From positions 96,001-160,000 of the forward strand of contig CAVSOU010000014.1 of the NCBI GenBank assembly GCA_963729625.1: a stretch of DNA of 64,000 nt, given 5' to 3'. Under the pieces are notes generated by a model. The model had not been told where the DNA came from. It was given only the letters and a program-made list of their open reading frames with translations, and did no database searches. The DNA is from an uncultured bacterium (GTDB taxonomy: Bacteria; Chloroflexota; UBA5177; JANWHV01). This document shows, piece after piece, positions 1 to 64,000 of the stretch (its first letter is position 1; the number at the start of each line of letters is the position of its first letter). The translations under genes and the position numbers were made by a program.

Positions 1-122
1 GACCATGCCGCGCAGTCGGGCCACCAGCGCCGGAAAGCGGGGCAGGACCTGGCCGATCCACAGGGCCGGTTCAGGCCTTCCACCATCTGGGCGGACTTGC
101 CGCCGCCCCCGGCTTGCTGGTT

Positions 123-400
123 CTACCGATGTGTGGCTTCGAAGGCGTGGTGCCGAGCGCTTTCTCCAGGAGGGGCGGCGCACAGAGCGGCGTGCCAGCA
201 GACACGGTGCGCTCGGCCCGCCATGTACGTGCAGTCGTAGCACACGGTGCGCCTGGTCTCCACGGGCTGAAAGGTGTACACGACTGGAGCGCCAGTCACG
301 CGCGGTGCGGAGACGGTGTACTACAGACCATCGCGATCCACATGGCCTGGTCGATGTCGTGCTGCGCCACGTTCAGCGACGCAAGTGGTGGGCCGGCTTG
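123..400 (-). pseudogene. Degenerate SWIM zinc-finger protein remnant
   Basis: Manual translation of the minus strand gives VAERGAARHRPGHVDRDGL*YTVSAPR...VVYTF...YDCTYMAGRAHRVCWHAAL. This resembles the SWIM CxC-xn-CxH pattern with the second Cys changed to Tyr and an in-frame TAG at 321-323. Boundaries approximate. Confidence 0.35.
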
Positions 401-510
401 GAGCGGTTGCATCCGGTGCACCGCTCCACGCGACGTCAACCACCAGTACGAGCGAAATGAGTGCGACTAGGCGTCGCAGCACGGTCTGTTTCCTTCCTGT
501 ATGGCATTAA

Positions 511-630
511 CTGGTACGCTTCACGGCGTACAAGGGGGAAGATCGAGATGGCTATGCGCTCGCCATGGACATCGCGCGACGTCACCTCTCGAACGGCCAG
601 CGTTCTGCTATCGTAGTGAAAGCCCAGTCC
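511..630 (+). pseudogene. Fragment of a ParB-N-associated phage/plasmid protein
   Basis: Reads LVRFTAYKGEDRDGYALAMDIARRHLSNGQRSAIVVKA, resembling the Y.G.D...(F/Y).....N..RRHL...QR segment of ParB-like MGE proteins. A TAA lies immediately upstream at 508-510 and the N-terminal domain is missing. Confidence 0.4.
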
Positions 631-658
631 GCCAAGGTGTCAGCGGGCATTGGAAACG

Positions 659-958
659 CTAGGACGCAGCGTACGCCCGCTCGCCGTCTACGATTGGTGC
701 AGCCTCTCGCACCTGGACTGCGTTCAACCAAAGGCCCGTTGCGGCGCACGCCAACGCGTCGCGAGCGATGTGCAGCGCCTCGTCAGGATCGTTCGCCTGT
801 ACTGTGGCACGGGCCGACAGATGGTTGTCGCGATAGGAGACGGCGCCGCCAAACGGCTGCAACAACTCCACAATGCTTTCGGCAGTCACATCACTCAGGA
901 CCGTCGATGCACGGAATTCCATGTCTACGTCCCATTCTCGCATCGTCTGCCCTCTCAT
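659..958 (-). CDS. Putative HicB-like antitoxin
   Basis: About 95-100 aa acidic protein. Its ATG overlaps the upstream toxin stop (ATGA at 955-958). The segment ARATVQANDPDEALHIARDAL resembles the HicB N-terminal strand-helix unit. Alternative start at 943. Confidence 0.5.
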   Translation of the reverse strand: MRGQTMREWDVDMEFRASTVLSDVTAESIVELLQPFGGAVSYRDNHLSARATVQANDPDEALHIARDALACAATGLWLNAVQVREAAPIVDGERAYAAS

Positions 959-1161
959 TTCTCTGGCGGGGGCCAAATCAATCCTTGCCGCCGCGGTGTC
1001 GCGAGTAAGTTCCGAATGGAGCGCACATCAGATGGTGTGCCCGATCCGATAACAGTCTGCTTTGTCGGGTCTGGCGGAGTGAACTTCGGATGGCCCTTGG
1101 TGGTCACGTCTACTGTCCAACCTTGGTCGCGCGCAGCACGCTCAAGATCACGCAGTTGCAT
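955..1161 (-). CDS. HicA-family toxin (mRNA interferase-like)
   Basis: 68 aa basic protein with the HicA pattern helix-GW-strand-GH-strand: QGWTVDVTTKGHPKFTPP...GTPSDVRSIRN. Confidence 0.65.
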   Translation of the reverse strand: MQLRDLERAARDQGWTVDVTTKGHPKFTPPDPTKQTVIGSGTPSDVRSIRNLLATPRRQGLIWPPPEK

Positions 1162-1253
1162 GACGTTGACCGCACATGCCGTCTATCCCGATCACCCTTC
1201 CGTATCCCCGATCCCCTGTGTCGATACCCATACTTCTAGGGCATCTGTACCAG

Positions 1254-1262
1254 ATTCTAGCA
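1254..1262 (-). promoter_or_regulatory. Extended -10 promoter element upstream of hicA
   Basis: TGCTAGAAT (TGnTAnnnT) on the minus strand about 90 nt upstream of the hicA start. Confidence 0.4.
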
Positions 1263-1715
1263 TGCCGGTATGTCTTTCGCTACGCACCGCAAGAACTTGC
1301 GGGCGACGTCAAGGCAAACGTGCTGGACGGTCGCCTCCCAGCGTGCGCCCCGGAACGACACGCCACCGGCACAGAACGGCCGGACGCTGGCGCTGGCTCG
1401 CTCGCCAACCGCGTCCGGCCACGCACGGTGCTACGACCGTTAGGCGAGGATGCATCCTGTTGCCTCAGCGGCGGCTATATGCGAGTATCGGCAATCTACG
1501 ACCACCATCGGATGGCCGCTGTCCAGGGCTGTACCGGTTTGCGAAGCGCCGGTTGAGCGTTCCAGGATTCGATTGGGGCGGTCACGCCGGTGCAGAGTCT
1601 CGACGGAGATGGACAACGAATAGTCTCGGTTTTGCCACCGTGCGAGTACTCCCTACAATGAAAGGACGGCGCCGGTCCATTAGTGAGACCGGGTCATGTT
1701 GAGAAGAGGTCGTTC

Positions 1716-2054
1716 ATGCCTGTCACCACCACGGGTCTCGAGTACGAGGATGTAACCGTTGGCAGCGGCGAGAGTCCGCGTTCCGGGCAGAAGGTGTCCG
1801 TGCACTACACCGGCACGCTGACGAACGGCACGAAGTTCGATTCGAGTCGCGATCGCAACACGCCCTTTTCGTTTACGCTCGGCCTTGGCCAGGTGATAGC
1901 CGGGTGGGACGAAGGCGTGGCAACCATGCGCGTGGGCGGCAGACGAAAGCTTACAATTCCGTCGAGACTTGCCTATGGCGCTCGCGGTGTTCCAGGGGTG
2001 ATTCCATCTGGCGCCACGCTCGTCTTCGACGTCGAGCTGCTCGGTATCGGCTGA
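1716..2054 (+). CDS. FKBP-type peptidyl-prolyl cis-trans isomerase
   Basis: Motifs [45 protein letters not shown] before ATG 1716. Confidence 0.95.
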
Positions 2055-2125
2055 CGTGATCGGTCCGCAGGCAAGTCGGCCGTCCGTCGGCGCTCCGCCC
2101 ACTGGTATCCCTGCGAAGCGCGACG

Positions 2126-2956
2126 GTGGATCTGCCTCCGACAGGTCTCGTCCTGCTCTCAGTTTTGGCCGTACAGCTCGGGGCAGCCCTGGCAAAGGCG
2201 CTCTTCCACGAACTGGGTTCCAGCGGCACGGTGCTCCTGCGCATCGGCTTCGGCGCCGCGATCCTGCTTGCCGTGCGGCGGCCGAAGGTCCGCGGCTATG
2301 CGCGGGCCGACTATGGCATTGTCTTGCTCTTCGGCCTGACCATTGCCGCGATGAACAGCTGCTTCTATGCGTCGATCGCCAGGATTCCGCTGGGCGTCGC
2401 GGTGACTATCGAGTTCGTGGGGCCGCTGGCGGTGTCCGTTCTCGGCTCGCGCCGGCGCCTGGACCTGCTCTGGAGCGCTCTGGCGGCAGCGGGTATCGTG
2501 CTCCTGGCTCCGTGGGGCGGCACGGCACTTGATCCGCTGGGCGTGCTGCTCGCGCTGCTGGCGGCCGCCGGCTGGGCAGCGTATATCGTGCTCAACGTGC
2601 GTGTCGGCCGCGCGTTCAAGGGACAGACAGGTCTGGCGCTGGCTATGGGAGTCGCGTGGGTGGCCGCGCTGCCTCTCGGCTTCGCCGTAGCTGGCCCAGT
2701 GCTCGGGAATCCACGGCTGCTGTTGCTGGGACTCGGCGTAGCGGTACTATCGACCGTGATCCCGTTTTCGTTGGAGCACGCCGCGTTGAAGCGACTGCCG
2801 GCAAAGGTCTTCAGCGTTCTGATGAGCGTCGAGCCTGCGGTTGCCGCGCTCGTGGGCGCGATCGCGCTGAAGGAGGCTTTGGGCCTGCGTGCCCTCCTGG
2901 CCCTGGCAAGCGTCTCGATGGCCGCCGTCGGCAGCGCGCGTACGGACGAGCCGTAA
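2126..2956 (+). CDS. EamA/DMT family transporter (RhtA-like)
   Basis: Motifs VQLGAALAKALF, AMNSCFY.SIARIPLGVAVTIEFVGPL, LMSVEPAVAA. About ten hydrophobic segments. Confidence 0.9.
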   Translation: MDLPPTGLVLLSVLAVQLGAALAKALFHELGSSGTVLLRIGFGAAILLAVRRPKVRGYARADYGIVLLFGLTIAAMNSCFYASIARIPLGVAVTIEFVGPLAVSVLGSRRRLDLLWSALAAAGIVLLAPWGGTALDPLGVLLALLAAAGWAAYIVLNVRVGRAFKGQTGLALAMGVAWVAALPLGFAVAGPVLGNPRLLLLGLGVAVLSTVIPFSLEHAALKRLPAKVFSVLMSVEPAVAALVGAIALKEALGLRALLALASVSMAAVGSARTDEP

Positions 2957-3026
2957 CTTGAAAGCGACATGGCGACGGAGTTTCGGTCGCGCCGTGCCCA
3001 ATAGCAGCGAGGGAGGATTGTGACCC

Positions 3027-3506
3027 ATGGCAGCAGAGTCGAGTTCCTGTTGGGCGTTCTATTCGGGCTGGGAAGATTACCAACGACTGCTGGTTGGCGC
3101 CGTCGATCCGCTCGCGGACGCGCAGATGCAACACACGATAGCGGCAGAATTGCGATCGATCGGCATGCTCGCCACGCATATCGTGCGCACGCGCGCTGCC
3201 TGGCTCTATAAGGTGCTAGGCGAGGGCGGTGCAGAGGTGGCAGCAATCGCGGCATGGGATGATAACGCGAGAGACGCGCCGTCGGCGGCCGAGCTCGTGC
3301 GTGGACTCGAGGTCACATTCGCCGCCTGGAAGTCCTGTCTGCAGCGCTGGACGTCACAAGATCTCGACGCGGTCTTCCACGACGGGCCGGACGAAGTGGG
3401 TCGCGGCTGGATTATCTGGCATGTAATCGAGCACGACCTGCATCACGGCGGAGAGCTCTCCTACTCGCTGGGCGCGCTCGGCCTGGCCGGGCTCAGCCTT
3501 CCTTAG
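3027..3506 (+). CDS. DinB/YfiT family protein
   Basis: RSIG..ATHI near the N-terminus and WIIWHVIEHDLHHGGE metal-binding motif. RBS GGAGGA. Confidence 0.85.
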   Translation: MAAESSSCWAFYSGWEDYQRLLVGAVDPLADAQMQHTIAAELRSIGMLATHIVRTRAAWLYKVLGEGGAEVAAIAAWDDNARDAPSAAELVRGLEVTFAAWKSCLQRWTSQDLDAVFHDGPDEVGRGWIIWHVIEHDLHHGGELSYSLGALGLAGLSLP

Positions 3507-3646
3507 GGGCGTGCCGCGCACGAGATTCGACTGCCGGTCTCCACGTCCCACGGCCAACCTCGACGGGTCTCCCGGCGTAGGCGTGCCTCCGCGGTCGAGC
3601 GGGACTCGGCAGCCGGCAGGATCAGGCCGCGCCGCAGACAGCGGCG

Positions 3647-4231
3647 CTATTCCGCAGGCGTCTCCGGCACATCCGTGCGGTGGTAGATCGCCTCCACCGA
3701 AAACCTCACGCCGATCGCCGGCAGATCGACCTCGTCACGCGGCCCATAGAAACGGAACAGGCCCCACCCCTCGGCGGTACGCCGATAGACCTCGACGCGC
3801 TGATACTGCGTGGCAACCAGCACGTACTCCTGGAGGGACGGGCAGGCGCGATAGTCGTCCCATTTACGGCCGCGGTCCTTATCTTCTGTGCTGTCAGAGA
3901 GCACTTCGAAGACCGCGCGGGGTTCGACCACCTCGGTCATGTCTCTTGTTGCCTGATCGAGGGCCGAACACGACACCACCACATCGGCATACGTGTAGCG
4001 GCTGTCTGAGACCCGAGTTGCTAGATCGGAATTGTAGGCAATGCATGGCCCGTCGCCAAAAGCGCTATCTAGCAGACCCGAGATATTCATCGCGATCCGC
4101 GAGTGAGCAGCCGAGCCCCCGGCCATTGCGTAGACATATCCGTCGATGTACTCGTGCCTCACCTCGCTCGAACGTTCGAGCCGGCGCCACTCGTCGACAG
4201 TCATACGCGCATCTTGCCGGTTGGCAACCAT
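3647..4231 (-). CDS. Uma2 family endonuclease
   Basis: RHEYIDG..YAMAGGS..H, DVVVSC, FEVLS.ST..DRG.K..Y, PSLQEYVLV. RBS GGAGGG before ATG 4231. Confidence 0.9.
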   Translation of the reverse strand: MVANRQDARMTVDEWRRLERSSEVRHEYIDGYVYAMAGGSAAHSRIAMNISGLLDSAFGDGPCIAYNSDLATRVSDSRYTYADVVVSCSALDQATRDMTEVVEPRAVFEVLSDSTEDKDRGRKWDDYRACPSLQEYVLVATQYQRVEVYRRTAEGWGLFRFYGPRDEVDLPAIGVRFSVEAIYHRTDVPETPAE

Positions 4232-4400
4232 AGCGGACCCTCCACACGACATGGTAGCGCCTTCGGCTGAATGCCGAGCGCCGACTCTCGGCCAAGTGGG
4301 GCGGAGTTGAGGGGCAGGCCGGCATGAGTCGGCGGCGAAGGTCGCACGTTGAATTGTGGCTGTGTGAGGGCACGGCGTCGGTCGATTGGCGGCGTGACGG

Positions 4401-5156
4401 CTACTTCAGCGCGATCCCGTCTCGGACAGAATCTGCCACGCCGATGCTCGTACAAGGAGTGTCGTCGAAAAGCTCCGTGACCACCATATCGGATTTGTAG
4501 ATGCTTTCGTTTCCATGACGCAAAGGACTGATGGTGGTCTTCCGCATCGCATGAGCCGACAGCATTCCGCGCAAACAGTCCGTCAGCATATGACTGATCA
4601 CGTTGTGCGCATCCTCGAGGTGCGGAATCGACTTGTGCCGCACCACGATGGCGAGCTCAACAAGCGATAACGCCTCGCCGCCCTCGAACCCCAAGAGCGC
4701 CGCTGTGCGCATTCCACGTTTGCGCGCCAGTGCGAGTCCTTCGATCACGTTTGGCGAGTTTCCGCTGGTGCTCACAGCCAGCGCCAGGTCGCCCGGCCGG
4801 CCGCACGTGCGCAGTACCTCCGAGAAGACGCTGCTAAACCCTATATCGTTTGCCAGGGCGGTCATCGTCGACGCCATGGACACGAGAGAGAGACAGCGGA
4901 TGCCGGGCGCGCCAGGCACGCGCGTGCCCTTGCTCAGGTCGCACGCCATGTGGTCCGCGGTTGCCGCGCTGCCGCCGTTGCCGAACACATAGACGTTGCG
5001 GCCGGACTCGTTCACCGAAAAGACAAGCCTCGCCAAGCCTGCGACGTCGTCGAGAGGAATCACATCGAGAATCGTGTGCATCGACGCCAGGTAATCCTGG
5101 GCCACGCGCTGCGCATTCAAGCTTCCGGCCACATCGACGTCCTGGATCTGATGCAT
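4401..5156 (-). CDS. gmhA: SIS-domain phosphoheptose isomerase (GmhA family) with C-terminal extension
   Basis: FGNGGSAATADH, TALANDIGF..VF, STSGNSPNV, EDAH. Start at 5156 chosen from the RBS. Confidence 0.8.
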   Translation of the reverse strand: MHQIQDVDVAGSLNAQRVAQDYLASMHTILDVIPLDDVAGLARLVFSVNESGRNVYVFGNGGSAATADHMACDLSKGTRVPGAPGIRCLSLVSMASTMTALANDIGFSSVFSEVLRTCGRPGDLALAVSTSGNSPNVIEGLALARKRGMRTAALLGFEGGEALSLVELAIVVRHKSIPHLEDAHNVISHMLTDCLRGMLSAHAMRKTTISPLRHGNESIYKSDMVVTELFDDTPCTSIGVADSVRDGIALK

Positions 5157-5408
5157 GTGCTCCCGAACCTTTCTGCCCCGCGTCCGCCACGAAAGTTGCC
5201 CCCAGTTTAGCACGAATGCCACATTTGTGGCGAGTCCGCCAAATGGCCTCGCCTCCTGCGGGTCACCTCGGTTCTCCATCGAGTTGCCCGCTCGGTGCGC
5301 GATTGTCCAGCGACGGCGAGGTCTGCGCCGCATTCAGGCAACGCCTCCCGTTCACGTCGGTCCTTCGGGGCTCGGCGGAGGCGACGTGACACAGGGCTCA
5401 CGCATACG

Positions 5409-5438
5409 TTGACACCGGGAAAACTGCCGCGGTATGGT
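5409..5438 (+). promoter_or_regulatory. Sigma70-type promoter for the hddA/sugar-transferase operon
   Basis: TTGACA (5409-5414), 18-nt spacer, TATGGT (5433-5438). Confidence 0.6.
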
Positions 5439-5570
5439 TACACCGAGTTGAAGCGAACCAGGACAGGACCGGCGATGCGGTCTTTGTCGATGCCGGGCGG
5501 CTCCTCCGGCGTGGCAGACGGCCTCGTTATCGTACGGGAACCAGAGGTCACGCTCCGGCCCGGAGGGCTG

Positions 5571-6587
5571 ATGGTTATCGCGCGCGCCCCTATGCGTATC
5601 AGCTTCGCCGGTGGTGGAACCGACCTCCCGGCATACTACGAGCAGCACGGGGGGCAAGTTCTCAGTGTGTCGATCGATAAGTACATCTACGTGACCATTC
5701 AGCCGTCTCGCGCCGGCGTTCAGGTCACGTCACCGGATGAGGGCGTTCAGGCGCCTGAGACGATTCCCACAGATGCGCCGGGCATTCGCCTTCCACTACT
5801 CGTTGCCGATCGCTGCGCTCCCGGCAGAAATCTCCGTTTGTTCATAGCCGGGGAAGTGCCCTCGGGCACCGGACTCGGCAGCTCCAGCGCGTTGACAGTC
5901 GCCCTCATTGCCGGGCTCGGCGCCTACGCAGGCGATGAGCGTAGCGCGGTAGAGATCGCGGAACTGGCGTGCGAGCTCGAGATTGACTATCTCGGCTCGC
6001 CGATTGGCAAGCAGGATCAGTACGCCAGCGCCGTCGGCGGCATGAACGCGCTGACGTTCAACCGTGATGGCAGTGTCGACGTGGAACCGATTCGCTTAAC
6101 GCCGGACGTTCTCGACACGCTCGAGCGCAGGCTCATGCTCTTCTTCCTGGGCACGCGCCGCAACGCTGGTTCTGTGCTCGCAAGCCAGCGACGCCAGAGC
6201 GCGGCAGGCAATCCACAAACCATAGCTGCCCTGGGCGCCATGATGGCGCTTGCCGGGGACATGCGCCACGAACTTGTGCGTGGCGACCTCGAACGCTTTG
6301 GCTCGCTCCTTCACGACTCATGGATGCAGAAGCGCCAGGTGACCAGCGGCATCACCACGAGCTATATCGATCGGTGTTATACGGTCGCGCGACAAGCGGG
6401 CGCTACGGGTGGAAAGGTCGCGGGCGCAGGCGGCGGTGGTTTCCTGCTGTTGTACTGCCGTGAGGACCACCAGGTAGCGGTCACGGGCGCGCTTGAGCCG
6501 CTCGGCCTTGCGCGCCTGCCATTCGATTTCTCTGCCGCTGGCGTACAAGTCGTGCTCAATAACCCACTGCTGGACGCTTCGCGATGA
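5571..6587 (+). CDS. hddA: GHMP kinase, D-glycero-alpha-D-manno-heptose-7-phosphate kinase family
   Basis: RAPMRISFAGGGTDLP.YY, PSGTGLGSSS, IGKQDQYA, GGKVAGAGGGGF. RBS GGAGGG. An upstream start at 5475 is possible. Confidence 0.85.
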   Translation: MVIARAPMRISFAGGGTDLPAYYEQHGGQVLSVSIDKYIYVTIQPSRAGVQVTSPDEGVQAPETIPTDAPGIRLPLLVADRCAPGRNLRLFIAGEVPSGTGLGSSSALTVALIAGLGAYAGDERSAVEIAELACELEIDYLGSPIGKQDQYASAVGGMNALTFNRDGSVDVEPIRLTPDVLDTLERRLMLFFLGTRRNAGSVLASQRRQSAAGNPQTIAALGAMMALAGDMRHELVRGDLERFGSLLHDSWMQKRQVTSGITTSYIDRCYTVARQAGATGGKVAGAGGGGFLLLYCREDHQVAVTGALEPLGLARLPFDFSAAGVQVVLNNPLLDASR

Positions 6588-8083
6588 CACCCGAGGCGAG
6601 CACCGGCGCACTGGGATCTGGCGCCGGTGTGTGGCCCGGACCGGCACTGAACGAGCGCCGCTGGTGGTTGCTTGTCGTCGCGCTCCTGGCTGTGCTGGAC
6701 TCCCTGCTTATCGTGCTCGCACTATTTGTTGCGTACAAGCTTCGGTTTGGCAATGGACTGCTGGACGATACATTCTCGCTTGCACGCATCCGCGACACTC
6801 GGCCGGAGTTTTACGAGAAGCTCGTGCTGATCTTCAGCGTGTTGAGCGTTCTGATCTTTGCGTCCATGGGTTCGTATTATCGCCGCAACGTCCTGAGAGG
6901 CTCGATCCTCTATCAGCAAGTCTTCCTTGGCACCGGGCTTGCGGCACTGCTGGTCGAGTTCGTGAGCTATCTGTCCGACCGCCAGTACGCGATTGCGCGT
7001 GGCTGGTTGTTGCTGGCTTGGCTCCTCGGCGCCCTGGCCGTTGCCCTTGGCCGATTCGCCGGTCGCCGAGTCTTGCGCGCGGTCCATCGCGCCGGCATCC
7101 TCGTGCAGCCGGCGATTATCGCCGGCATCGGCCACGAAGGACAAATCCTCGAATGGCACCTGCGCCGCTCTCAGGAGGAGGGTATTCGAGTGATCGGGTA
7201 CGTCGACTCCGTCGCCCCCGTGGGACAGGATGTTCCGGGAGGGCTCCACGTGCTCGGCCACATCGACGACCTTCCTAACCTTATCGGACATCATCGGGTC
7301 GGCCTGGTGCTCCTTGCGACATCGGACCTCTCGCACGTCGATGCGCTCCGGGTCTTACAGCGTGTCATGCCCACTCCGGCCGAGTTATCGTTGGCGCCGG
7401 ACCTGTTTCGCATGTTGACCACTGGCGGCCACCTGCGCCGGATCGGCGGCGATGCTCTTCTGGTAGTCGATAAGGTGCGCATTACCGGTCTGGACGCAGT
7501 GCTCAAGGGTGTCCTTGACATCGTGGGCGCACTCACCCTGCTCGTTCTCACTTCGCCCCTATGGCTGGCGGTCGCGATCGCGGTCAAGATCACGTCGCCA
7601 GGCCCGCTGCTGTCGCGCCACGCGGCGCTGGGGGTAGGTGGGCGACAGTTCAACGCGCTGAAGTTCCGCACTACCCGATTCGGCGCCGGCGACGACGCGG
7701 ACGATGCAACCCAGGACAGGCTCGTGCGCGGACTTCCCGTGCGACAGAATCCGAATGCAACGGCGCTGGGGCGATTTCTCATTCGCTTCAGCCTGGACGA
7801 GCTACCGCAGTTGTTGAACGTGTTTGCCAGGCAGATGAGCCTTGTCGGCCCCTACAAGATTGATCCGCGGCAGGCGTCTTTGTACGGCGACCGCCAGCTG
7901 GCCCTGTTCACAGTTCGCCCCGGTATCACCGGAGTATGCCAGATACACGGGCGCGGCGAGCTAACGGTAGAGGAACGCTCGCTGCTCGACGCGGAGTATG
8001 TCCGCACCTACACGATCTGGCGCGACCTCCAGATCCTGGCTGCTTCTATCCCCGCCGTGGTTCGCGGGACCGCGGCATACTGA
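6584..8083 (+). CDS. Undecaprenyl-phosphate phosphoglycosyltransferase (WcaJ/WbaP-type)
   Basis: Four N-terminal TM helices, a CoA-binding-like middle domain, and a catalytic domain with KFRT, SLDELPQLLNV, MSLVGP, RPGITG..Q..GR. ATGA-coupled to hddA. Confidence 0.9.
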   Translation: MTPEASTGALGSGAGVWPGPALNERRWWLLVVALLAVLDSLLIVLALFVAYKLRFGNGLLDDTFSLARIRDTRPEFYEKLVLIFSVLSVLIFASMGSYYRRNVLRGSILYQQVFLGTGLAALLVEFVSYLSDRQYAIARGWLLLAWLLGALAVALGRFAGRRVLRAVHRAGILVQPAIIAGIGHEGQILEWHLRRSQEEGIRVIGYVDSVAPVGQDVPGGLHVLGHIDDLPNLIGHHRVGLVLLATSDLSHVDALRVLQRVMPTPAELSLAPDLFRMLTTGGHLRRIGGDALLVVDKVRITGLDAVLKGVLDIVGALTLLVLTSPLWLAVAIAVKITSPGPLLSRHAALGVGGRQFNALKFRTTRFGAGDDADDATQDRLVRGLPVRQNPNATALGRFLIRFSLDELPQLLNVFARQMSLVGPYKIDPRQASLYGDRQLALFTVRPGITGVCQIHGRGELTVEERSLLDAEYVRTYTIWRDLQILAASIPAVVRGTAAY

Positions 8084-8285
8084 ACACTCGTTCAGGCGCA
8101 GGCTGCAGCAGACGGATGTTGTACGAGTCGAGAGACCTCAGTGTGTGGCGGCGCTATGCCGGGCAAGGTCTCGCCGTGGAATTGCTTCCTATTGACCACT
8201 AATGGCTTCAACAGCCACCATACGGTGAGAGAGCGTCGCGGACGACCTCGCATATGGTCGAATCCTGCGCAGGAGAGGTTTGGCC

Positions 8286-8903
8286 GTGGCGAATGTGCCG
8301 GAACGATATCCGGAGGATCAGCCGCTCCGGCGGTCAGCCGTGTTTCTCGATCGCGACGGGGTTATCTGCGCCAATCGAGCTGATTACGTGCTTAGCTGGG
8401 AGCAGTTCAGTTTTTTGCCCGGAGCGCTTAAAGCCCTTGCGTTGCTCGCCGCAGCCAAGCGACCGGTAATCGTCGTGACCAATCAGACGATTGTCGGCAA
8501 GGGCTTGATTAAGCCGGAGATACTGGACGACATGCACGCGCGCATGTGTGGTGCAGTGCAGTCCAAAGGCGGCTCGATACTCGATGTACTGTATTGCCCG
8601 CACCTGACGGGCGAGCACTGCTCGTGTCGCAAGCCCAAGCCCGGCCTGTTGCTGATGGCTGCCGAGCGGCACGGCATCGACCTGAGCGAGAGCTTCTACG
8701 TCGGCGATGCGCTGAGCGACGTACAGGCAGGACAGGCCGCGGGATGCCGATGCGTGCTGGTGGAGTCTGGTCGCGGCCGGTCGCAGGTGCTGCGCGAGGA
8801 GGCGCGGTTCCTCCGCAACTATCACGAGGCCGGCGATCTGCTTGGCGCCGTCAAGTGGATCCTGGCGCAGCGCACCGGCGCCAGCCGGGGACACCGTCAA
8901 TGA
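8286..8903 (+). CDS. gmhB: D,D-heptose-1,7-bisphosphate phosphatase (HAD-IIIA)
   Basis: AVFLDRDGVI, VVTNQ, YCPH....CSCRKPKPG, VGD..SD. Confidence 0.9.
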   Translation: MANVPERYPEDQPLRRSAVFLDRDGVICANRADYVLSWEQFSFLPGALKALALLAAAKRPVIVVTNQTIVGKGLIKPEILDDMHARMCGAVQSKGGSILDVLYCPHLTGEHCSCRKPKPGLLLMAAERHGIDLSESFYVGDALSDVQAGQAAGCRCVLVESGRGRSQVLREEARFLRNYHEAGDLLGAVKWILAQRTGASRGHRQ

Positions 8904-9105
8904 CAGGAGCGCAAACGACCGCGAATTCCGCGCATTCGGCGGAGGTCCCGTCAGCTCAGTCGATCGTAGTTGCCGAGTTCGGGCTCGAGCGCCATCGTCC
9001 TTCCTCCTCGCACTACTGTACATCATGCCGCGGGCCGATGCCGCGTGCCCAGCACACCGCTTCCGGGTCGATTCGGACAGTCGCCGGCCTGTGCGCACGT
9101 GCTGA
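8900..9105 (+). CDS. Possible small zinc-ribbon protein (needs one extra base near 9098)
   Basis: ATG overlaps the gmhB stop. Contains HYCTSC, and restoring one base gives a terminal LCAxC* at TGA 9103-9105. Otherwise it reads through in frame into the galU-like gene. Confidence 0.3.
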
Positions 9106-9124
9106 GTCCGCGCGGAGGCAGCTG

Positions 9125-10005
9125 ATGCGCAGGGTGCGCATTGCCGTGATTCCGGCGGCGGGACTCGGCTCGCGTATGCTGCCTGCCACAAAGGCGATTC
9201 CCAAAGCGCTATTGCCGGTCGTGGACAAGCCGGTGATCCAGTACATCGTGGAGGAGGCGGCAGCCAGCGGGATCGAGCTGGTTGTCATAGTCGTTGGGCG
9301 AGGACAATCGGCGATCGCCGACCATTTCGATCGCTGCTTCGAGCTGGAACGGCGACTGGAGCTGGCCGAGCAGCACGCGATGCTGGTAGCCGTGGTGGCG
9401 ATCTCGAAGCTGGCCGAGATCGCGATCGTGCACCAGCCCGAGCCGTTGGGGAACGGGCACGCCGTCTGGTGCGCACGCGACGTGGTGGGCGACGAGCCGT
9501 TCGCCATGCTGTGGGGCGACGGCATCGTGCAGGCAGGCGAGCCGTGCCTCGCACAATGCTGCGCGTGTACGAGCGGACCGGCGCCTCAGTCCTGGCTGCG
9601 AAGCGCGTGCCGGCCGACCAGGTGGATCGCTACGGCATCATCGACGGCGATCCGGTAGGCGAGCGAACCTTCAGAGTGCGCGCGATCGTAGAGAAGCCGG
9701 CAGTCGGGGCAGCGCCGTCGAACCTGGCACAGGTGAAGGGCTGCGTGTTCACCAACCGCCTGATGGCGCTGCTGGGCCAGACCCCAGCCAAGCTGGGCGG
9801 CGAGATCTGGCTCGCGGACGCCATCGACGCGCTGCTGGCCGAACAGCCGGTGTACGCAGAGTTGGTGGAGGGCCTCCACGTCGACACGGGGAGCCCGCTG
9901 GAGTGGATCCAGGCCAACGTCGAGGTCGCGATACGTCGCGACGATGTGGGGCCGGCGCTGCGCGCGTATCTGAAGCAGTTGGCGGCATCCTGGACTGACG
10001 GCTGA
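9125..10005 (+). pseudogene. galU: UTP-glucose-1-phosphate uridylyltransferase-like nucleotidyltransferase, one frameshift near 9556
   Basis: AVIPAAGLGSRMLPATKAIPK..LPVVDKP and QPEPLGNGHAV in one frame. RYGII, IVEKP, GEIWLADA, DTG in the next frame. CAA-ATG reads CAATG (one A missing). May be a sequencing error. Confidence 0.8.
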
Positions 10006-10007
10006 AT

Positions 10008-10043
10008 CGCAGATACCGCAGATGCGCTCCAGATGACGCAGAT
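10008..10043. repeat. Short tandem (CG)CAGAT repeats
   Basis: CAGAT at 10010, 10019, 10030 and 10039 (plus 10072), directly after the galU stop. Confidence 0.55.
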
Positions 10044-10238
10044 GTGTGCTCCAAGCTGCGACCTTCAGTTGCAGATAAGGCCGTCACCGATGGCAAGCGC
10101 CGGCCGGGTGAACGCACCGCGGAACGAGTAGGCTTGAGTGCTCAGCTCTGAAAGGCACCGCATCGCTCGGGCACGCCCCGCTCCAGAAGCTTCTTGGTGG
10201 TCACTGAATGGGGTATAGTAGCTCAAGGAGGAAGGACG

Positions 10239-10919
10239 ATGGCACTCGAACAGGCACAACCCTGGTCCTTCGACGACGTCTGGCCGCCCAACGATACCGA
10301 GGTGAGCTGCTTGGGAACCAACCTGCACCAGACGACAATCGCCAACCTCCGTTGGGGGCTTAACGAGGCCGCGAGAGTGAGCCACGTACCCGACCGGCCG
10401 CTGCCCTGGACTGCTCTGAGCCAGACGCTCCTCCTGGGCTGCCAGCGGCCCGATGGCTCCTACTACCGTACGTATCCGGATCTGTTCGTCTACCTGACTG
10501 AGGTGGATCCGGATCGAAGCTCGATGTCAGTAGGAGTCGACGGCCCTCCGGCATTGATCGTGGAGGTGTTGAGCGAGTCCACCTATGAAACGGACATTGA
10601 CCATGCACGCGGCAAAGGCTACAGCTACGCACGGGCCGGCGTGCCGGAATACATCTCGCTGGATCCGACCGGACAATACATTGCCGGCGTTGTCGCTTGG
10701 CGACTGGCAGGAGATCGCTACCGCGTCTGGGAACCGGGACCGGACGGCCGCTGGAATAGCGAGCAGCTCCCCGTGGCTATCGCGCTCGAGGGCGCCCGGG
10801 CGGTCGTCTACCTATCGAACGGGAAGCGCATGCTCGCCGAGGGCGAAGTCGAGGCAGCGCTTGCCGAAAAGGACGCGGAAATCGCGCGGCTGAGGCGCCT
10901 GCTCGAAAATAGCCGGTAG
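10239..10919 (+). CDS. Uma2 family endonuclease with C-terminal coiled coil
   Basis: YPDLFV, PALIVEVLSEST..D, YARAGVPEY..LDP, tail EAALAEKDAEIARLRRLLE. RBS AAGGAGG. Confidence 0.85.
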   Translation: MALEQAQPWSFDDVWPPNDTEVSCLGTNLHQTTIANLRWGLNEAARVSHVPDRPLPWTALSQTLLLGCQRPDGSYYRTYPDLFVYLTEVDPDRSSMSVGVDGPPALIVEVLSESTYETDIDHARGKGYSYARAGVPEYISLDPTGQYIAGVVAWRLAGDRYRVWEPGPDGRWNSEQLPVAIALEGARAVVYLSNGKRMLAEGEVEAALAEKDAEIARLRRLLENSR

Positions 10920-11009
10920 CCAGCCTGTCGACGTGCAGCTGGCGGCACCCATTCTTGCTCGATCTCGCCTGAGTCTGGTACACCCACTGTGCCGCTGGTC
11001 GTCAACAGG

Positions 11010-11749
11010 ATGGAGCTGGCCTTGCGGCTCGGAGCTGACCCCGATCTGGACGGACGAACGCGCGTCAATCCGCACAACCAGTACGCCGTGAGCAAGTACA
11101 CGCAGGAGTTGTGGCGTTGAACCTGGGCCGTCGTTACGCGATACCCACGGTGTGCATGCGGTACTCGATCGTTCAGGGCCGGCGGCAGAGCTTCACCAAC
11201 GCTTACTCCGGCGTGCTACGTATTTTCGCCACGCGGATGTTGTTCGGCAAGGCCCGGTGGCGTATGAGGACGGCCTCAGTTGCGCGACTACGTCTACGTC
11301 GGCGACGTGGCGAAAGCCAATCTCCTGGTGCTCGAGGACCGCGGGCGGACTACCTCAGCCTCAATGTCGGAGGCGGAAACGCGATGACGGTGCTGCAATT
11401 TGGCGAGATGGTGGCGAGGGCCGTTGGCAAGGACATTCAACCCCAGACGCCCGGCCAATATCGCTTCGGTGACACGCGCCACGTGTTCTCGGACACGGCC
11501 GCACTGCGAGCGCTCGGCTGGACTACGACCAGGGCGCCGCAGGCGGTCGTGGACGAGTATGTGGCCTGGGCGGCCAACCAGCCCGATCTGCGGGATACCT
11601 ACGAGAACGCGGAACGCGAGATGCTACGCACGGGTACGTTCGGCTGGCGACGAGCGCCGGGTCGAGGGTCGGCTGCCGCCGATCCTCAAAAGGTGCGCGA
11701 CTGCCTACCACTACCGAGCCAGCGGTCGCGTTCAGTTGCTCGACTCTGA
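11010..11749 (+). pseudogene. NAD-dependent epimerase/dehydratase, 5'-truncated and multiply frameshifted
   Basis: Frame-hopping reconstruction gives PCGSELTPIWTDE.RVNPHNQYAVSKYTQELVALNLGRRY...RYSIVQG.RQS..NAYSG...YEDGLQLRDYVYVGDVAKAN...YRFGDTRH (YxxxK present). No GxxGxxG N-terminal half. End approximate. Confidence 0.8.
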
Positions 11750-11787
11750 TGCATGCCGCGTCGACACGTGCCGTGCCTATCTTCACC

Positions 11788-12135
11788 TTAGCTGGACTTG
11801 GCAAGCCTTGGCCGCAGAATCTGCACCTGCTCCTTGAGGTAGGCACGTAGCCACTGCCGATCGGGGACGCACGCCTGTGAGACTACCGTGTGACCAACCA
11901 TAATCACGGGTGTGCGCCAGCCACCGCGAACCAGGGCCTCGATGAAGTGAGACCGCCACGATCGCGTCCGTACGACGAAATGCCACTGGCCGAGCTCTTT
12001 AGCGACACTCTCGACCACGGCAAGCGCGATCTCACACTCATGATGAGCCTGGCCGCGTCGTCGCCCAACCCCGTCGCTGCGCACAAAGACGGTGATCTGG
12101 ATTCGCTCCCGTGACAGGTGGATAATCTCTCCCAT
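11788..12135 (-). CDS. Thioredoxin/glutaredoxin-fold-like protein with incomplete CxxC
   Basis: HHEC followed by GGWRTPVIMVG..VVSQ..VPDR (cis-Pro loop-like). RBS AGGGAGG before ATG 12135. Confidence 0.55.
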   Translation of the reverse strand: MGEIIHLSRERIQITVFVRSDGVGRRRGQAHHECEIALAVVESVAKELGQWHFVVRTRSWRSHFIEALVRGGWRTPVIMVGHTVVSQACVPDRQWLRAYLKEQVQILRPRLAKSS

Positions 12136-12336
12136 CGCAGAACCTCCCTTCCACCACGTGAGCCGGCCTATCGATCCTCGGCCGCGAAGGACTCGTCGGA
12201 CACCGTCCACCAAGGCCAATTGACGAAGTAGCACACTCGCATCGTTGGGCTTCCGCAGTCTTTCAGCCGGCCGCCGTCACTGACGAACGTCCTGGTGTCA
12301 CGGCTTGTGCCGCTTCACATCCTCAACACTGGCACA

Positions 12337-12371
12337 AGTATAGCATTGCACGATCAGGGGACTGATCCCCT
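12337..12371 (-). promoter_or_regulatory. Extended -10 element with upstream palindrome
   Basis: TGCTATACT (12337-12345, minus strand) and inverted repeat AGGGGA-CTGA-TCCCCT (12356-12371). Confidence 0.45.
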
Positions 12372-12481
12372 AGCCGTCCTAATCATATACCTCAGACGCG
12401 CGGATAGACTAACCCCGTGCAGATATCTTTCCGACAAGGTTTACTATCGCCATCACTCAGCCGTTCGAGGCCGCCCGGGAC

Positions 12482-12515
12482 AGGAAAGACCCGCCAGAGG
12501 TCGTCTGGCGGGTCT
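12482..12515 (-). terminator. Intrinsic terminator downstream of the Ser/Thr-rich secreted protein
   Basis: Perfect 12-bp stem AGACCCGCCAGA/TCTGGCGGGTCT with a 5-nt loop, followed by TTCCT on the minus strand, about 30 nt after the stop at 12545. Confidence 0.7.
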
Positions 12516-12544
12516 ATGTCGGTTTATCAAGACAGCGGCACGCA

Positions 12545-13453
12545 TCACATGGAGGCAGCGACCGCCAGAAGGTCCTTGATCGTCAACCTGGACTGTGTGA
12601 CGTTGCTGCTGATATCGTAGCTGGTGGTCAAGCGTGTCCACAGTACGTGGACCAACTCGTTGCCGTGTTTTGCCTTGATATCGACGACCGTCCCCTTGAC
12701 AATCCCTGTACCCTTCTTGCCGGCGTTAATGGTCACAACCTGAGGTTTCACACCGGGATAAATGACGGTGCTGAGGCCGTTCCTCATGTTCACATAGAAG
12801 GACGCATACGCGCCTTCGTCGCTCGGGAGGTTCTTGGGCGCGTACTGGAGGAATGCTGAGGCGGGCGACTGCTGGTCCTGCGCAGGGTCCACGTGGATGA
12901 GCTCCAGCGTAAAGCCCTTGGGCACGTACGTCGGGGCGATCACGTACAGCGCAGGTACAAGTGCGTTTGCCATCTGCAGAGCCTTCTTTTGGTCAAGCCC
13001 GGTGCCAAGCCTTCTCAGACCCGACTCCAAGACGACCGCGGCCGGCAGGCCGGATTTCTGAGTCGGCGCCGGCTTGGGAGTAGCCGTGGGGGCACCCGGC
13101 CTCTTTGACGTTGGAGTGCCCTTCGCGACTGGTGTAGACGTGTGTGTCCGGGATACCGTGGCCGACGCGCTTGCGGCGACACGTGGTGTCGGTGTTCCCG
13201 ATTGGGTCGCGACCGCGGAAGCGCTCGGGGTGGCTTGCGTTGTCGCAGCCCGGGGTGTCGACGTTCCCGATTGGGTCGCGACCGCGGAAGTGCTCGGGGT
13301 GGCTTGCGCTGTCGCAGCCACTGTTGGCGTCGCGACGTCCGATGTGCTTGACGATGCGGAGCGTGCCTCAGCGCCACTGCTTCCGATGCCACTGCCGATC
13401 ACCAAGACGGTGGCCACGGACGAAGTGAGCAATGTCTTCCATGATCTTCTCAT
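12545..13453 (-). CDS. Secreted protein with Ser/Thr/Ala/Pro-rich linker and C-terminal globular domain
   Basis: Signal-peptide-like N-terminus ending AEA, about 100 aa of low complexity, then a domain with APTYVPKGFTL. Confidence 0.75.
   Translation of the reverse strand: MRRSWKTLLTSSVATVLVIGSGIGSSGAEARSASSSTSDVATPTVAATAQATPSTSAVATQSGTSTPRAATTQATPSASAVATQSGTPTPRVAASASATVSRTHTSTPVAKGTPTSKRPGAPTATPKPAPTQKSGLPAAVVLESGLRRLGTGLDQKKALQMANALVPALYVIAPTYVPKGFTLELIHVDPAQDQQSPASAFLQYAPKNLPSDEGAYASFYVNMRNGLSTVIYPGVKPQVVTINAGKKGTGIVKGTVVDIKAKHGNELVHVLWTRLTTSYDISSNVTQSRLTIKDLLAVAASM
13185..13319. repeat. 69-bp (23-aa) tandem duplication inside a CDS
   Basis: Two near-identical units starting at 13185 and 13254, encoding AT(A/T)QATPS(T/A)SAVATQSGT(S/P)TPR. 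Confidence 0.9.
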
Positions 13454-13695
13454 CGGGTGTGCGACTCCATATTGCTTGACGCACGGCCGTCGCTGCCAAT
13501 CTGCATCAGGTCATGAGACTTGAGGCGACCCAATGGCCGCCTGAGGCAGCATACGCGCCGGCTACGTGCCGTGACGCATCCGTAGCGATGGTCCGGCGTT
13601 CAGTCCTAGTCGAGGAGATGGTAGTCTGCTACAGGTCCGCAGGGCATCTCCAACGGTGGTTACTATAGCAGAGGGCGCAGTACTGCACAAATGAA

Positions 13696-14739
13696 TTGGG
13701 GGATTATTTGTCGGCTCGTGCGCGATTCCTGGGCAAACGTCCCTCGGCGATCCTGGTCTGGCTGAACGGCGCGCTTGGCGATACGATTCTCTCCTATCCT
13801 GCCCTTCACGCGTTGCGCATGTGGGCACCGCCGGCCGTGGTGTCGGTGGCCGGACAACGCGACTACCTTAGCTTCGCGCTCGATCTCGGCCTCGTTGACA
13901 GGTTACAAGCCCCAGACGGCGTCCTTGCCACCACGCTATTCTCCAACGATCGGCCGACTGGCCGCGTGCCGGCAGATCTCGCCATCGTGTGGAGCAGTGC
14001 CTATTCCGAACTCGAGCACCGCCTGCTGGAGCTAGGCGTGCCGGTAGTACTCGGCGCGGCGCCTCGGGGTGGCGAAGGCGTGCACCAGGCAGAATACCTC
14101 CTGTCAACCCTGGAGCCGCTTGGGATCCCTCCGACGATAGGGTTACCTACGTTGAAGGCCCGAAACCTGCCGGTAGATCGCGATCTGGACCACAGCAGGC
14201 TGCCGGGCTCACGCTGTGTGTTGCTCCATCCGGGGGCGGGCGCACTGTGGAAACGGTGGCCGCTGACCGGTTTCATGGCGCTTGCCGACAAGCTTCGCGG
14301 CAGAGGCTACACGGTAAAATGGACCTGTGGGGAGGCGGACGCCGACATTCGCAATGCACTTCAGTCCGGTGCGCACGCCGAACAGCTGCTTCCCGCGCTG
14401 GAGCTGCGGAATCTCGCAGCACTGATGCCGCGCTTCAGTCTGGTCGTCTCGGGCGACACCGGCATCGCCCATCTGGCGGCACTTTGTGGCACTCAGACGC
14501 TCACGCTCTTCGGCCCAACCGATTGCAAGCGGTGGCGGCCGCTTGGTCCTTCATCGTATGTGCTCGAGGCGCCAAACGTCTGCGGCGGCACATGGGCCCG
14601 CGACGCGGCAGCGGTACAAAGGACGGAGGAGCCGCGCTTGCGCCGCTGCGCCGGTGAGTTGCCGGAGCCATGCCGGTGCCTCGCCGCGATCCCTCCGGAA
14701 GCCGTCGTCGAGCGGAGCCTGTTGCTGCTTACGCGGTAA
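13696..14739 (+). CDS. Glycosyltransferase family 9 (heptosyltransferase-like)
   Basis: GALGDTILSYPAL, LLHPGAG..WKRWP, VSGDTGIAHLAA, LFGPT...W.P. Start codon uncertain. Confidence 0.9.
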   Translation: MGDYLSARARFLGKRPSAILVWLNGALGDTILSYPALHALRMWAPPAVVSVAGQRDYLSFALDLGLVDRLQAPDGVLATTLFSNDRPTGRVPADLAIVWSSAYSELEHRLLELGVPVVLGAAPRGGEGVHQAEYLLSTLEPLGIPPTIGLPTLKARNLPVDRDLDHSRLPGSRCVLLHPGAGALWKRWPLTGFMALADKLRGRGYTVKWTCGEADADIRNALQSGAHAEQLLPALELRNLAALMPRFSLVVSGDTGIAHLAALCGTQTLTLFGPTDCKRWRPLGPSSYVLEAPNVCGGTWARDAAAVQRTEEPRLRRCAGELPEPCRCLAAIPPEAVVERSLLLLTR

Positions 14740-15238
14740 AGCAGGTCGACGTCGCAGCGCCGGCAGCCGGCGACACGGACGTGGCGATGAGAGGGCCGTC
14801 CAGGTATGCCGCGACCGTCACTTCCACCATCCTTCCGCGCACCAGCAGCGTCCGAGCGTTGCAAGGTTCCCGCTGTGCAACGGCGTTGGCGAGTCGGACC
14901 CGATATCGGTTGCCGCCGAGCGCGAGATCGAGCATGCCGAAGGCAGGATCGTACGCCTCCACCGTTGCCTGCATCGCCAATGTCCTCGGAATGTCTCGTG
15001 ATGGCGCCGAGCGACTGTGCGCAGCTGGGTGCGGTGTGGCGACGGGGGCTGGCCTCGAATCGATCTGCTGCATCCAGAGGCCCAACCCGCAGACAAGTGC
15101 CGCCAGCGCGACGGTCCAAGCCAGTCCCGATCTCGGCCTACCTGCGAGTGCGCTACAGGCCCCGCGATCTCTCGACCGCGCTCCCGGAGCATCTGTCAGA
15201 CTCGGCGCAATCACGGTAACTACGCTCTCAGGGCTCAT
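14729..15238 (-). CDS. Hypothetical single-TM protein with small beta-rich (OB-like) C-terminal domain
   Basis: Start overlaps the rarA end. One TM segment (LAWTVALAALVCGLGLW) and a beta-strand pattern ending LIATSV. Confidence 0.5.
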   Translation of the reverse strand: MSPESVVTVIAPSLTDAPGARSRDRGACSALAGRPRSGLAWTVALAALVCGLGLWMQQIDSRPAPVATPHPAAHSRSAPSRDIPRTLAMQATVEAYDPAFGMLDLALGGNRYRVRLANAVAQREPCNARTLLVRGRMVEVTVAAYLDGPLIATSVSPAAGAATSTCFTA

Positions 15239-16547
15239 CCCGGAGCAACCTCAGGCGTTCCTGAATCGATCGTTCTTTGCCGCGGTCCGATGGTTCATAG
15301 AAGCGACTTCCTGCGATGTTGTCGGGCAGGCCTTGCTGCTTCACGTAGGCGCCCTCAAAGTCGTGCGCGTACTTGTAGCCCTCACCAAAGCCGAGCTCGC
15401 GCATGAGCGACGTAGGTGCGTTGCGCAAGTGGAAGGGTACCGGGTCATTTCGCGTTCTTGCCACGGCCTCACAAGCCGCCGAGTATGCTTTATAGACGCT
15501 GTTGCTTTTGGCGGTTACCGCGAGATAGATAGCCGCCTCAGCCAGCGCCAGATCGCCCTCGGGGCGGCCTATGAAGTGAACTGCCTGCTGGGCGGCCATT
15601 GCGACCACCAGCGCTTGTGGATCGGCCATGCCGATATCTTCGGATGCGAAACGGACCATTCGCCTCGCGATGTACAGCGGGTCTTCGCCGGCCTGCAACA
15701 TTCGGGCAAGCCAGTAGACCGCTCCATCGGGGTCGCTTCCACGCAGCGTCTTGTGCAGTGCAGAGATGATGTCATAGTGCTGTTCACCGGTCTTGTCGTA
15801 TAGCAGGGATCGTTGCTGGACAATATCCTGGACGAGGGGCGCGTCGATCTCCATGGTCTCGCCTGAGCCGCCAAAGGTATTGGCGCACAGCTCAAGCGCG
15901 TTTAGCGCCACGCGAGCATCGCCGTTTGCCAGGTTGACGAGCGCCTCCAACGCATCGTCGGCAATCGATATGCCGCGATCTCCAAGTCCGCGCTCAGCGT
16001 CACTCAATGCCCGGCGCATGATGGTCGCGATGTCGTCGTCGGACAGCGCACTCAGCATGTACACCCGGCATCGAGACAGCAGCGCGGCGATCACCTCGAA
16101 CGACGGATTCTCGGTTGTGGCGCCAATGAGCCGGATCGTGCCGTCTTCGACGTGCGGGAGAATCGCGTCCTGCTGCGCTTTATTGAATCGGTGGATCTCG
16201 TCGATGAACAGGAGGGTGCGCTGCCCCGTAAGCTTTAGCCGGTTACGAGCATCTTCAACGATTCGACGCAGGTCGGCAACCCCGGCGGTCACAGCGCTCA
16301 CTTGCACAAACAGCTGACCTGTCGCACCGGCAAGGGCCCGAGCCAGTGTCGTCTTGCCGCTGCCGGGAGGTCCCCAGATGATAATAGACCCCGGGTTTCC
16401 ACCTTCGATGGCACGCCGCAGCGGCCGGTCCGGTCCAAGCAACTCCTGATGGCCGACAATCTCGTCCAGGCTGCGCGGCCGCATGCGGGCCGCCAACGGC
16501 GTCGAGGTCTCGAGCACTTCCCTGCTAGACGAAAACAAGCTGTCCAT
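15228..16547 (-). CDS. rarA: Replication-associated recombination protein A (MgsA/RarA AAA+ ATPase)
   Basis: PLAARMRP..LDE..G, Walker A GPPGSGKTT, IDEIHRFNKAQQD, GATTENPSF, ASEDIG.ADP. Confidence 0.97.
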   Translation of the reverse strand: MDSLFSSSREVLETSTPLAARMRPRSLDEIVGHQELLGPDRPLRRAIEGGNPGSIIIWGPPGSGKTTLARALAGATGQLFVQVSAVTAGVADLRRIVEDARNRLKLTGQRTLLFIDEIHRFNKAQQDAILPHVEDGTIRLIGATTENPSFEVIAALLSRCRVYMLSALSDDDIATIMRRALSDAERGLGDRGISIADDALEALVNLANGDARVALNALELCANTFGGSGETMEIDAPLVQDIVQQRSLLYDKTGEQHYDIISALHKTLRGSDPDGAVYWLARMLQAGEDPLYIARRMVRFASEDIGMADPQALVVAMAAQQAVHFIGRPEGDLALAEAAIYLAVTAKSNSVYKAYSAACEAVARTRNDPVPFHLRNAPTSLMRELGFGEGYKYAHDFEGAYVKQQGLPDNIAGSRFYEPSDRGKERSIQERLRLLRDEP

Positions 16548-16597
16548 TCATCGCAGGGTACCACCACTGTCCGTATAGTTGGCGGTAAAATGTGGTT

Positions 16598-19438
16598 CTA
16601 CCCAGGAACTCCCTGGTCCGCGAGCGCCGCCTGTCCGTCCTTTCTGAGAAGAACCTGGTCGACGACAACTTTGACGTTGTTGGAGGCGGTCCAAACACTT
16701 CCGTGCGCTTCGGGGCGCAGACCTGTCGCGGAATTCGCCGAAACCGCAACCACGGAATTCGCGGGGGCCGGGTAATTCATCGTCAACATTTGTCCATCCG
16801 CCCCGTAGAATGTTGCGCTGACCGTCGTGGAGATGTTTGTCGGGTTGAAGATGTACTCGGTCTCGGTGAACTGAGATGTGTCGCCGGTCGCAAAGGTCCA
16901 CTGGCTGGCGGCGACCTGCCGCCCTTCAATACTGGCGCCGGTGTGGCTACCTACATTCGGCGAACCGCCATAGTACTGGGCTTCCTCCGCAATGACCGGG
17001 ACGTCGCTCACAACATGAACGGCGATGGGGCTACGCTTCACACTCGCAAGCAACGTGTGCAATTCGAAGGTGCCCCGTTGGCCCGCCTCGATTGTCAGGG
17101 GCAGTGTGCCGGTGAGAGGTCCCGATCCGCCGTCCACGGTTGCAGTAATATGGGCAGTTTGCGTCATGGGGTCCACGATGCTGATAAACGACTGATCGCC
17201 CGAGAGTATTGATGCGTAGCCGAAATACCAATCCTTGCCGGGACTGGGGATGCCCGGCTTGACCCCAGCGCCAAACTTGCCGGAGCCGACCCCATCGCCC
17301 CAGTATTCAACGCGCTCGGCGACGATCGGCTGGCTGGCGACGACACTCGTGCTGAAGGACTTACCAGGCAACACGCTGCGAAGGTTGAGCGTGTAGCGTC
17401 CGAAAGGTACGAGCGTCGCCGCGATTGGAACGGACGAGCCGACCGTCGGATACAGGGTGACAGTCATGGTCACCGGCTGCGCGAATGGATTCAACACGGT
17501 GAGGTACGGCTGGAACGTAACGCCGCTGTACCCTTCGGCAAAGTACCAGGTCGACTGCGGCGCGGCCTGTCCCGGGCTGAAGTCAGAGTCGAGAATCTGC
17601 TGCTTGGCGTTAGTCCGCGTAATAGTTCGCTCCGCAAAAATAGGCACGCTTGCCTTTACGATGGCGGACACGATCTTATCCGGGCCGACATCGTTGTTCA
17701 CATCCTCGATGACGACGCTGTGCGCTGCCAGCGATATCGGCACGGAGCGTGTGCTCCCGTCTGGCAGCTGGTAACTGATCGTGCCCTGAGAGGCCACGTT
17801 TCCCACGTTCAACAGCCCGATGGTCTCATGGAAGAAGACGTTGGGTCCCTGACCGGTGTAGCCTTCCGCGAAGTACCACTGGCTACTGGCCCGCAGCGAC
17901 ACGGTGATTCCGGCATCAACCACGATATTCGACCGCATGCCCTGAACCTGGACCGAATATGGTCCCGGTGCCATTCCCAACGGCAACACAAGAGTGGCGC
18001 TAAATGCGCCCGTGGCATCCGTAGCAGGTAGCGGTCCCTGTACGCTGAGCACCGTCCCGCTGATCGAGAACGTAACGGGCTCGCTTCCGCCAAAGCCCTG
18101 GCCCGATGCGGTCACGAAAGCGCCCGGAGAGGCGTCAGTTGGATTGATCGCAAAAGAGGGAGGAACCTGGGCGTTCAGCGTGTAGCTCGCGCTGGCATGA
18201 TCGCCGCCCGTCCCGCTGATGGACAAGGAATACGGTATTCCCGGCTGTAGTGTGGGCAGGAGCGTCACGGTCGCCGTGAACGCTCCCGTGGCGTCTGGTA
18301 CTCCAACGGAGCCAACAGGCGGCTTGAACAGCCGCGTGGTGATGAACAAGTTCTCGTGCGGCACGAAGCCCGAGCCGGTGATGGTAACCTGGGACCCTGG
18401 GATCGCTGCCTGCGGAGATATCGTTATTCGGGCGTAGGCCGCGAACGTGACGATTCCAACCGCCGATGCTCCGCTCGTGATGCCACGGGCAGTGATCGTG
18501 CCCGGGCGTATTGGATCGGCCTGGTGGGGAATGTTGATTCGAGCGGTGGCGGATCCCGCGCTACCGGCATCGGTGGGCGTATTCGTCAGCGCAAAAGAAT
18601 TGAGTCCGGTGTCGTAGTATTTCAACGCAAACGTCACTGGCTCGCCGGCTTGAAACCCGTTCGCTTCCACCGTCACTGTTGCCCCGACCGGCGCGGGATT
18701 TGGCGAGATGCCGACTGAACCTGGAGGCGCAAGCACATCGAGCGTAATAGACGCCGAATCAGCCACGCCCAATCCGTTCGCGCTTCCCGCGAGCAGCAGC
18801 AGTTGATTGCCGGCCGGGGCTTCGGCCGGAAGGGTTAGCGACAACGCGGCGTTCCCAGCTTCGTCCGCGACCGCGTTGGTCACGGCGCCGGCGGGAAGCG
18901 GCTGACCTCCAAGCGTCGCCGAGAGCGTGTCGAGGGGCGCAAAGCCGGATCCATGGATCGTCATCTGGGTGCCAGCAGTGCCGACAAGACCCATACCCCC
19001 GACTATCGCTGCATGTAGCACGGTCCCGGTAATCAATTGGGCGGCCCCCAGGCCGGAGTTGCCGACTTCCGAAGCAACGACCCTGTTAACTCCCTGCACG
19101 TCGATGCCGAACGGAAGGCGGAGAGGCGAGCCCCCCGCACCGCCCACTGTCCCGTTCGAATCCGTTGCAAGATAGCCGATAGTTGACACTCCGGAACTCG
19201 TCTCCACACTGACGGCAACGCTGACGGGCTTCCCAGGGGAGCCAGGGTCAAAGCCGGTGCCGCGCACCTGGATGACGCCGTGCGGCACGACCATCGTCGG
19301 GCTAACGCTTATCGACGGAGCGGGCGTGTGAGCGTGGCGAGCCGAGACTGATGTTGGCACGCACAGCGCCGCAAGCAGCAGGCAGGCCGCGGATGCCCGG
19401 GTCATAACAGTGTTCACAAGACTCCGTCTTTTGTTCAC
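16598..19438 (-). CDS. Large secreted/surface protein with Ig-like repeats and C-terminal W(Y)FAEG repeats (DUF5719-like)
   Basis: Signal peptide, about five ~100-aa units (ISP....PG..V...G.GF.P.E), then four units with WYFAEG/WYFAEG/WYFGY/WTFATG. Confidence 0.8.
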   Translation of the reverse strand: MNKRRSLVNTVMTRASAACLLLAALCVPTSVSARHAHTPAPSISVSPTMVVPHGVIQVRGTGFDPGSPGKPVSVAVSVETSSGVSTIGYLATDSNGTVGGAGGSPLRLPFGIDVQGVNRVVASEVGNSGLGAAQLITGTVLHAAIVGGMGLVGTAGTQMTIHGSGFAPLDTLSATLGGQPLPAGAVTNAVADEAGNAALSLTLPAEAPAGNQLLLLAGSANGLGVADSASITLDVLAPPGSVGISPNPAPVGATVTVEANGFQAGEPVTFALKYYDTGLNSFALTNTPTDAGSAGSATARINIPHQADPIRPGTITARGITSGASAVGIVTFAAYARITISPQAAIPGSQVTITGSGFVPHENLFITTRLFKPPVGSVGVPDATGAFTATVTLLPTLQPGIPYSLSISGTGGDHASASYTLNAQVPPSFAINPTDASPGAFVTASGQGFGGSEPVTFSISGTVLSVQGPLPATDATGAFSATLVLPLGMAPGPYSVQVQGMRSNIVVDAGITVSLRASSQWYFAEGYTGQGPNVFFHETIGLLNVGNVASQGTISYQLPDGSTRSVPISLAAHSVVIEDVNNDVGPDKIVSAIVKASVPIFAERTITRTNAKQQILDSDFSPGQAAPQSTWYFAEGYSGVTFQPYLTVLNPFAQPVTMTVTLYPTVGSSVPIAATLVPFGRYTLNLRSVLPGKSFSTSVVASQPIVAERVEYWGDGVGSGKFGAGVKPGIPSPGKDWYFGYASILSGDQSFISIVDPMTQTAHITATVDGGSGPLTGTLPLTIEAGQRGTFELHTLLASVKRSPIAVHVVSDVPVIAEEAQYYGGSPNVGSHTGASIEGRQVAASQWTFATGDTSQFTETEYIFNPTNISTTVSATFYGADGQMLTMNYPAPANSVVAVSANSATGLRPEAHGSVWTASNNVKVVVDQVLLRKDGQAALADQGVPG

Positions 19439-19623
19439 GTTCTTTCCCTACACTAATGGAGTTGCATCCTTGAGGTCTGATATGAGGGCCACGCCTCTGG
19501 GTGTAACCGACTCGCTGGTACCATGGCAACGTACACGGGCGCAGCGCGACTGTTGGAGCTTGTTCCGAGTCCCGTCCGCGGTCCGGAAGCGAGTTCGTGC
19601 CGCCACCACGATTGGAGTGTAGT

Positions 19624-21033
19624 ATGGTCGAAGCCGCCGGGGTAGATTACCTTCGGGCTTTCCCTGATTTCGAGCAGGGAAATGTGACCGCTGCCGAGGC
19701 GCTTGGGCTTTCGCGCGTGCTGGCACTGCTCGAGGCGGTAGGATCACCTCATCTGCGGCTGCCGGTGGTTCATATCGCCGGTACGAAGGGCAAAGGTTCG
19801 ACTGCAGCATCAGTGGCCGCTATTGCAATGGCGGCGGGCTACCGGACAGGCTTGTTTACCCAGCCGCATCTCGTGAGGTTGAACGAACGGTTCGCCGTAG
19901 ATGGCAAGTTCCTGGACGATGCGACGTTGTCAACGATAATGCTCGCACAAATCAAGCCTGCCGTGGAGCGGATCGCCCAACGCGGTGTCTTGGGCATACA
20001 ACAGTTCGAAGCGCAAGTGGCTCTGGCCTTGCTCTGGTTTGAGGCCGCGCACGTCGATGTCGCCGTGCTCGAGGTCGGGCTGGGGGGCAGATTAGACGCG
20101 ACAAACGTCGTGCCTTGCCCGCTCGTTACGGTGTTGACAAGTATCGGGCTCGACCACACCGCCATCCTCGGTGCCACTCTTCCGCTGATAGCCGCGGAGA
20201 AGGCTGCAATTGTCAAGGCCCAGGTGCCGGTTGTGGCTTCGCCGCAAAAGGCCGAAGTGGTTCGAGTCTTCGAAGAACGTTGCCGGCGGATGAACGCGCC
20301 TCTCCTGCTTGGAGACAGGGATTGGCAAGTAACTGCAGCGCGGACCGACATTTCCGGCACGAGCTTCGACCTGCGATTTGACGTAGGAGAAAATGGGCCA
20401 AGAGGGAGCAGCTCAGCCGTGAGCAAACTACAGGTCCCAAGTAGCGATTCAGGCCTCCGAGCATTGCGTACGCCGTTGCGGGGCGTGTACCAGGCCTGGA
20501 ACGGTGCCGCGGCAGCAGTGGCGTCGCTGGTGATCGCCAGACGGCTTACTCGTATTGACGAGATGGCGATCAGGCGCGGGCTTGCGTGGACTGCATGGCC
20601 GGGCCGGCTGCAGACAATTGCTGTCAATCCGACAGTCATCGTCGATGGAGCGCATACCCCCGAGTCGGCCGCAGTGCTCTCCGTCGCGGTATCTGAGCTG
20701 TACCGTGGCAGGAAGATCGTGCTCGTTTGCGGTGTGCAGGCTGACAAGGACATACCGGGCATCGCCGAGCCACTTGCGAGGCTGGCCAGCCAGGTCGTCG
20801 CCACTGCGGCCCATCATAGACGAGCCGCTACCTCGCTTGCCGTCGCCAGTGCCTTCCGTGCCACCGGGCATGCCCACGTGGTGCAAAGGTCTGAGCCGAT
20901 GGATGCGATGGCTCTAGCACTCACCATGGCTGGAGCTGACGGCGTCGTTCTTGTCACAGGCTCACTCTATCTCGTCGGGGCGGTCCTCGAGGGTGCCGGC
21001 GTGGATCCTTGGACGCCGTTCCACGAGAGATGA
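19624..21033 (+). CDS. folC: Bifunctional folylpolyglutamate synthase/dihydrofolate synthase
   Basis: VHIAGTKGKGST, EVGLGGRLDATNV, GLDH...LG..IAAEKA, WPGR, DGAH, GSLYLVG. Confidence 0.95.
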   Translation: MVEAAGVDYLRAFPDFEQGNVTAAEALGLSRVLALLEAVGSPHLRLPVVHIAGTKGKGSTAASVAAIAMAAGYRTGLFTQPHLVRLNERFAVDGKFLDDATLSTIMLAQIKPAVERIAQRGVLGIQQFEAQVALALLWFEAAHVDVAVLEVGLGGRLDATNVVPCPLVTVLTSIGLDHTAILGATLPLIAAEKAAIVKAQVPVVASPQKAEVVRVFEERCRRMNAPLLLGDRDWQVTAARTDISGTSFDLRFDVGENGPRGSSSAVSKLQVPSSDSGLRALRTPLRGVYQAWNGAAAAVASLVIARRLTRIDEMAIRRGLAWTAWPGRLQTIAVNPTVIVDGAHTPESAAVLSVAVSELYRGRKIVLVCGVQADKDIPGIAEPLARLASQVVATAAHHRRAATSLAVASAFRATGHAHVVQRSEPMDAMALALTMAGADGVVLVTGSLYLVGAVLEGAGVDPWTPFHER

Positions 21034-21968
21034 GCAAGAACCCTCTGCTCGTAGTTACTGGCCCAACGGCGAGCGGCAAGACCGTGGTGGGAATCGACGT
21101 CGCTCGTGCGTTCGACGGCGAGATCGTTAATGCCGATTCCCGCCAGGTCTACCGTGGAATGGATGTGGGTACAGCGAAGCCGACGGCGGTCGAGCAAGCG
21201 GAGGCCAAGCACCATCTTCTCGACATCGTCGAGCCGGATGAGGACTTCTCGCTTGGCCTGTACATCAAGCTGGCGCATGCCGCAATCGCGGAGATTCATG
21301 CGCGAGGAAAGCTTCCGCTGCTCGTCGGCGGGACGGGCCTCTACGCACGGGCAGTAAGCCAGGGCTTCGACGTGCCGGAGGTTGCACCAAACCGTGACCT
21401 TCGTCGCAGGCTGGAGAATGAGGCAGCGGAGGATGGCCCTGTCGCCTTGCTGGAGCGGCTCAAGACCGTCGACCCGGTGAGCGCCGCCCGTATCGACCGG
21501 CATAACGTCCGGCGGATTATTCGCGCAATTGAGGTGACGGAGGCGCTGGGGGAGCCGTTCTCGGCCCGCCGGCGCAGCGCGGCGCAGTACGATTCACTCA
21601 CGATAGTCCTTGTCGCCGACAAGCCTCTGCTGTTCGAGAGGGCTGACGAGCGCCTGACTGCCATGATGCGCAACGGGTTCCTGTCCGAGGTGGCGCGTCT
21701 TCTCAATGCCGGATACAGCCTGGAACTGCCGTCCATGTCCGCGGTGGGCTACCGTGAGCTTGCTCGTCACCTACGAGCCGAATGCGTGTTGAAGGAGGCG
21801 CTCGAGGCTACGCGGAGCAGTACGCGCGCGTTCATCAAGCGCCAGCTGACGTGGTTCAGGGCGGACGCCGGAGTCCGCCGAGTGGATATCTCGCACGGTG
21901 ACGTGAACGAGACTGCGCGCCGGCTGGTAGGTAGGTGGCTCGCATCGACAGCTGGCGGGAGATCGTGA
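21030..21968 (+). CDS. miaA: tRNA dimethylallyltransferase
   Basis: GPTASGKT, NADSRQVYRGMDVGTAKP, VGGTGLY, KRQLTWFR. ATGA-coupled to folC. Confidence 0.97.
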   Translation: MSKNPLLVVTGPTASGKTVVGIDVARAFDGEIVNADSRQVYRGMDVGTAKPTAVEQAEAKHHLLDIVEPDEDFSLGLYIKLAHAAIAEIHARGKLPLLVGGTGLYARAVSQGFDVPEVAPNRDLRRRLENEAAEDGPVALLERLKTVDPVSAARIDRHNVRRIIRAIEVTEALGEPFSARRRSAAQYDSLTIVLVADKPLLFERADERLTAMMRNGFLSEVARLLNAGYSLELPSMSAVGYRELARHLRAECVLKEALEATRSSTRAFIKRQLTWFRADAGVRRVDISHGDVNETARRLVGRWLASTAGGRS

Positions 21969-23575
21969 TGCCGCTTCCGTTGGCGGGCCGGGCGCGGGTT
22001 GCAATGGGTCTGCCGTTATCGGTCGGCTTCGGGCTCCTTTGCCTGTACCTTTTGACTTTTCCAGGCAGCATATCACCGCATTCAAGCGACGGGCGTGCAA
22101 TGTATCTCGTCACGCAATCGCTCGTCGACCGGCGAGACATCGCCATCCAACCATCGATGCCGAGCGAAGTCGCCGTGGCACCTGGCTGGCGCACCATTCC
22201 TATTCCTCGGACGTCCTGCCCCACGGAGCCCGCCGTAATCGGCATTGGGCAGAGCGCTGGAGGGCCGTTCTACAGCAAGTACGGCATCGGCCAGTCAGTG
22301 GCAGCCATCCCCCTGTACGTGGCGGGGCTCGCGGTGGCGCATCTGGTTCCGGCAGCTGTGCGCAACGAAGCTGCCACGTTCGTCACTAGCGCCTACACAT
22401 CGGTGATCACGGCGCTGACCTCGGCACTGCTCTGCGCGCTGGCCCTGCGACTCGGCTGGACGCGAATGGTAGCCTTGTCGCTTGCGGTACTTTATGGCGT
22501 GTCGACACCTGCGTGGGCCTATACGACCAGCTTTTTCAGCGAGCCGACTGTCGCACTTTTCCTGCTGGGCGCACTCGCGGCGGTGATGTGGGACGTCGAC
22601 GTGGGATCACCGGTTGCGGCCCTCTTGGCGGGCTGCTGCCTCGGCGGGGCAATACTGACGCACGCGGCGGACACTGCGTTTTACGTGCCGCTTTTCATTC
22701 TGTACGTGGCGGTGCAGTCAAACCCGCACCGTCGAATCGGGTTGATCGTGGCGGTGGCCGCGCCTGTTCTGGTTGCCCTCGGCGTCTGTGCTTGGTACGA
22801 CGTGGCGCGATTCGGCTCGCCGCTCACGACGGGCTATGGAATTGTCGGCGACGTGCACGATCTGCACCCGCCTCACACCCTGCAAGCATTCTGGGAGGGA
22901 GTCTACGGCCCGCTTCTGAGCCCAGGTAAGGGGCTCGTGTTGTACGCTCCCGTCCTTCTGCTTCTGCCCTGGGCACTGGCTCGCTTCTGGAGAAGCGCTG
23001 CTCCCGCAGCATGGCTCATCGCAGGCGTCCTGGCCGTCGCGGTGCTCGCCCACGCGAACACGCTGATCGTGTGGCTCGGGGGGTGGGCCTGGGGGCCTCG
23101 CTTCATGATCCCGGTGCTACCGATACTCGTCCTTCCGCTGGGCGCGCTTCTCGACGGTTGTCGTGTCGCAGTGCGACGACTATTCTGGATTGTTGGCGCG
23201 CTCGGCACACTCGTTCAGGTGCCCGCGGTGATCCTCGACAAGAACGCGTACATAGCTTTCCTCGCCACGAACCGATGCATCTGGGATGCCGAGAACCTCT
23301 ACAAGTGGCACCCCGCGTACTCACCGCTGATCGGACAATGGGAGCGTGTGCTCGACCGTTCGACCTACTCCGTGCATAGCCTGGCGGACCGCGGCCCCAC
23401 TGCCTTCAACATAGCCACCGGTATCTTCGTTCCCGCGCCACGCCCATGGTGGTCGCTGCTCTCGGACCAGGGCGCAAGGCACCCAGTGCTCGTTGTCGTC
23501 ATCGCCATTCTGGCCGCGGGCACGGCACTTGCGGCAAGCGCGGCCCTTCGCTTGGCTCGACCTGCCCGAGACTAA
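21968..23575 (+). CDS. Polytopic membrane glycosyltransferase (GT-C/PMT-like)
   Basis: First-loop acidic motif SSDG..MY, YSKYG.GQS, FFSEP, LLSPGKGL..YAP, WLGGWAWGPRF. Many TM helices. Confidence 0.7.
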   Translation: MPLPLAGRARVAMGLPLSVGFGLLCLYLLTFPGSISPHSSDGRAMYLVTQSLVDRRDIAIQPSMPSEVAVAPGWRTIPIPRTSCPTEPAVIGIGQSAGGPFYSKYGIGQSVAAIPLYVAGLAVAHLVPAAVRNEAATFVTSAYTSVITALTSALLCALALRLGWTRMVALSLAVLYGVSTPAWAYTTSFFSEPTVALFLLGALAAVMWDVDVGSPVAALLAGCCLGGAILTHAADTAFYVPLFILYVAVQSNPHRRIGLIVAVAAPVLVALGVCAWYDVARFGSPLTTGYGIVGDVHDLHPPHTLQAFWEGVYGPLLSPGKGLVLYAPVLLLLPWALARFWRSAAPAAWLIAGVLAVAVLAHANTLIVWLGGWAWGPRFMIPVLPILVLPLGALLDGCRVAVRRLFWIVGALGTLVQVPAVILDKNAYIAFLATNRCIWDAENLYKWHPAYSPLIGQWERVLDRSTYSVHSLADRGPTAFNIATGIFVPAPRPWWSLLSDQGARHPVLVVVIAILAAGTALAASAALRLARPARD

Positions 23576-23619
23576 GGCCGTGGCGTCGTCGATGCCGACC
23601 CGCCGTGACGTGCGGCCAG

Positions 23620-25032
23620 CTATTTGCCGATACAGAAGTCGGCAAAGATGCGGTCGAGCACCGCTTCGCTGACATTCAGGCCGGTCACGCTGCCCAGGGC
23701 ATCAAGCGCCTCGCGCAAGTCGATGCAGACGAGTTCCACGGGCCTCCGCTCCGTCAGACCATGAATGGTTCTATCGAGACCTTCGACCGCATCGCGAAGA
23801 GCCTGCGCCTGTCGAGCATTCTCGACCAGCGTGTCCTCGGCGTTCAGAGAGCCATCGCCGAGCGCCGCGCGTGCCAACGCATCCTCGAGAGCGTCGAGCC
23901 CCTCGCCGGATACGGCGGAACATCGCACGGTGTCTGTAGGGCGCCAAGGAGTGATGGCGACGCCGATCTCAGCGCCGGGAGCATACACGGGCCTGGCGGA
24001 CAAGTCACACTTGTTCTCCGCGATGATCAGCGGAGCAGTCGGTGCCAATTGTCGCACGATCGTTGCCGCATCGAGATCCGCCGGATCGATCGCGCTCGTC
24101 GAGTCGACGGTAAGGACGACAACCCCAGCGGATCGTATCGCTGCCCGACTGCGTTCAACTCCCATCTTCTCGACCAAGTCGTCGGTACCGGTAAGGCCGG
24201 CGGTGTCGACAAGGAACATCGGCAAACCGTGGATATCCGCAGCCTCCTCGAGCGTATCCCGAGTGGTGCCGGCGACCGGCGTAACGATTGCCCGGTCCCG
24301 TCGCAACAATGCGTTGAGCAGGCTAGACTTGCCGACATTGGGCTTGCCCGCGAGCACGACCCTCACGCCGTCACGTAAGAGGGCTCCGTGCGCGGCCCGA
24401 CTGAGGAGAGCTGCAACGCGAGCGCGTGCGTCGCCTAGCGCCTGGATATGCTCTTCGGTTTGCTTCTCCGGCAGGCCTTCCTCGACGAAGTCGATTGTTG
24501 CTTCGAAATACGCGAGCGCTCCGGTCACGATACGCACAATCGGCTCCAGGCGCATCCCAAGCGCTCCGGTCACACCTTGCGCGGCGACCTGCGCCGCGGT
24601 AGGACTTCGCGCACGGACGAGCTCCACCACCGATTCGGCCTGCGCAAGGTCCAGCCTGCCGTTGAGAAAGGCACGCAGCGTGAACTCGCCGCGTTTCGCG
24701 AGGACTGCTCCGGATTCAAGGCAGCACCCGACGATCGCCTGCAAGACCACGGGGCTGCCGTGGCACTGAAACTCCACAACATCCTCGCCGGTATACGAGT
24801 GGGGCGCAGCCATGTAACACATCAGGCAGTCGTCCAGCATCGCGTTTGTCCGCGGATTGCGCGCGACTCCGTGCACGAGCCGGTGGCTCCGCAGCCGAAC
24901 CGACCGGCGGTCAGGCGAAAACAACGTGAGCGCAATCGCCCGCGCCGCCGGGCCGCTCAGGCGAACGATCCCGATGCCACCTTCGCCCGGGGGAGTCGCG
25001 ACGGCGACGACAGTTGTATCAGAGCCGATCAT
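23620..25032 (-). CDS. mnmE: tRNA modification GTPase MnmE
   Basis: DT..A.ATPPGEGGIGIVRLSG, GKPNVGKSSL, GTTRD, DTAG, NKCD, C-terminal FCIGK. Confidence 0.97.
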   Translation of the reverse strand: MIGSDTTVVAVATPPGEGGIGIVRLSGPAARAIALTLFSPDRRSVRLRSHRLVHGVARNPRTNAMLDDCLMCYMAAPHSYTGEDVVEFQCHGSPVVLQAIVGCCLESGAVLAKRGEFTLRAFLNGRLDLAQAESVVELVRARSPTAAQVAAQGVTGALGMRLEPIVRIVTGALAYFEATIDFVEEGLPEKQTEEHIQALGDARARVAALLSRAAHGALLRDGVRVVLAGKPNVGKSSLLNALLRRDRAIVTPVAGTTRDTLEEAADIHGLPMFLVDTAGLTGTDDLVEKMGVERSRAAIRSAGVVVLTVDSTSAIDPADLDAATIVRQLAPTAPLIIAENKCDLSARPVYAPGAEIGVAITPWRPTDTVRCSAVSGEGLDALEDALARAALGDGSLNAEDTLVENARQAQALRDAVEGLDRTIHGLTERRPVELVCIDLREALDALGSVTGLNVSEAVLDRIFADFCIGK

Positions 25033-25861
25033 ACTCCACAAGTCGCCGTTCGGCCTGCTCGAAGGTCGGAATCCCCTCGATGCCGAAATGCTCTACATGG
25101 AACGAAGCGACAACCGCGGCGAAGCGGGCAGCAGCAATCGCGTCCTTCGTGCTGTAGTACCGAATTAGGAATGCTGCGGAGAACACATCGCCGGCGCCAT
25201 TGTCGTCGACCTCGTCAACCGGAAATGCCGGGATCTTGGTTGATCTGTCGCCCTCAAACACGGTTGCACCGTGATTGCCGTCGGTCAGGACGACAATCTT
25301 ATGAGCCGCACGATAGAAACCGATAACCCCCCGCTGTTCGCCAATATCCTCTTCACTCAGGAAGCTGATTTCGACGGGGGGCGCCCATGCCAGCATCTTG
25401 TCCGCGGCAAGTGGGTGAACGTGCCCGTCCGATCCCCAATCTCGGAGCCAGCCTTGCACGGACGCTCCACGCAGCGAGCCCTCAAATGATGCGATCAGGT
25501 CATGATCGATTTCCTGCGCCAGAGGACCGAAATGAACCAACGGCATGTTCTTCCACTCGGGAGGAACACTGTTCGACCGAAGCGGCGCCGCTACATCGGT
25601 GATGTACTGCTCACGCACGCCGTTCACGAAGACATGCGTGAACGTACACCAGACGGAAGACGGCACGTTATGTACTCTGACGCCGCTTGGAATCACACTG
25701 GACACGCCTTCTTCGGGCATGCTGGTCAGCACGTGCACGTCGGCGCCGAGGCGCAGCGCGGTGACCGCCGCGAACAGCGCGGTGCCGCCCCATTCTCGCC
25801 CATTTGGTGTGTGGTCTACGGTGACGTGACCAATGACCAGATACGGAATAGTGTCGCTCAC
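25019..25861 (-). CDS. PfkB/ribokinase family carbohydrate kinase
   Basis: YLVIGHVTVD.....GGTALFAA, QGWLR, EVDDNGAGDVFSAAF. GTG start overlaps the jag stop. Confidence 0.85.
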   Translation of the reverse strand: MSDTIPYLVIGHVTVDHTPNGREWGGTALFAAVTALRLGADVHVLTSMPEEGVSSVIPSGVRVHNVPSSVWCTFTHVFVNGVREQYITDVAAPLRSNSVPPEWKNMPLVHFGPLAQEIDHDLIASFEGSLRGASVQGWLRDWGSDGHVHPLAADKMLAWAPPVEISFLSEEDIGEQRGVIGFYRAAHKIVVLTDGNHGATVFEGDRSTKIPAFPVDEVDDNGAGDVFSAAFLIRYYSTKDAIAAARFAAVVASFHVEHFGIEGIPTFEQAERRLVEYDRL

Positions 25862-26757
25862 CGCGCGCCCTGGCGTGGCGAGATGACAACACACCGGTTT
25901 GGCTCCTCGCCGACGCTGTTCGTGACGACCCACGGACTGTTCTGCAGCGTCATGTGGACGACACGCCGCTCGTTGGCTGGCATCGGATCGAGCTTGATCT
26001 CGTGGTGGATTTGACGAACGCGCGACGCTTGGCGATTGGCGAGCGAACGCAAAGTCTCCTCCCGGCGAACGCGGTAGTGTTCTACGTCCACAATGACTTT
26101 GCACCATCGATTGACTCGGCGCCCCACGATCGCGTTGACCAGATACTGCAGCGACCCCAGCGTGTCACCGTGCCTGCCGATCAGAAGGCCGAGGTCGTCA
26201 CCGAGCACGTCCACGACGACTGGATTGGCAGAGCTACGAATGGTTGCCGACGCGGTGAGTCCCATCCGAGTGAGGAGCTCGCGTACTACCTCCACGGCGA
26301 CCTCGGCGACGGCGCTGTTGTCGGGTCGCGCGATCTCCTGCTGATCGCCGTTCTGCTGTTCATCGTCGACATACGCAGTCGGTGCGGAAGCCAGTACTGA
26401 TTCCACAGCCGCGATCGGCAGGTCTCTACCAGCTTCAGCCGCCTGTTTTCGCGCGCGCGACACCAATGGCGACTGTTCGGCGCCAGGGTCGAGCGCGTCA
26501 CGCGTCTGCACGGCGGGCGACTGTTGCGAAGCCGGGCGCGCGACTTCGGGTGCACGCCGGGACAGGATTGCCTTGGGCATCGCGAGGATTCGGGCATTCT
26601 CGCCGCCCATCCCCAGGAAGCCCTTGCTGCCTTCGCTGATGACGGTGACGTCGATTTCGTCTGCCGACAATCCGAGGCGCTGCTGCGCTTCCAATATGGC
26701 GTCGGCGACCGTCTTGGCGCTCACAGTAATGCTCTGGCTGCCCCGCTCACTCGTCAC
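25858..26757 (-). CDS. jag: RNA-binding protein Jag/KhpB (Jag_N-KH-R3H)
   Basis: AKTVADAI..A...L, EGSKGFLG.G, LIGRHGDTLGSLQYL, PM..NERRVVH..L, SVGEEPNR. Confidence 0.95.
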   Translation of the reverse strand: MTSERGSQSITVSAKTVADAILEAQQRLGLSADEIDVTVISEGSKGFLGMGGENARILAMPKAILSRRAPEVARPASQQSPAVQTRDALDPGAEQSPLVSRARKQAAEAGRDLPIAAVESVLASAPTAYVDDEQQNGDQQEIARPDNSAVAEVAVEVVRELLTRMGLTASATIRSSANPVVVDVLGDDLGLLIGRHGDTLGSLQYLVNAIVGRRVNRWCKVIVDVEHYRVRREETLRSLANRQASRVRQIHHEIKLDPMPANERRVVHMTLQNSPWVVTNSVGEEPNRCVVISPRQGAR

Positions 26758-27758
26758 TTCTTCGCTCCTTTGGCGCTCGGTCGCCCCCTGGAATTCCCCC
26801 GCGCGTGTCGCTGCGCATAGCGATCCATCTTCGTCGAGGGGATAGCAGCATCGTTCCCCCCACTCCCCACGCGAGGAGTGCCGTCGAGAGTGCGCCGTTC
26901 AAGCTGACGCGTCATCTCAGCCTTCGCCTGAGCCTCCTTGGCAGCGAAGGCGCGTGCCACGACGCCGCCCTGCCCGCTCCTCGACTGAGCAGACGGCGCC
27001 CCGGATACGTCGGCGTAGGGGATGGAGAATGGATCTGTGAAGAGACTGCCAAATCCGCCGACAAAGTATTGAATGAGCATCATCAAGAAGTTTGACGTAA
27101 CCCAATAGACCGCAAGCCCTGACGGATATGTCCACGCGAAGACCACGATCATGATTGGGAAGAACTGCATGATCTGGTTCATCTGGCGTTGCTGCGGATC
27201 GTTGGTCGGATTGAGCATCATGCGCTGCTGGATCCACTGCGTGATGCCGGCCACGATCGGCAGAATATGCGTTGGATCGGCTTTCCCGAGGCCGTTGTAG
27301 AGCCAGATGAAATCGGCTTGGTAGAGGTCCCAGTGCGGGAGGTTGGGGAAACCCTTGGGAAAGGCAGTGCTATGGTGGACGGCGACCCAACTCTTGAGCT
27401 TGGCGGAGTCGTTTGCCAGTGTCCTGAGCACCAGGAACAAGCTCCAGAGAATCGGAATCTGGATAAGCGGCAGGATGCAGCCCAGAGCCGGGTTGTGGTT
27501 GTGCTCGCGATACAGCTCCATCATCGCTTTGGACAGCGCTTCGCGGTCTTTCCCGTGCTTCTTCTGAAGCTCCTTAATTTGCGGGCTGAGGATCATCATC
27601 TTCTTCGCGGACCGCATCTGCACGACATACAGTGGCGACAGGGCTCCGCGAATGATCAGCGTGAAGAGGATGATGGCGACGCCGTAGCTCAGCGTGAGGT
27701 GCGTGAGATTCGTGATGAGCCAGTACAATGGTCTCTGAAAGACCAAGAAGATATCCAC
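26754..27758 (-). CDS. yidC: Membrane protein insertase YidC
   Basis: YGVAIILFTLIIR, PQIKELQKK, LYREH..NP..GC.LPLIQIPI, PSGLAVYW. Conserved operon position. Confidence 0.95.
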   Translation of the reverse strand: MDIFLVFQRPLYWLITNLTHLTLSYGVAIILFTLIIRGALSPLYVVQMRSAKKMMILSPQIKELQKKHGKDREALSKAMMELYREHNHNPALGCILPLIQIPILWSLFLVLRTLANDSAKLKSWVAVHHSTAFPKGFPNLPHWDLYQADFIWLYNGLGKADPTHILPIVAGITQWIQQRMMLNPTNDPQQRQMNQIMQFFPIMIVVFAWTYPSGLAVYWVTSNFLMMLIQYFVGGFGSLFTDPFSIPYADVSGAPSAQSRSGQGGVVARAFAAKEAQAKAEMTRQLERRTLDGTPRVGSGGNDAAIPSTKMDRYAQRHARGNSRGRPSAKGAKK

Positions 27759-27791
27759 TGGGACCTTCTCCTGCCGCAGATTCCCTGCGGG

Positions 27792-28001
27792 CTACGGCAC
27801 CGGGTCGTAGCCGCCCTTGCTCCAGGGGTGGCAACGCCCGAGCCGCCTACATGTTAACTGCAAACCCTTAAGCGCTCCATAGCGGTCGATCGCCTCCTCG
27901 CTGTATGCGGAGCAGGTTGGATAAAACCGACAGGAGCTCGGCAGGAGTGGGCTAATCACTCGTCGATACAACCACACGACGCCGATCAATACGTGCTTCA
28001 T
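27792..28001 (-). CDS. yidD: Membrane protein insertion efficiency factor YidD
   Basis: YRRVISPLLPSSCRFYPTCSAY, RCHPWSKGGYDPVP. Confidence 0.95.
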   Translation of the reverse strand: MKHVLIGVVWLYRRVISPLLPSSCRFYPTCSAYSEEAIDRYGALKGLQLTCRRLGRCHPWSKGGYDPVP

Positions 28002-28067
28002 ATGTGCCGCGCACGATTGGGAAAATCCCAATCAGATGCATAGTCTCCATGCAAGAACGCGCCCACG

Positions 28068-28415
28068 CTAGGGCACTGTCGTCAACAGCTTGGCGGCCGC
28101 GAGCTGGCGAATGACGGCGTCGCCGACTTCGCCGAACGAACGCTGCGCCAAAGCAGGCCTGCCTATGATTACCACGTCGAATCCCTGTCGCAGCTGCGGA
28201 AGAACGCCGCGCACAATCTCGCGCAGTACGCGCTTCACATGGTTACGCACGTGAGCCTTACCCACACGCTTGCTCACCGTGAACCCGATCCGCGTCACCG
28301 GCCCTCCAGTATATACGGCGGTTACTACCAGCAAGGAGTGCGACCAGGCGCGGCCCTCTCGGCGCACCCGCGCAAAATCTTCAGTACGACGCAAGCGATG
28401 CTCACGTGGCAACAT
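28068..28415 (-). CDS. rnpA: Ribonuclease P protein component
   Basis: MLPREHRLRRTEDF, RIGFTVSKRVGKAHVRNHVKRVLRE. Confidence 0.95.
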   Translation of the reverse strand: MLPREHRLRRTEDFARVRREGRAWSHSLLVVTAVYTGGPVTRIGFTVSKRVGKAHVRNHVKRVLREIVRGVLPQLRQGFDVVIIGRPALAQRSFGEVGDAVIRQLAAAKLLTTVP

Positions 28416-28424
28416 AGATTCGCG

Positions 28425-28559
28425 CTAAATCGTCAGGCTATGCCGTCCCTTAAGCCTGCGAGCCTTGAGTACGCGCCGCCCGTTGGATGTGGCCATGCGG
28501 GCGCGAAACCCATGCTTGCGCTGCCGCTTTAGCTTCTTCGGTTGCCAAGTTCGCTTCAT
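28425..28559 (-). CDS. rpmH: 50S ribosomal protein L34
   Basis: Absent from the ORF track. Manual translation gives [44 protein letters not shown]. Confidence 0.97.
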
Positions 28560-28587
28560 GGAGTAAGGATTCCCCCTCTACCGGTCA

Positions 28588-28627
28588 AGTATAGCAAAGG
28601 CCCAGGTTAACGGCCTTCACGATTATA
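28588..28627 (-). promoter_or_regulatory. Tandem -10 elements upstream of rpmH
   Basis: TGCTATACT (28588-28596) and TATAAT (28622-28627) on the minus strand. Confidence 0.55.
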
Positions 28628-28699
28628 GCGGTTCCAGCGTGTTTCGCGGCAAGCCGCGCCAAACGCGGTCGTGTCTTCAGCCGATTGGCGGCAACGCGC

Positions 28700-29326
28700 C
28701 TACCACCATGAGGAATAGCGCTCTTCTGTCCACGGATCGCCGTGCATGTGGTATCCGTTGCGCTCCCAGAATCCTGGCTCTTCGTGGTCGAGGAATTCCA
28801 GTCCGCGTACCCACTTGACGCTCTTCCAGAAGTACAGATGCGGCACCACGAGGCGGACCGGCCAGCCATGGTCCGGCTCGAGATCGCGATCGTCGTGCTT
28901 CAGCGCGAAGAGATTCTCGTCGCGGTCGAAGTCGGTCATCGCGAGATTGGCCGAGAATCCTTGTTCCGCGTGCACCAGCACGTGCGAAGCGGATGCAGAC
29001 GGTCGCGCCAACCGAAGAAGCTCCTTGACCGCGACGCCTTCCCATACGTTGTCGAGCTTCGACCACCGCGTCACGCAGTGAATGTCATTCCGCCTGGTGA
29101 CACGCGGCAGATCCTGGAACTGCTGCCAGCCAATTGTCAAAGGGTTATCGACCAAGCCCGAAAGCCTGAAGTCCCAGACCGAAAGGTCCACTCGAGGGAC
29201 GCTCCCGTAGTGCAGCACGGGCCACTTGGTGGTCAACTGCTGGCCGGGCGGGACGCGTGCCGCGATCTCCGGCGCCAGCTGGTGCGGTTTCAGCAGCGAC
29301 ATATATCCTCGATTCGGTTCTTGCAT
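28700..29326 (-). CDS. Sulfite-oxidase-like molybdopterin oxidoreductase (YuiH-like)
   Basis: RVPPGQ..T.KWPVLH.G, DIHCVTRWS, HGWPVRLVVPHLYFWKSVKW, GFWERNGYH..GDPW.EER. Confidence 0.9.
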   Translation of the reverse strand: MQEPNRGYMSLLKPHQLAPEIAARVPPGQQLTTKWPVLHYGSVPRVDLSVWDFRLSGLVDNPLTIGWQQFQDLPRVTRRNDIHCVTRWSKLDNVWEGVAVKELLRLARPSASASHVLVHAEQGFSANLAMTDFDRDENLFALKHDDRDLEPDHGWPVRLVVPHLYFWKSVKWVRGLEFLDHEEPGFWERNGYHMHGDPWTEERYSSWW

Positions 29327-29426
29327 TCACTACCCTGAGGGTATCACGGTTGGCGAATCGCTTCGCCGCGCACTACGCTAGAGGGCGGCCCTGTGCGTGT
29401 TAGGTCCGGGGTATGAAGGGAATCGC

Positions 29427-30953
29427 ATGTCAGCTGCGGTCATGAAGCAGGAGACCGGGACGCACGTACTCGAGTCCTGGATCGATCTGGTCTGGATGGC
29501 AGGATTGATCGTCTCCGCCGTGCTCTACTATCAGGCCTCGAGCTTCTTGCTCAGCATGATCTTCCTGGCAGTGCTTGCCTGCCTGTGTTGGTTGCGCTCG
29601 TCTCTAGCGGTGGTTCTGGTGCCGTTGGCCGTTCCCCTCCACATGTTGCCGAAGACGCTGCACGTCGGGCACAGCCCGAGCTTCTCTCTTGGCGAGACGG
29701 TTATCGTCCTGCTCGCGGTTATCGTCGCAATCCAGCAACTGATGAGCTTTGCGCGGGACCCTCGCGACATGTCGCTTGTGCATCGCTTGCTGCCTTCGAC
29801 GCCGTTTCTTTGGCCGGCCCTGGCGTTTCTGCTCGCCGCGACCATAGCCACCGCGCACGCGCAATTCCACACGGTCGCACTGCGCGGCTATCGGTGGTGG
29901 GTCGTGGAGCCGATGCTGTACTACTGGTTAGTGCTGCAGCGGCTTCGCTCGCAGCAGGGCGCCGCTCTGCTGGCTCTCGCGCTTGCTGCCGCGGGAACGG
30001 TGATAGCAGCGCTTGGTGCTTGGCAGATTCTATTCCGGCCCCATGATCTCGTGAACGCGAGTACAATCGGGCAGCATTTCGTTGCCGCTGTGTACCAGAA
30101 CGAGAATAACCTGGCTCTGCTCATCGATCGCGCACTTCCGATGGCCTTTGCGCTTGCCATCGAGCCGGGGTGGATGACGCTGTTCAGCTCAGCGCCGCAA
30201 CCGGGCGAATCCCGCCGGACCGAACGTTGGGTTCAGGGCGGACTCGCCTTCGCCTGCGCCCTAATGGCATATATCTTGTACCGTACTGGCTCGCGCGGCG
30301 GCGAGCTCGCTACGTTGATCTGCGCGGCCGCGCTGATGATTGCCTGGCAGCGGCGGAATCGCATTGCACTTGCGGTCGCGGCCGGTGTCGCCGTCCTTGC
30401 ACTGATCCTGGTGCGCCACCGCATCGCAGACTTTCTGAATGGAAGTCATGGGCTCTCCAACGGTGCGCATGAATCCGTGTGGCGGAGCGCAGTGAGGATG
30501 CTTCGTGACCACCCTATCTTCGGTGTCGGGCCAGACAACTTCCTGTACTACTACTCAAACGACAGTACGTGCGCTCCGAACCACATCGCGCACTGGTACT
30601 ATAGCCAGGACAATCAGACGAATTTCGAGCGGTGCATCTCACACCCGCACAACATGATTCTGGATTTCTGGCTCAGCACGGGCATCCTCGGTCTCATAGC
30701 CAGCCTGGCGCTTCTCGGCATGTTCGCCATCCTCGGCGTGCGGGCCTTGAGGTCGGCGGCCATTGCGCAAAGAGGCCCTCTTCTCGGCTCGCTGGCAGCA
30801 ATGCTCGCTCTTGTCATCCATGGTGAAGTGGATAACTCGTACTTCCTCCCCGACCTTGCCGTGTACTTCTGGCTTTGCCTGGGGATCGTGACGCTGTTGC
30901 AGGACGACACACGGGATCACGGGTTCAGGCAAAAGCTCAGAAGCTCGTGCTGA
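29427..30953 (+). CDS. O-antigen ligase / Wzy_C family membrane protein
   Basis: N.NNLA, TGSRGG, W.SA.RML.DHPIFGVG.DNF, HPHN..L......G.LG, HG.VD. About twelve TM segments. Confidence 0.85.
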   Translation: MSAAVMKQETGTHVLESWIDLVWMAGLIVSAVLYYQASSFLLSMIFLAVLACLCWLRSSLAVVLVPLAVPLHMLPKTLHVGHSPSFSLGETVIVLLAVIVAIQQLMSFARDPRDMSLVHRLLPSTPFLWPALAFLLAATIATAHAQFHTVALRGYRWWVVEPMLYYWLVLQRLRSQQGAALLALALAAAGTVIAALGAWQILFRPHDLVNASTIGQHFVAAVYQNENNLALLIDRALPMAFALAIEPGWMTLFSSAPQPGESRRTERWVQGGLAFACALMAYILYRTGSRGGELATLICAAALMIAWQRRNRIALAVAAGVAVLALILVRHRIADFLNGSHGLSNGAHESVWRSAVRMLRDHPIFGVGPDNFLYYYSNDSTCAPNHIAHWYYSQDNQTNFERCISHPHNMILDFWLSTGILGLIASLALLGMFAILGVRALRSAAIAQRGPLLGSLAAMLALVIHGEVDNSYFLPDLAVYFWLCLGIVTLLQDDTRDHGFRQKLRSSC

Positions 30954-31245
30954 ACTGCTTGTTAAGGTAATTCGCGACGGAATCCACCGCGGTCGACATA
31001 GTCGGAAACACCGTGATGAACGCAACCACCCCGATGGCTACGATGATCACGAACTCCAGTAGCACGATAGTCTCCTCGGAGAGCAACGTGTTTCGCAGTG
31101 AGTCTGCCATCTGCTCGAAAATCGAGGCGCGCCGTACCCGCACCGCCGGCGCGGGCGGGACGCGCACTCTCACCTTCGGCGAGGGCACCTGGGCCTGTTG
31201 CAGGGCCTGCGGGTCCTCGGGCAGTTGAGGCGAAGACGTAGCCAT
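30937..31245 (-). CDS. Small single-TM protein resembling an Flp (type IVb/c) pilin
   Basis: RBS GGAGGAG. LLSEETIVLLEFVIIVAIGVVAFI aligns with the Flp motif (..DEEGxxxxEY + hydrophobic helix), followed by a short amphipathic tail. Confidence 0.5.
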   Translation of the reverse strand: MATSSPQLPEDPQALQQAQVPSPKVRVRVPPAPAVRVRRASIFEQMADSLRNTLLSEETIVLLEFVIIVAIGVVAFITVFPTMSTAVDSVANYLNKQFSTSF

Positions 31246-31453
31246 TAAGGGACACTCCTCCCGGTCAGATTATGGCAGCGCGACCGCGCGCACCGAACAG
31301 GGTTCTCCAGCCACTCGTCCCGCTTGGCTCGGGCGCGCCGGTCCTGCACGCGGGACAGTATGGCAACCGGAAGCGAACGCCGAGGGTTCACCTCTGCCCC
31401 ACGGGATTGTATCACGTTGGGTCGGCGCATCGTCCAGCCGAGGAACTACATAC

Positions 31454-33832
31454 TTACTTTCGCGGCAGCGCCACAGCCTGCCTGATGCCTTCGGCAATGA
31501 CGTGTCCCGGACGCGCACGGTCTTGAAGGGGCAGATCGCGAAGCTCGACCACCGAGGCTCGACCAGCGCCGTCGACCATCTCGATCGACGCACGTTCATC
31601 AATCCTGAACACCGCGACCACCGGACCGGTCTTGTCGCTGATGCGGATGCTCTTCACGCCGCCACCGTCGCGACCCTGCAGGGGATACTCGGACATTGCA
31701 GCCCGCCGCCCCACGCCGGCAGCCGTAAGCACTACAACCTGCGCGCCACCCAGCGCAACGGCGCCACGTAGAACCACGTCTCCGGTGTCGAGCCGAATGC
31801 CGCGCACGCCGCCAGCCAGCCGCTTCGTCACGCGTACGTCGTCTGAGGAGAATCGAATGGCCTTTCCCTGGCGCGTGTGCAGCAGCAACTCGGCGTCGGC
31901 AGCGGCGGGCTCGACCGACAGCAACTTGTCGTCAGGGTCCAGATTGATCGCTGCAAGAGGAGCCGCTCGCGCATGGAGGTACTCTGCTGTCGGAGCGCGC
32001 TTGACCTGGCCCTGTTCGGTTACGAGGACCAGGATTGGTCCGACGTCAGGCCCCGCGGGCACAATCGCAATAACGTCGTCGCCCGCGGCCAGTTCCACGA
32101 GTGATGCCACGGATACGCCCCGGTCGCTTCTTCGTGCCGCGGGAGCGATCTTGTGAACGGGCACGCCGTGGCATGCGCCGGCGCTGGTAAACAAGAGCAA
32201 CATGTCCCGAACATTGCACGAGATGTACTGGACAGGCATCTCGCGCGCGCTTGGGCGCCGAGTGAACTGGTCCAGTCGTTTCAACGTTCCATCATCGCCG
32301 AGCACCACAACGGTAGCCTGGTTTGGCACCAGGTCTTCGATGCTCATGGGCACGTCGGCCGCGTCGTCGACGATCCGCGTGCGGCGATCGTCGCCGAAGC
32401 GTTCCTGGAGATCACGGAGCTCACCGACCAAGATGCCGAGAATCTTGCTGGGTGACGCCAGGATCTCCTCCAGCTCGCGGACTTGCCGCTGCACCTCGTG
32501 CAGTTCGTCTACAATCTTCTTCCTCTCCAGCTGGCTTAGTCGTGCAAGGCGCATGTCCAGGATCGCGCGCGCCTGCGTTGGCGTGAGGCCAAGTCGATCC
32601 ACGAGCGCCTTAAGCGCGGCTTCTGTCGACTGCGCTGCCCGAATGAGCGCGATGACCACATCAAGGGCTCCGAGCGCTTTGTTCAGTCCTTCCAGCACGT
32701 GAAGCCTGCTACTCGCTTCGTCGAGATCGAACTGAGTGCGCGCCGAGATCACGGCCTTTCGATGCTCGATGAAGACGTTGAGGGCTCGCTTGAGGGTGAT
32801 TTGATGCGGGCCTCCGTCGATGAGCCCAAGCATGTTGATGCCGAAGGTGACCTCCAGGTTCGACTTCTGATAGAGTGTCTTGAGAATCCTTGCCGGATCT
32901 CCATCACGTTTCAAGTCGATCGCGATGCGCATCCCGGTGCGATCAGACTCGTCGCGCATGGCCGCGATTCCTTCGAGCTTGCGATCCCGCACGAGGTCCG
33001 AGATCGACTCGATCAGCTGCGATTTCTTCACCTGGTACGGCAGTTCGGTAATTGCGATGGTACGCCGGCCCCGTCCATCGTCTTCGATGCTGGCAACGCC
33101 GCGCAAAATGATGCGGCCCTGACCGGTGGCGTAGGCACGGTCAATGCCCTCACGGCCAACGATGATGCCGCCAGTCGGAAAGTCCGGGCCGGGCATTGCC
33201 GCGACGAGGGCGTCGACAGGCGTGTCGGGGTTGTTCGCAAGCGCGATAATCGCCTCGCTCAATTCGCGCAAATTGTGCGGCGGCACGTTTGTGGCCATGC
33301 CCACGGCAATGCCGTCTGCGCCGTTGAGTAGAAACAACGGCGCCTTGCCCGGCAGCACAGCTGGCTCGCGCATCGAACTGTCGAAATTGTCGACGAACGG
33401 TACCGTGTTCTTCTCCAGATCGGACAGCAACTCCTCCGCAAGCTCGGTCAGGCGCACTTCGGTATAACGCATCGCGGCTGCGTTGTCGCCATCAATCGAT
33501 CCGAAGTTGCCCTGCCCATCCACCAGCGGGTAGCGCAGGCTGAAGTCCTGCGCCAGCCGCACGAGCGCATCATAGACCGCAGAATCACCGTGCGGATGGT
33601 ACTTGCCGAGCACATCACCCACGATGCGAGCGCTCTTCTTGTAGGCGCTGTCGTGGCGCAGGCCCAGCTCATACATGCCGTAGAGCACTCGTCGCTGAAC
33701 CGGCTTGAGGCCGTCGCGCACATCCGGTAGCGCGCGCGCGGTGATAACGCTCATCGCGTAGTCGACGTACGCCTCGCGCATTTTGGAATCGAGGTCGACG
33801 TCCACGATCGAAAGGGCGGGTGCGTCAGCCAT
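31454..33832 (-). CDS. Type IIA topoisomerase subunit A (GyrA/ParC family, lacks GyrA box)
   Basis: [29 protein letters not shown] catalytic Tyr, PGPDFPTGG, beta-pinwheel CTD. Confidence 0.95.
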
Positions 33833-33844
33833 CTGTCACGTACC

Positions 33845-35791
<1,947 letters not shown>

Positions 35792-36085
35792 CTAATAAGT
35801 CGATTGTCCCACGGGCATAGACCTCGGTCAAGGACACCATGATACACGCCGGGCCTGCTGAATAGGCGTAGATTGGCCTCCACCGCGTGGAGGTCGCGCA
35901 CGCGCTAAGCGTAGCACGCCGACCTCTGGCGTGGCGCGGGCGCTGGGTCGCGAACGTGCGATGGCATCCTGCGCGTGTCCGTACTGAGTGCAGCAAGCGT
36001 TACAACCGATACAGACTCGGATACAAGCATGTGCTTCAATGGTTGGAGCATCGTGCATGATGCAGCAAACACTGCAGGCAAAGTC

Positions 36086-36271
36086 ATGGAACTCGACTAC
36101 GAATGGGCGGAACCGGTGGCCACGAAGATCAACCGCCGCCGAAGAGAGGAAGCTAACCGAAATCGGCCGGTCGTGCACGGTGCCGTGCGGTATCTCGGGC
36201 ACCGGCCAGATCCCAAGCACGAGCGACGGCGCGATGCGCAGGTCGCGCGGCAGGCTCGGCGCCGATCATAG
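36086..36271 (+). CDS. Possible small Arg-rich hypothetical protein
   Basis: 61-aa ORF in a ~700-nt gap. No recognisable motif and a weak RBS. Confidence 0.3.
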   Translation: MELDYEWAEPVATKINRRRREEANRNRPVVHGAVRYLGHRPDPKHERRRDAQVARQARRRS

Positions 36272-36451
36272 TGTCCCGGCGGTCTCCACGCAGTCTGTAT
36301 CGTATTTACGTGCTACGGAGTAACCAAGACGGGATCCCAATCGGACGGCACGGTTCTTGAGGCGCGGACGTCCTGATCCGCCGGGCACGAGCCGGCTATC
36401 CACCTCATCGCCAAGACGTGACTTCCCTGCGGACTCCGGGGTGGCACCAAT

Positions 36452-37108
36452 TCAGGACAGCGAGAAGGGTGGATACTGGTCGGTCAGTCCATACAGGAAC
36501 GCATAGACTCGCACCTGCCATCTGATCGTTCCGGCGTAGAGGTCGTAGGGGACTTTGGCGAAGCGACCGTTCATAAGCACCGGTACCCAGCTAACCAGCA
36601 TAAAGGCGAAGCATGCCATTCTCAGTGCCGACAATACGATCATGTGGGGCCAGAGGCAGATCATCTTCGCGAAGAAACCGACGAACGGTATGGCCCAGCC
36701 CCTCGTCGCGCTCCGCTGCTGCTCGAATGTAACGATGGGGTCTCCGCCACCAGGCTCATCGGCAAAGCTGAATGACGGGTACTTGTCGCTGAGGCCAAAC
36801 AGGAAGCCACCCACTCGCGTGTACCATCGAACGTAGCCGCCGACCAGTACGAAGCCAATTGCCGGGTAAACGCCGACAAATAGCACCGGTATCCACAACA
36901 CGAGCTGGGCCAGCCAGACGATCATGGAGACGATGCACATGGCAATGAAGAATGGGATCAGCATGACAATCTTCAGCACCATGCCGAGTATCGGTACAGC
37001 ATACAGCATGTTGTTGTTGTCAGGGCGCGGGAACTCCACCGACACGGGATAATCGCCAGCCACGCCAGGCGACTGCCTAACCCATTCACCCTCGAGTGTC
37101 GTATTCAA
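36452..37108 (-). CDS. DUF4389 domain membrane protein (two repeats)
   Basis: YPVSVEF, then two units ending W..RV..F..GL.D.YP.FS. RBS GGGAGG before TTG. Confidence 0.85.
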   Translation of the reverse strand: MNTTLEGEWVRQSPGVAGDYPVSVEFPRPDNNNMLYAVPILGMVLKIVMLIPFFIAMCIVSMIVWLAQLVLWIPVLFVGVYPAIGFVLVGGYVRWYTRVGGFLFGLSDKYPSFSFADEPGGGDPIVTFEQQRSATRGWAIPFVGFFAKMICLWPHMIVLSALRMACFAFMLVSWVPVLMNGRFAKVPYDLYAGTIRWQVRVYAFLYGLTDQYPPFSLS

Positions 37109-37165
37109 AGACTGCCTCCCGGTGTCTCGGCTTCACTGCGCCGCAGAGTTGGACGCACCGCAGCT

Positions 37166-37209
37166 ACTATACGCGCGGTCCGGAGGGCGCGCAACAGGAA
37201 ATTTGTTGC
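37166..37209 (-). promoter_or_regulatory. Sigma70 promoter with palindromic operator over the -35 box
   Basis: TTGCGC (37189-37194), 17 nt, TATAGT (37166-37171). Inverted repeat GCAACA-N7-TGTTGC at 37191-37209. Confidence 0.55.
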
Positions 37210-37325
37210 CGTCTCATCCGCCGGCCGAGGCTCAGCCGAAAGCCACGCGCCGCGAGTCGCCCAACAGGCTGCGGCAGCGCCGCCGGCCGCGTACAGCTGC
37301 GCTCCGCTGCGTGACCGCGAGCGGT

Positions 37326-37835
37326 CTAGGCGAAAGCAGTCTTAACGAACAGGCCGCGGCCGCCGAACATGCCTCGGCGGACTACGTCTACAATCGTCAT
37401 CGCGTCCACGGGCGTCTGCGTGGTAAACCGCTTCTGCACATACATGCCAACCGGCGGCGCCAGGAACAACGACACCAACGACGCGAGGATGGCACGGCTA
37501 TAGCGGTTTCTCCTGGGCGGTATCTCGCCGACCAGCACCGACGAGAGGCCGGCCATCATGCCCGCCACCGCCAGGTTGGTTCCACAACGCGGATGGATGG
37601 CCATTTCGGGCTCGCCGTTGCGCAGGCGGTGCAACGCCTCATCGGCGCACTCGATCAGATCCTCTTCGTTAACCGCGCCATGAACGTAGAAGCCTCCGGC
37701 AGTCGAGCGCCCGCGCAGAACGATGCGAGGGTTACGCTGTGTGAGTAGCAGGATCGTCGCATGTTCAAGGGCATGGTTCTGTCGGACGCGAGGTCCGAGG
37801 AGCATCTGTTCGATAATGTCCTGTGGCTTGCCCAT
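37326..37835 (-). CDS. DUF6391-like protein
   Basis: RVRQNHALEHATI..L, GRST..GF.V.G, AL.RL..GE..MAIHP.CGTN, Q..FTT. Confidence 0.75.
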   Translation of the reverse strand: MGKPQDIIEQMLLGPRVRQNHALEHATILLLTQRNPRIVLRGRSTAGGFYVHGAVNEEDLIECADEALHRLRNGEPEMAIHPRCGTNLAVAGMMAGLSSVLVGEIPPRRNRYSRAILASLVSLFLAPPVGMYVQKRFTTQTPVDAMTIVDVVRRGMFGGRGLFVKTAFA

Positions 37836-38001
37836 GAAGTACTCCCTCTCCCTGCGAGGCGTTGTGCGGGTGTGTCGCGTGCCGAGTGCGATCTCTGGTC
37901 AGATGTTGGATTCCAAGATCCGCTGCAGGAAGCCAACACGGCCCGGCAGCCCGCGCTGCCCGCCCGGAAATCTGTGCCGGCGCGGCGCACCCAAATCATT
38001 C

Positions 38002-40974
38002 CTAGCGTGGCTCCACGAAGGTGGTTATCGAGTTGTTCCCAGAGTCGGCCACGTGTGCCTGACCGGTCATGTCGACCACGACCGAGACAGGCTTGGAGAA
38101 CTGCGCTCCTCCCCAGGCGAAGAGGGGCTTGCCGGCACTGCTATACACCAGCATACGCGCTCCTACAGGATCCGGCACGAAGACACGGCCGGATGTGTCG
38201 ACTGCGATCTGCGGCTCGTCATAACCGCCTTGCCACGACGTTACCTGGAACGACGAGACATATTGACCGGTGCCGGAAAACTGCTGCACCCGAGCATTCC
38301 AATAGTCGGCGACAAACAAGTGGCCGGAAGCATCGACCGCGACGCTGCTCGGCTCGTTCAGTTGGCCCGGTGCGCTGCCTGGCTGGCCGATCGATCGCAG
38401 GAATCTGCCGGTGGCATCGAATACCTGGATGCGCTTGTGACCGGTATCCGCCACATAGACGGTGCCGTCAGACCCCACCGCGATACCTCGCGGCCCGTAG
38501 AAGTCGTCGTTCTTCAGATTCGTCTGTTCGAGGTTCTGCTGGCCCCACTTACGGATGAAGGCGCCGGTTGGCGAAAACTCCTGGACACGTCCGTTCCACG
38601 TGTCAGTCACATAGACGTTGCCATTCGGCGCCACGGCGACGCCGCCGATGCCCGGAGCATACTTACCGTTGAATTCGCCATCCGCGTCGCCCGCCTTACC
38701 CCATTTGCGCAGTACTGCGCCAGCCGGAGAGAGTTCGACGATCTGCCGTGCCGTCGAGTCGCCAACATACGTGTCGCCCTTCGCGTCCAGCGCGACCGGC
38801 CCGACGCTGCTAAAGGAGGTCGCTGAAGCGTTGAGCGTGGCAACTGGACTCAAAGCCTTGGTCAGATTCGCAAACGGGTTCTGTGCCGCGATGGTCTGCT
38901 CCTGCTGCTGTGCCTGGGCTTGCAAGGCGGGCGAGAGGTATTGCGTGTCTTGCTTGCTCACCAGAAACCAGAAGATCACCTGGTTCCCGTCGCCATCCCA
39001 CGCGTGTGGCGAGAAGGGTTTCCGCTGGATCTCCCACTGCATGATGCGGGACCACGTAGATGGTGAGACCAGATCTTTCAGAAAGTATCCGGCCCGGGTT
39101 GTGATCGGAAGCAGTGCGCCGGTGTTCAGATCGCGTCGCTCAGCATACGTCTTGTATTCTTCCGGATTCCACCAGCGAAGCGTCTCATGGAACGCGACGT
39201 AGCGGCCCAAGAGCGTGTTCTTTAGCGTCTGATAGTTGGCGTCGCTCACAAGCAACACTGGCTGCGTGGGAGATCCGTAGTCGGAGGCCTTCGTGGGATA
39301 TGCATCGGTCGTGAACCTGCCCCCATCGCGCAAATAGAAGACCCATGGCCACTCGTCCTCATTGTCGACCTGCACGTGCAGCGTCCCGTTCAAATGGCTC
39401 TGGATGTTGTCCATCTCGTTGACGACCTTTGGCACGTCCGGCGACGTCTGAACGTACACCATGTACTCGACAGGGCTTGCTCCATTGACGTACGCGAGTG
39501 TAAAGGCGTTGTGAGTGCTGAACAGCGCGCACACAACCGCGGCGACAATCGATAGCACGCGCACCCAGCGACGCAACGCTGTGACCGCGGCTACCAAGCC
39601 GATCGCCGCCAGCACGCTGAGCGGCACCACCAGGTGAAGCGCGTTCCACGGCATCTTTTCCGAGGTCCAGCCGTAGATCAGGAATGAGGCAACCGTCCAG
39701 GACAGGATCAAGATAGAGGCGAAGTCGCGCAGCTTTCGCACGACATACACGGCGCCCACGATCCCGAACAGCGTGACGAGCCACTCGTAGGCGGGGATGA
39801 GGAACAGGTAGTAGTACCATGGCTGGCCGCCTCGCGCCACGGGCTGTTGTGCTTGCCAGTATTGGAGACCGCCGAAAAGGCCGTCCGTGCTGTAGGTAAA
39901 CGGCTTGGATGCCTGGCCCGGTATGTCCAGCGTCGTGGCAACCTTGTTCGATCCCGGAATGAACGCCCACGAAGGGGGATCGCCGATCGGCCAGTAGAGC
40001 AACAGGAACAGGGCGACGAAGGGGAGTATGGCTAGGGCCCAGGCAGTCCAGGGAGTAGCTCGAACAGCATCGGTCACCAGCCCGCTGCGGCTGCTCGTCG
40101 CCACTGCATACACGACGAAGGCGCCGACAAGTGCCGCACCGGCCACCGAGATAAACAGGTGGTTTACGCCGATGCCGGCAAGGATGACGACAAATCCCGC
40201 TGCCGGAACGACAAGCTCATATCCGCGAACAATCTCGATCGCGATCATTATGGCCATGAACGCGCCCAGCATGGCCAAATTGAGGTAGATACTTTCCTTC
40301 GCCGCGTACGCCATGCCGGTGGATACTCCGAACAAGTAAAGCCACCGATAGTGATAGCGGCTGCCGTCCGCGTAGTCCGCGATGTAGCGAATCATCGTCG
40401 CCACCATCAGGAACGTGAACAGTGCGAACTGCATGTCTTCGCGCGCGAATCGCGAGAAATACAGTGTCGTAGGCGAGATGGCGAGCATACCCATCAGGGC
40501 AAACACCGGCCAGCGTCCAAGCTGGCGTCGCAACAGCCAGGGCGCTGCTACGAGGGCCGTACCCGCGGTCACCGACCAGAGGCGTGCAGAGAACGGACTG
40601 GACCCGAATATCCAATAGAAGAAAGCCATCATGTGGAATTGCAGCGGTCCGTGCATCATCGGATCATAGTGATATTCGGGGTTCGACCGTCCCATCAGAT
40701 ACCATGAATACGTTGCGTGCAGGCTCTCGTCGTGGTGGAGCGGTCGATCGCCGAGCCAGATCAGGCGGAGGGTCAGTGACGCAATGACCATGCCAACCAT
40801 GATGAGCATATCCGCGTCGACTCGAATGGCCGGAAACGCGCGCGCGAATACATTTGCTCGCGAATCCGTTGTTGACTCAGAAGGATGGTCTCCGAGACGC
40901 GGCCTGGCCGCTTCGATGGAAATCCCGGCAGAAGCGGAGGCACTCCCCGCCCCGCCGGCCGATGTACCGCTCAT
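38002..40974 (-). CDS. TIGR03663/Agl23-like GT-C membrane protein fused to a C-terminal NHL beta-propeller
   Basis: LG.RPLHHDESLHA, YDPMMHGP.QF, YFSRFARED, RGGQPWYYY, EKMPW, VYVQT. NHL repeats (F.GPRGIAV..DGTVYVADTG..RIQVF). Confidence 0.85.
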   Translation of the reverse strand: MSGTSAGGAGSASASAGISIEAARPRLGDHPSESTTDSRANVFARAFPAIRVDADMLIMVGMVIASLTLRLIWLGDRPLHHDESLHATYSWYLMGRSNPEYHYDPMMHGPLQFHMMAFFYWIFGSSPFSARLWSVTAGTALVAAPWLLRRQLGRWPVFALMGMLAISPTTLYFSRFAREDMQFALFTFLMVATMIRYIADYADGSRYHYRWLYLFGVSTGMAYAAKESIYLNLAMLGAFMAIMIAIEIVRGYELVVPAAGFVVILAGIGVNHLFISVAGAALVGAFVVYAVATSSRSGLVTDAVRATPWTAWALAILPFVALFLLLYWPIGDPPSWAFIPGSNKVATTLDIPGQASKPFTYSTDGLFGGLQYWQAQQPVARGGQPWYYYLFLIPAYEWLVTLFGIVGAVYVVRKLRDFASILILSWTVASFLIYGWTSEKMPWNALHLVVPLSVLAAIGLVAAVTALRRWVRVLSIVAAVVCALFSTHNAFTLAYVNGASPVEYMVYVQTSPDVPKVVNEMDNIQSHLNGTLHVQVDNEDEWPWVFYLRDGGRFTTDAYPTKASDYGSPTQPVLLVSDANYQTLKNTLLGRYVAFHETLRWWNPEEYKTYAERRDLNTGALLPITTRAGYFLKDLVSPSTWSRIMQWEIQRKPFSPHAWDGDGNQVIFWFLVSKQDTQYLSPALQAQAQQQEQTIAAQNPFANLTKALSPVATLNASATSFSSVGPVALDAKGDTYVGDSTARQIVELSPAGAVLRKWGKAGDADGEFNGKYAPGIGGVAVAPNGNVYVTDTWNGRVQEFSPTGAFIRKWGQQNLEQTNLKNDDFYGPRGIAVGSDGTVYVADTGHKRIQVFDATGRFLRSIGQPGSAPGQLNEPSSVAVDASGHLFVADYWNARVQQFSGTGQYVSSFQVTSWQGGYDEPQIAVDTSGRVFVPDPVGARMLVYSSAGKPLFAWGGAQFSKPVSVVVDMTGQAHVADSGNNSITTFVEPR

Positions 40975-41179
40975 GAGGGACCCTTCCGAGCTCGAACTGA
41001 AACCTTAAACGCGCTACAACACCAGCATACGCGGTGGAGATGGATCCAGTACAAGCCCACTATGCCATATCGTCCACAACGAGTCACTGAACCGATAGCA
41101 CTATGAAGCCGGCTCAGGCGCCCAGCGCGGATAGATCAACCGGCGGCCTTGAAGGCCTGCGGAATTAGCGGAGGATGCT

Positions 41180-41830
41180 ATGCGTACCGTGACGAGCCTA
41201 AAGCCCGCGCGCGGCCGCCCAGGCTACGTGTATGTCGCGGTTGACGGCACCGCGTTGGGTTGCGTGAGCGCTCAAGACACGGAGGCACTCGGTATTGTGT
41301 CAGGGGCCCAGCTGGACGAGGCGCTCGCCTCGCGGCTCGAGCTGCTCGCCGGACGCGCGGAGGCCCTGCGGGTCGCGAACCGGTTCATCGCGTTTCGACC
41401 GCGCAGCGTGAGCGAGGTGCGGCAGCGACTCCGACGGGCTGGAATCGATGGTGGAATCGTCGAGTCGGCGCTGGAGTCGCTCATCGCCGACGGCCTGCTG
41501 GATGACAAACGGTTCGCGGATGCATGGGTGGAGAATCGTGCTGCATTCAGCCCGCGGTCGCCACGACTCCTTCAAATGGAGCTTCGGCGAAAGGGCGTCG
41601 ACAGGGAGACAGTAGACGAGAGTATGGAGCAGGCGAGCGGATCGGACGAGACAGCGCTTGCCGTCGAAACGGGCCGCCGGCGACTGCATAAATACCGACA
41701 GACTGACCGCCGAGAGTTCGATCGGGCGCTCGGATCGTTCCTGGCGCGTCGTGGATTCAGTGCTGACGCGACCCGCGGCGCCCTGGAAACGCTGTGGTCA
41801 GAGCGATCGGGCGACGGTGGTTCCTTGTAG
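41180..41830 (+). CDS. recX: Regulatory protein RecX
   Basis: RPRS.SEVRQRL, GLLDD.RFA..WV..R, EL.RKGV, FLARRGF. RBS GGAGG. Confidence 0.9.
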   Translation: MRTVTSLKPARGRPGYVYVAVDGTALGCVSAQDTEALGIVSGAQLDEALASRLELLAGRAEALRVANRFIAFRPRSVSEVRQRLRRAGIDGGIVESALESLIADGLLDDKRFADAWVENRAAFSPRSPRLLQMELRRKGVDRETVDESMEQASGSDETALAVETGRRRLHKYRQTDRREFDRALGSFLARRGFSADATRGALETLWSERSGDGGSL

Positions 41831-41944
41831 GTAGTCCAACCCGTGTGGGACACTTGAGGCATGCATCGCGCTCGGACGATGATGCGCCGACCGGCCGCCG
41901 CTGTCTTGCCTGCGCCGGCAGGACCTGTGAAGGACATACAGCAC

Positions 41945-42973
41945 GTGATTATCATCCTGAAGATCGGGACGCCAGAGAACCAGCGCAACCATGTCATCGA
42001 ACGCTTGCAAGAGCTCGGCTTTGGGACCAATGTGTCGGGTACCGAGCACACGGTCATCGGCGCGATCGGAGTTCCGGAGGAAGCCAAGGCCCGGCTGGCA
42101 GAGAATCTCGCGGCACTCGAGTACGTCGAGCAGGTCATACCTGTAACGTCGAAGTTCAAGCTTGCCAGCCGGCAGTTCCAACGGGAGCCTACGGTTGTTC
42201 GCCTGGGCAGAGTCGAAGTGGGCGGCAAGCGCGTGATCGTGATGGCCGGCCCGTGCTCGGTTGAGTCGCGCGAGCAGCTCTTTGCGACCGCCGAGGCGGT
42301 TTCGGCTTCCGGCGCTACAGTCTTGCGCGGCGGTGCATTCAAGCCGCGAACATCCCCGTACGAGTTCCAGGGACACGGTGAGGACGGGCTGAAGCTGCTG
42401 CTAGAGGCTGGCGAACAGTATGGGCTCGCCGTGATCACCGAGGTGGTCGATCCGCACGACGTCGAGCTCGTCTCTCGCTACGCCCAGTGCTTGCAGATCG
42501 GCGCGCGCAACATGCAGAACTATGTCCTCTTGCGCGAGGTGGGCCGGGGCTCGACACCGGTGTTACTCAAACGGGGTGGAATGTATCCGACCATCGAAAA
42601 CTGGCTCCTCGCGGCCGAGTACGTCTTGCAGGGCGGAAACCGGCAGGTGATTCTGTGCGAGAGGGGGCTGCCCGTGGCGGGCGATGTTTCGCTGCGCCGA
42701 AATCTGCTTGACCTTACTGCGGTGCCGATCGTTCGTGAGCTGTCGCACTTGCCCATCGTGGTCGATCCGAGCCATGGGACCGGGCGCCAAGGCCTGATCA
42801 GCGTGATGTCGAAAGGCGCCATAGCGGTTGGAGCAGATGGGCTGATCGTCGAGGTTCATCCGCGTCCAGAAGAGGCATGGTCGGACGGGCCGCAGTCGTT
42901 GAGGCCGGATGCCTTTGCTCAGATGATGCGTGAGCTTCCCGCCTTTGCTGCCGCGGCGGGCCGTACTCTCTAG
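41945..42973 (+). CDS. aroF: 3-deoxy-7-phosphoheptulonate synthase (type I-beta with N-terminal regulatory domain)
   Basis: MAGPCSVES, LRGGAFKPRTSPY.FQG, QIGARNMQN, ILCERG, VDPSHGTG, SDGPQSL. GTG start inferred. Confidence 0.95.
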   Translation: MIIILKIGTPENQRNHVIERLQELGFGTNVSGTEHTVIGAIGVPEEAKARLAENLAALEYVEQVIPVTSKFKLASRQFQREPTVVRLGRVEVGGKRVIVMAGPCSVESREQLFATAEAVSASGATVLRGGAFKPRTSPYEFQGHGEDGLKLLLEAGEQYGLAVITEVVDPHDVELVSRYAQCLQIGARNMQNYVLLREVGRGSTPVLLKRGGMYPTIENWLLAAEYVLQGGNRQVILCERGLPVAGDVSLRRNLLDLTAVPIVRELSHLPIVVDPSHGTGRQGLISVMSKGAIAVGADGLIVEVHPRPEEAWSDGPQSLRPDAFAQMMRELPAFAAAAGRTL

Positions 42974-42975
42974 AT

Positions 42976-44706
42976 ATGCATCCCAGCGCAGAACCGCAAG
43001 TCATGGTACCGCCTCGGAGGCGGTTTCGGCTGTTTCCGCAGGCGGGCCTGCGGCTGGAGGCCGGCGCCGACGATGCTGTCCAGGGAGCTGCGGTCGCTTC
43101 GCGAACGTTTCCCTCCGCTCAAGTTTTCTTCTTTGCCTTGACCTGCGTGGTCGTGTTCGGTGTTGTCGCGGTCGTGTACTTTGCCAGCCTGACGAACAAT
43201 CTGAGCGTCGAAGGCGACAACGCGATTTATATGATTCTGGCCAAAGCCATGAACGCGGGCCACGGTTACACCAATATACAAGGACCAACGCCGCGCATCG
43301 AAGCGCAATACCCGCCGCTTTTCCCGATCATGCTGGTGCCCATCGTTCGCGTGTTTGGCGTCGGCGGCGTGCTGCAGATGCAAGCATTGGTAACGTGCTT
43401 CGCGCTGGCGTCGTTCGCAGTGGGATTGGTCCTCTTCAAGCGATGGACGGAGAGCGCGCTCCTTTCCCTTGCGATCATGCTCGCGACCGCTGAGTCCGAC
43501 CTCGTGTGGTCGTTTTCACACAAGGTCCTGACAGAGATTCCCTATCTCTTCGTCACGCTATTGACCTGCCTGCTGCTAACGCTGTACGGGCATGAAACAC
43601 GTTGGCGCACGTGGACGGGACTATCGGTCGTCCTTGCCGCCGGCGCAGTGTTTCTGACGAGGACGGTCGGGGTGAGCATGTGCGTTGCCGTGCCGGCATA
43701 TCTGGTGCTGGCGCCGCCACTTCGTCACCGTCACGACTGGGACCTGCGCATTCGGAAGGCGATCGCGACGACTGTCGGGATCGCCGTCCTGGCCGGAGCC
43801 TGGACGCTGAGAAACAGGGCTGTCTACTCCGGTCAGGGACACAACTACATCGGCCAGTTCTTGCTTAAGGAGGCCTACGTACCCGACAACGGCAAAGTGA
43901 CGTCCAACGAGCTTGTTACCCGCATGGCTGACAACGCGGCCTACTACGCCGACCAGTTTCAACGCACGCTGCTGGGCCACGAATGGGACAGGATGACTAC
44001 GGCTCCCCTTGTGTCGCACGTGCTGCTTGCGTGCGCGATCGTTGGCTTCGCCGTTGCACTGTGGCGACAGCGCACCGTGGCCGAGTTCTACGTGGCCGGC
44101 TACAGCCTGATTGTCCTTCTTTGGCCGTGGCAGGATCTCCGCTTCGCGGTCCCCATCATGCCGTTTATCTTCTACTACATGGCCATGGCCCTACACGCAG
44201 CAGTGTTCTTCGCGTCTCGCCTGCGCCACCTCGACCCAAGGGTTGTAGCCGCACTCGTGCTCATCCCGCTTACCATTCCTACCGGAGCGCATACGGTGCA
44301 CATCGCGCGAGACGACCGTGCGGCAGGCTACCACTATCAGAGCGACAAGTTGGGAGAATGGGTAGCGTACCCGGACTGGCAAGACTTCCACGCCGCAGCC
44401 ATGTGGCTGAAGGTTCACGCTATTCCCGGCAGCACCGTGATCAATCGTAGCCCGAATATCTTCTACCTATGGACCGGTTTGGCGTCGAGGAATTATCCGT
44501 ACACGTTCAATGAGTGGAGCGTCATGCAGGACGTTAGCGCGGAACATGTCGACTACATGCTGCTTGACGATTTCAGCTGGACCTACACGACAAACGTCTA
44601 CATGAGGCCGGTCGTTAAGCGCTATCCCGATCGCTTCGTGCTTTTGCACCGATTCCGCGGCGCGGCAGTCTATGCCGTCGTCCATAGCACGCCTGCCGGA
44701 AGCTAA
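42976..44706 (+). CDS. Membrane glycosyltransferase (ArnT/PMT GT-C-like)
   Basis: EGDNAIY..LAK.M..G.GY, YPPLFP, VLTEIPYL, LTRTVG, W..RN, RF.VP..PF. Multiple TM helices. Confidence 0.75.
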   Translation: MHPSAEPQVMVPPRRRFRLFPQAGLRLEAGADDAVQGAAVASRTFPSAQVFFFALTCVVVFGVVAVVYFASLTNNLSVEGDNAIYMILAKAMNAGHGYTNIQGPTPRIEAQYPPLFPIMLVPIVRVFGVGGVLQMQALVTCFALASFAVGLVLFKRWTESALLSLAIMLATAESDLVWSFSHKVLTEIPYLFVTLLTCLLLTLYGHETRWRTWTGLSVVLAAGAVFLTRTVGVSMCVAVPAYLVLAPPLRHRHDWDLRIRKAIATTVGIAVLAGAWTLRNRAVYSGQGHNYIGQFLLKEAYVPDNGKVTSNELVTRMADNAAYYADQFQRTLLGHEWDRMTTAPLVSHVLLACAIVGFAVALWRQRTVAEFYVAGYSLIVLLWPWQDLRFAVPIMPFIFYYMAMALHAAVFFASRLRHLDPRVVAALVLIPLTIPTGAHTVHIARDDRAAGYHYQSDKLGEWVAYPDWQDFHAAAMWLKVHAIPGSTVINRSPNIFYLWTGLASRNYPYTFNEWSVMQDVSAEHVDYMLLDDFSWTYTTNVYMRPVVKRYPDRFVLLHRFRGAAVYAVVHSTPAGS

Positions 44707-44816
44707 GCGGGCTCCAGGCCAGTCGGCGTTGTCTCGCGCGTTGACTGCACAGTCACAGACGCACCAGGGAAGACCCGATTGTGTATCCTCAATGAGTAGT
44801 CTGAGGAGAGTCCTGG

Positions 44817-45254
44817 ATGTTCCCGCACGACGACGGTGGGCCGGGTCCGGCTCCTGGCGCGCCACTTCGCGTCCTGGTGGCCAAGCCTGGGCTCGACGGG
44901 CACGATCGAGGTGCGAAGGTGATTGCGCATGCCCTGAAGGACGCCGGGATGGAAGTGATCTATACTGGGCTGCGGCAGACTCCTGAGCAGATCGTCAATG
45001 CCGCGATTCAGGAAGATGTGTCCGTCATATGCTTGAGCATACTGTCGGGAGCGCACATGACGCTCCTGCCCAAGATAGTTGATCTGCTACGGCAGCGCGA
45101 CGCAGCGGACATGCTCATGCTCGCGGGCGGCACTATCCCCGACGCAGATATCCCCAAACTCAAGGCGGCCGGGATCGCCGAAATATTCACGCCCGGGACC
45201 GACACGCGCGATGTCGTCGCCTTCATCAAGAATCACGCGCACGCGCCGGTCTAG
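44817..45254 (+). CDS. Cobalamin-binding domain protein (acyl-CoA mutase small subunit)
   Basis: [20 protein letters not shown] (DxHxxG), [24 protein letters not shown]. Confidence 0.93.
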
Positions 45255-45448
45255 CACGTCAACCGCGGCATTGTCCGCGGTGACCCGCCCTGGAAGGCCG
45301 GGCTTTGGCAATGCAGCTCGGCCGGCGCCCTGGGCCACAGTCGGCCAATCGAATGTGATACGGGCGGCCCGAGGATACGCCGGAAGTTGCGCCGCCTGCG
45401 TGTTGAGCGGTATCGAGCCAGTGCCTCAGGCGTGAAGGAGGATGCAGC

Positions 45449-47176
45449 ATGCAGAACGCACAGATCGCGGCAGCGCTCAATGAGATTGCTGCCCTGCTGG
45501 AGATGTCCGGCGATAACGTCTTCAGGATCCGCGCATACCAGAGGGCGGCTGAGACTATCGAGAATCTCAGCGGACCGGTTGACGCCGTTCTCGAGCGCGA
45601 CCCCCACGGTATTCCCGGCATCGGCAGCGGCATTGCCGAACACATCCGGGAGATCGTGGAAACCGGTACGACGAAGCTGACCGCCGAGCTCCATCAACGA
45701 TTCCCCCCGAGTGTCGTCGCGCTGATGAAAGTTCCTGGAGTCGGACCCAAGCTCGCGGCAAGGGTCTACCAGGAATTGGGCGTCAAAGACCTCGCGATGC
45801 TCGAGGCAGCCGCGGCGGACGGCCGCTTGGCCGGGCTCTCGAGGGTCGGCTCCAAGACAGCGGCGAGTATCCATCGAAACATCGAGGCTTTCAAGCGCCG
45901 TGGCGGGCGTACGCCGCTTGGCGTGGCTCGCCCGCTCGCCGCGGCGATTGTCGATGCGCTCAATACCGGCGGAGCGGTGCAACGGTTGACCGTGGCGGGC
46001 AGCCTGCGGCGATTTCAGGAGACTATCGGCGACATCGATCTTGTGGGAGTATCGGACCGGCCGAAGGACGCCATGGACCTGCTCGTCTCGCTCCCGGAGG
46101 TAGATCGGGTGCTGGGTCACGGCCTGACGAAGACGAGCGTCATCCTGCGCGGGGGGATCCAGCTCGACTTGCGCCTGGTCGAGCCCCGAGATTTCGGATC
46201 GCTGCTGCAACACTTCACTGGCAGCGCGCAACATAACATTCTACTGCGCGAGTACGCGGTAGCGCGCGGGCTCAAAGTGAGCGAGTACGGTGTTGAGGAA
46301 GTGACGACCGGTATCGTGCGCCATTTCGACGACGAGATCGGTGTCTACGACGCGCTTGGGCTGCAGTTCATCCCTGTGGAGCTTCGCCAGGGGCGAGACG
46401 AGATTCGCCTCGCGGCGAGAGGAGCCCTGCCGGCACTCGTGGAGCCCGAGGACATCCAGGGAGACCTTCATATTCATACAGTTTGGAGCGACGGCGTCGC
46501 CACTATCGAGGATATGGTGCGGGCGGCGATTGCGCGGGACTATCGGTACATGGCGATTTCGGATCATTCCGGCGGCCTCGGTGTGGCACACGGCCTGAGC
46601 CCCGACAGGCTGCGCAATCAGGCGGCTGAGATATCGGAAGTCGCAGCGCGATACCCGCAAATACACATTCTCACGGCTTCTGAAGTCGATATTCGCGCGG
46701 ACGGCAGCATGGACTTCCCTGATGACGTGCTTGCCGGACTCGATATCGTGATTGGCTCCATTCACTCGGCAATGAGCCAGACGTCCGAGGACGCGACCAA
46801 ACGCTTGCTTCGTGCGATCGAGAACCCGCATGTTGACGTGATTGGCCATCCGACGACGCGAATCGTGGGGGGGCGTGAAGGCGTGCCGATCGATCGCGAG
46901 GCAGTCTTCAATGCCGCGTCGCGTACGGAGACGGCGCTGGAAATCAACGCGAATCCGTCTCGGCTCGACCTCGGGGATGCGGACGCGCGCCAGGCGATTG
47001 CTGCCGGGGCCAAGCTCATCATCAACACAGACGCCCATGTCCAGAGCAATCTCGACTACATGGAACTGGGAGTGCGGACTGCCCGCAGAGCAGGCGCACA
47101 GCATGGCGATGTACGGAACACGGCGTCGTTCGACGAATTGAAGGCCTGGCTGGAACGCCGGCAAACGCGTAGCTGA
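45449..47176 (+). CDS. polX: DNA polymerase X with PHP domain
   Basis: AGSLRR..ETIGDID, HFTGS..HN, GDLHIHT.WSDG, SDHS, GHPT.R, EINA...RLDL, NTDAH. Confidence 0.96.
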   Translation: MQNAQIAAALNEIAALLEMSGDNVFRIRAYQRAAETIENLSGPVDAVLERDPHGIPGIGSGIAEHIREIVETGTTKLTAELHQRFPPSVVALMKVPGVGPKLAARVYQELGVKDLAMLEAAAADGRLAGLSRVGSKTAASIHRNIEAFKRRGGRTPLGVARPLAAAIVDALNTGGAVQRLTVAGSLRRFQETIGDIDLVGVSDRPKDAMDLLVSLPEVDRVLGHGLTKTSVILRGGIQLDLRLVEPRDFGSLLQHFTGSAQHNILLREYAVARGLKVSEYGVEEVTTGIVRHFDDEIGVYDALGLQFIPVELRQGRDEIRLAARGALPALVEPEDIQGDLHIHTVWSDGVATIEDMVRAAIARDYRYMAISDHSGGLGVAHGLSPDRLRNQAAEISEVAARYPQIHILTASEVDIRADGSMDFPDDVLAGLDIVIGSIHSAMSQTSEDATKRLLRAIENPHVDVIGHPTTRIVGGREGVPIDREAVFNAASRTETALEINANPSRLDLGDADARQAIAAGAKLIINTDAHVQSNLDYMELGVRTARRAGAQHGDVRNTASFDELKAWLERRQTRS

Positions 47177-47218
47177 CGGTGTGCTAGACTGGGAGTCGAA
47201 GCAAAAGGGAGTATCAAG

Positions 47219-47509
47219 ATGGCAACTTCGTCGCCGAGGGCAGCGCTAGCGATAGTGATTCCCCTGGTTATTGTTGCAGTGGGCGCGGTACAACTGAGGC
47301 GTCACGGCCCGGCCGGCGCCTCGGAGGCGGGCGCAAAGGTGGCGACCAGGGCGGCTACTGTCGTGAAGCAGAAGGTCACGCCGAAGAAGCATAAACCGAA
47401 GAGTTACGCGCGGTACTTTGTGATCAGCTTGCTGATACGGGCGCTCGAGCACGAGCGCTCACGCAAAGCCGTGGTCGGCGGCCTGAAGATAGCGCTCAGG
47501 CGCGCATAG
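47219..47509 (+). CDS. Small basic membrane-anchored hypothetical protein
   Basis: RBS AAGGGAG, N-terminal TM segment, upstream TGCTAGACT -10-like element. Confidence 0.6.
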   Translation: MATSSPRAALAIVIPLVIVAVGAVQLRRHGPAGASEAGAKVATRAATVVKQKVTPKKHKPKSYARYFVISLLIRALEHERSRKAVVGGLKIALRRA

Positions 47510-47643
47510 GGCGGCCGGTCCGACAGCGCGGCGCCCACTTGTCCACTGTCTTCGGGTGCGACAGCGGCAATTGCTCGGGCAACGCGACTGCTTATCCCGT
47601 TGTCTCATTGTTCGACCGGGATGTCGAGGTCTATAATTCAGCC

Positions 47644-48273
47644 GTGCGTATCGAACAGATTCCTGCAAGCTGGCAACGGGAGCTTGTTTCTCCGGCGTAC
47701 ATAGGTGGACCCGTCGTCACACTGCGACACATCTCCCTTGGTTTCAGTCGGGAGGAGGTCCTTCGCCAATTCCGTTGGGGCCAGGACGAGGAGCTTCAGT
47801 ACTGGAGTGGGAGCGTTCCAAGCGCGACGACACTCCTACAATTTGAAGCGGACGTGGCAACGTGGTCCCGCAACCGCGATGCGCGGCGCGACCGCTACGC
47901 GATTCTCGACGGCAGCGACCAGTTCCTTGGCATGGTGAGCTACTACAACTTGAATTTTGAGCAGCTCAATGCTGAGCTCGGCATCTACATCGGGGAGCGC
48001 GAATACTGGAGCAAGGGGATCGGCACCGAGGCCGTGCTGACGTTGCTGTCGCACTTGTTCAGAAACACCGATCTCGAATCAATGTACCTTACAACGTACG
48101 CATCTAACGTCCGGGCTCAGGCCTGTTATCGCAAGTGCGGCTTTGAAGTTACCGGTACGATGCGAAAGTTCAGTGGCCGCATTGGCTACTATGTGGACGT
48201 CCAGATGCGGACCACGCGCGCGTCGTTTCTCAACCGCTTTGGCCGGCGTCCGCTAACGGTTTACGGGCGATAA
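47644..48273 (+). CDS. GNAT acetyltransferase (RimJ/RimL family)
   Basis: AELGIYIGEREYWSKGIGTEA, N.RA.ACY.KCGF. GTG start inferred 6 nt after TATAAT. Confidence 0.85.
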   Translation: MRIEQIPASWQRELVSPAYIGGPVVTLRHISLGFSREEVLRQFRWGQDEELQYWSGSVPSATTLLQFEADVATWSRNRDARRDRYAILDGSDQFLGMVSYYNLNFEQLNAELGIYIGEREYWSKGIGTEAVLTLLSHLFRNTDLESMYLTTYASNVRAQACYRKCGFEVTGTMRKFSGRIGYYVDVQMRTTRASFLNRFGRRPLTVYGR

Positions 48274-48299
48274 TTGAGTTCTTGCGGTTGGGGAGCACT

Positions 48300-49889
48300 A
48301 TGGGTGATGCACGTGTCCAACAAATCATTGGCGTTGTGCGCAAGGGCGAGAGCGGGCAACTGGTAGACCTCGCGCAGGTCGCGGTTCGCCTGCATCCGGT
48401 TGACGACGTGGCAGTAGCGATCGTGGATCTTGCGTCCGGCACGAGCGTCAACGGCCCGTTTGGAACATTTTCACTTGCCAGGCTGGTTCCGCGGGGCCAC
48501 AAGCTTGCGTTGCGCCCACTGGCGTCCGGCGAGCCGGTGCGACGCTATGGCCAGACGATTGGCTTCGCCTCGATCGCTGTTGCCGCAGGCGACCACGTGC
48601 ACACGCACAACCTGGCGGTACAGGGCTTCAACCGCGATTCGGCGTTCGGCGTGGACGTTCGGCCGGTTTCCTTCGTGCCCGCCACAGAGCGCCGCACGTT
48701 TGAGGGATTTCGGCGGGCCGACGGGCGTGTGGGGACGCGCAACTACATTGCCGTAATCTCCACCGTGAATTGCAGTGCGACCGCGTGCAAGAGAATTGTC
48801 GAACGATGTCGTGCGGGGGTAGGCGAGCGTTTTCCGCATGTGGACGGCATTATTGCGCTGACTCATCAGGGTGGGTGCGGCGCGCGGTATGGTGGCCCCG
48901 AGCTCGAGCAGCTGCAGCGTACTCTAGCGGGCTTCGCGCGGCATCCTAACGTGGGCGGGTTCATCGTCGTTGGACTTGGGTGCGAGGTCAATCAGATAGA
49001 GGACCTCATGGCTCACCATCGCTTTGGCGAGAATACGCCCAGCACGCTGGTAATTCAGGACCAGGGTGGTCTTGCGGAAACAGTCGGTGCCGGAGTCGAC
49101 GCGGTTGACGCGCTGCTTCCTATCGTGGACTCTTGCAGGCGAACCACACAATCCGCGGAGAACCTGATGGTGGCGTTGCAGTGCGGCGGCAGCGACGCAT
49201 GGTCGGGTGTGACCGCAAACCCTGCTCTGGGATTCGCGGCGGACCAACTCGTCCGGCAGGGAGGCACGGTCGTGTTGGCCGAGACGACAGAGGTCTACGG
49301 TGCCGAGCACCTGTTAACGCGCCGGGCGCGAAGTCGGGAGGTCGGCGACGCGCTGCTGGAGCGGATACGCTGGTGGGAGAAACACACGGCGGCCCACGGA
49401 TGCGAAATCAACAATAATCCGAGTCCCGGCAACAAGGCGGGTGGGCTGACCACGATCTACGAGAAGTCGCTGGGCGCCATTGCCAAGAGCGGCACGACTC
49501 CGCTGAACGCGGTCTACAGGTATGCGGAACAGGTTAGGGAAACGGGCTTCGTGCACATGGACTCGCCAGGCTATGACCCCGTTTCGGTCACCGGCCAGGT
49601 GGCAAGCGGATGCAACGTGGTCGTATTCACCACCGGCCGCGGATCAGTGTTCGGGTTCAAGCCGGCCCCTTCAATCAAGGTAGCGACTACCACCGACCTG
49701 TATAGCCGTATGCCCGGCGATATGGATGTGAACGCAGGACGCATCCTGGAAGGCGCGTCAGTAGACGATGTCGGCAGCGACATCTTTGAGCGCATTCTTG
49801 CCGTGGCCTCCGGAGAGAAGAGCAAGAGCGAGGCCCAAGGCGTGGGAGACGAGGAGTTCTGCCCCTGGATCATAGGCGCCACGCTCTAG
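48300..49889 (+). CDS. UxaA/GarD family dehydratase with N-terminal SAF domain
   Basis: LHP.DDVAVA, GHKLA, GDHVHTHN, DGRVGTRN, GLGCE, CGGSD.WSG.TANP, NPSPGNKAGG, FTTGRGS. Confidence 0.92.
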   Translation: MGDARVQQIIGVVRKGESGQLVDLAQVAVRLHPVDDVAVAIVDLASGTSVNGPFGTFSLARLVPRGHKLALRPLASGEPVRRYGQTIGFASIAVAAGDHVHTHNLAVQGFNRDSAFGVDVRPVSFVPATERRTFEGFRRADGRVGTRNYIAVISTVNCSATACKRIVERCRAGVGERFPHVDGIIALTHQGGCGARYGGPELEQLQRTLAGFARHPNVGGFIVVGLGCEVNQIEDLMAHHRFGENTPSTLVIQDQGGLAETVGAGVDAVDALLPIVDSCRRTTQSAENLMVALQCGGSDAWSGVTANPALGFAADQLVRQGGTVVLAETTEVYGAEHLLTRRARSREVGDALLERIRWWEKHTAAHGCEINNNPSPGNKAGGLTTIYEKSLGAIAKSGTTPLNAVYRYAEQVRETGFVHMDSPGYDPVSVTGQVASGCNVVVFTTGRGSVFGFKPAPSIKVATTTDLYSRMPGDMDVNAGRILEGASVDDVGSDIFERILAVASGEKSKSEAQGVGDEEFCPWIIGATL

Positions 49890-49940
49890 TATTGCATTGA
49901 TGCAGCTTGACTATCGCCACGGCGCGTGAAGGGGTATCGC

Positions 49941-50732
49941 TCAAGCGTCCAGCGTGCTGAGTACCTCGTAGCCGGTTTCGGTAATCGCCACCATGTGCTC
50001 GAACTGCGCGGATCGCCTCTGGTCCTTCGTGCGGACGGTCCAGCCGTCCGCGAGGGTGACGGTGTCCGGCGTACCCTCGTTGATCATCGGCTCGATTGTG
50101 AACACCATGCCGGATTTCAGCACGAGACCGGTTCCATGGGCGCCGAAGTGCGCTACGCTAGGCTCCTCATGCAGCAGATGGCCCACGCCGTGGCCCACAT
50201 AGTCACGCACGACAGAGTACCCGCGAGACTCGGCACAGCGCTGAATAGCGAACCCAATGTCGCCGAGGTGCCGGCCTGGACCGCACGCCGCAATGCCGAG
50301 ATCCAGACACTCGCTCGCGGTCTCCAACAGACGTCGCGCACGCGTGTCGACGCGCCCGACCGCATATGTGACGCAGGCATCGCCCACCCAACCATCCAGC
50401 AGGACGCCGATATCGATCCCAACAATGTCACCGTCGCGCAGGCGCGCGTCCGCGGTGGGGATACCGTGGCAGATTACCTCGTTCACTGCTACACAGATAG
50501 AAGCGGGAAAAGGGATGCGCTGGCGAGCCTTTCCGTGTCCAGGAGGCGAATAGCCCTTGTAGACGGGCAACGCGCCCCTGTCCCGAATGAATTCCTCCGC
50601 GATGCGATCCAGGTCCTGCGTTGAGACGCCCGGCACGACGAGTGGCTGCAACATCTGGTAGGTTTGCGCGACGAGCCGGCCGGCTCTACGCAGGCCATCG
50701 ATCTGTCGCTCTGATTTCAAGATGATGCCCAT
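49941..50732 (-). CDS. map: Type I methionine aminopeptidase
   Basis: FPASIC..VNEVICHGIP, GDIV.IDIG..DG..GD, GHGVG..LHEEP, FTIEPM, SAQFEH. Confidence 0.97.
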   Translation of the reverse strand: MGIILKSERQIDGLRRAGRLVAQTYQMLQPLVVPGVSTQDLDRIAEEFIRDRGALPVYKGYSPPGHGKARQRIPFPASICVAVNEVICHGIPTADARLRDGDIVGIDIGVLLDGWVGDACVTYAVGRVDTRARRLLETASECLDLGIAACGPGRHLGDIGFAIQRCAESRGYSVVRDYVGHGVGHLLHEEPSVAHFGAHGTGLVLKSGMVFTIEPMINEGTPDTVTLADGWTVRTKDQRRSAQFEHMVAITETGYEVLSTLDA

Positions 50733-50962
50733 CGTGCTGCCGATCTACCGTAATTCGAGCTAGAACTGCTCTCGCGGACGTACGTGCGGTCTCGCGCGAG
50801 GTAACGACGTCTTGAATCCTGGGTTCCGGGCTATTCCCCGGTGTGTCACCCTTCAGTTCCGGAGGGCCACGGCGTCACCCCATTGTACCGTGGGGACGCC
50901 AGAGCGGAATGCAGGCGCCGCCAGAAAGCGGGCCTGCCGTTGTGTGCTACGATCACCGTGAT

Positions 50963-51664
50963 ATGGCTGACATGGTTGCCGATACGCCGTCGAGCGTCGC
51001 CGCTCCGTGCGAACTGGTTGTCGACGAGTTGGGCTGTCTCGATTACGAGGTTGCTCTCGAGCTGCAGCGCAAGCTCCATGCCGCGCGGGTAGCTGGAGAG
51101 CGCGTGGACACGTTGCTTCTTCTTCAGCACCCCCATGTCTACACGCTGGGACGCAACTCGGATCCTAGCCATATTCTCGTTGGCGAGGCCTATCTCAGGG
51201 CCCACGGGGCGAGCATTGCGCGAAACGAGCGAGGCGGTGAGGTAACGTACCACGGGCCCGGCCAACTGGTGGCCTATCCGATCATCCTGCTCCGACAGGG
51301 CGAGCGCAGCATCGCCCAATTGGTGGAACGCTTGGAGAAGACGACTATCGGGACTCTCGCTGAGTTTGGACTTCGTGGCGTCCTCGTCGCCGGCCAACCC
51401 GGAGTGTGGGTGGGCGACAGGAAGATCGCCAGCATCGGCATGGCAGTGCGTCGCTGGGTCGTGATGCACGGTATGGCGCTGAACGTCGATCCTGATCTCG
51501 CCTACTTCTCGTTCATCAACCCGTGCGGCCACGCGGGCCTGCAGGTCACGAGCATGACGCGAGAGCTCGGTCACAGTGTGCCACTCGATCGGGTATCTGA
51601 AGCTTTTGCCCGGCACTTCGTCTCGATCTTCGAGCGCGTGAGGGTGGCCGGAGCTCACCCGTGA
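50963..51664 (+). CDS. lipB: Lipoyl(octanoyl) transferase
   Basis: LLQHPHVYTLGR, RGGEVTYHGPGQLVAYP, RKIASIG, HG.ALNV, INPCG. Confidence 0.95.
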   Translation: MADMVADTPSSVAAPCELVVDELGCLDYEVALELQRKLHAARVAGERVDTLLLLQHPHVYTLGRNSDPSHILVGEAYLRAHGASIARNERGGEVTYHGPGQLVAYPIILLRQGERSIAQLVERLEKTTIGTLAEFGLRGVLVAGQPGVWVGDRKIASIGMAVRRWVVMHGMALNVDPDLAYFSFINPCGHAGLQVTSMTRELGHSVPLDRVSEAFARHFVSIFERVRVAGAHP

Positions 51665-51679
51665 ACGGTCGAGTCTTCC

Positions 51680-52525
51680 ATGCCGGCGATTGAGCGACCG
51701 GTCGGCGACGTCGTCGTCGGGGTCGTCGGAGGCGCCGGCCACATGGGTGGCTGGCTCAGGAAGTTCTGGGAAGAGCGAGGTGCTCAAGTGATCTGGAGCG
51801 ACCGCGAGACGTGCCTTTCCAGTCAGGCGGTAGTTGAGTCTGCGGACATTACCTTCGTCGCCGTTCCTCTCGGTGAGACGCCGGCAGTGTTGCGAGAGCT
51901 GGCGCCGCGTTCAGCCGAGGGGCGGTGCCTGGTGAGCATCGCGTCCCTTATGGAGCCCTCGGCACATGAGCTGATTGCCGCGCGCGGCGACTCGTTGTGC
52001 GCCCATCCAGTGTTCGGACCGACCGTACGCGCCACCGAAAACCTTCGTGTGGTGATTTCCCCGGTGCGTGGCGACTCCTGGCGGCGATGGCTAGCCAGGA
52101 CCCTGCGGGTCAGCGGCATGCGCGTCCGGGAAAGCAGCCCGGTGGAGCACGATGCGTCTATGGCCATCGTGCAGGCGTTGCTGCACAGTAGCTTCGTGGC
52201 CCTCTGCGCGGTTATGTCGGCGTCCGGATTCCCGCCCAAGGAAGCAATCGATTGGGCAAGTCCGACCATGAAGCTGCAGCTTGGCCTGGCGGCGCGGATC
52301 CTGAGCCAGGACGCCGAATTGTACGCCGACCTGGTCGTGCTGAACGAGCATGCTCCCGCACAGCTGGACGGGCTCGCAGCGCAGTTGCACCGCCTCGCCG
52401 ACATTGCGCGAAGCGGCGATCGGTCCGCCTTCATCGACTCGTTCCAGGCGGCGCGCGCCAGCTTCGGCGACTTGCTCGGCGATCTCGCGGATCGCGCGGA
52501 GACTGCACTTGAGCACCTTCCATAG
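51680..52525 (+). CDS. tyrA: Prephenate dehydrogenase (TyrA family)
   Basis: GVVGGAGHMG Rossmann motif, AHPVFGP, EHD..MA.VQAL.H, SQD.ELY.D. Confidence 0.85.
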   Translation: MPAIERPVGDVVVGVVGGAGHMGGWLRKFWEERGAQVIWSDRETCLSSQAVVESADITFVAVPLGETPAVLRELAPRSAEGRCLVSIASLMEPSAHELIAARGDSLCAHPVFGPTVRATENLRVVISPVRGDSWRRWLARTLRVSGMRVRESSPVEHDASMAIVQALLHSSFVALCAVMSASGFPPKEAIDWASPTMKLQLGLAARILSQDAELYADLVVLNEHAPAQLDGLAAQLHRLADIARSGDRSAFIDSFQAARASFGDLLGDLADRAETALEHLP

Positions 52526-52816
52526 TTACACAGCAGCCGGACTTGGACGATGTAGCGAAACTCCATCGCGCTATGGAGTCTCACACGCTAGGTCCGGCAT
52601 TTCGACGCAAAGCGCGGGTCGAACAGCCGGCTCGACCGGCGCGGGGCAAGGTTGCAGGACGGCGTGCGGCCCCATCGCGGCTGGCCGCCGAGTCGGGATG
52701 AATCCCGCCGCCTGGCGATGTCGAGACACTCCGCGGGCTGAAGCATCGGGGCCTCGCAGCGCTCGCCGCCAAAAACGGCAGCCTGGGGCGCCCGCGCGAA
52801 GGGTGGTCGCGCTTTC

Positions 52817-54526
52817 GTGACTCCGCAGTTTCAGGCTGGGATGGCACCACGACCGGCCGGCACGGATAGTGTCCTGCTGGACGTGGCGGGCCCTCCCGAT
52901 GATCGTCCACGCGGCGGTCTCGCGCCGCGCCAACCAGTCGTTCAGTCGCCGCGTCAGGACATGCTCTGGGCGGCTGTTGCGGCGGCCCTCATCTTGCTGG
53001 GCCTTGCCGTGCGCGTGGTCCTGCTCCAGAGATATTACGTTGTACCGGATGCCGACCAGTCTGTTCTTGGCCTTATGGCTCGGCACATTCTGCAGGGAGA
53101 AAGGCCGGTGTTCTACTGGGGCCAGAGCTATACCGGGAGTGGCGAGGCATATCTGACCGCCGCGCTCTTCCGCTTGCTCGGGCAATCCAACCTTCTTCTA
53201 CACGTTGTTCCGCTGGCCGCGTCGACCCTGTTCACCGCGTTGACGGCAGCACTCGCGTGGCGGCTCTACGGCCCCGGCATAGCCGGGCTTACCTGTGCCT
53301 TCCTTGGTGTCGGGCCGATGCTGCTCGTGGGTTGGAGCCTTTGGGCGGGGTCGGGGTACCTGGAATCGATGGCGGCCGGCGTCGCTGCGCTATTGCTTGT
53401 CCTGCAACCAGCGGGTAAGCGTCTGGGCGCCGGAAGCCTTGTGAGTGCGTTCTTCCTTCTGGGCCTAGCCGTCTGGATTCAGCCTACAGGTGTGTATTAC
53501 CTCGTCTCCGTCGCCGCGGCCCTGACGGGACGCATCGCACGCGCGACACACGAATCAGAGACCTGGGCAGCACGGATTGCGATTGGCGTCTTCGTGGGAT
53601 TGGCATTCTGTGCCGGAGCGTCTCCACTCATCGTCTATAACCTGCAGCACGAGTGGGCGACGTTCGCGTTCTTATCGAGCCACTCCACGGACGTGGCGGC
53701 GTTGACTGTGGTCGCGCGAACCGTCTTGTGGGCCGGTCCGGTGCTTACGGGATTGTTGCCACCGACTACCGACCGATCGTATTTCTTGCACTTCATCCTC
53801 GACCATCTGCCACTCTACGGCGTGTCCCTTGCCATCGTTCTCCTCCTCCTATTCCGCGTCCTCAGCCTGTGGCGGCTCGCGCTACGCCGTGTCCGCGTCG
53901 CGGCGCCGGGAGACTTGGCTCTGGTCGCGCTGACCATTGCCGTACTTGGTGGGTACCTTGGCACCGGTTGGGGCGGGGAGCAGTGGTCGGGATCTCAACC
54001 CAGATACCTGCTGCCGCTCTATTCTGCCGTGCCACTGATCATCCGGCTTTGTATGCCACTTACGCGGAAACCGTGGCATTGGGCGGTCGCGTGGATTGCC
54101 GTGGTCGGGATTGCGGGCGCCGGAATCGCGGTGAACACGACGAGCTTTGCGCGAAGCGACGTTGCTCCCCTCGGCGTGATGCTCGAAGATAACAGAATAC
54201 GCGCAGTATATGGCGATTACTGGCTCGTCTACCCGCTTACGCTTTCCAGCTCGGAACAAGTGGTCGGCGTCGCCGTGAACGACAACCTCAGCAAGGGCCT
54301 GTTGAGCAACCGATACAGCCCGTACCTGCGTGCCGCGGCCAGCACAACCGACTTTGCCTGGATCGCGAGCCGCGCCAGCGCACGTGAAGCTAGCATTCTC
54401 CGATGCCTCACGCGTCTGCGAAGTCGCTACACGGTGCTACGGTGGCGGGACCAGGTGATCTACGTCCGCCCAACCGGCCGCGCGTTTCCCTGGTGGAATG
54501 GAGGCCGCTGCTCAACGACCTCTTAG
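52817..54526 (+). CDS. Membrane glycosyltransferase (GT-C-like)
   Basis: DADQSVLGLMARHILQG.RPVFYWGQSY.G..EAYL, RYLLPLY, YGDYW..YPL. Multiple TM helices. Start uncertain. Confidence 0.75.
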   Translation: MTPQFQAGMAPRPAGTDSVLLDVAGPPDDRPRGGLAPRQPVVQSPRQDMLWAAVAAALILLGLAVRVVLLQRYYVVPDADQSVLGLMARHILQGERPVFYWGQSYTGSGEAYLTAALFRLLGQSNLLLHVVPLAASTLFTALTAALAWRLYGPGIAGLTCAFLGVGPMLLVGWSLWAGSGYLESMAAGVAALLLVLQPAGKRLGAGSLVSAFFLLGLAVWIQPTGVYYLVSVAAALTGRIARATHESETWAARIAIGVFVGLAFCAGASPLIVYNLQHEWATFAFLSSHSTDVAALTVVARTVLWAGPVLTGLLPPTTDRSYFLHFILDHLPLYGVSLAIVLLLLFRVLSLWRLALRRVRVAAPGDLALVALTIAVLGGYLGTGWGGEQWSGSQPRYLLPLYSAVPLIIRLCMPLTRKPWHWAVAWIAVVGIAGAGIAVNTTSFARSDVAPLGVMLEDNRIRAVYGDYWLVYPLTLSSSEQVVGVAVNDNLSKGLLSNRYSPYLRAAASTTDFAWIASRASAREASILRCLTRLRSRYTVLRWRDQVIYVRPTGRAFPWWNGGRCSTTS

Positions 54527-54730
54527 GGCGGACCAAACTTGCGGGGCGAAATCGAAGTGCCGACCACTTGTCGTCGACCGCGACCCGACTGACCGGTCTC
54601 CAATCGGTCGGTTCCAATGCCTGCCAGCAAGCCTCGCGGCTCAGGTCGGACGACCCAGGAGCCTTTACCAAGCAGAGCAATACTGCTGTAAGTGGCCAAG
54701 AGCGATCACCAGTGCGACAGCTGACTTCCA

Positions 54731-54776
54731 AACTTCTGTTCACTATGTGACAATCTCAACCGATTCAGTGCATACT
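54731..54776 (+). promoter_or_regulatory. Putative promoter/operator for the amino-sugar operon
   Basis: GTGACA (54747-54752), 18 nt, CATACT (54771-54776). The AT-rich imperfect palindrome TGTTCACTATGTGACA overlaps the -35 box. Confidence 0.35.
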
Positions 54777-54914
54777 AGGAAGCGGCTGGGACCGGTGCGG
54801 ACCTGTGCTCGGTTTGACGGCTCTGGGTGAGTTGGTGCGTGATGCCCGATTCTTCGCGCGACGCACGGCTGCACTCACTTGCTACATGGCGCTGATCGGA
54901 GAAGGTGGCTGGGC

Positions 54915-55922
54915 TTGGAACGTGCGCGACTCTTTCTTGGTGCTGACGGCGGCTCTTCCGGCACCCGCGTTCTCATAGTCGATTGGTCAGGGAAGGCGCT
55001 GGGTCTTGGCTTCGGCGGCAAGGCAAATCATGCATCGATCGGCTATGCAACGGCCGTGGCCAACGTGATGAGCGCCACGGGACAGGCGCTGAGTGCGGCT
55101 GGGATTGCCCTTCGCGATATCGAGCGCGCGCATTTCGCGCTTGCCGGTGATGACGTACAGGACGACGATGCAGGATTGACCTCGCATCTTGTCCAAGCCC
55201 TGCACGGCGTCCCTTTTGAACTCTCCAATGACGTCTGGGCGGGGCTTCGAGCGGGCTCGATCGACGGCACGGGTATCGCCGTCAATTGCGGCAGCGGAGC
55301 CGGCGGCGTAGGCAGAAACGCAGCTGGCACGCGCGCAATGATCCCGGATCTCGGCTACGTATTCGGAGACTCGGGGGGTGGAGAGCAGATCGCGAACGAC
55401 GCTGTTCGTGCCGTGATCCGCGCTTGGGATGGCCGAGGACGTCCCACTGCGCTGACCGAGGCTGTACTGGAGCAGACGGAGCAGCCATCGACCGAGGCCC
55501 TGTACCTCGCCCTCTATCGGGGTGTGGTCGACCGGCCGTTAATCCGGAAGTGTACTCGTCTCGTGTTCAAAATGGCGGCGAAAGGCGACGCCGTTGCAAT
55601 CGAGATCTTGCGACGAATTGGCGACGAGTTCGGCGTGACGGCTTCGGCTATCGCAAGAAAGCTGGGCATGGAGCATCAATCGTTTGACTTCGTCCTGGCT
55701 GGTGGCGCCATACGTACCCTGAGATCGCCGTTGATTGATGCCGCGGCAGGACGGCTGGGTTCGGTTGCTCCAGGTTGCAGGCCAACGCTGCCGAAACTTA
55801 TGCCGGTGGGAGGCGCTGCCCTGCTCGCGCTCGAACGCGCCGGAGTCAGTGTCACCGCTAGCCATTTCGACTATCTCGCGAGCCAGGGCCACGGCTGGCA
55901 TCCTGAGGAAACGTTCAACTAG
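54915..55922 (+). CDS. BadF/BadG/BcrA/BcrD family sugar kinase (GlcNAc-kinase-like)
   Basis: FLGADGGSSGT, LAG.D..DD, NDV.AGLRAG, NCGSG, GD.GGG, A..GD.VA, LAGG. Confidence 0.88.
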   Translation: MERARLFLGADGGSSGTRVLIVDWSGKALGLGFGGKANHASIGYATAVANVMSATGQALSAAGIALRDIERAHFALAGDDVQDDDAGLTSHLVQALHGVPFELSNDVWAGLRAGSIDGTGIAVNCGSGAGGVGRNAAGTRAMIPDLGYVFGDSGGGEQIANDAVRAVIRAWDGRGRPTALTEAVLEQTEQPSTEALYLALYRGVVDRPLIRKCTRLVFKMAAKGDAVAIEILRRIGDEFGVTASAIARKLGMEHQSFDFVLAGGAIRTLRSPLIDAAAGRLGSVAPGCRPTLPKLMPVGGAALLALERAGVSVTASHFDYLASQGHGWHPEETFN

Positions 55923-55944
55923 CACAAACGCGGGGGTGGCACAG

Positions 55945-57237
55945 ATGAAGATTTGCGTCATAGGAGCCGGCAGTACGTACACGCCCGAGTTGGTCGAGGG
56001 ACTGCTGTTGCGGCGAGGCGTCATTCCCACGACCGAGCTCGCGCTCATGGATATCGATGACACGAAGCTCAAGATCGTGGGAGGACTGGCAACCCGCATG
56101 CTCGAGCGGGAAGGTAACCCGTTCAAGGTTACCCTCACCACCGACCGGCTCACGGCTATTCGAGGGGCAAGCTTCGTACTGACGCAGATTCGGGTCGGCT
56201 GCCTGCAGGCACGCGAGAAAGATGAGCTGATTCCTCGCGGCTTGGGCTATGTGGGTCAGGAAACGACTGGAGCCGGCGGCTTCTTCAAGGCGCTTCGCAC
56301 TATTCCCGTGATCCTCTCAATCGCTCGCGAGATGGAGGAACATGCCCCGGGGGCATTCCTGATTAACTTCACGAATCCGGCTGGGATCGTCACCGAGGCT
56401 GTGCTCGCGCATACCAATGTGCCGGTCATAGGACTGTGCAACGGCCCCTTCGGTACAGTCAAACGCATCTCGGAAGTGCTCGGCGTTCCGGAGAGCGAGC
56501 TCAGCATGCGGTACTTTGGGCTGAATCACCTGAGCTTCGCCGCCGACATCTGTCACCTTGGAACGAGCGTCCAGGCTGCGGTCGTGGAGGCCTTCGCCAC
56601 CGGTGCGGACGACGCCGACGCGGCCATTCTGCGCGGTCTCGGCCTCATTCCCTCGGCGTACTTGCAGTATTTCTACCAGAAGCCAGAGAAGGTCGCGGAG
56701 CAGCAGGCAGAAAGCAAGAGTCGGGCTCAGCAGGTTATGGACATCGAGCGACAACTGCTAACTCTGTACCAGGATCCGGGTTTGGCGGAGAAGCCCAAGG
56801 TGTTGGAGCTGCGCGGCGGCGCGTGGTACAGCACCGTTGCCACAAAGCTCATTGAGTCGGTCGTTTCGAATCGAGGCGACGTGCACATCGTGAACACGCG
56901 CAATTGCGGCGCCATCGCCGACCTACCGTTTGACTGCGCGGTGGAAGTTGCAGCCTCGGTCGATCGGCGCGGGCCTACGGCGCTGGTTCAGGGAGCGTTG
57001 CCGCTCAAGGTGCGAGGGTTAGTCCAGCAAGTCAAGGCGTATGAACAGTTGGCCGTTCAAGCCGCCGTCACTGGCGACCGCGAGACGGCAATCTGGGCGC
57101 TCACCAATAATCCGCTAGTGGGTTCATATACAGCCGCGACGCTCCTGGTGGATGCACTACTGCAGGCGCATCGAGAATACCTGCCGGCCTTCTTTAGCCA
57201 TGCCCAAAGTGCCGACATGGAGCCACCGTGGAAGTAA
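55945..57237 (+). CDS. Family 4 glycoside hydrolase (6-phospho-beta-glucosidase-like)
   Basis: KICVIGAGSTYTPEL, QIRVG..AR..DE.IP, GQETTGAGG, INFTNP, IGLCN, GLNHL, RGGAWYS. Confidence 0.93.
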   Translation: MKICVIGAGSTYTPELVEGLLLRRGVIPTTELALMDIDDTKLKIVGGLATRMLEREGNPFKVTLTTDRLTAIRGASFVLTQIRVGCLQAREKDELIPRGLGYVGQETTGAGGFFKALRTIPVILSIAREMEEHAPGAFLINFTNPAGIVTEAVLAHTNVPVIGLCNGPFGTVKRISEVLGVPESELSMRYFGLNHLSFAADICHLGTSVQAAVVEAFATGADDADAAILRGLGLIPSAYLQYFYQKPEKVAEQQAESKSRAQQVMDIERQLLTLYQDPGLAEKPKVLELRGGAWYSTVATKLIESVVSNRGDVHIVNTRNCGAIADLPFDCAVEVAASVDRRGPTALVQGALPLKVRGLVQQVKAYEQLAVQAAVTGDRETAIWALTNNPLVGSYTAATLLVDALLQAHREYLPAFFSHAQSADMEPPWK

Positions 57238-58037
57238 TCATCATTCCCGACAGATTCAAGGCCGCACTTCTGACTGCCCGCATCATCGCGAAGGAGCTTG
57301 CAGCGAATCCACAGCTCGTGCTTGGCCTTGCCACGGGACGCACCATGGAAAGGGTATACCAAAACCTGGTTGACATCCATCGGCTCGAGGGCTTGAATTT
57401 CTCGCAGTGCCGTACGTTCAATCTCGACGAATACGTTGGGATTCCGGCAGAGCACAGTGGCTCGTATCGCCACTACATGAACGAACACCTTTTCAGCAGG
57501 GTGAACATTGATCTTGCGAACACTCATCTTCCGAACGGAATGGCAGCGGACCTCAAAGAGGAATGCCGTCACTACGAGGCGCTGATGGCAGAGGCAGGCG
57601 GTATAGACCTGCAGCTTCTGGGGATGGGACGCGATGGCCACATCGGATTCAACGAGCCACTGTCTGCCCTCCGGTCGCGCACGAGGGAGAAGGCGCTCAC
57701 ACCGATCACATTGCGACAGAACGCTGCGATGTTCGGGGGACAGGTCAACGTGCCTCGCCGAGCCATCACGATGGGCGTCGGCACCATTTTGGATTCTCGA
57801 CGCTGCATCCTCCTTGTGACTGGCGATTCCAAGGCAGGGATAGTGGCCAAGGCGCTGGAAGGTCCGATTTCTTCGATGGTTTCCGCATCGGCGCTGCAGT
57901 TGCATCCCAATTGCCAGATTGTGGTCGACGAGGAAGCAGCGTTGGAGCTGCAGGGTCGCGACTACTACCACTGGGTCTTTGCCAACGAGCCGGAGTGGGT
58001 TGAATTCCAGAACCTGGAAGCTCTTGAGCCACACTAA
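57228..58037 (+). CDS. nagB: Glucosamine-6-phosphate deaminase
   Basis: VLGLATG.T, TFNLDEYVG, GGIDLQLLG.G.DGHIGFNEP, AITMGVGTI, SALQLH. Confidence 0.93.
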   Translation: MEVIIIPDRFKAALLTARIIAKELAANPQLVLGLATGRTMERVYQNLVDIHRLEGLNFSQCRTFNLDEYVGIPAEHSGSYRHYMNEHLFSRVNIDLANTHLPNGMAADLKEECRHYEALMAEAGGIDLQLLGMGRDGHIGFNEPLSALRSRTREKALTPITLRQNAAMFGGQVNVPRRAITMGVGTILDSRRCILLVTGDSKAGIVAKALEGPISSMVSASALQLHPNCQIVVDEEAALELQGRDYYHWVFANEPEWVEFQNLEALEPH

Positions 58038-58107
58038 GCCCCTACGCGCCGTTAGCTTCACGTAGTTCCAGATTGCACCGGGCAGAACGCTTTGAGGAGG
58101 ACAGCAG

Positions 58108-59223
58108 GTGAAGATTCCTTTCTACGGACACACGCGCCAGTATCACAACATCAAGGGCGAGATCGACGCGAATCTCGCCAAAGTGCTGGAAAGCGGCCAA
58201 TATGTCATGGGCCCGATGCTCAAACAATTCGAAGGTGAGTTCGCCGCTTACACCGGCAAGAAATACGCGATAGGCGTCGGCAACGGCACTGATGCCCTCT
58301 GGCTGACGATGACGGCTCTAGGTGTGTCGCCGGGTGACGAGGTGATCACAAACGCGAACACCTTCTTCGCTACCGCGGAGGCGATCTGGATTGCTGGCGC
58401 GACGGTGGTGCTGGTCGACTGCGACGACGGCACGCGCTGTATTGACCCGGCTAGAGTGGCCGCCGCGATCACCCCAAGGACCAAGGGCATCATTCCCGTT
58501 CACCTGTATGGCCAGTGCGCGCCGATGCGAGCGATCAAGGAGATCGCCGATAAGCACGGACTCTGGATCATCGAGGATAACGCCCAGGCGATCGATGCTC
58601 GCGGTGACGACTTCACTATCGGCGAACTGTCGGCCGCTGTGTGCACGAGCTTCATCATTCAGAAGAACCTGGGCACGTTCGGGGACGGCGGGGCGATTTA
58701 TACGGATGATGCCGTGATTGACCAGAAGGTGCGCATCCTGCGCAACCACGGATCCGCTCAGCGCGATCACCACAGTCCCGGGTTCAACAGCCGGCTTGAC
58801 GACCTGCACGCGGGTATCCTGAGTGCGAAACTCAAGCATATTCGCGAGTGGACCGACGTGCGTCGCGCCTGGGCCGCGCGCTATGACGCAGGTTTGAAGG
58901 ATGTCGTCTTCTTGGATCTTCCATACGAGCGGCCGGGCTATCGGCACGCGTATCACCTGTATGAAATCGAGACCAAGAATCCCTCAGACCGCGACCCGCT
59001 GCTCGCGTACCTCAATGCCAAAGGCGTTGACGCCAAGACTCACTATTCGATTGCCATTCATAGGCAGGAGGGCTATCCGTGGGGAAAGGATTCTGCGATC
59101 CGTGGCTCTCTGCTAAACGCCGAGAAGAACGCGGCGTCGTGCATCTCGCTGCCGATGTATCCCGAATTGACGTCCGACGAAGTCGACTACGTGGTTTCAA
59201 CAGTCAGGTCATGGAATTCTTGA
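58108..59223 (+). CDS. DegT/DnrJ/EryC1/StrS PLP-dependent sugar aminotransferase
   Basis: GNGTDAL, NTFFATAEAI, PVHLYGQ, IEDNAQA, SFIIQKNLG.FGDGG (catalytic Lys), GFNSRLD, SLPMYP. Confidence 0.93.
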   Translation: MKIPFYGHTRQYHNIKGEIDANLAKVLESGQYVMGPMLKQFEGEFAAYTGKKYAIGVGNGTDALWLTMTALGVSPGDEVITNANTFFATAEAIWIAGATVVLVDCDDGTRCIDPARVAAAITPRTKGIIPVHLYGQCAPMRAIKEIADKHGLWIIEDNAQAIDARGDDFTIGELSAAVCTSFIIQKNLGTFGDGGAIYTDDAVIDQKVRILRNHGSAQRDHHSPGFNSRLDDLHAGILSAKLKHIREWTDVRRAWAARYDAGLKDVVFLDLPYERPGYRHAYHLYEIETKNPSDRDPLLAYLNAKGVDAKTHYSIAIHRQEGYPWGKDSAIRGSLLNAEKNAASCISLPMYPELTSDEVDYVVSTVRSWNS

Positions 59224-59251
59224 TGCTGTGCGTTCAGGCCCGGAGCGAGGA

Positions 59252-60316
59252 ATGAGCAAGTACAGGGTCCTCGTGGTAGGCATGGGGAAGCGCGGAAAGC
59301 ACCATGCTACCCATTTCCACGCCAATCCGCGTTTCGAGGTGGTTGGGATTTGCGACATTGACCCGACCAAGCTGCACGATATCGCCGCGAGCCTGGGCGA
59401 TCCCGAAACCGGCTCCGATGCTGCCGAGATGGCGGCAGCGCTCGAGCCGGACGTCTTCTGTTTCTGCACGCTGCCGAGCATCCGATCCGAGATGGTCCAG
59501 GTCGGCGTCGAGTGCGGTGCAAAGCTCATCGCGTTCGAGAAGCCGGTGGCCCTCACGTCTCGGGAAGGACAGAGGGTGAAGGCCATGCTCGCAAAGAGCC
59601 CCGCTAAGGTCGTGGTGAGCCATCAGCACCGCTACGGAAAGCACTATCAGGCGGTGAAGGACACAATCGCGAGCGGCAGGATCGGCAAAGTGCAAACAGT
59701 CTACGGCATTTCCCAGGGATGGGCGGCGCACATGCTGTCGCACCTTATCGACTACTCGATGTGGTACAACGACTATTCCAAGCCAGAGTGGGTACTGGCC
59801 CAAGCTGCCGGCACGCACAAGTTCTCCGACGTCCACGCCTCACCTGACTACATCGCCGGCTTCGTGCAATTCGCTAACGGTGTCCGGGGCGTCTATGAGT
59901 GCGGAGGAGGCGCGCCGGATGTGGCTGAGGTGCAGCGGTGGTGGGGTAAGTGCAAGATTGGCGCGACCGGTACAGAGGGTTACGCGGAAGTCTATACGGG
60001 AAACGGCTGGAAGGCCGTCACCAAGGACGGGCTCTTGCGTGGCGACGGTGCCATGGCATATGACCTGGACATGCCCGGCTACATTCAGGACATGGCCGCG
60101 TGGCTCGACGAGGGCATCGTGCACCCTTGTTGCTTCGAGCACGCCTATGCCGGCTTCGACGTCATGATGGCCATGTTCAGAAGTGCTGCGCGGGGTGGTC
60201 AGATACTCCTACCGCTTGCGAATCCAGCCGATGAGCTGGAGGAGCTGAAGCACGCTCTGCCTGACTCTCCGGTGCTGGTCACGCTCGAAGAGTCCCGGAA
60301 AGAATTCGACGTCTAG
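59252..60316 (+). CDS. Gfo/Idh/MocA family oxidoreductase
   Basis: VLVVGMGKRG..H Rossmann start, EKPVA, HQHRY, SHLID. RBS GAGG. Confidence 0.88.
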   Translation: MSKYRVLVVGMGKRGKHHATHFHANPRFEVVGICDIDPTKLHDIAASLGDPETGSDAAEMAAALEPDVFCFCTLPSIRSEMVQVGVECGAKLIAFEKPVALTSREGQRVKAMLAKSPAKVVVSHQHRYGKHYQAVKDTIASGRIGKVQTVYGISQGWAAHMLSHLIDYSMWYNDYSKPEWVLAQAAGTHKFSDVHASPDYIAGFVQFANGVRGVYECGGGAPDVAEVQRWWGKCKIGATGTEGYAEVYTGNGWKAVTKDGLLRGDGAMAYDLDMPGYIQDMAAWLDEGIVHPCCFEHAYAGFDVMMAMFRSAARGGQILLPLANPADELEELKHALPDSPVLVTLEESRKEFDV

Positions 60317-60421
60317 CGAAGAGGGCCGAAACCTGCCTGAGTAGGGCCGCTGAGTGGCGGTAAGCGGCAGCCCCCGGATGTCGTCTGTCGTGACTCGCTA
60401 GGCGCGACTGGCTGACTGGGC

Positions 60422-62275
60422 CTACACTGCGGCAGTTGCCAGTATCTCGGCCATGGGAGGGCGCTCTGAGTCCTCGATGCGCCGTACTTCTAGATGGAAT
60501 TGATCGCGCGTATGGACGATCGATTTCATTGACCGGTTGAGCTCCGAAATGAGCTCTATCCGATGCTGGCGCTCGACCCGGCCGATGACCGTTTGCAAGA
60601 TCGTAAAGGACATTCGGCTGAGCGCGGACAGCGGTTGGTTGCGATGCACGCGCTGCTCGAGATCGACTTGTGCGATGGAGTTCAGGCCGAAGCGGTCCAC
60701 GACGTCGATCAGCAGGCCGATTTCGACGCCATAACCAGTGGCAAACGGCAGCTGCAGCAGCAATTCTCTGCGGCCCGCGTACTCGCCTGAGAGCGGCTGA
60801 ATCACGCCAGACAAGAGAGGATAGAACATGTTGATTAGCGGCCGGGCCGTCAGCTCCGTCACCCGGCCGCCGGTTGACTCTTGAAGGATATCGCCCTGCC
60901 GCAGCGGGCGCCTGTAGAAGCCCTTGACATAGCCAATCCTCGGCTCCCGCAATAGGGGGCCCAGCAAGCCGTATACGAACTTGGGATGGATGTTGGCGAT
61001 GTCTGTGTCGATCCACGCGATGATGTTGCCCTTGGCCAGGCTGAGGCTCTTCCAGAGGGCCTCGCCTTTGCCCGTGTGTGCGCCGCACTGTGGAAGTACA
61101 TCCTGGTGCACGTAGACCGGCACGCCGAGGGAGCGCGCAATCGACACGGTGCGGTCCTCGGATCTGCTGTCGATCACCAGCAGGTCGTCGATGAGCGGCT
61201 GCCTGCGCTGAAGGTTCTCCTGCATGCACGCAATAATCGCGCCGATTGTTTGCTCTTCGTTGAGGGTGGGAAGAACCAGGCTAATCGTAAGGCCCTGTTG
61301 TTCCTTCAACCTGACCAGGTCGGACAGCGATGCGAATTCCTTGCTATGGAACGTGTTCTCGGCAAACCACTTGTCGACAACTGGCGAGACGCCCTCAGCC
61401 ACACCGGCCTGTTGCGCTCCGTCCCCAGCCGCAGTGGTGGTCCCATATTCGCCTATGGAGATCTGGCGTTCGGTCTTGGTAATGAAGACTGGGCACTCAA
61501 CGCCCCGAGCCACCTCCTCCGCCAGGTGGCCGTAGGGATAAGGGAACGACCGGCTGGTCGCCGCCGCGCCCATCACGATCAGGTCGTGGCGCGCGGCCTC
61601 CTCGATCAGGCAGTCCACGAGATGCGGAGCGACGACGGACCGCGCGAGAGCGATTCCGGGATATAGCCCCTCCCAGTATTCGCGGAAGGCCCTGTCTTCA
61701 GCCTGAGCCTCGGCATCTGGGACGTAGGACGGGATTACCCGCAGGATGGTAACTGTTGCGTCCCACGCCTTTGCCAGGCTGATGCCGAGCTCGGCCGCGA
61801 GGTTCGCGTGCGTCCCGCCACGCAGTGGCAGGAGGACTCGCCGTGGTCGAATTCGCGGGTCAAAGGGCTTTACCGACAGCATGTCGCACGGAGGCTGCTG
61901 TGTCAGCCGCCACATCGCCGTGTCCGCGATATTCCCAAATCGTGGCGAAGGCGCCCAACCGACGACGAGCAGGCTCGCGTCAGTCTCGAACACGACGTCC
62001 ACCAGTGCCTCGTCGATTGAATGTCCTGCTCGGACAATTGGCTCTGCCGGCAGGCCTTCCTCGCCGGCGATCCGAGTGGCCCTGCGCAGCAGTCGCCGTT
62101 GCGCACGCGCCTCTTTTGCGCCGTGGCTCAGAGACTGCCCTGGAGCCACCACAACGACGCTCACAACCACCAAGCGCGCGGATCTCGCGCGCGCCAGCTC
62201 TACCCCAATCCGTACCAAATGCTCGGCTGTACGGGGGTTCGCGAGGCCCACCAGCACGGTCCTTGCGTCAGTCAC
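60422..62275 (-). CDS. gpgS: Two universal-stress-protein domains fused to glucosyl-3-phosphoglycerate synthase
   Basis: N-terminal USP units (VLVGLANP, LLVVGW, PPCD; VLLPLRGG.HA, LIVMGA) and C-terminal GT-A (PTLNEE.T, DS.S.D.T, GKGEALWKSL, DTD, GGRVTELTARP, QPLSGEYAGRR, GYGVE, HRNQ). Confidence 0.9.
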   Translation of the reverse strand: MTDARTVLVGLANPRTAEHLVRIGVELARARSARLVVVSVVVVAPGQSLSHGAKEARAQRRLLRRATRIAGEEGLPAEPIVRAGHSIDEALVDVVFETDASLLVVGWAPSPRFGNIADTAMWRLTQQPPCDMLSVKPFDPRIRPRRVLLPLRGGTHANLAAELGISLAKAWDATVTILRVIPSYVPDAEAQAEDRAFREYWEGLYPGIALARSVVAPHLVDCLIEEAARHDLIVMGAAATSRSFPYPYGHLAEEVARGVECPVFITKTERQISIGEYGTTTAAGDGAQQAGVAEGVSPVVDKWFAENTFHSKEFASLSDLVRLKEQQGLTISLVLPTLNEEQTIGAIIACMQENLQRRQPLIDDLLVIDSRSEDRTVSIARSLGVPVYVHQDVLPQCGAHTGKGEALWKSLSLAKGNIIAWIDTDIANIHPKFVYGLLGPLLREPRIGYVKGFYRRPLRQGDILQESTGGRVTELTARPLINMFYPLLSGVIQPLSGEYAGRRELLLQLPFATGYGVEIGLLIDVVDRFGLNSIAQVDLEQRVHRNQPLSALSRMSFTILQTVIGRVERQHRIELISELNRSMKSIVHTRDQFHLEVRRIEDSERPPMAEILATAAV

Positions 62276-62498
62276 GTGACCTCGAATCTTCTGCCGGAAT
62301 GTGCGAATCTCTTGCTCGGCTCGGCAGAGCTAAGAGGGTGAGCAATTCGCAACACTCTCCGAGGAACAACCTACCGTTACAACGCCAGCGCCAGACAGTG
62401 ATTTGGCGCCCTCATGCATCTACCGTACGGGATAGGCTCACACCAGTCCAGGCGCAGGTCCTCGTGCCATAGATCGCTTCACCATTGAGCCGTGCGAA

Positions 62499-62507
62499 TG
62501 CTAGAAT
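62499..62507 (+). promoter_or_regulatory. Extended -10 element for yebC-ruvC-ruvA
   Basis: TGCTAGAAT about 30 nt upstream of the yebC ATG. RBS GGAGG follows. Confidence 0.5.
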
Positions 62508-62537
62508 AGCCGTGCTACACCTGTGGAGGGGTGGATT

Positions 62538-63287
62538 ATGTCTGGACATTCGAAATGGTCGCAGATCAAGCGGCAAAAGGGCAGCAACGACGCCAAGCGC
62601 GGCCAACTGTTTACGCAGCTTGGACGCGAGATTCAGATAGCGGCACGCGAGGGTGGTGGAGATCCGGATGCTAATTTCCGGCTGCGCCTGGCGATGCAGC
62701 GCGCGCGAGAAAGCAATATGCCCCTGGAGAATGTCGAACGAGCGATCAAGCGGGGAACAGGCGGTGGAGAGTCCGGCAACCTTGACGAGATCACCTACGA
62801 GGGATACGGTCCAGGCGGCGCGGCAGTCCTTGTCCAGGTCATGACCGACAATCGCAACAGGACCGTCGGCGAAGTCCGCAATGCTCTGAGCAAGGGCGGC
62901 GGGAGCCTCGGCGAGACAGGGTCTGTTGCCTGGCAATTCCAGGATCGTGGCATTATCTCGGTAACCATACATGCCAGCAACGCGGAAGAACTCGAGCTGG
63001 CGGCCATCGATGCGGGCGCGATCGACGTGACGGTTGACGGCGATACGCTCGAAGTGATTACTGAGCCGGAGACACTCGAAGCGGTTCGCCATGCCTTGGA
63101 AGCTCAGAAGGCAGACATCGTCAATGCCGAGCGCAGTTTGGTGCCGAGCACGACTATCCCTCTCGACAGCAAGCATGCTGCGCAAATGCTCAGGCTCGTC
63201 GACCGTCTTGAGGAGCTGGATGACGTGCAGAAGGTCTATAGCAACGTCGAGATATCGGATGAGGATCTGGAGGCCTACGAAGGCTGA
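62538..63287 (+). CDS. yebC: YebC/PmpR family protein
   Basis: MSGHSKW..IKR.K...DAKRG, YEGYGPGG, TDNRNRT, LEELDDVQKVYSN. Confidence 0.97.
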   Translation: MSGHSKWSQIKRQKGSNDAKRGQLFTQLGREIQIAAREGGGDPDANFRLRLAMQRARESNMPLENVERAIKRGTGGGESGNLDEITYEGYGPGGAAVLVQVMTDNRNRTVGEVRNALSKGGGSLGETGSVAWQFQDRGIISVTIHASNAEELELAAIDAGAIDVTVDGDTLEVITEPETLEAVRHALEAQKADIVNAERSLVPSTTIPLDSKHAAQMLRLVDRLEELDDVQKVYSNVEISDEDLEAYEG

Positions 63288-63323
63288 CCGCCGATTGTGC
63301 CACCGTTAGAGGCGCCGCAGGTG

Positions 63324-63833
63324 ATGAGAACGCTGGGGGTCGATCCGGGTACGGCCAGAATGGGTTTCGGGGTCGTCGAGTCGACAGGGGGAGGCAACAC
63401 GATGCGCGCTGTGGAGTATGGTGTGCTAGCAACCACCAGCGCCGATTCGCTCCCCGTGCGACTGCGGTTTCTGTACGCCGGGATTCGCGACCTCATAGCT
63501 GCACATGGGCCATCTGCCGTGGCGATTGAATCGTTGTTCTTCAATCTCAACGTGCGAACGGCACTGGCCGTCGGACACGCGCGCGGCGTTGCACTGCTCG
63601 CCGCTGCAGAGGCCGGGGTCGAGGTCTTCGAGTACTCCCCCCAGCAGGTAAAGGGGGCAGTCGTGGGTTATGGTAAGGCGTCGAAAGAACAGGTTCAGCT
63701 CATGATCGCGGCGCTTCTCGGGCTCGAGGCGACGCCGCATCCGGACGATGCCGCTGATGCCCTGGCTATCGCGATTTGCCACGTGCACAGCGCTCGAATG
63801 GCGGCATACGCGCCTCGGCCTGGCATGCGATGA
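63324..63833 (+). CDS. ruvC: Crossover junction endodeoxyribonuclease RuvC
   Basis: LGVDPG, AIE..FF..N, GHARGV, VK.AV.GYG.A.KEQV, PDDAADALAIAICH. Confidence 0.96.
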   Translation: MRTLGVDPGTARMGFGVVESTGGGNTMRAVEYGVLATTSADSLPVRLRFLYAGIRDLIAAHGPSAVAIESLFFNLNVRTALAVGHARGVALLAAAEAGVEVFEYSPQQVKGAVVGYGKASKEQVQLMIAALLGLEATPHPDDAADALAIAICHVHSARMAAYAPRPGMR

Positions 63834-64000
63834 TCGAGTCGCTTCGCGGTCTCGTGGAGGCGTGCAGCGCCGACTCCGCAGTACTTCGCCTCGGTGCAAT
63901 CAGCGTTCGGCTCGGCATCACCGCGGAAACGGCGCGGCAGCTCAAGCCGGGCGGCCAGACGGAGCTCTTCACGTACTTGTATATGCGCGAAGATGTGTTG
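63830..64000 (+). CDS. ruvA: Holliday junction branch migration protein RuvA (5' part, truncated by window edge)
   Basis: Manual translation MIESLRGLV...ELFTYLYMREDVL. ATGA-coupled to ruvC in the canonical gene order. Confidence 0.85.
   Translation, partial: MIESLRGLVEACSADSAVLRLGAISVRLGITAETARQLKPGGQTELFTYLYMREDVL

Follow-up and report, generated by a model that had tools for sequence, protein, structure and literature searches.

Several described systems install an amino group at C3 of a sugar by pairing a dehydrogenase with a PLP-dependent aminotransferase. GnnA/GnnB, which convert UDP-GlcNAc to UDP-GlcNAc3N for lipid A, and WbpB/WbpE each consist of a Gfo/Idh/MocA C3 dehydrogenase and a DegT C3 aminotransferase, and the accessible text of PMC5644692 and PMC10622841 describes them as interconverting 3-OH and 3-NH2 on a 2-acetamido glucose; the former also gives 2,3-diamino-2,3-dideoxyglucose (GlcN3N) as a real lipid A backbone sugar. 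In Bacillus kanosamine synthesis NtdA/NtdC and KabA/KabC also combine a DegT and a Gfo enzyme at C3, and GenD2/GenS2, KanD2/KanS2 and RifL/RifK/RifN again join a dehydrogenase to a PLP aminotransferase: GenD2/GenS2, KanD2/KanS2 and RifL/RifK install the C3 amine and RifN is a kanosamine kinase (accessible parts of PMC5461906 and PMC8788734). A first-pass annotation of the DNA studied here had treated NtdA as the only DegT enzyme to work off nucleotide sugars; KdnA and RbmB (bioRxiv 2021.09.04.459008) and GenS2 with GenD2 (PMC5461906) belong there too, as far as the accessible portions of these sources go. The DegT-Gfo pairs of this cited literature all build 3-amino sugars, and an amine-removing pair would, if real, be a missing recycling step for envelope diamino sugars. 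Here we analyse a locus that may encode one.

In the 64,000-nucleotide stretch of DNA that was analysed (the window), profile searches find five intact plus-strand open reading frames, listed below with the sequence upstream of them.

54730..54783, + strand: putative promoter, overlapped by an imperfect inverted repeat that may be an operator; -35 GTGACA at 54747-54752, -10 CATACT at 54771-54776
54915..55922, + strand: BadF/BadG-family sugar kinase (PF01869, E 8e-22; longest ORF from 54879)
55945..57237, + strand: GH4 enzyme of the 6-phospho-beta-glycosidase type with a CNGP Cys motif (PF02056 and PF11975; probable start ATG 55945)
57228..58037, + strand: NagB glucosamine-6-phosphate deaminase (TIGR00502, 264.9 bits, cut-off 236.9)
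58108..59223, + strand: DegT/DnrJ/EryC1/StrS aminotransferase, uncharacterised S[FY]IIQK subfamily, C3-type by sequence (PF01041, 363.8 bits)
59252..60316, + strand: Gfo/Idh/MocA oxidoreductase, uncharacterised subfamily (PF01408)

The first-pass description of five tightly spaced, co-oriented genes with no nucleotidyltransferase, nagA or transporter among them was accurate: the intergenic gaps are 22, -10 (an overlap), 70 and 28 nt, and none of those three functions is encoded inside the five-gene cluster. A search for nagA found nothing above cut-off throughout this genome (87% complete) or its congener G001 (95% complete). The promoter-like GTGACA-18-CATACT (54747-54776) is the sole consensus match in the region, with one found versus 1.7 in shuffled sequence and hence not above chance; both boxes and the upstream imperfect inverted repeat are kept in G001 although the surrounding DNA has diverged. 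Among the sequencing runs listed for the locus none was RNA, and two DNA runs yielded short pieces only. For the kinase, TTG 54915 is the probable start: the upstream AGAAGG is conserved and G001 has GTG at the equivalent place. Flanking the cluster are a convergent Usp-glucosyl-3-phosphoglycerate synthase gene (60422-62275) and, upstream, a gene for a 569-aa membrane protein, from which three intervening genes separate the cluster in G001. All five genes are retained in G001 at 72-85% identity (72% for the kinase), and the five-gene combination was seen in these two genomes only.

The kinase has the MurNAc/GlcNAc kinase 8zo3 as its closest PDB match, and the GH4 enzyme falls in the 6-phospho-beta-glucosidase subgroup, with 5c3m and 1s6y as best matches (397-399 bits, other groups at most 165) and a Cys-Asn-x-Pro motif that reads CNGP versus CNVP in those two structures. 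CNGP is also present in GH4 orthologues without DegT, and a GH4 specialised for 3-amino sugars was rejected on that ground. Because GH4 chemistry depends on an unsubstituted C3 hydroxyl in the phosphorylated sugar, the GH4 glycone cannot be a 3-amino sugar. Orthologues of the kinase (57-59% identity) adjoin GH4 in 10 of 54 metagenome GH4 loci, all lacking DegT; no S[FY]IIQK-type DegT occurs in any of the 54, and among 80 loci with such a DegT a BadF kinase is found in none and a GH4 in one (30% identity). These counts do not support the earlier proposal of one five-gene pathway as a conserved unit. L176, with NagB-like, GH4, DegT and Gfo genes, was considered as a second case and discarded, its DegT being BtrR/RbmB-like and 2.7 kb away from GH4. 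All five enzymes could still act in series on one amino-disaccharide within this genus (the GlcN/GlcN3N lipid A backbone, for example), with GH4 perhaps cleaving after conversion of the 3'-amine by DegT and Gfo, as the single conserved promoter region, tight spacing and joint retention in G001 might suggest; we find this quite improbable, given a combination seen in two genomes only, a GH4 motif identical in orthologues without DegT, kinase-GH4 linkage to an ordinary NagB in eight other loci, and a GH4 that stands alone in G003. The data point instead to an operon of two joined modules meeting at glucosamine-6-phosphate.

PF01041 above threshold, fold type I and a Lys in place of the dehydratase His make the aminotransferase a DegT/DnrJ/EryC1/StrS member, and the unusual Lys loop remarked on at first pass, SFIIQKNLG, is indeed present at residues 181-189. 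The catalytic Lys186 is intact (K186, D157 and Q160 are invariant in 69 sequences), and the loop is S[FY]IIQKNLG in 79 of 80 loci and SFITQK in the other. It departs from the canonical SF[YF]PxK loop of the C3 nucleotide-sugar aminotransferases WbpE, QdtB and GnnB, with Ile-Ile for Tyr-Pro, and this change together with about 45 positions that differ from canonical enzymes suggests a remodelled pocket. A quick tree places the S[FY]IIQK DegTs in one clade (SH-aLRT 100). The Lys motif SFIIQKNLGTFGDGG retains the KNLG..GDGG of DesV and QdtB (15-residue C3 motif with Gly at position 9, matched by eye), the top 15 matching chains are all C3-type or unassigned, and the C3 group scores 300-378 bits versus 150-173 bits for AHBA synthase and BtrR/RbmB. 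The predicted model (pLDDT 93) matches DesV, QdtB and WlaRG at Z 47-49 (49 to DesV) and NtdA/KabA at about 44. By sequence scores and structural Z alike the enzyme is closer to nucleotide-sugar C3 enzymes than to NtdA, and sequence comparison assigns it to a distinct C3-type subfamily; the KNLGxxGDGG motif and the top ranks of C3 enzymes support the C3-type chemistry proposed earlier. A plasmid search found no orthologue of the pair, the best matches being 46% for DegT and 26% for Gfo.

A Gfo gene accompanies DegT in 77 of the 80 loci, always on the same strand and in 72 within 400 nt. In this Gfo subfamily EKP is invariant and GW..H(M)LSH..D conserved, and 2828 proteins reach E<=1e-30 among 8000 candidates scored. 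Among the matches listed, the window protein is at most 23% identical to solved structures, and four folds tie: levoglucosan dehydrogenase (Z 31.8, rmsd 2.7, 310 aligned), DgpA (31.8, 2.5, 301), scyllo-inositol dehydrogenase (31.6, 2.5, 306) and WlbA (31.4, 3.0, 308). With four matches at Z about 31, the modelled fold does not discriminate the position of oxidation. The inositol dehydrogenases among these matches, and the Ile-Ile loop and changed positions of DegT, could accommodate other chemistry, on an aminocyclitol, on a C2 or C4 amino sugar, or as PLP-dependent epimerisation into the amino-sugar pool. This appears quite unlikely, as inositol genes do not recur across the DegT loci, BtrR/RbmB-type enzymes score far lower and the C3-type motif is kept. 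Nor do aminoglycoside-related neighbours recur across these loci, which leaves the antibiotic substrate suggested at first pass unsupported.

The neighbourhood set comprises 80 GTDB loci with an S[FY]IIQK-type DegT, many from uncultured sediment and soil bacteria; carriers are related and counts are not independent. Beside the DegT-Gfo pair a deaminase is present in 45 of the 80 (NagB in 40, SIS in five) and in 22 of the 40 loci of at least 15 kb, and of 36 close NagBs, 31 are no more than 500 nt away from it. ROK-like kinase and PIG-L deacetylase genes occur in 22 loci each, and the order ROK-like kinase, deacetylase, DegT, Gfo, NagB, all on one strand, is found in 12 of the 16 loci that hold all five. 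A deaminase is absent nearby in 35 of the 80 and any amino-sugar gene in 30, many loci being short. Sugar regulators (LacI, ROK, AraC, GntR) and sugar transporters recur near the pair. The recurrent deaminase and Gfo linkage supports the catabolic amino-sugar context of the first-pass annotation, whose expectation that DegT is linked to both nagB and Gfo in other genomes holds. In this genome the ROK-like kinase and PIG-L deacetylase genes lie away from the window (C10:725428-727682). The pair has a patchy distribution (present in 2 of 151 Verrucomicrobiota) and is apparently dispensable: kinase, deacetylase and NagB genes are contiguous in pair-less genomes (L120-L123, L127), and in L118 the deacetylase and NagB genes enclose a 76-aa ORF that begins like DegT (63.9 bits) and whose end weakly resembles that of Gfo (5.3 bits), an apparent deletion scar of the pair, in a single case that could be an assembly artefact. 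A uronate isomerase gene adjoining NagB is also found without the pair. An aminoshikimate (RifKLN) link, considered because L001 has an anthranilate-synthase gene downstream and three other loci have a member of that family, was dropped, as there is no wide recurrence.

Catabolic use of some kind is likely. More specifically, it seems quite possible that the pair removes the C3 amine of 2,3-diaminoglucose-6-P to give GlcN-6-P, with GnnAB/NtdAC chemistry reversed; we infer from the gene neighbours which way the reactions run, which sugar is used and that it is a sugar phosphate, not a nucleotide sugar. DegT would shift the C3 amine of 2,3-diamino-2,3-dideoxy-D-glucose-6-phosphate (GlcN3N-6-P), possibly N2-acetylated, onto 2-oxoglutarate, Gfo with NAD(P)H would reduce the 3-keto sugar to GlcN(Ac)-6-P, and NagB, or the SIS deaminase in other lineages, would yield fructose-6-P and ammonia. 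The sugar would enter through the ROK-like kinase and PIG-L deacetylase, neighbours of the pair in many genomes but encoded elsewhere here, and dead cells would be its likely source, through their GlcN3N lipid A and their glycans with diacetamido sugars; the predominant gene order matches this proposed reaction order. The BadF kinase and GH4 would phosphorylate and split a beta-linked disaccharide, probably glucosamine-containing, and use the same NagB. Muramic-acid or epimerase routes were set aside by reasoning, as neither needs an aminotransferase-reductase pair. We tentatively propose what could be the first catabolic route for GlcN3N, a sugar that forms the backbone of many lipid As. In it, a DegT with a remodelled loop and its own Gfo would reverse GnnAB-type chemistry on a sugar-6-phosphate; the two would link an undescribed ROK-like kinase/PIG-L pair to one or other of two unrelated deaminases, and would have spread over about ten phyla of necromass-degrading bacteria. 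A literature search judged mostly from titles and abstract openings, with subscription journals largely outside its coverage, found nothing on the pair or on 2,3-diaminoglucose or kanosamine catabolism.

NagB is the sole NagB-I found in this genome, where other homologues are 23-31% identical, and the catalytic Asp, His and Glu motifs of that family are kept (NLDEY, GHIGFNEP). Its identity reaches 70% with NagB of Verrucomicrobiota but does not exceed 52% with relatives apart from G001, and by sequence it belongs to a type common in Verrucomicrobiota, found in about 49 of 151 genomes (hand count, at least 52% identity), nearly all without DegT. The lid Arg of E. coli NagB is replaced here and across the clade; a special variant with changed substrate, for which the missing lid Arg and a GLATGRT loop were considered, was rejected, the type being widespread without DegT. 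This type is also the single NagB in most DegT carriers. Since the enzyme is an ordinary single NagB, its place beside the pair may be due to common regulation instead of a common flux. A NagB-I match is absent in 13 of 50 carriers, a SIS gene being present in some; SIS proteins beside DegT have their best-scoring matches in NagB-II and the isomerase domain of GlmS, which suggests that two unrelated deaminases were recruited. These data bear on whether kanosamine (3-amino-3-deoxyglucose) or its N-acetyl form is catabolised instead, from kanosamine-6-P via 3-oxo-glucose-6-P to glucose-6-P with NtdAC reversed, NagB being adjacent only through a shared kinase, deacetylase and regulator. The C3 chemistry would be the same, NtdA/NtdC use sugar-6-phosphates (accessible part of PMC8788734), many DegT loci lack a deaminase and NagB is a housekeeping enzyme. 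We consider kanosamine rather unlikely, however, because the deaminase is the commonest neighbour, twice as frequent as kinase or deacetylase and in two unrelated forms, because NagB is kept in the window whereas ROK kinase and PIG-L are not, and because NtdA and KabA rank beneath other C3 enzymes.

Several observations count against the diaminoglucose-6-phosphate proposal: the loci without a deaminase or any amino-sugar gene, the nucleotide-sugar substrates of the closest aminotransferases that have been characterised, the NahK-like kinase, nucleotidyltransferase and GalE genes of some loci, and lpxA in most carriers. In its favour are the carriers with no lpxA above cut-off (10 of 53, including this genome and G001). 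The closest structures to DegT, nucleotide-sugar C3 aminotransferases, together with WlbA among the tied Gfo folds and lpxA above cut-off in 43 of 53 carriers, would suit a biosynthetic pair of the GnnA/GnnB or WbpB/WbpE kind, in which C3 of GlcN(Ac)-6-P or UDP-GlcNAc would be oxidised by Gfo and aminated by DegT, giving a 3-amino sugar destined for lipid A, some glycan or a small metabolite. Locus L006 also has a polysaccharide gene at its border, and distant Gfo relatives carry fused GT2 domains. Biosynthesis is nevertheless unlikely: no glycosyltransferase or HAD phosphatase occurs among the 100 nearest-neighbour proteins of the pair loci, whereas a biosynthetic Gfo-DegT pair has acyltransferase, GT and O-antigen translocase genes around it; ten carriers have no lpxA above cut-off; and the pair is patchy and apparently dispensable. 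These neighbours and the missing lpxA differ from the ties to LPS or glycan biosynthesis that mark GnnAB/Wbp systems. A catabolic salvage route through nucleotide sugars, in which a NahK-like kinase and a nucleotidyltransferase make UDP-GlcNAc3N and DegT and Gfo run GnnBA backwards to UDP-GlcNAc, is suggested by a NahK-like kinase in 10 of the 80 loci and nucleotidyltransferase and GalE in four each. It is very unlikely, as the NahK/transferase/GalE/NagB block also occurs without the pair (L131, L132, L135, L137) and NahK-like and nucleotidyltransferase queries are unmatched in this genome.

If the pair does remove the amine, two subfamilies now carrying Pfam names only would be re-annotated; kanosamine or a UDP-sugar would mean chemistry already known and lesser significance. 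The finding also highlights a common Verrucomicrobiota kinase-deacetylase pair without a curated family. Compared with GnnA/GnnB and WbpB/WbpE, which are biosynthetic, nucleotide-linked and tied to LPS/O-antigen genes, the window pair has catabolic neighbours and some hosts without lpxA; its DegT, 41% identical to WbpE, has a different Lys loop, and its Gfo is about 20% identical to WlbA. Relative to NtdA/KabA the DegT is 34-36% identical and shorter (371 versus about 440 residues), with no N-terminal extension and alignment only from residue 65 of NtdA, whose catalytic Lys we take to be Lys247. NtdC/KabC are not named among the PDB matches of the Gfo. Tyr246 of NtdA fills the nucleotide pocket (bioRxiv 2021.09.04.459008), and Gln185 of the window enzyme, preceding the catalytic Lys, would correspond to it. 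Action on a sugar-6-phosphate, as in the Bacillus systems, is our proposal for the window pair, which has a deaminase partner, a proposed opposite direction and no NtdB/KabB phosphatase nearby (no HAD phosphatase in the window or the 100 neighbours). GenD2/GenS2, KanD2/KanS2 and RifL/RifK/RifN belong to antibiotic clusters, whereas antibiotic genes do not recur here. Finally, known versions of NagK-NagA-NagB catabolism and of GH4 phospho-beta-glycosidases (LicH/ChbF type) have no aminotransferase/reductase step and the window operon has neither nagA nor a transporter; what they have in common is the logic of kinase, deacetylase and deaminase.

All five co-oriented genes that the first-pass annotation had joined into one amino-sugar pathway are found in the window (C14:96001-160000 of genome G000):

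54915-55922 (probable extent), BadF-family kinase
55945-57237, GH4
57228-58037, NagB
58108-59223, DegT aminotransferase (DegT)
59252-60316, Gfo/Idh/MocA protein (Gfo)

The intergenic gaps, from kinase to Gfo, are 22, -10, 70 and 28 nt, and G001, a congener of the window's own genome (G000), retains all five (72-85% identical) behind other neighbours upstream. Of the single promoter/operator also proposed, a putative site survives: one sigma-70-like site near the cluster and an overlapping imperfect inverted repeat are kept in G001 while the DNA around both has diverged, but such a site is no commoner than expected by chance. Judged from sequence, the five genes likely form one transcript. A gene for a glucosyl-3-phosphoglycerate synthase fused to universal-stress-protein domains (60422-62275, -) is transcribed towards the cluster and keeps this place in G001. 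Two membrane proteins of ~570 aa without a Pfam match are encoded at 52817-54526 (+) and 42976-44706 (+), the latter weakly matching the LA_3751 putative glycosyltransferase family.

What is conserved is the pair of DegT and Gfo. A GTDB scan with DegT as query gave 407 candidate stretches, of which 321 held up at a permissive threshold; the best 80, which were kept, are 62-77% identical to the query and are labelled Verrucomicrobiota, Lentisphaerota, Kiritimatiellota, Acidobacteriota, Chloroflexota, Bacillota, Omnitrophota and others. Within these best 80 of 321 loci a Gfo orthologue occurs in 77, in every case 3' of degT and co-oriented with it (no more than 400 nt away in 72), and NagB in 40; the expected linkage of DegT to its cluster partners thus extends to these two and fails for the BadF kinase (0/80) and GH4 (1/80, at 30% identity). 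The Lys loop is as unusual as had been claimed, with Ile-Ile where canonical enzymes have Tyr-Pro (SFIIQKNLG in 64 of the same 80 loci, SYIIQKNLG in 15, SFITQKNLG in 1), and in a quick tree 69 of the 80 DegT proteins form a single clade against eight canonical enzymes (SH-aLRT 100). The pair has a scattered distribution, with carriers numbering 2 among 151 Verrucomicrobiota genomes (one being the search centre) and 3 among 61 genomes around G000. Loci L043 and L046, labelled Bifidobacteriaceae, nest among Verrucomicrobiota sequences, have Verrucomicrobiota-like neighbours and are probably mis-binned contigs. Distant Gfo relatives occur as fusions with GT2, 3-keto-disaccharide hydrolase or DegT domains (P0203, P0227, P0239, P0249, P0251, P0256, P0269, P0262, P0238).

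Kinase and GH4 are a module separate from the pair. None of the 54 metagenome loci that carry a GH4 relative has a window-type DegT, and ten of these loci, several probably from the same few organisms, have a BadF kinase orthologue (57-59%) directly upstream of GH4, eight of them with an ordinary NagB; two further congeners have the GH4 (71-72%) without DegT. The five genes therefore do not stand as a single conserved pathway, and we consider it very unlikely that they catalyse five successive steps on a disaccharide, a reading in keeping with the intact cluster in both G000 and G001. The GH4 belongs to the 6-phospho-beta-glucosidase type. GH4 enzymes in general act by oxidising the glycone at its C3 hydroxyl, so that a 3-amino sugar could be accommodated only as the leaving sugar, or if converted beforehand. 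The window NagB shares up to 70% identity with Verrucomicrobiota enzymes and no more than 52% with those of relatives other than G001, which suggests that nagB, degT and gfo may have been acquired together. Elsewhere in G000 (C10:1229825-1234284), the genes for another GH4 (35% identical) and a ROK kinase point away from those for a GntR regulator and a DegT with the canonical SFYPGK loop (42%), with an ABC sugar transporter and glycosidase-like genes nearby. Relatives of the window's organism (L142-L150) have a cluster of up to three GH4, two BadF kinases and ordinary nagB, with a DeoR-like regulator and an MFS or ABC transporter. We set aside L176:5174-12320 as probably unrelated: there a degenerate NagB-like gene and a GH4 are followed, at a distance of 2.7 kb, by a BtrR/RbmB-like DegT and a Gfo.

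Profile scores (QdtB 360, DesV 342 and WbpE 324 bits; NtdA 268, ArnB 226) and the model fold (DesV, Z 49.0, rmsd 1.9, 361 aligned; NtdA, Z 44.1, rmsd 2.2, 357 aligned) place the predicted DegT with C3 enzymes. The C3-type motif, matched by eye, is retained with Gly at position 9; His-Tyr (312-313) is invariant, and Tyr6, Gly7, His8, Trp65, Lys310 and a Pro-Trp insertion are clade-specific. If the catalytic residue of NtdA is Lys247, as we assume, the nearly invariant Gln185 of the clade would occupy the position of NtdA Tyr246, which is Gly, Thr, Ser or Ala in ten canonical enzymes compared. According to one preprint, Leu70 and Tyr246 fill the nucleotide pocket of NtdA (bioRxiv 10.1101/2021.09.04.459008), and by analogy Gln185 at most hints at a non-nucleotide substrate. 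The Gfo model (pLDDT 96) has no close solved structure.

What surrounds the pair points to amino-sugar catabolism. Among the best 80 of 321 DegT loci, NagB or SIS (a putative second deaminase type in its place) is found in 45, a 460-490-residue protein without Pfam/NCBIfam match in 22, PIG-L deacetylase in 22, an NahK-like kinase in 10, a nucleotidyltransferase in 4, GalE in 4 and NagA in 3. All of these amino-sugar genes are missing from 30 of the 80 loci. Sixteen loci combine the 460-490-residue protein (a probable kinase, see below), deacetylase, DegT, Gfo and NagB; in 12 of them the genes follow this order on one strand. The four SIS proteins scanned, of five in all, score highest, under cut-off, with the GlmS isomerase domain and NagB-II; three SIS genes lie directly 3' of Gfo on the same strand. 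In the ESM Atlas the 460-490-residue protein falls among ROK sugar kinases (score 0.98; 19-80% of members carry ROK). This ROK-like protein (460-490 aa; e.g. L063:5649-7127, L195-L207) usually lies beside PIG-L, near NagB or SIS, and the two are probably an undescribed N-acetylhexosamine kinase/deacetylase module replacing nagK/nagA. In G000 they lie on another contig than the window's (C10:725428-727682), and a search of that genome for nagA gave nothing over cut-off.

The pair is an add-on to this kinase/deacetylase/NagB set. Window-type NagB is the single NagB in 34 of 50 carriers (the search covered 50 of the 80 loci; 3 have a more distant NagB, 13 none) and is common in genomes without the pair. 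So is the ROK-like protein, which is present in 92/151 Verrucomicrobiota genomes, and in 46/53 carriers vs 2/58 non-carrier relatives of G000. All these counts overstate independence because the genomes are kin. Kinase-deacetylase-NagB or deacetylase-NagB genes are adjacent in 5 of 20 NagB regions chosen from pair-less genomes. In a sixth (L118:4852-5082, genome G171), a 76-residue ORF between PIG-L and nagB looks like 43 residues of the DegT start joined in frame to a stretch that weakly resembles the end of Gfo, which would fit loss of the pair as a unit by deletion; this single case is possibly a deletion scar, and an assembly error could also explain it. Verrucomicrobiota-type NagB (window 57228-58037, L118-L137) lacks the lid Arg of the E. 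coli enzyme, presumably Arg172, and its phosphate loop often contains an Arg (GLATGRT), which may compensate.

As the genes for the C3 aminotransferase and the reductase are flanked by those for a deacetylase and a glucosamine-6-phosphate (GlcN-6-P) deaminase, the simplest reading is conversion of a 3-amino derivative of GlcN-6-P to GlcN-6-P. The substrate would be 2,3-diaminoglucose-6-P, which DegT and Gfo would turn into GlcN-6-P for the deaminase, flux being pulled, on general chemistry, by 3-keto sugar reduction and deamination. We favour this catabolic role tentatively, at somewhat less than even confidence. Published work describes 2,3-diamino-2,3-dideoxyglucose as the beta-1,6 lipid A backbone in several rhizobia, formed by GnnA and GnnB on UDP-GlcNAc (PMC5644692), and diacetamido uronic acids in O-antigens (PMC10622841); the latter cannot be 6-phosphorylated. 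That the pair is instead biosynthetic we regard as quite unlikely. Lipid A synthesis cannot be its role in the ten carriers in whose genomes, which are incomplete, no lpxA scored over cut-off. The 107 closest neighbours outside the core, one for each family, were scanned except for 7 long proteins; among these 100 there are regulators, sugar transporters, glycosidases and housekeeping genes, and no glycosyltransferase or HAD phosphatase; three epimerases and one each of nucleotidyltransferase, phosphomutase, polysaccharide-synthesis protein and YfhO match also occur. By contrast, a Gfo-DegT pair of biosynthetic type on a plasmid of Rhizobium is set among acyltransferase, glycosyltransferase and O-antigen translocase genes. 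Some other chemistry is, in our view, as improbable as the five-step pathway. Salvage at the nucleotide level seems the least probable alternative. In Lentisphaeria-like genomes (L131, L132, L135, L137, L039, L042), a recurrent block of nucleotidyltransferase, NahK-like kinase, GalE and nagB, which looks like a Leloir-type GalNAc salvage route, occurs both with and without the pair.

The favoured conversion would resemble NtdA/NtdC (PMC8788734, PMC6522883), GnnA/GnnB (PMC5644692) and GenD2/GenS2 (PMC5461906) run in reverse. Kanosamine catabolism, the NtdA/NtdC-like option, is unlikely, if less so than the other alternatives. The window pair falls outside all three systems, differing from each in size, loop or gene context, and our literature search found no description of a DegT and Gfo pair of the S[FY]IIQK type. 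The chemistry is already known; the enzymes and their proposed role appear to be new.
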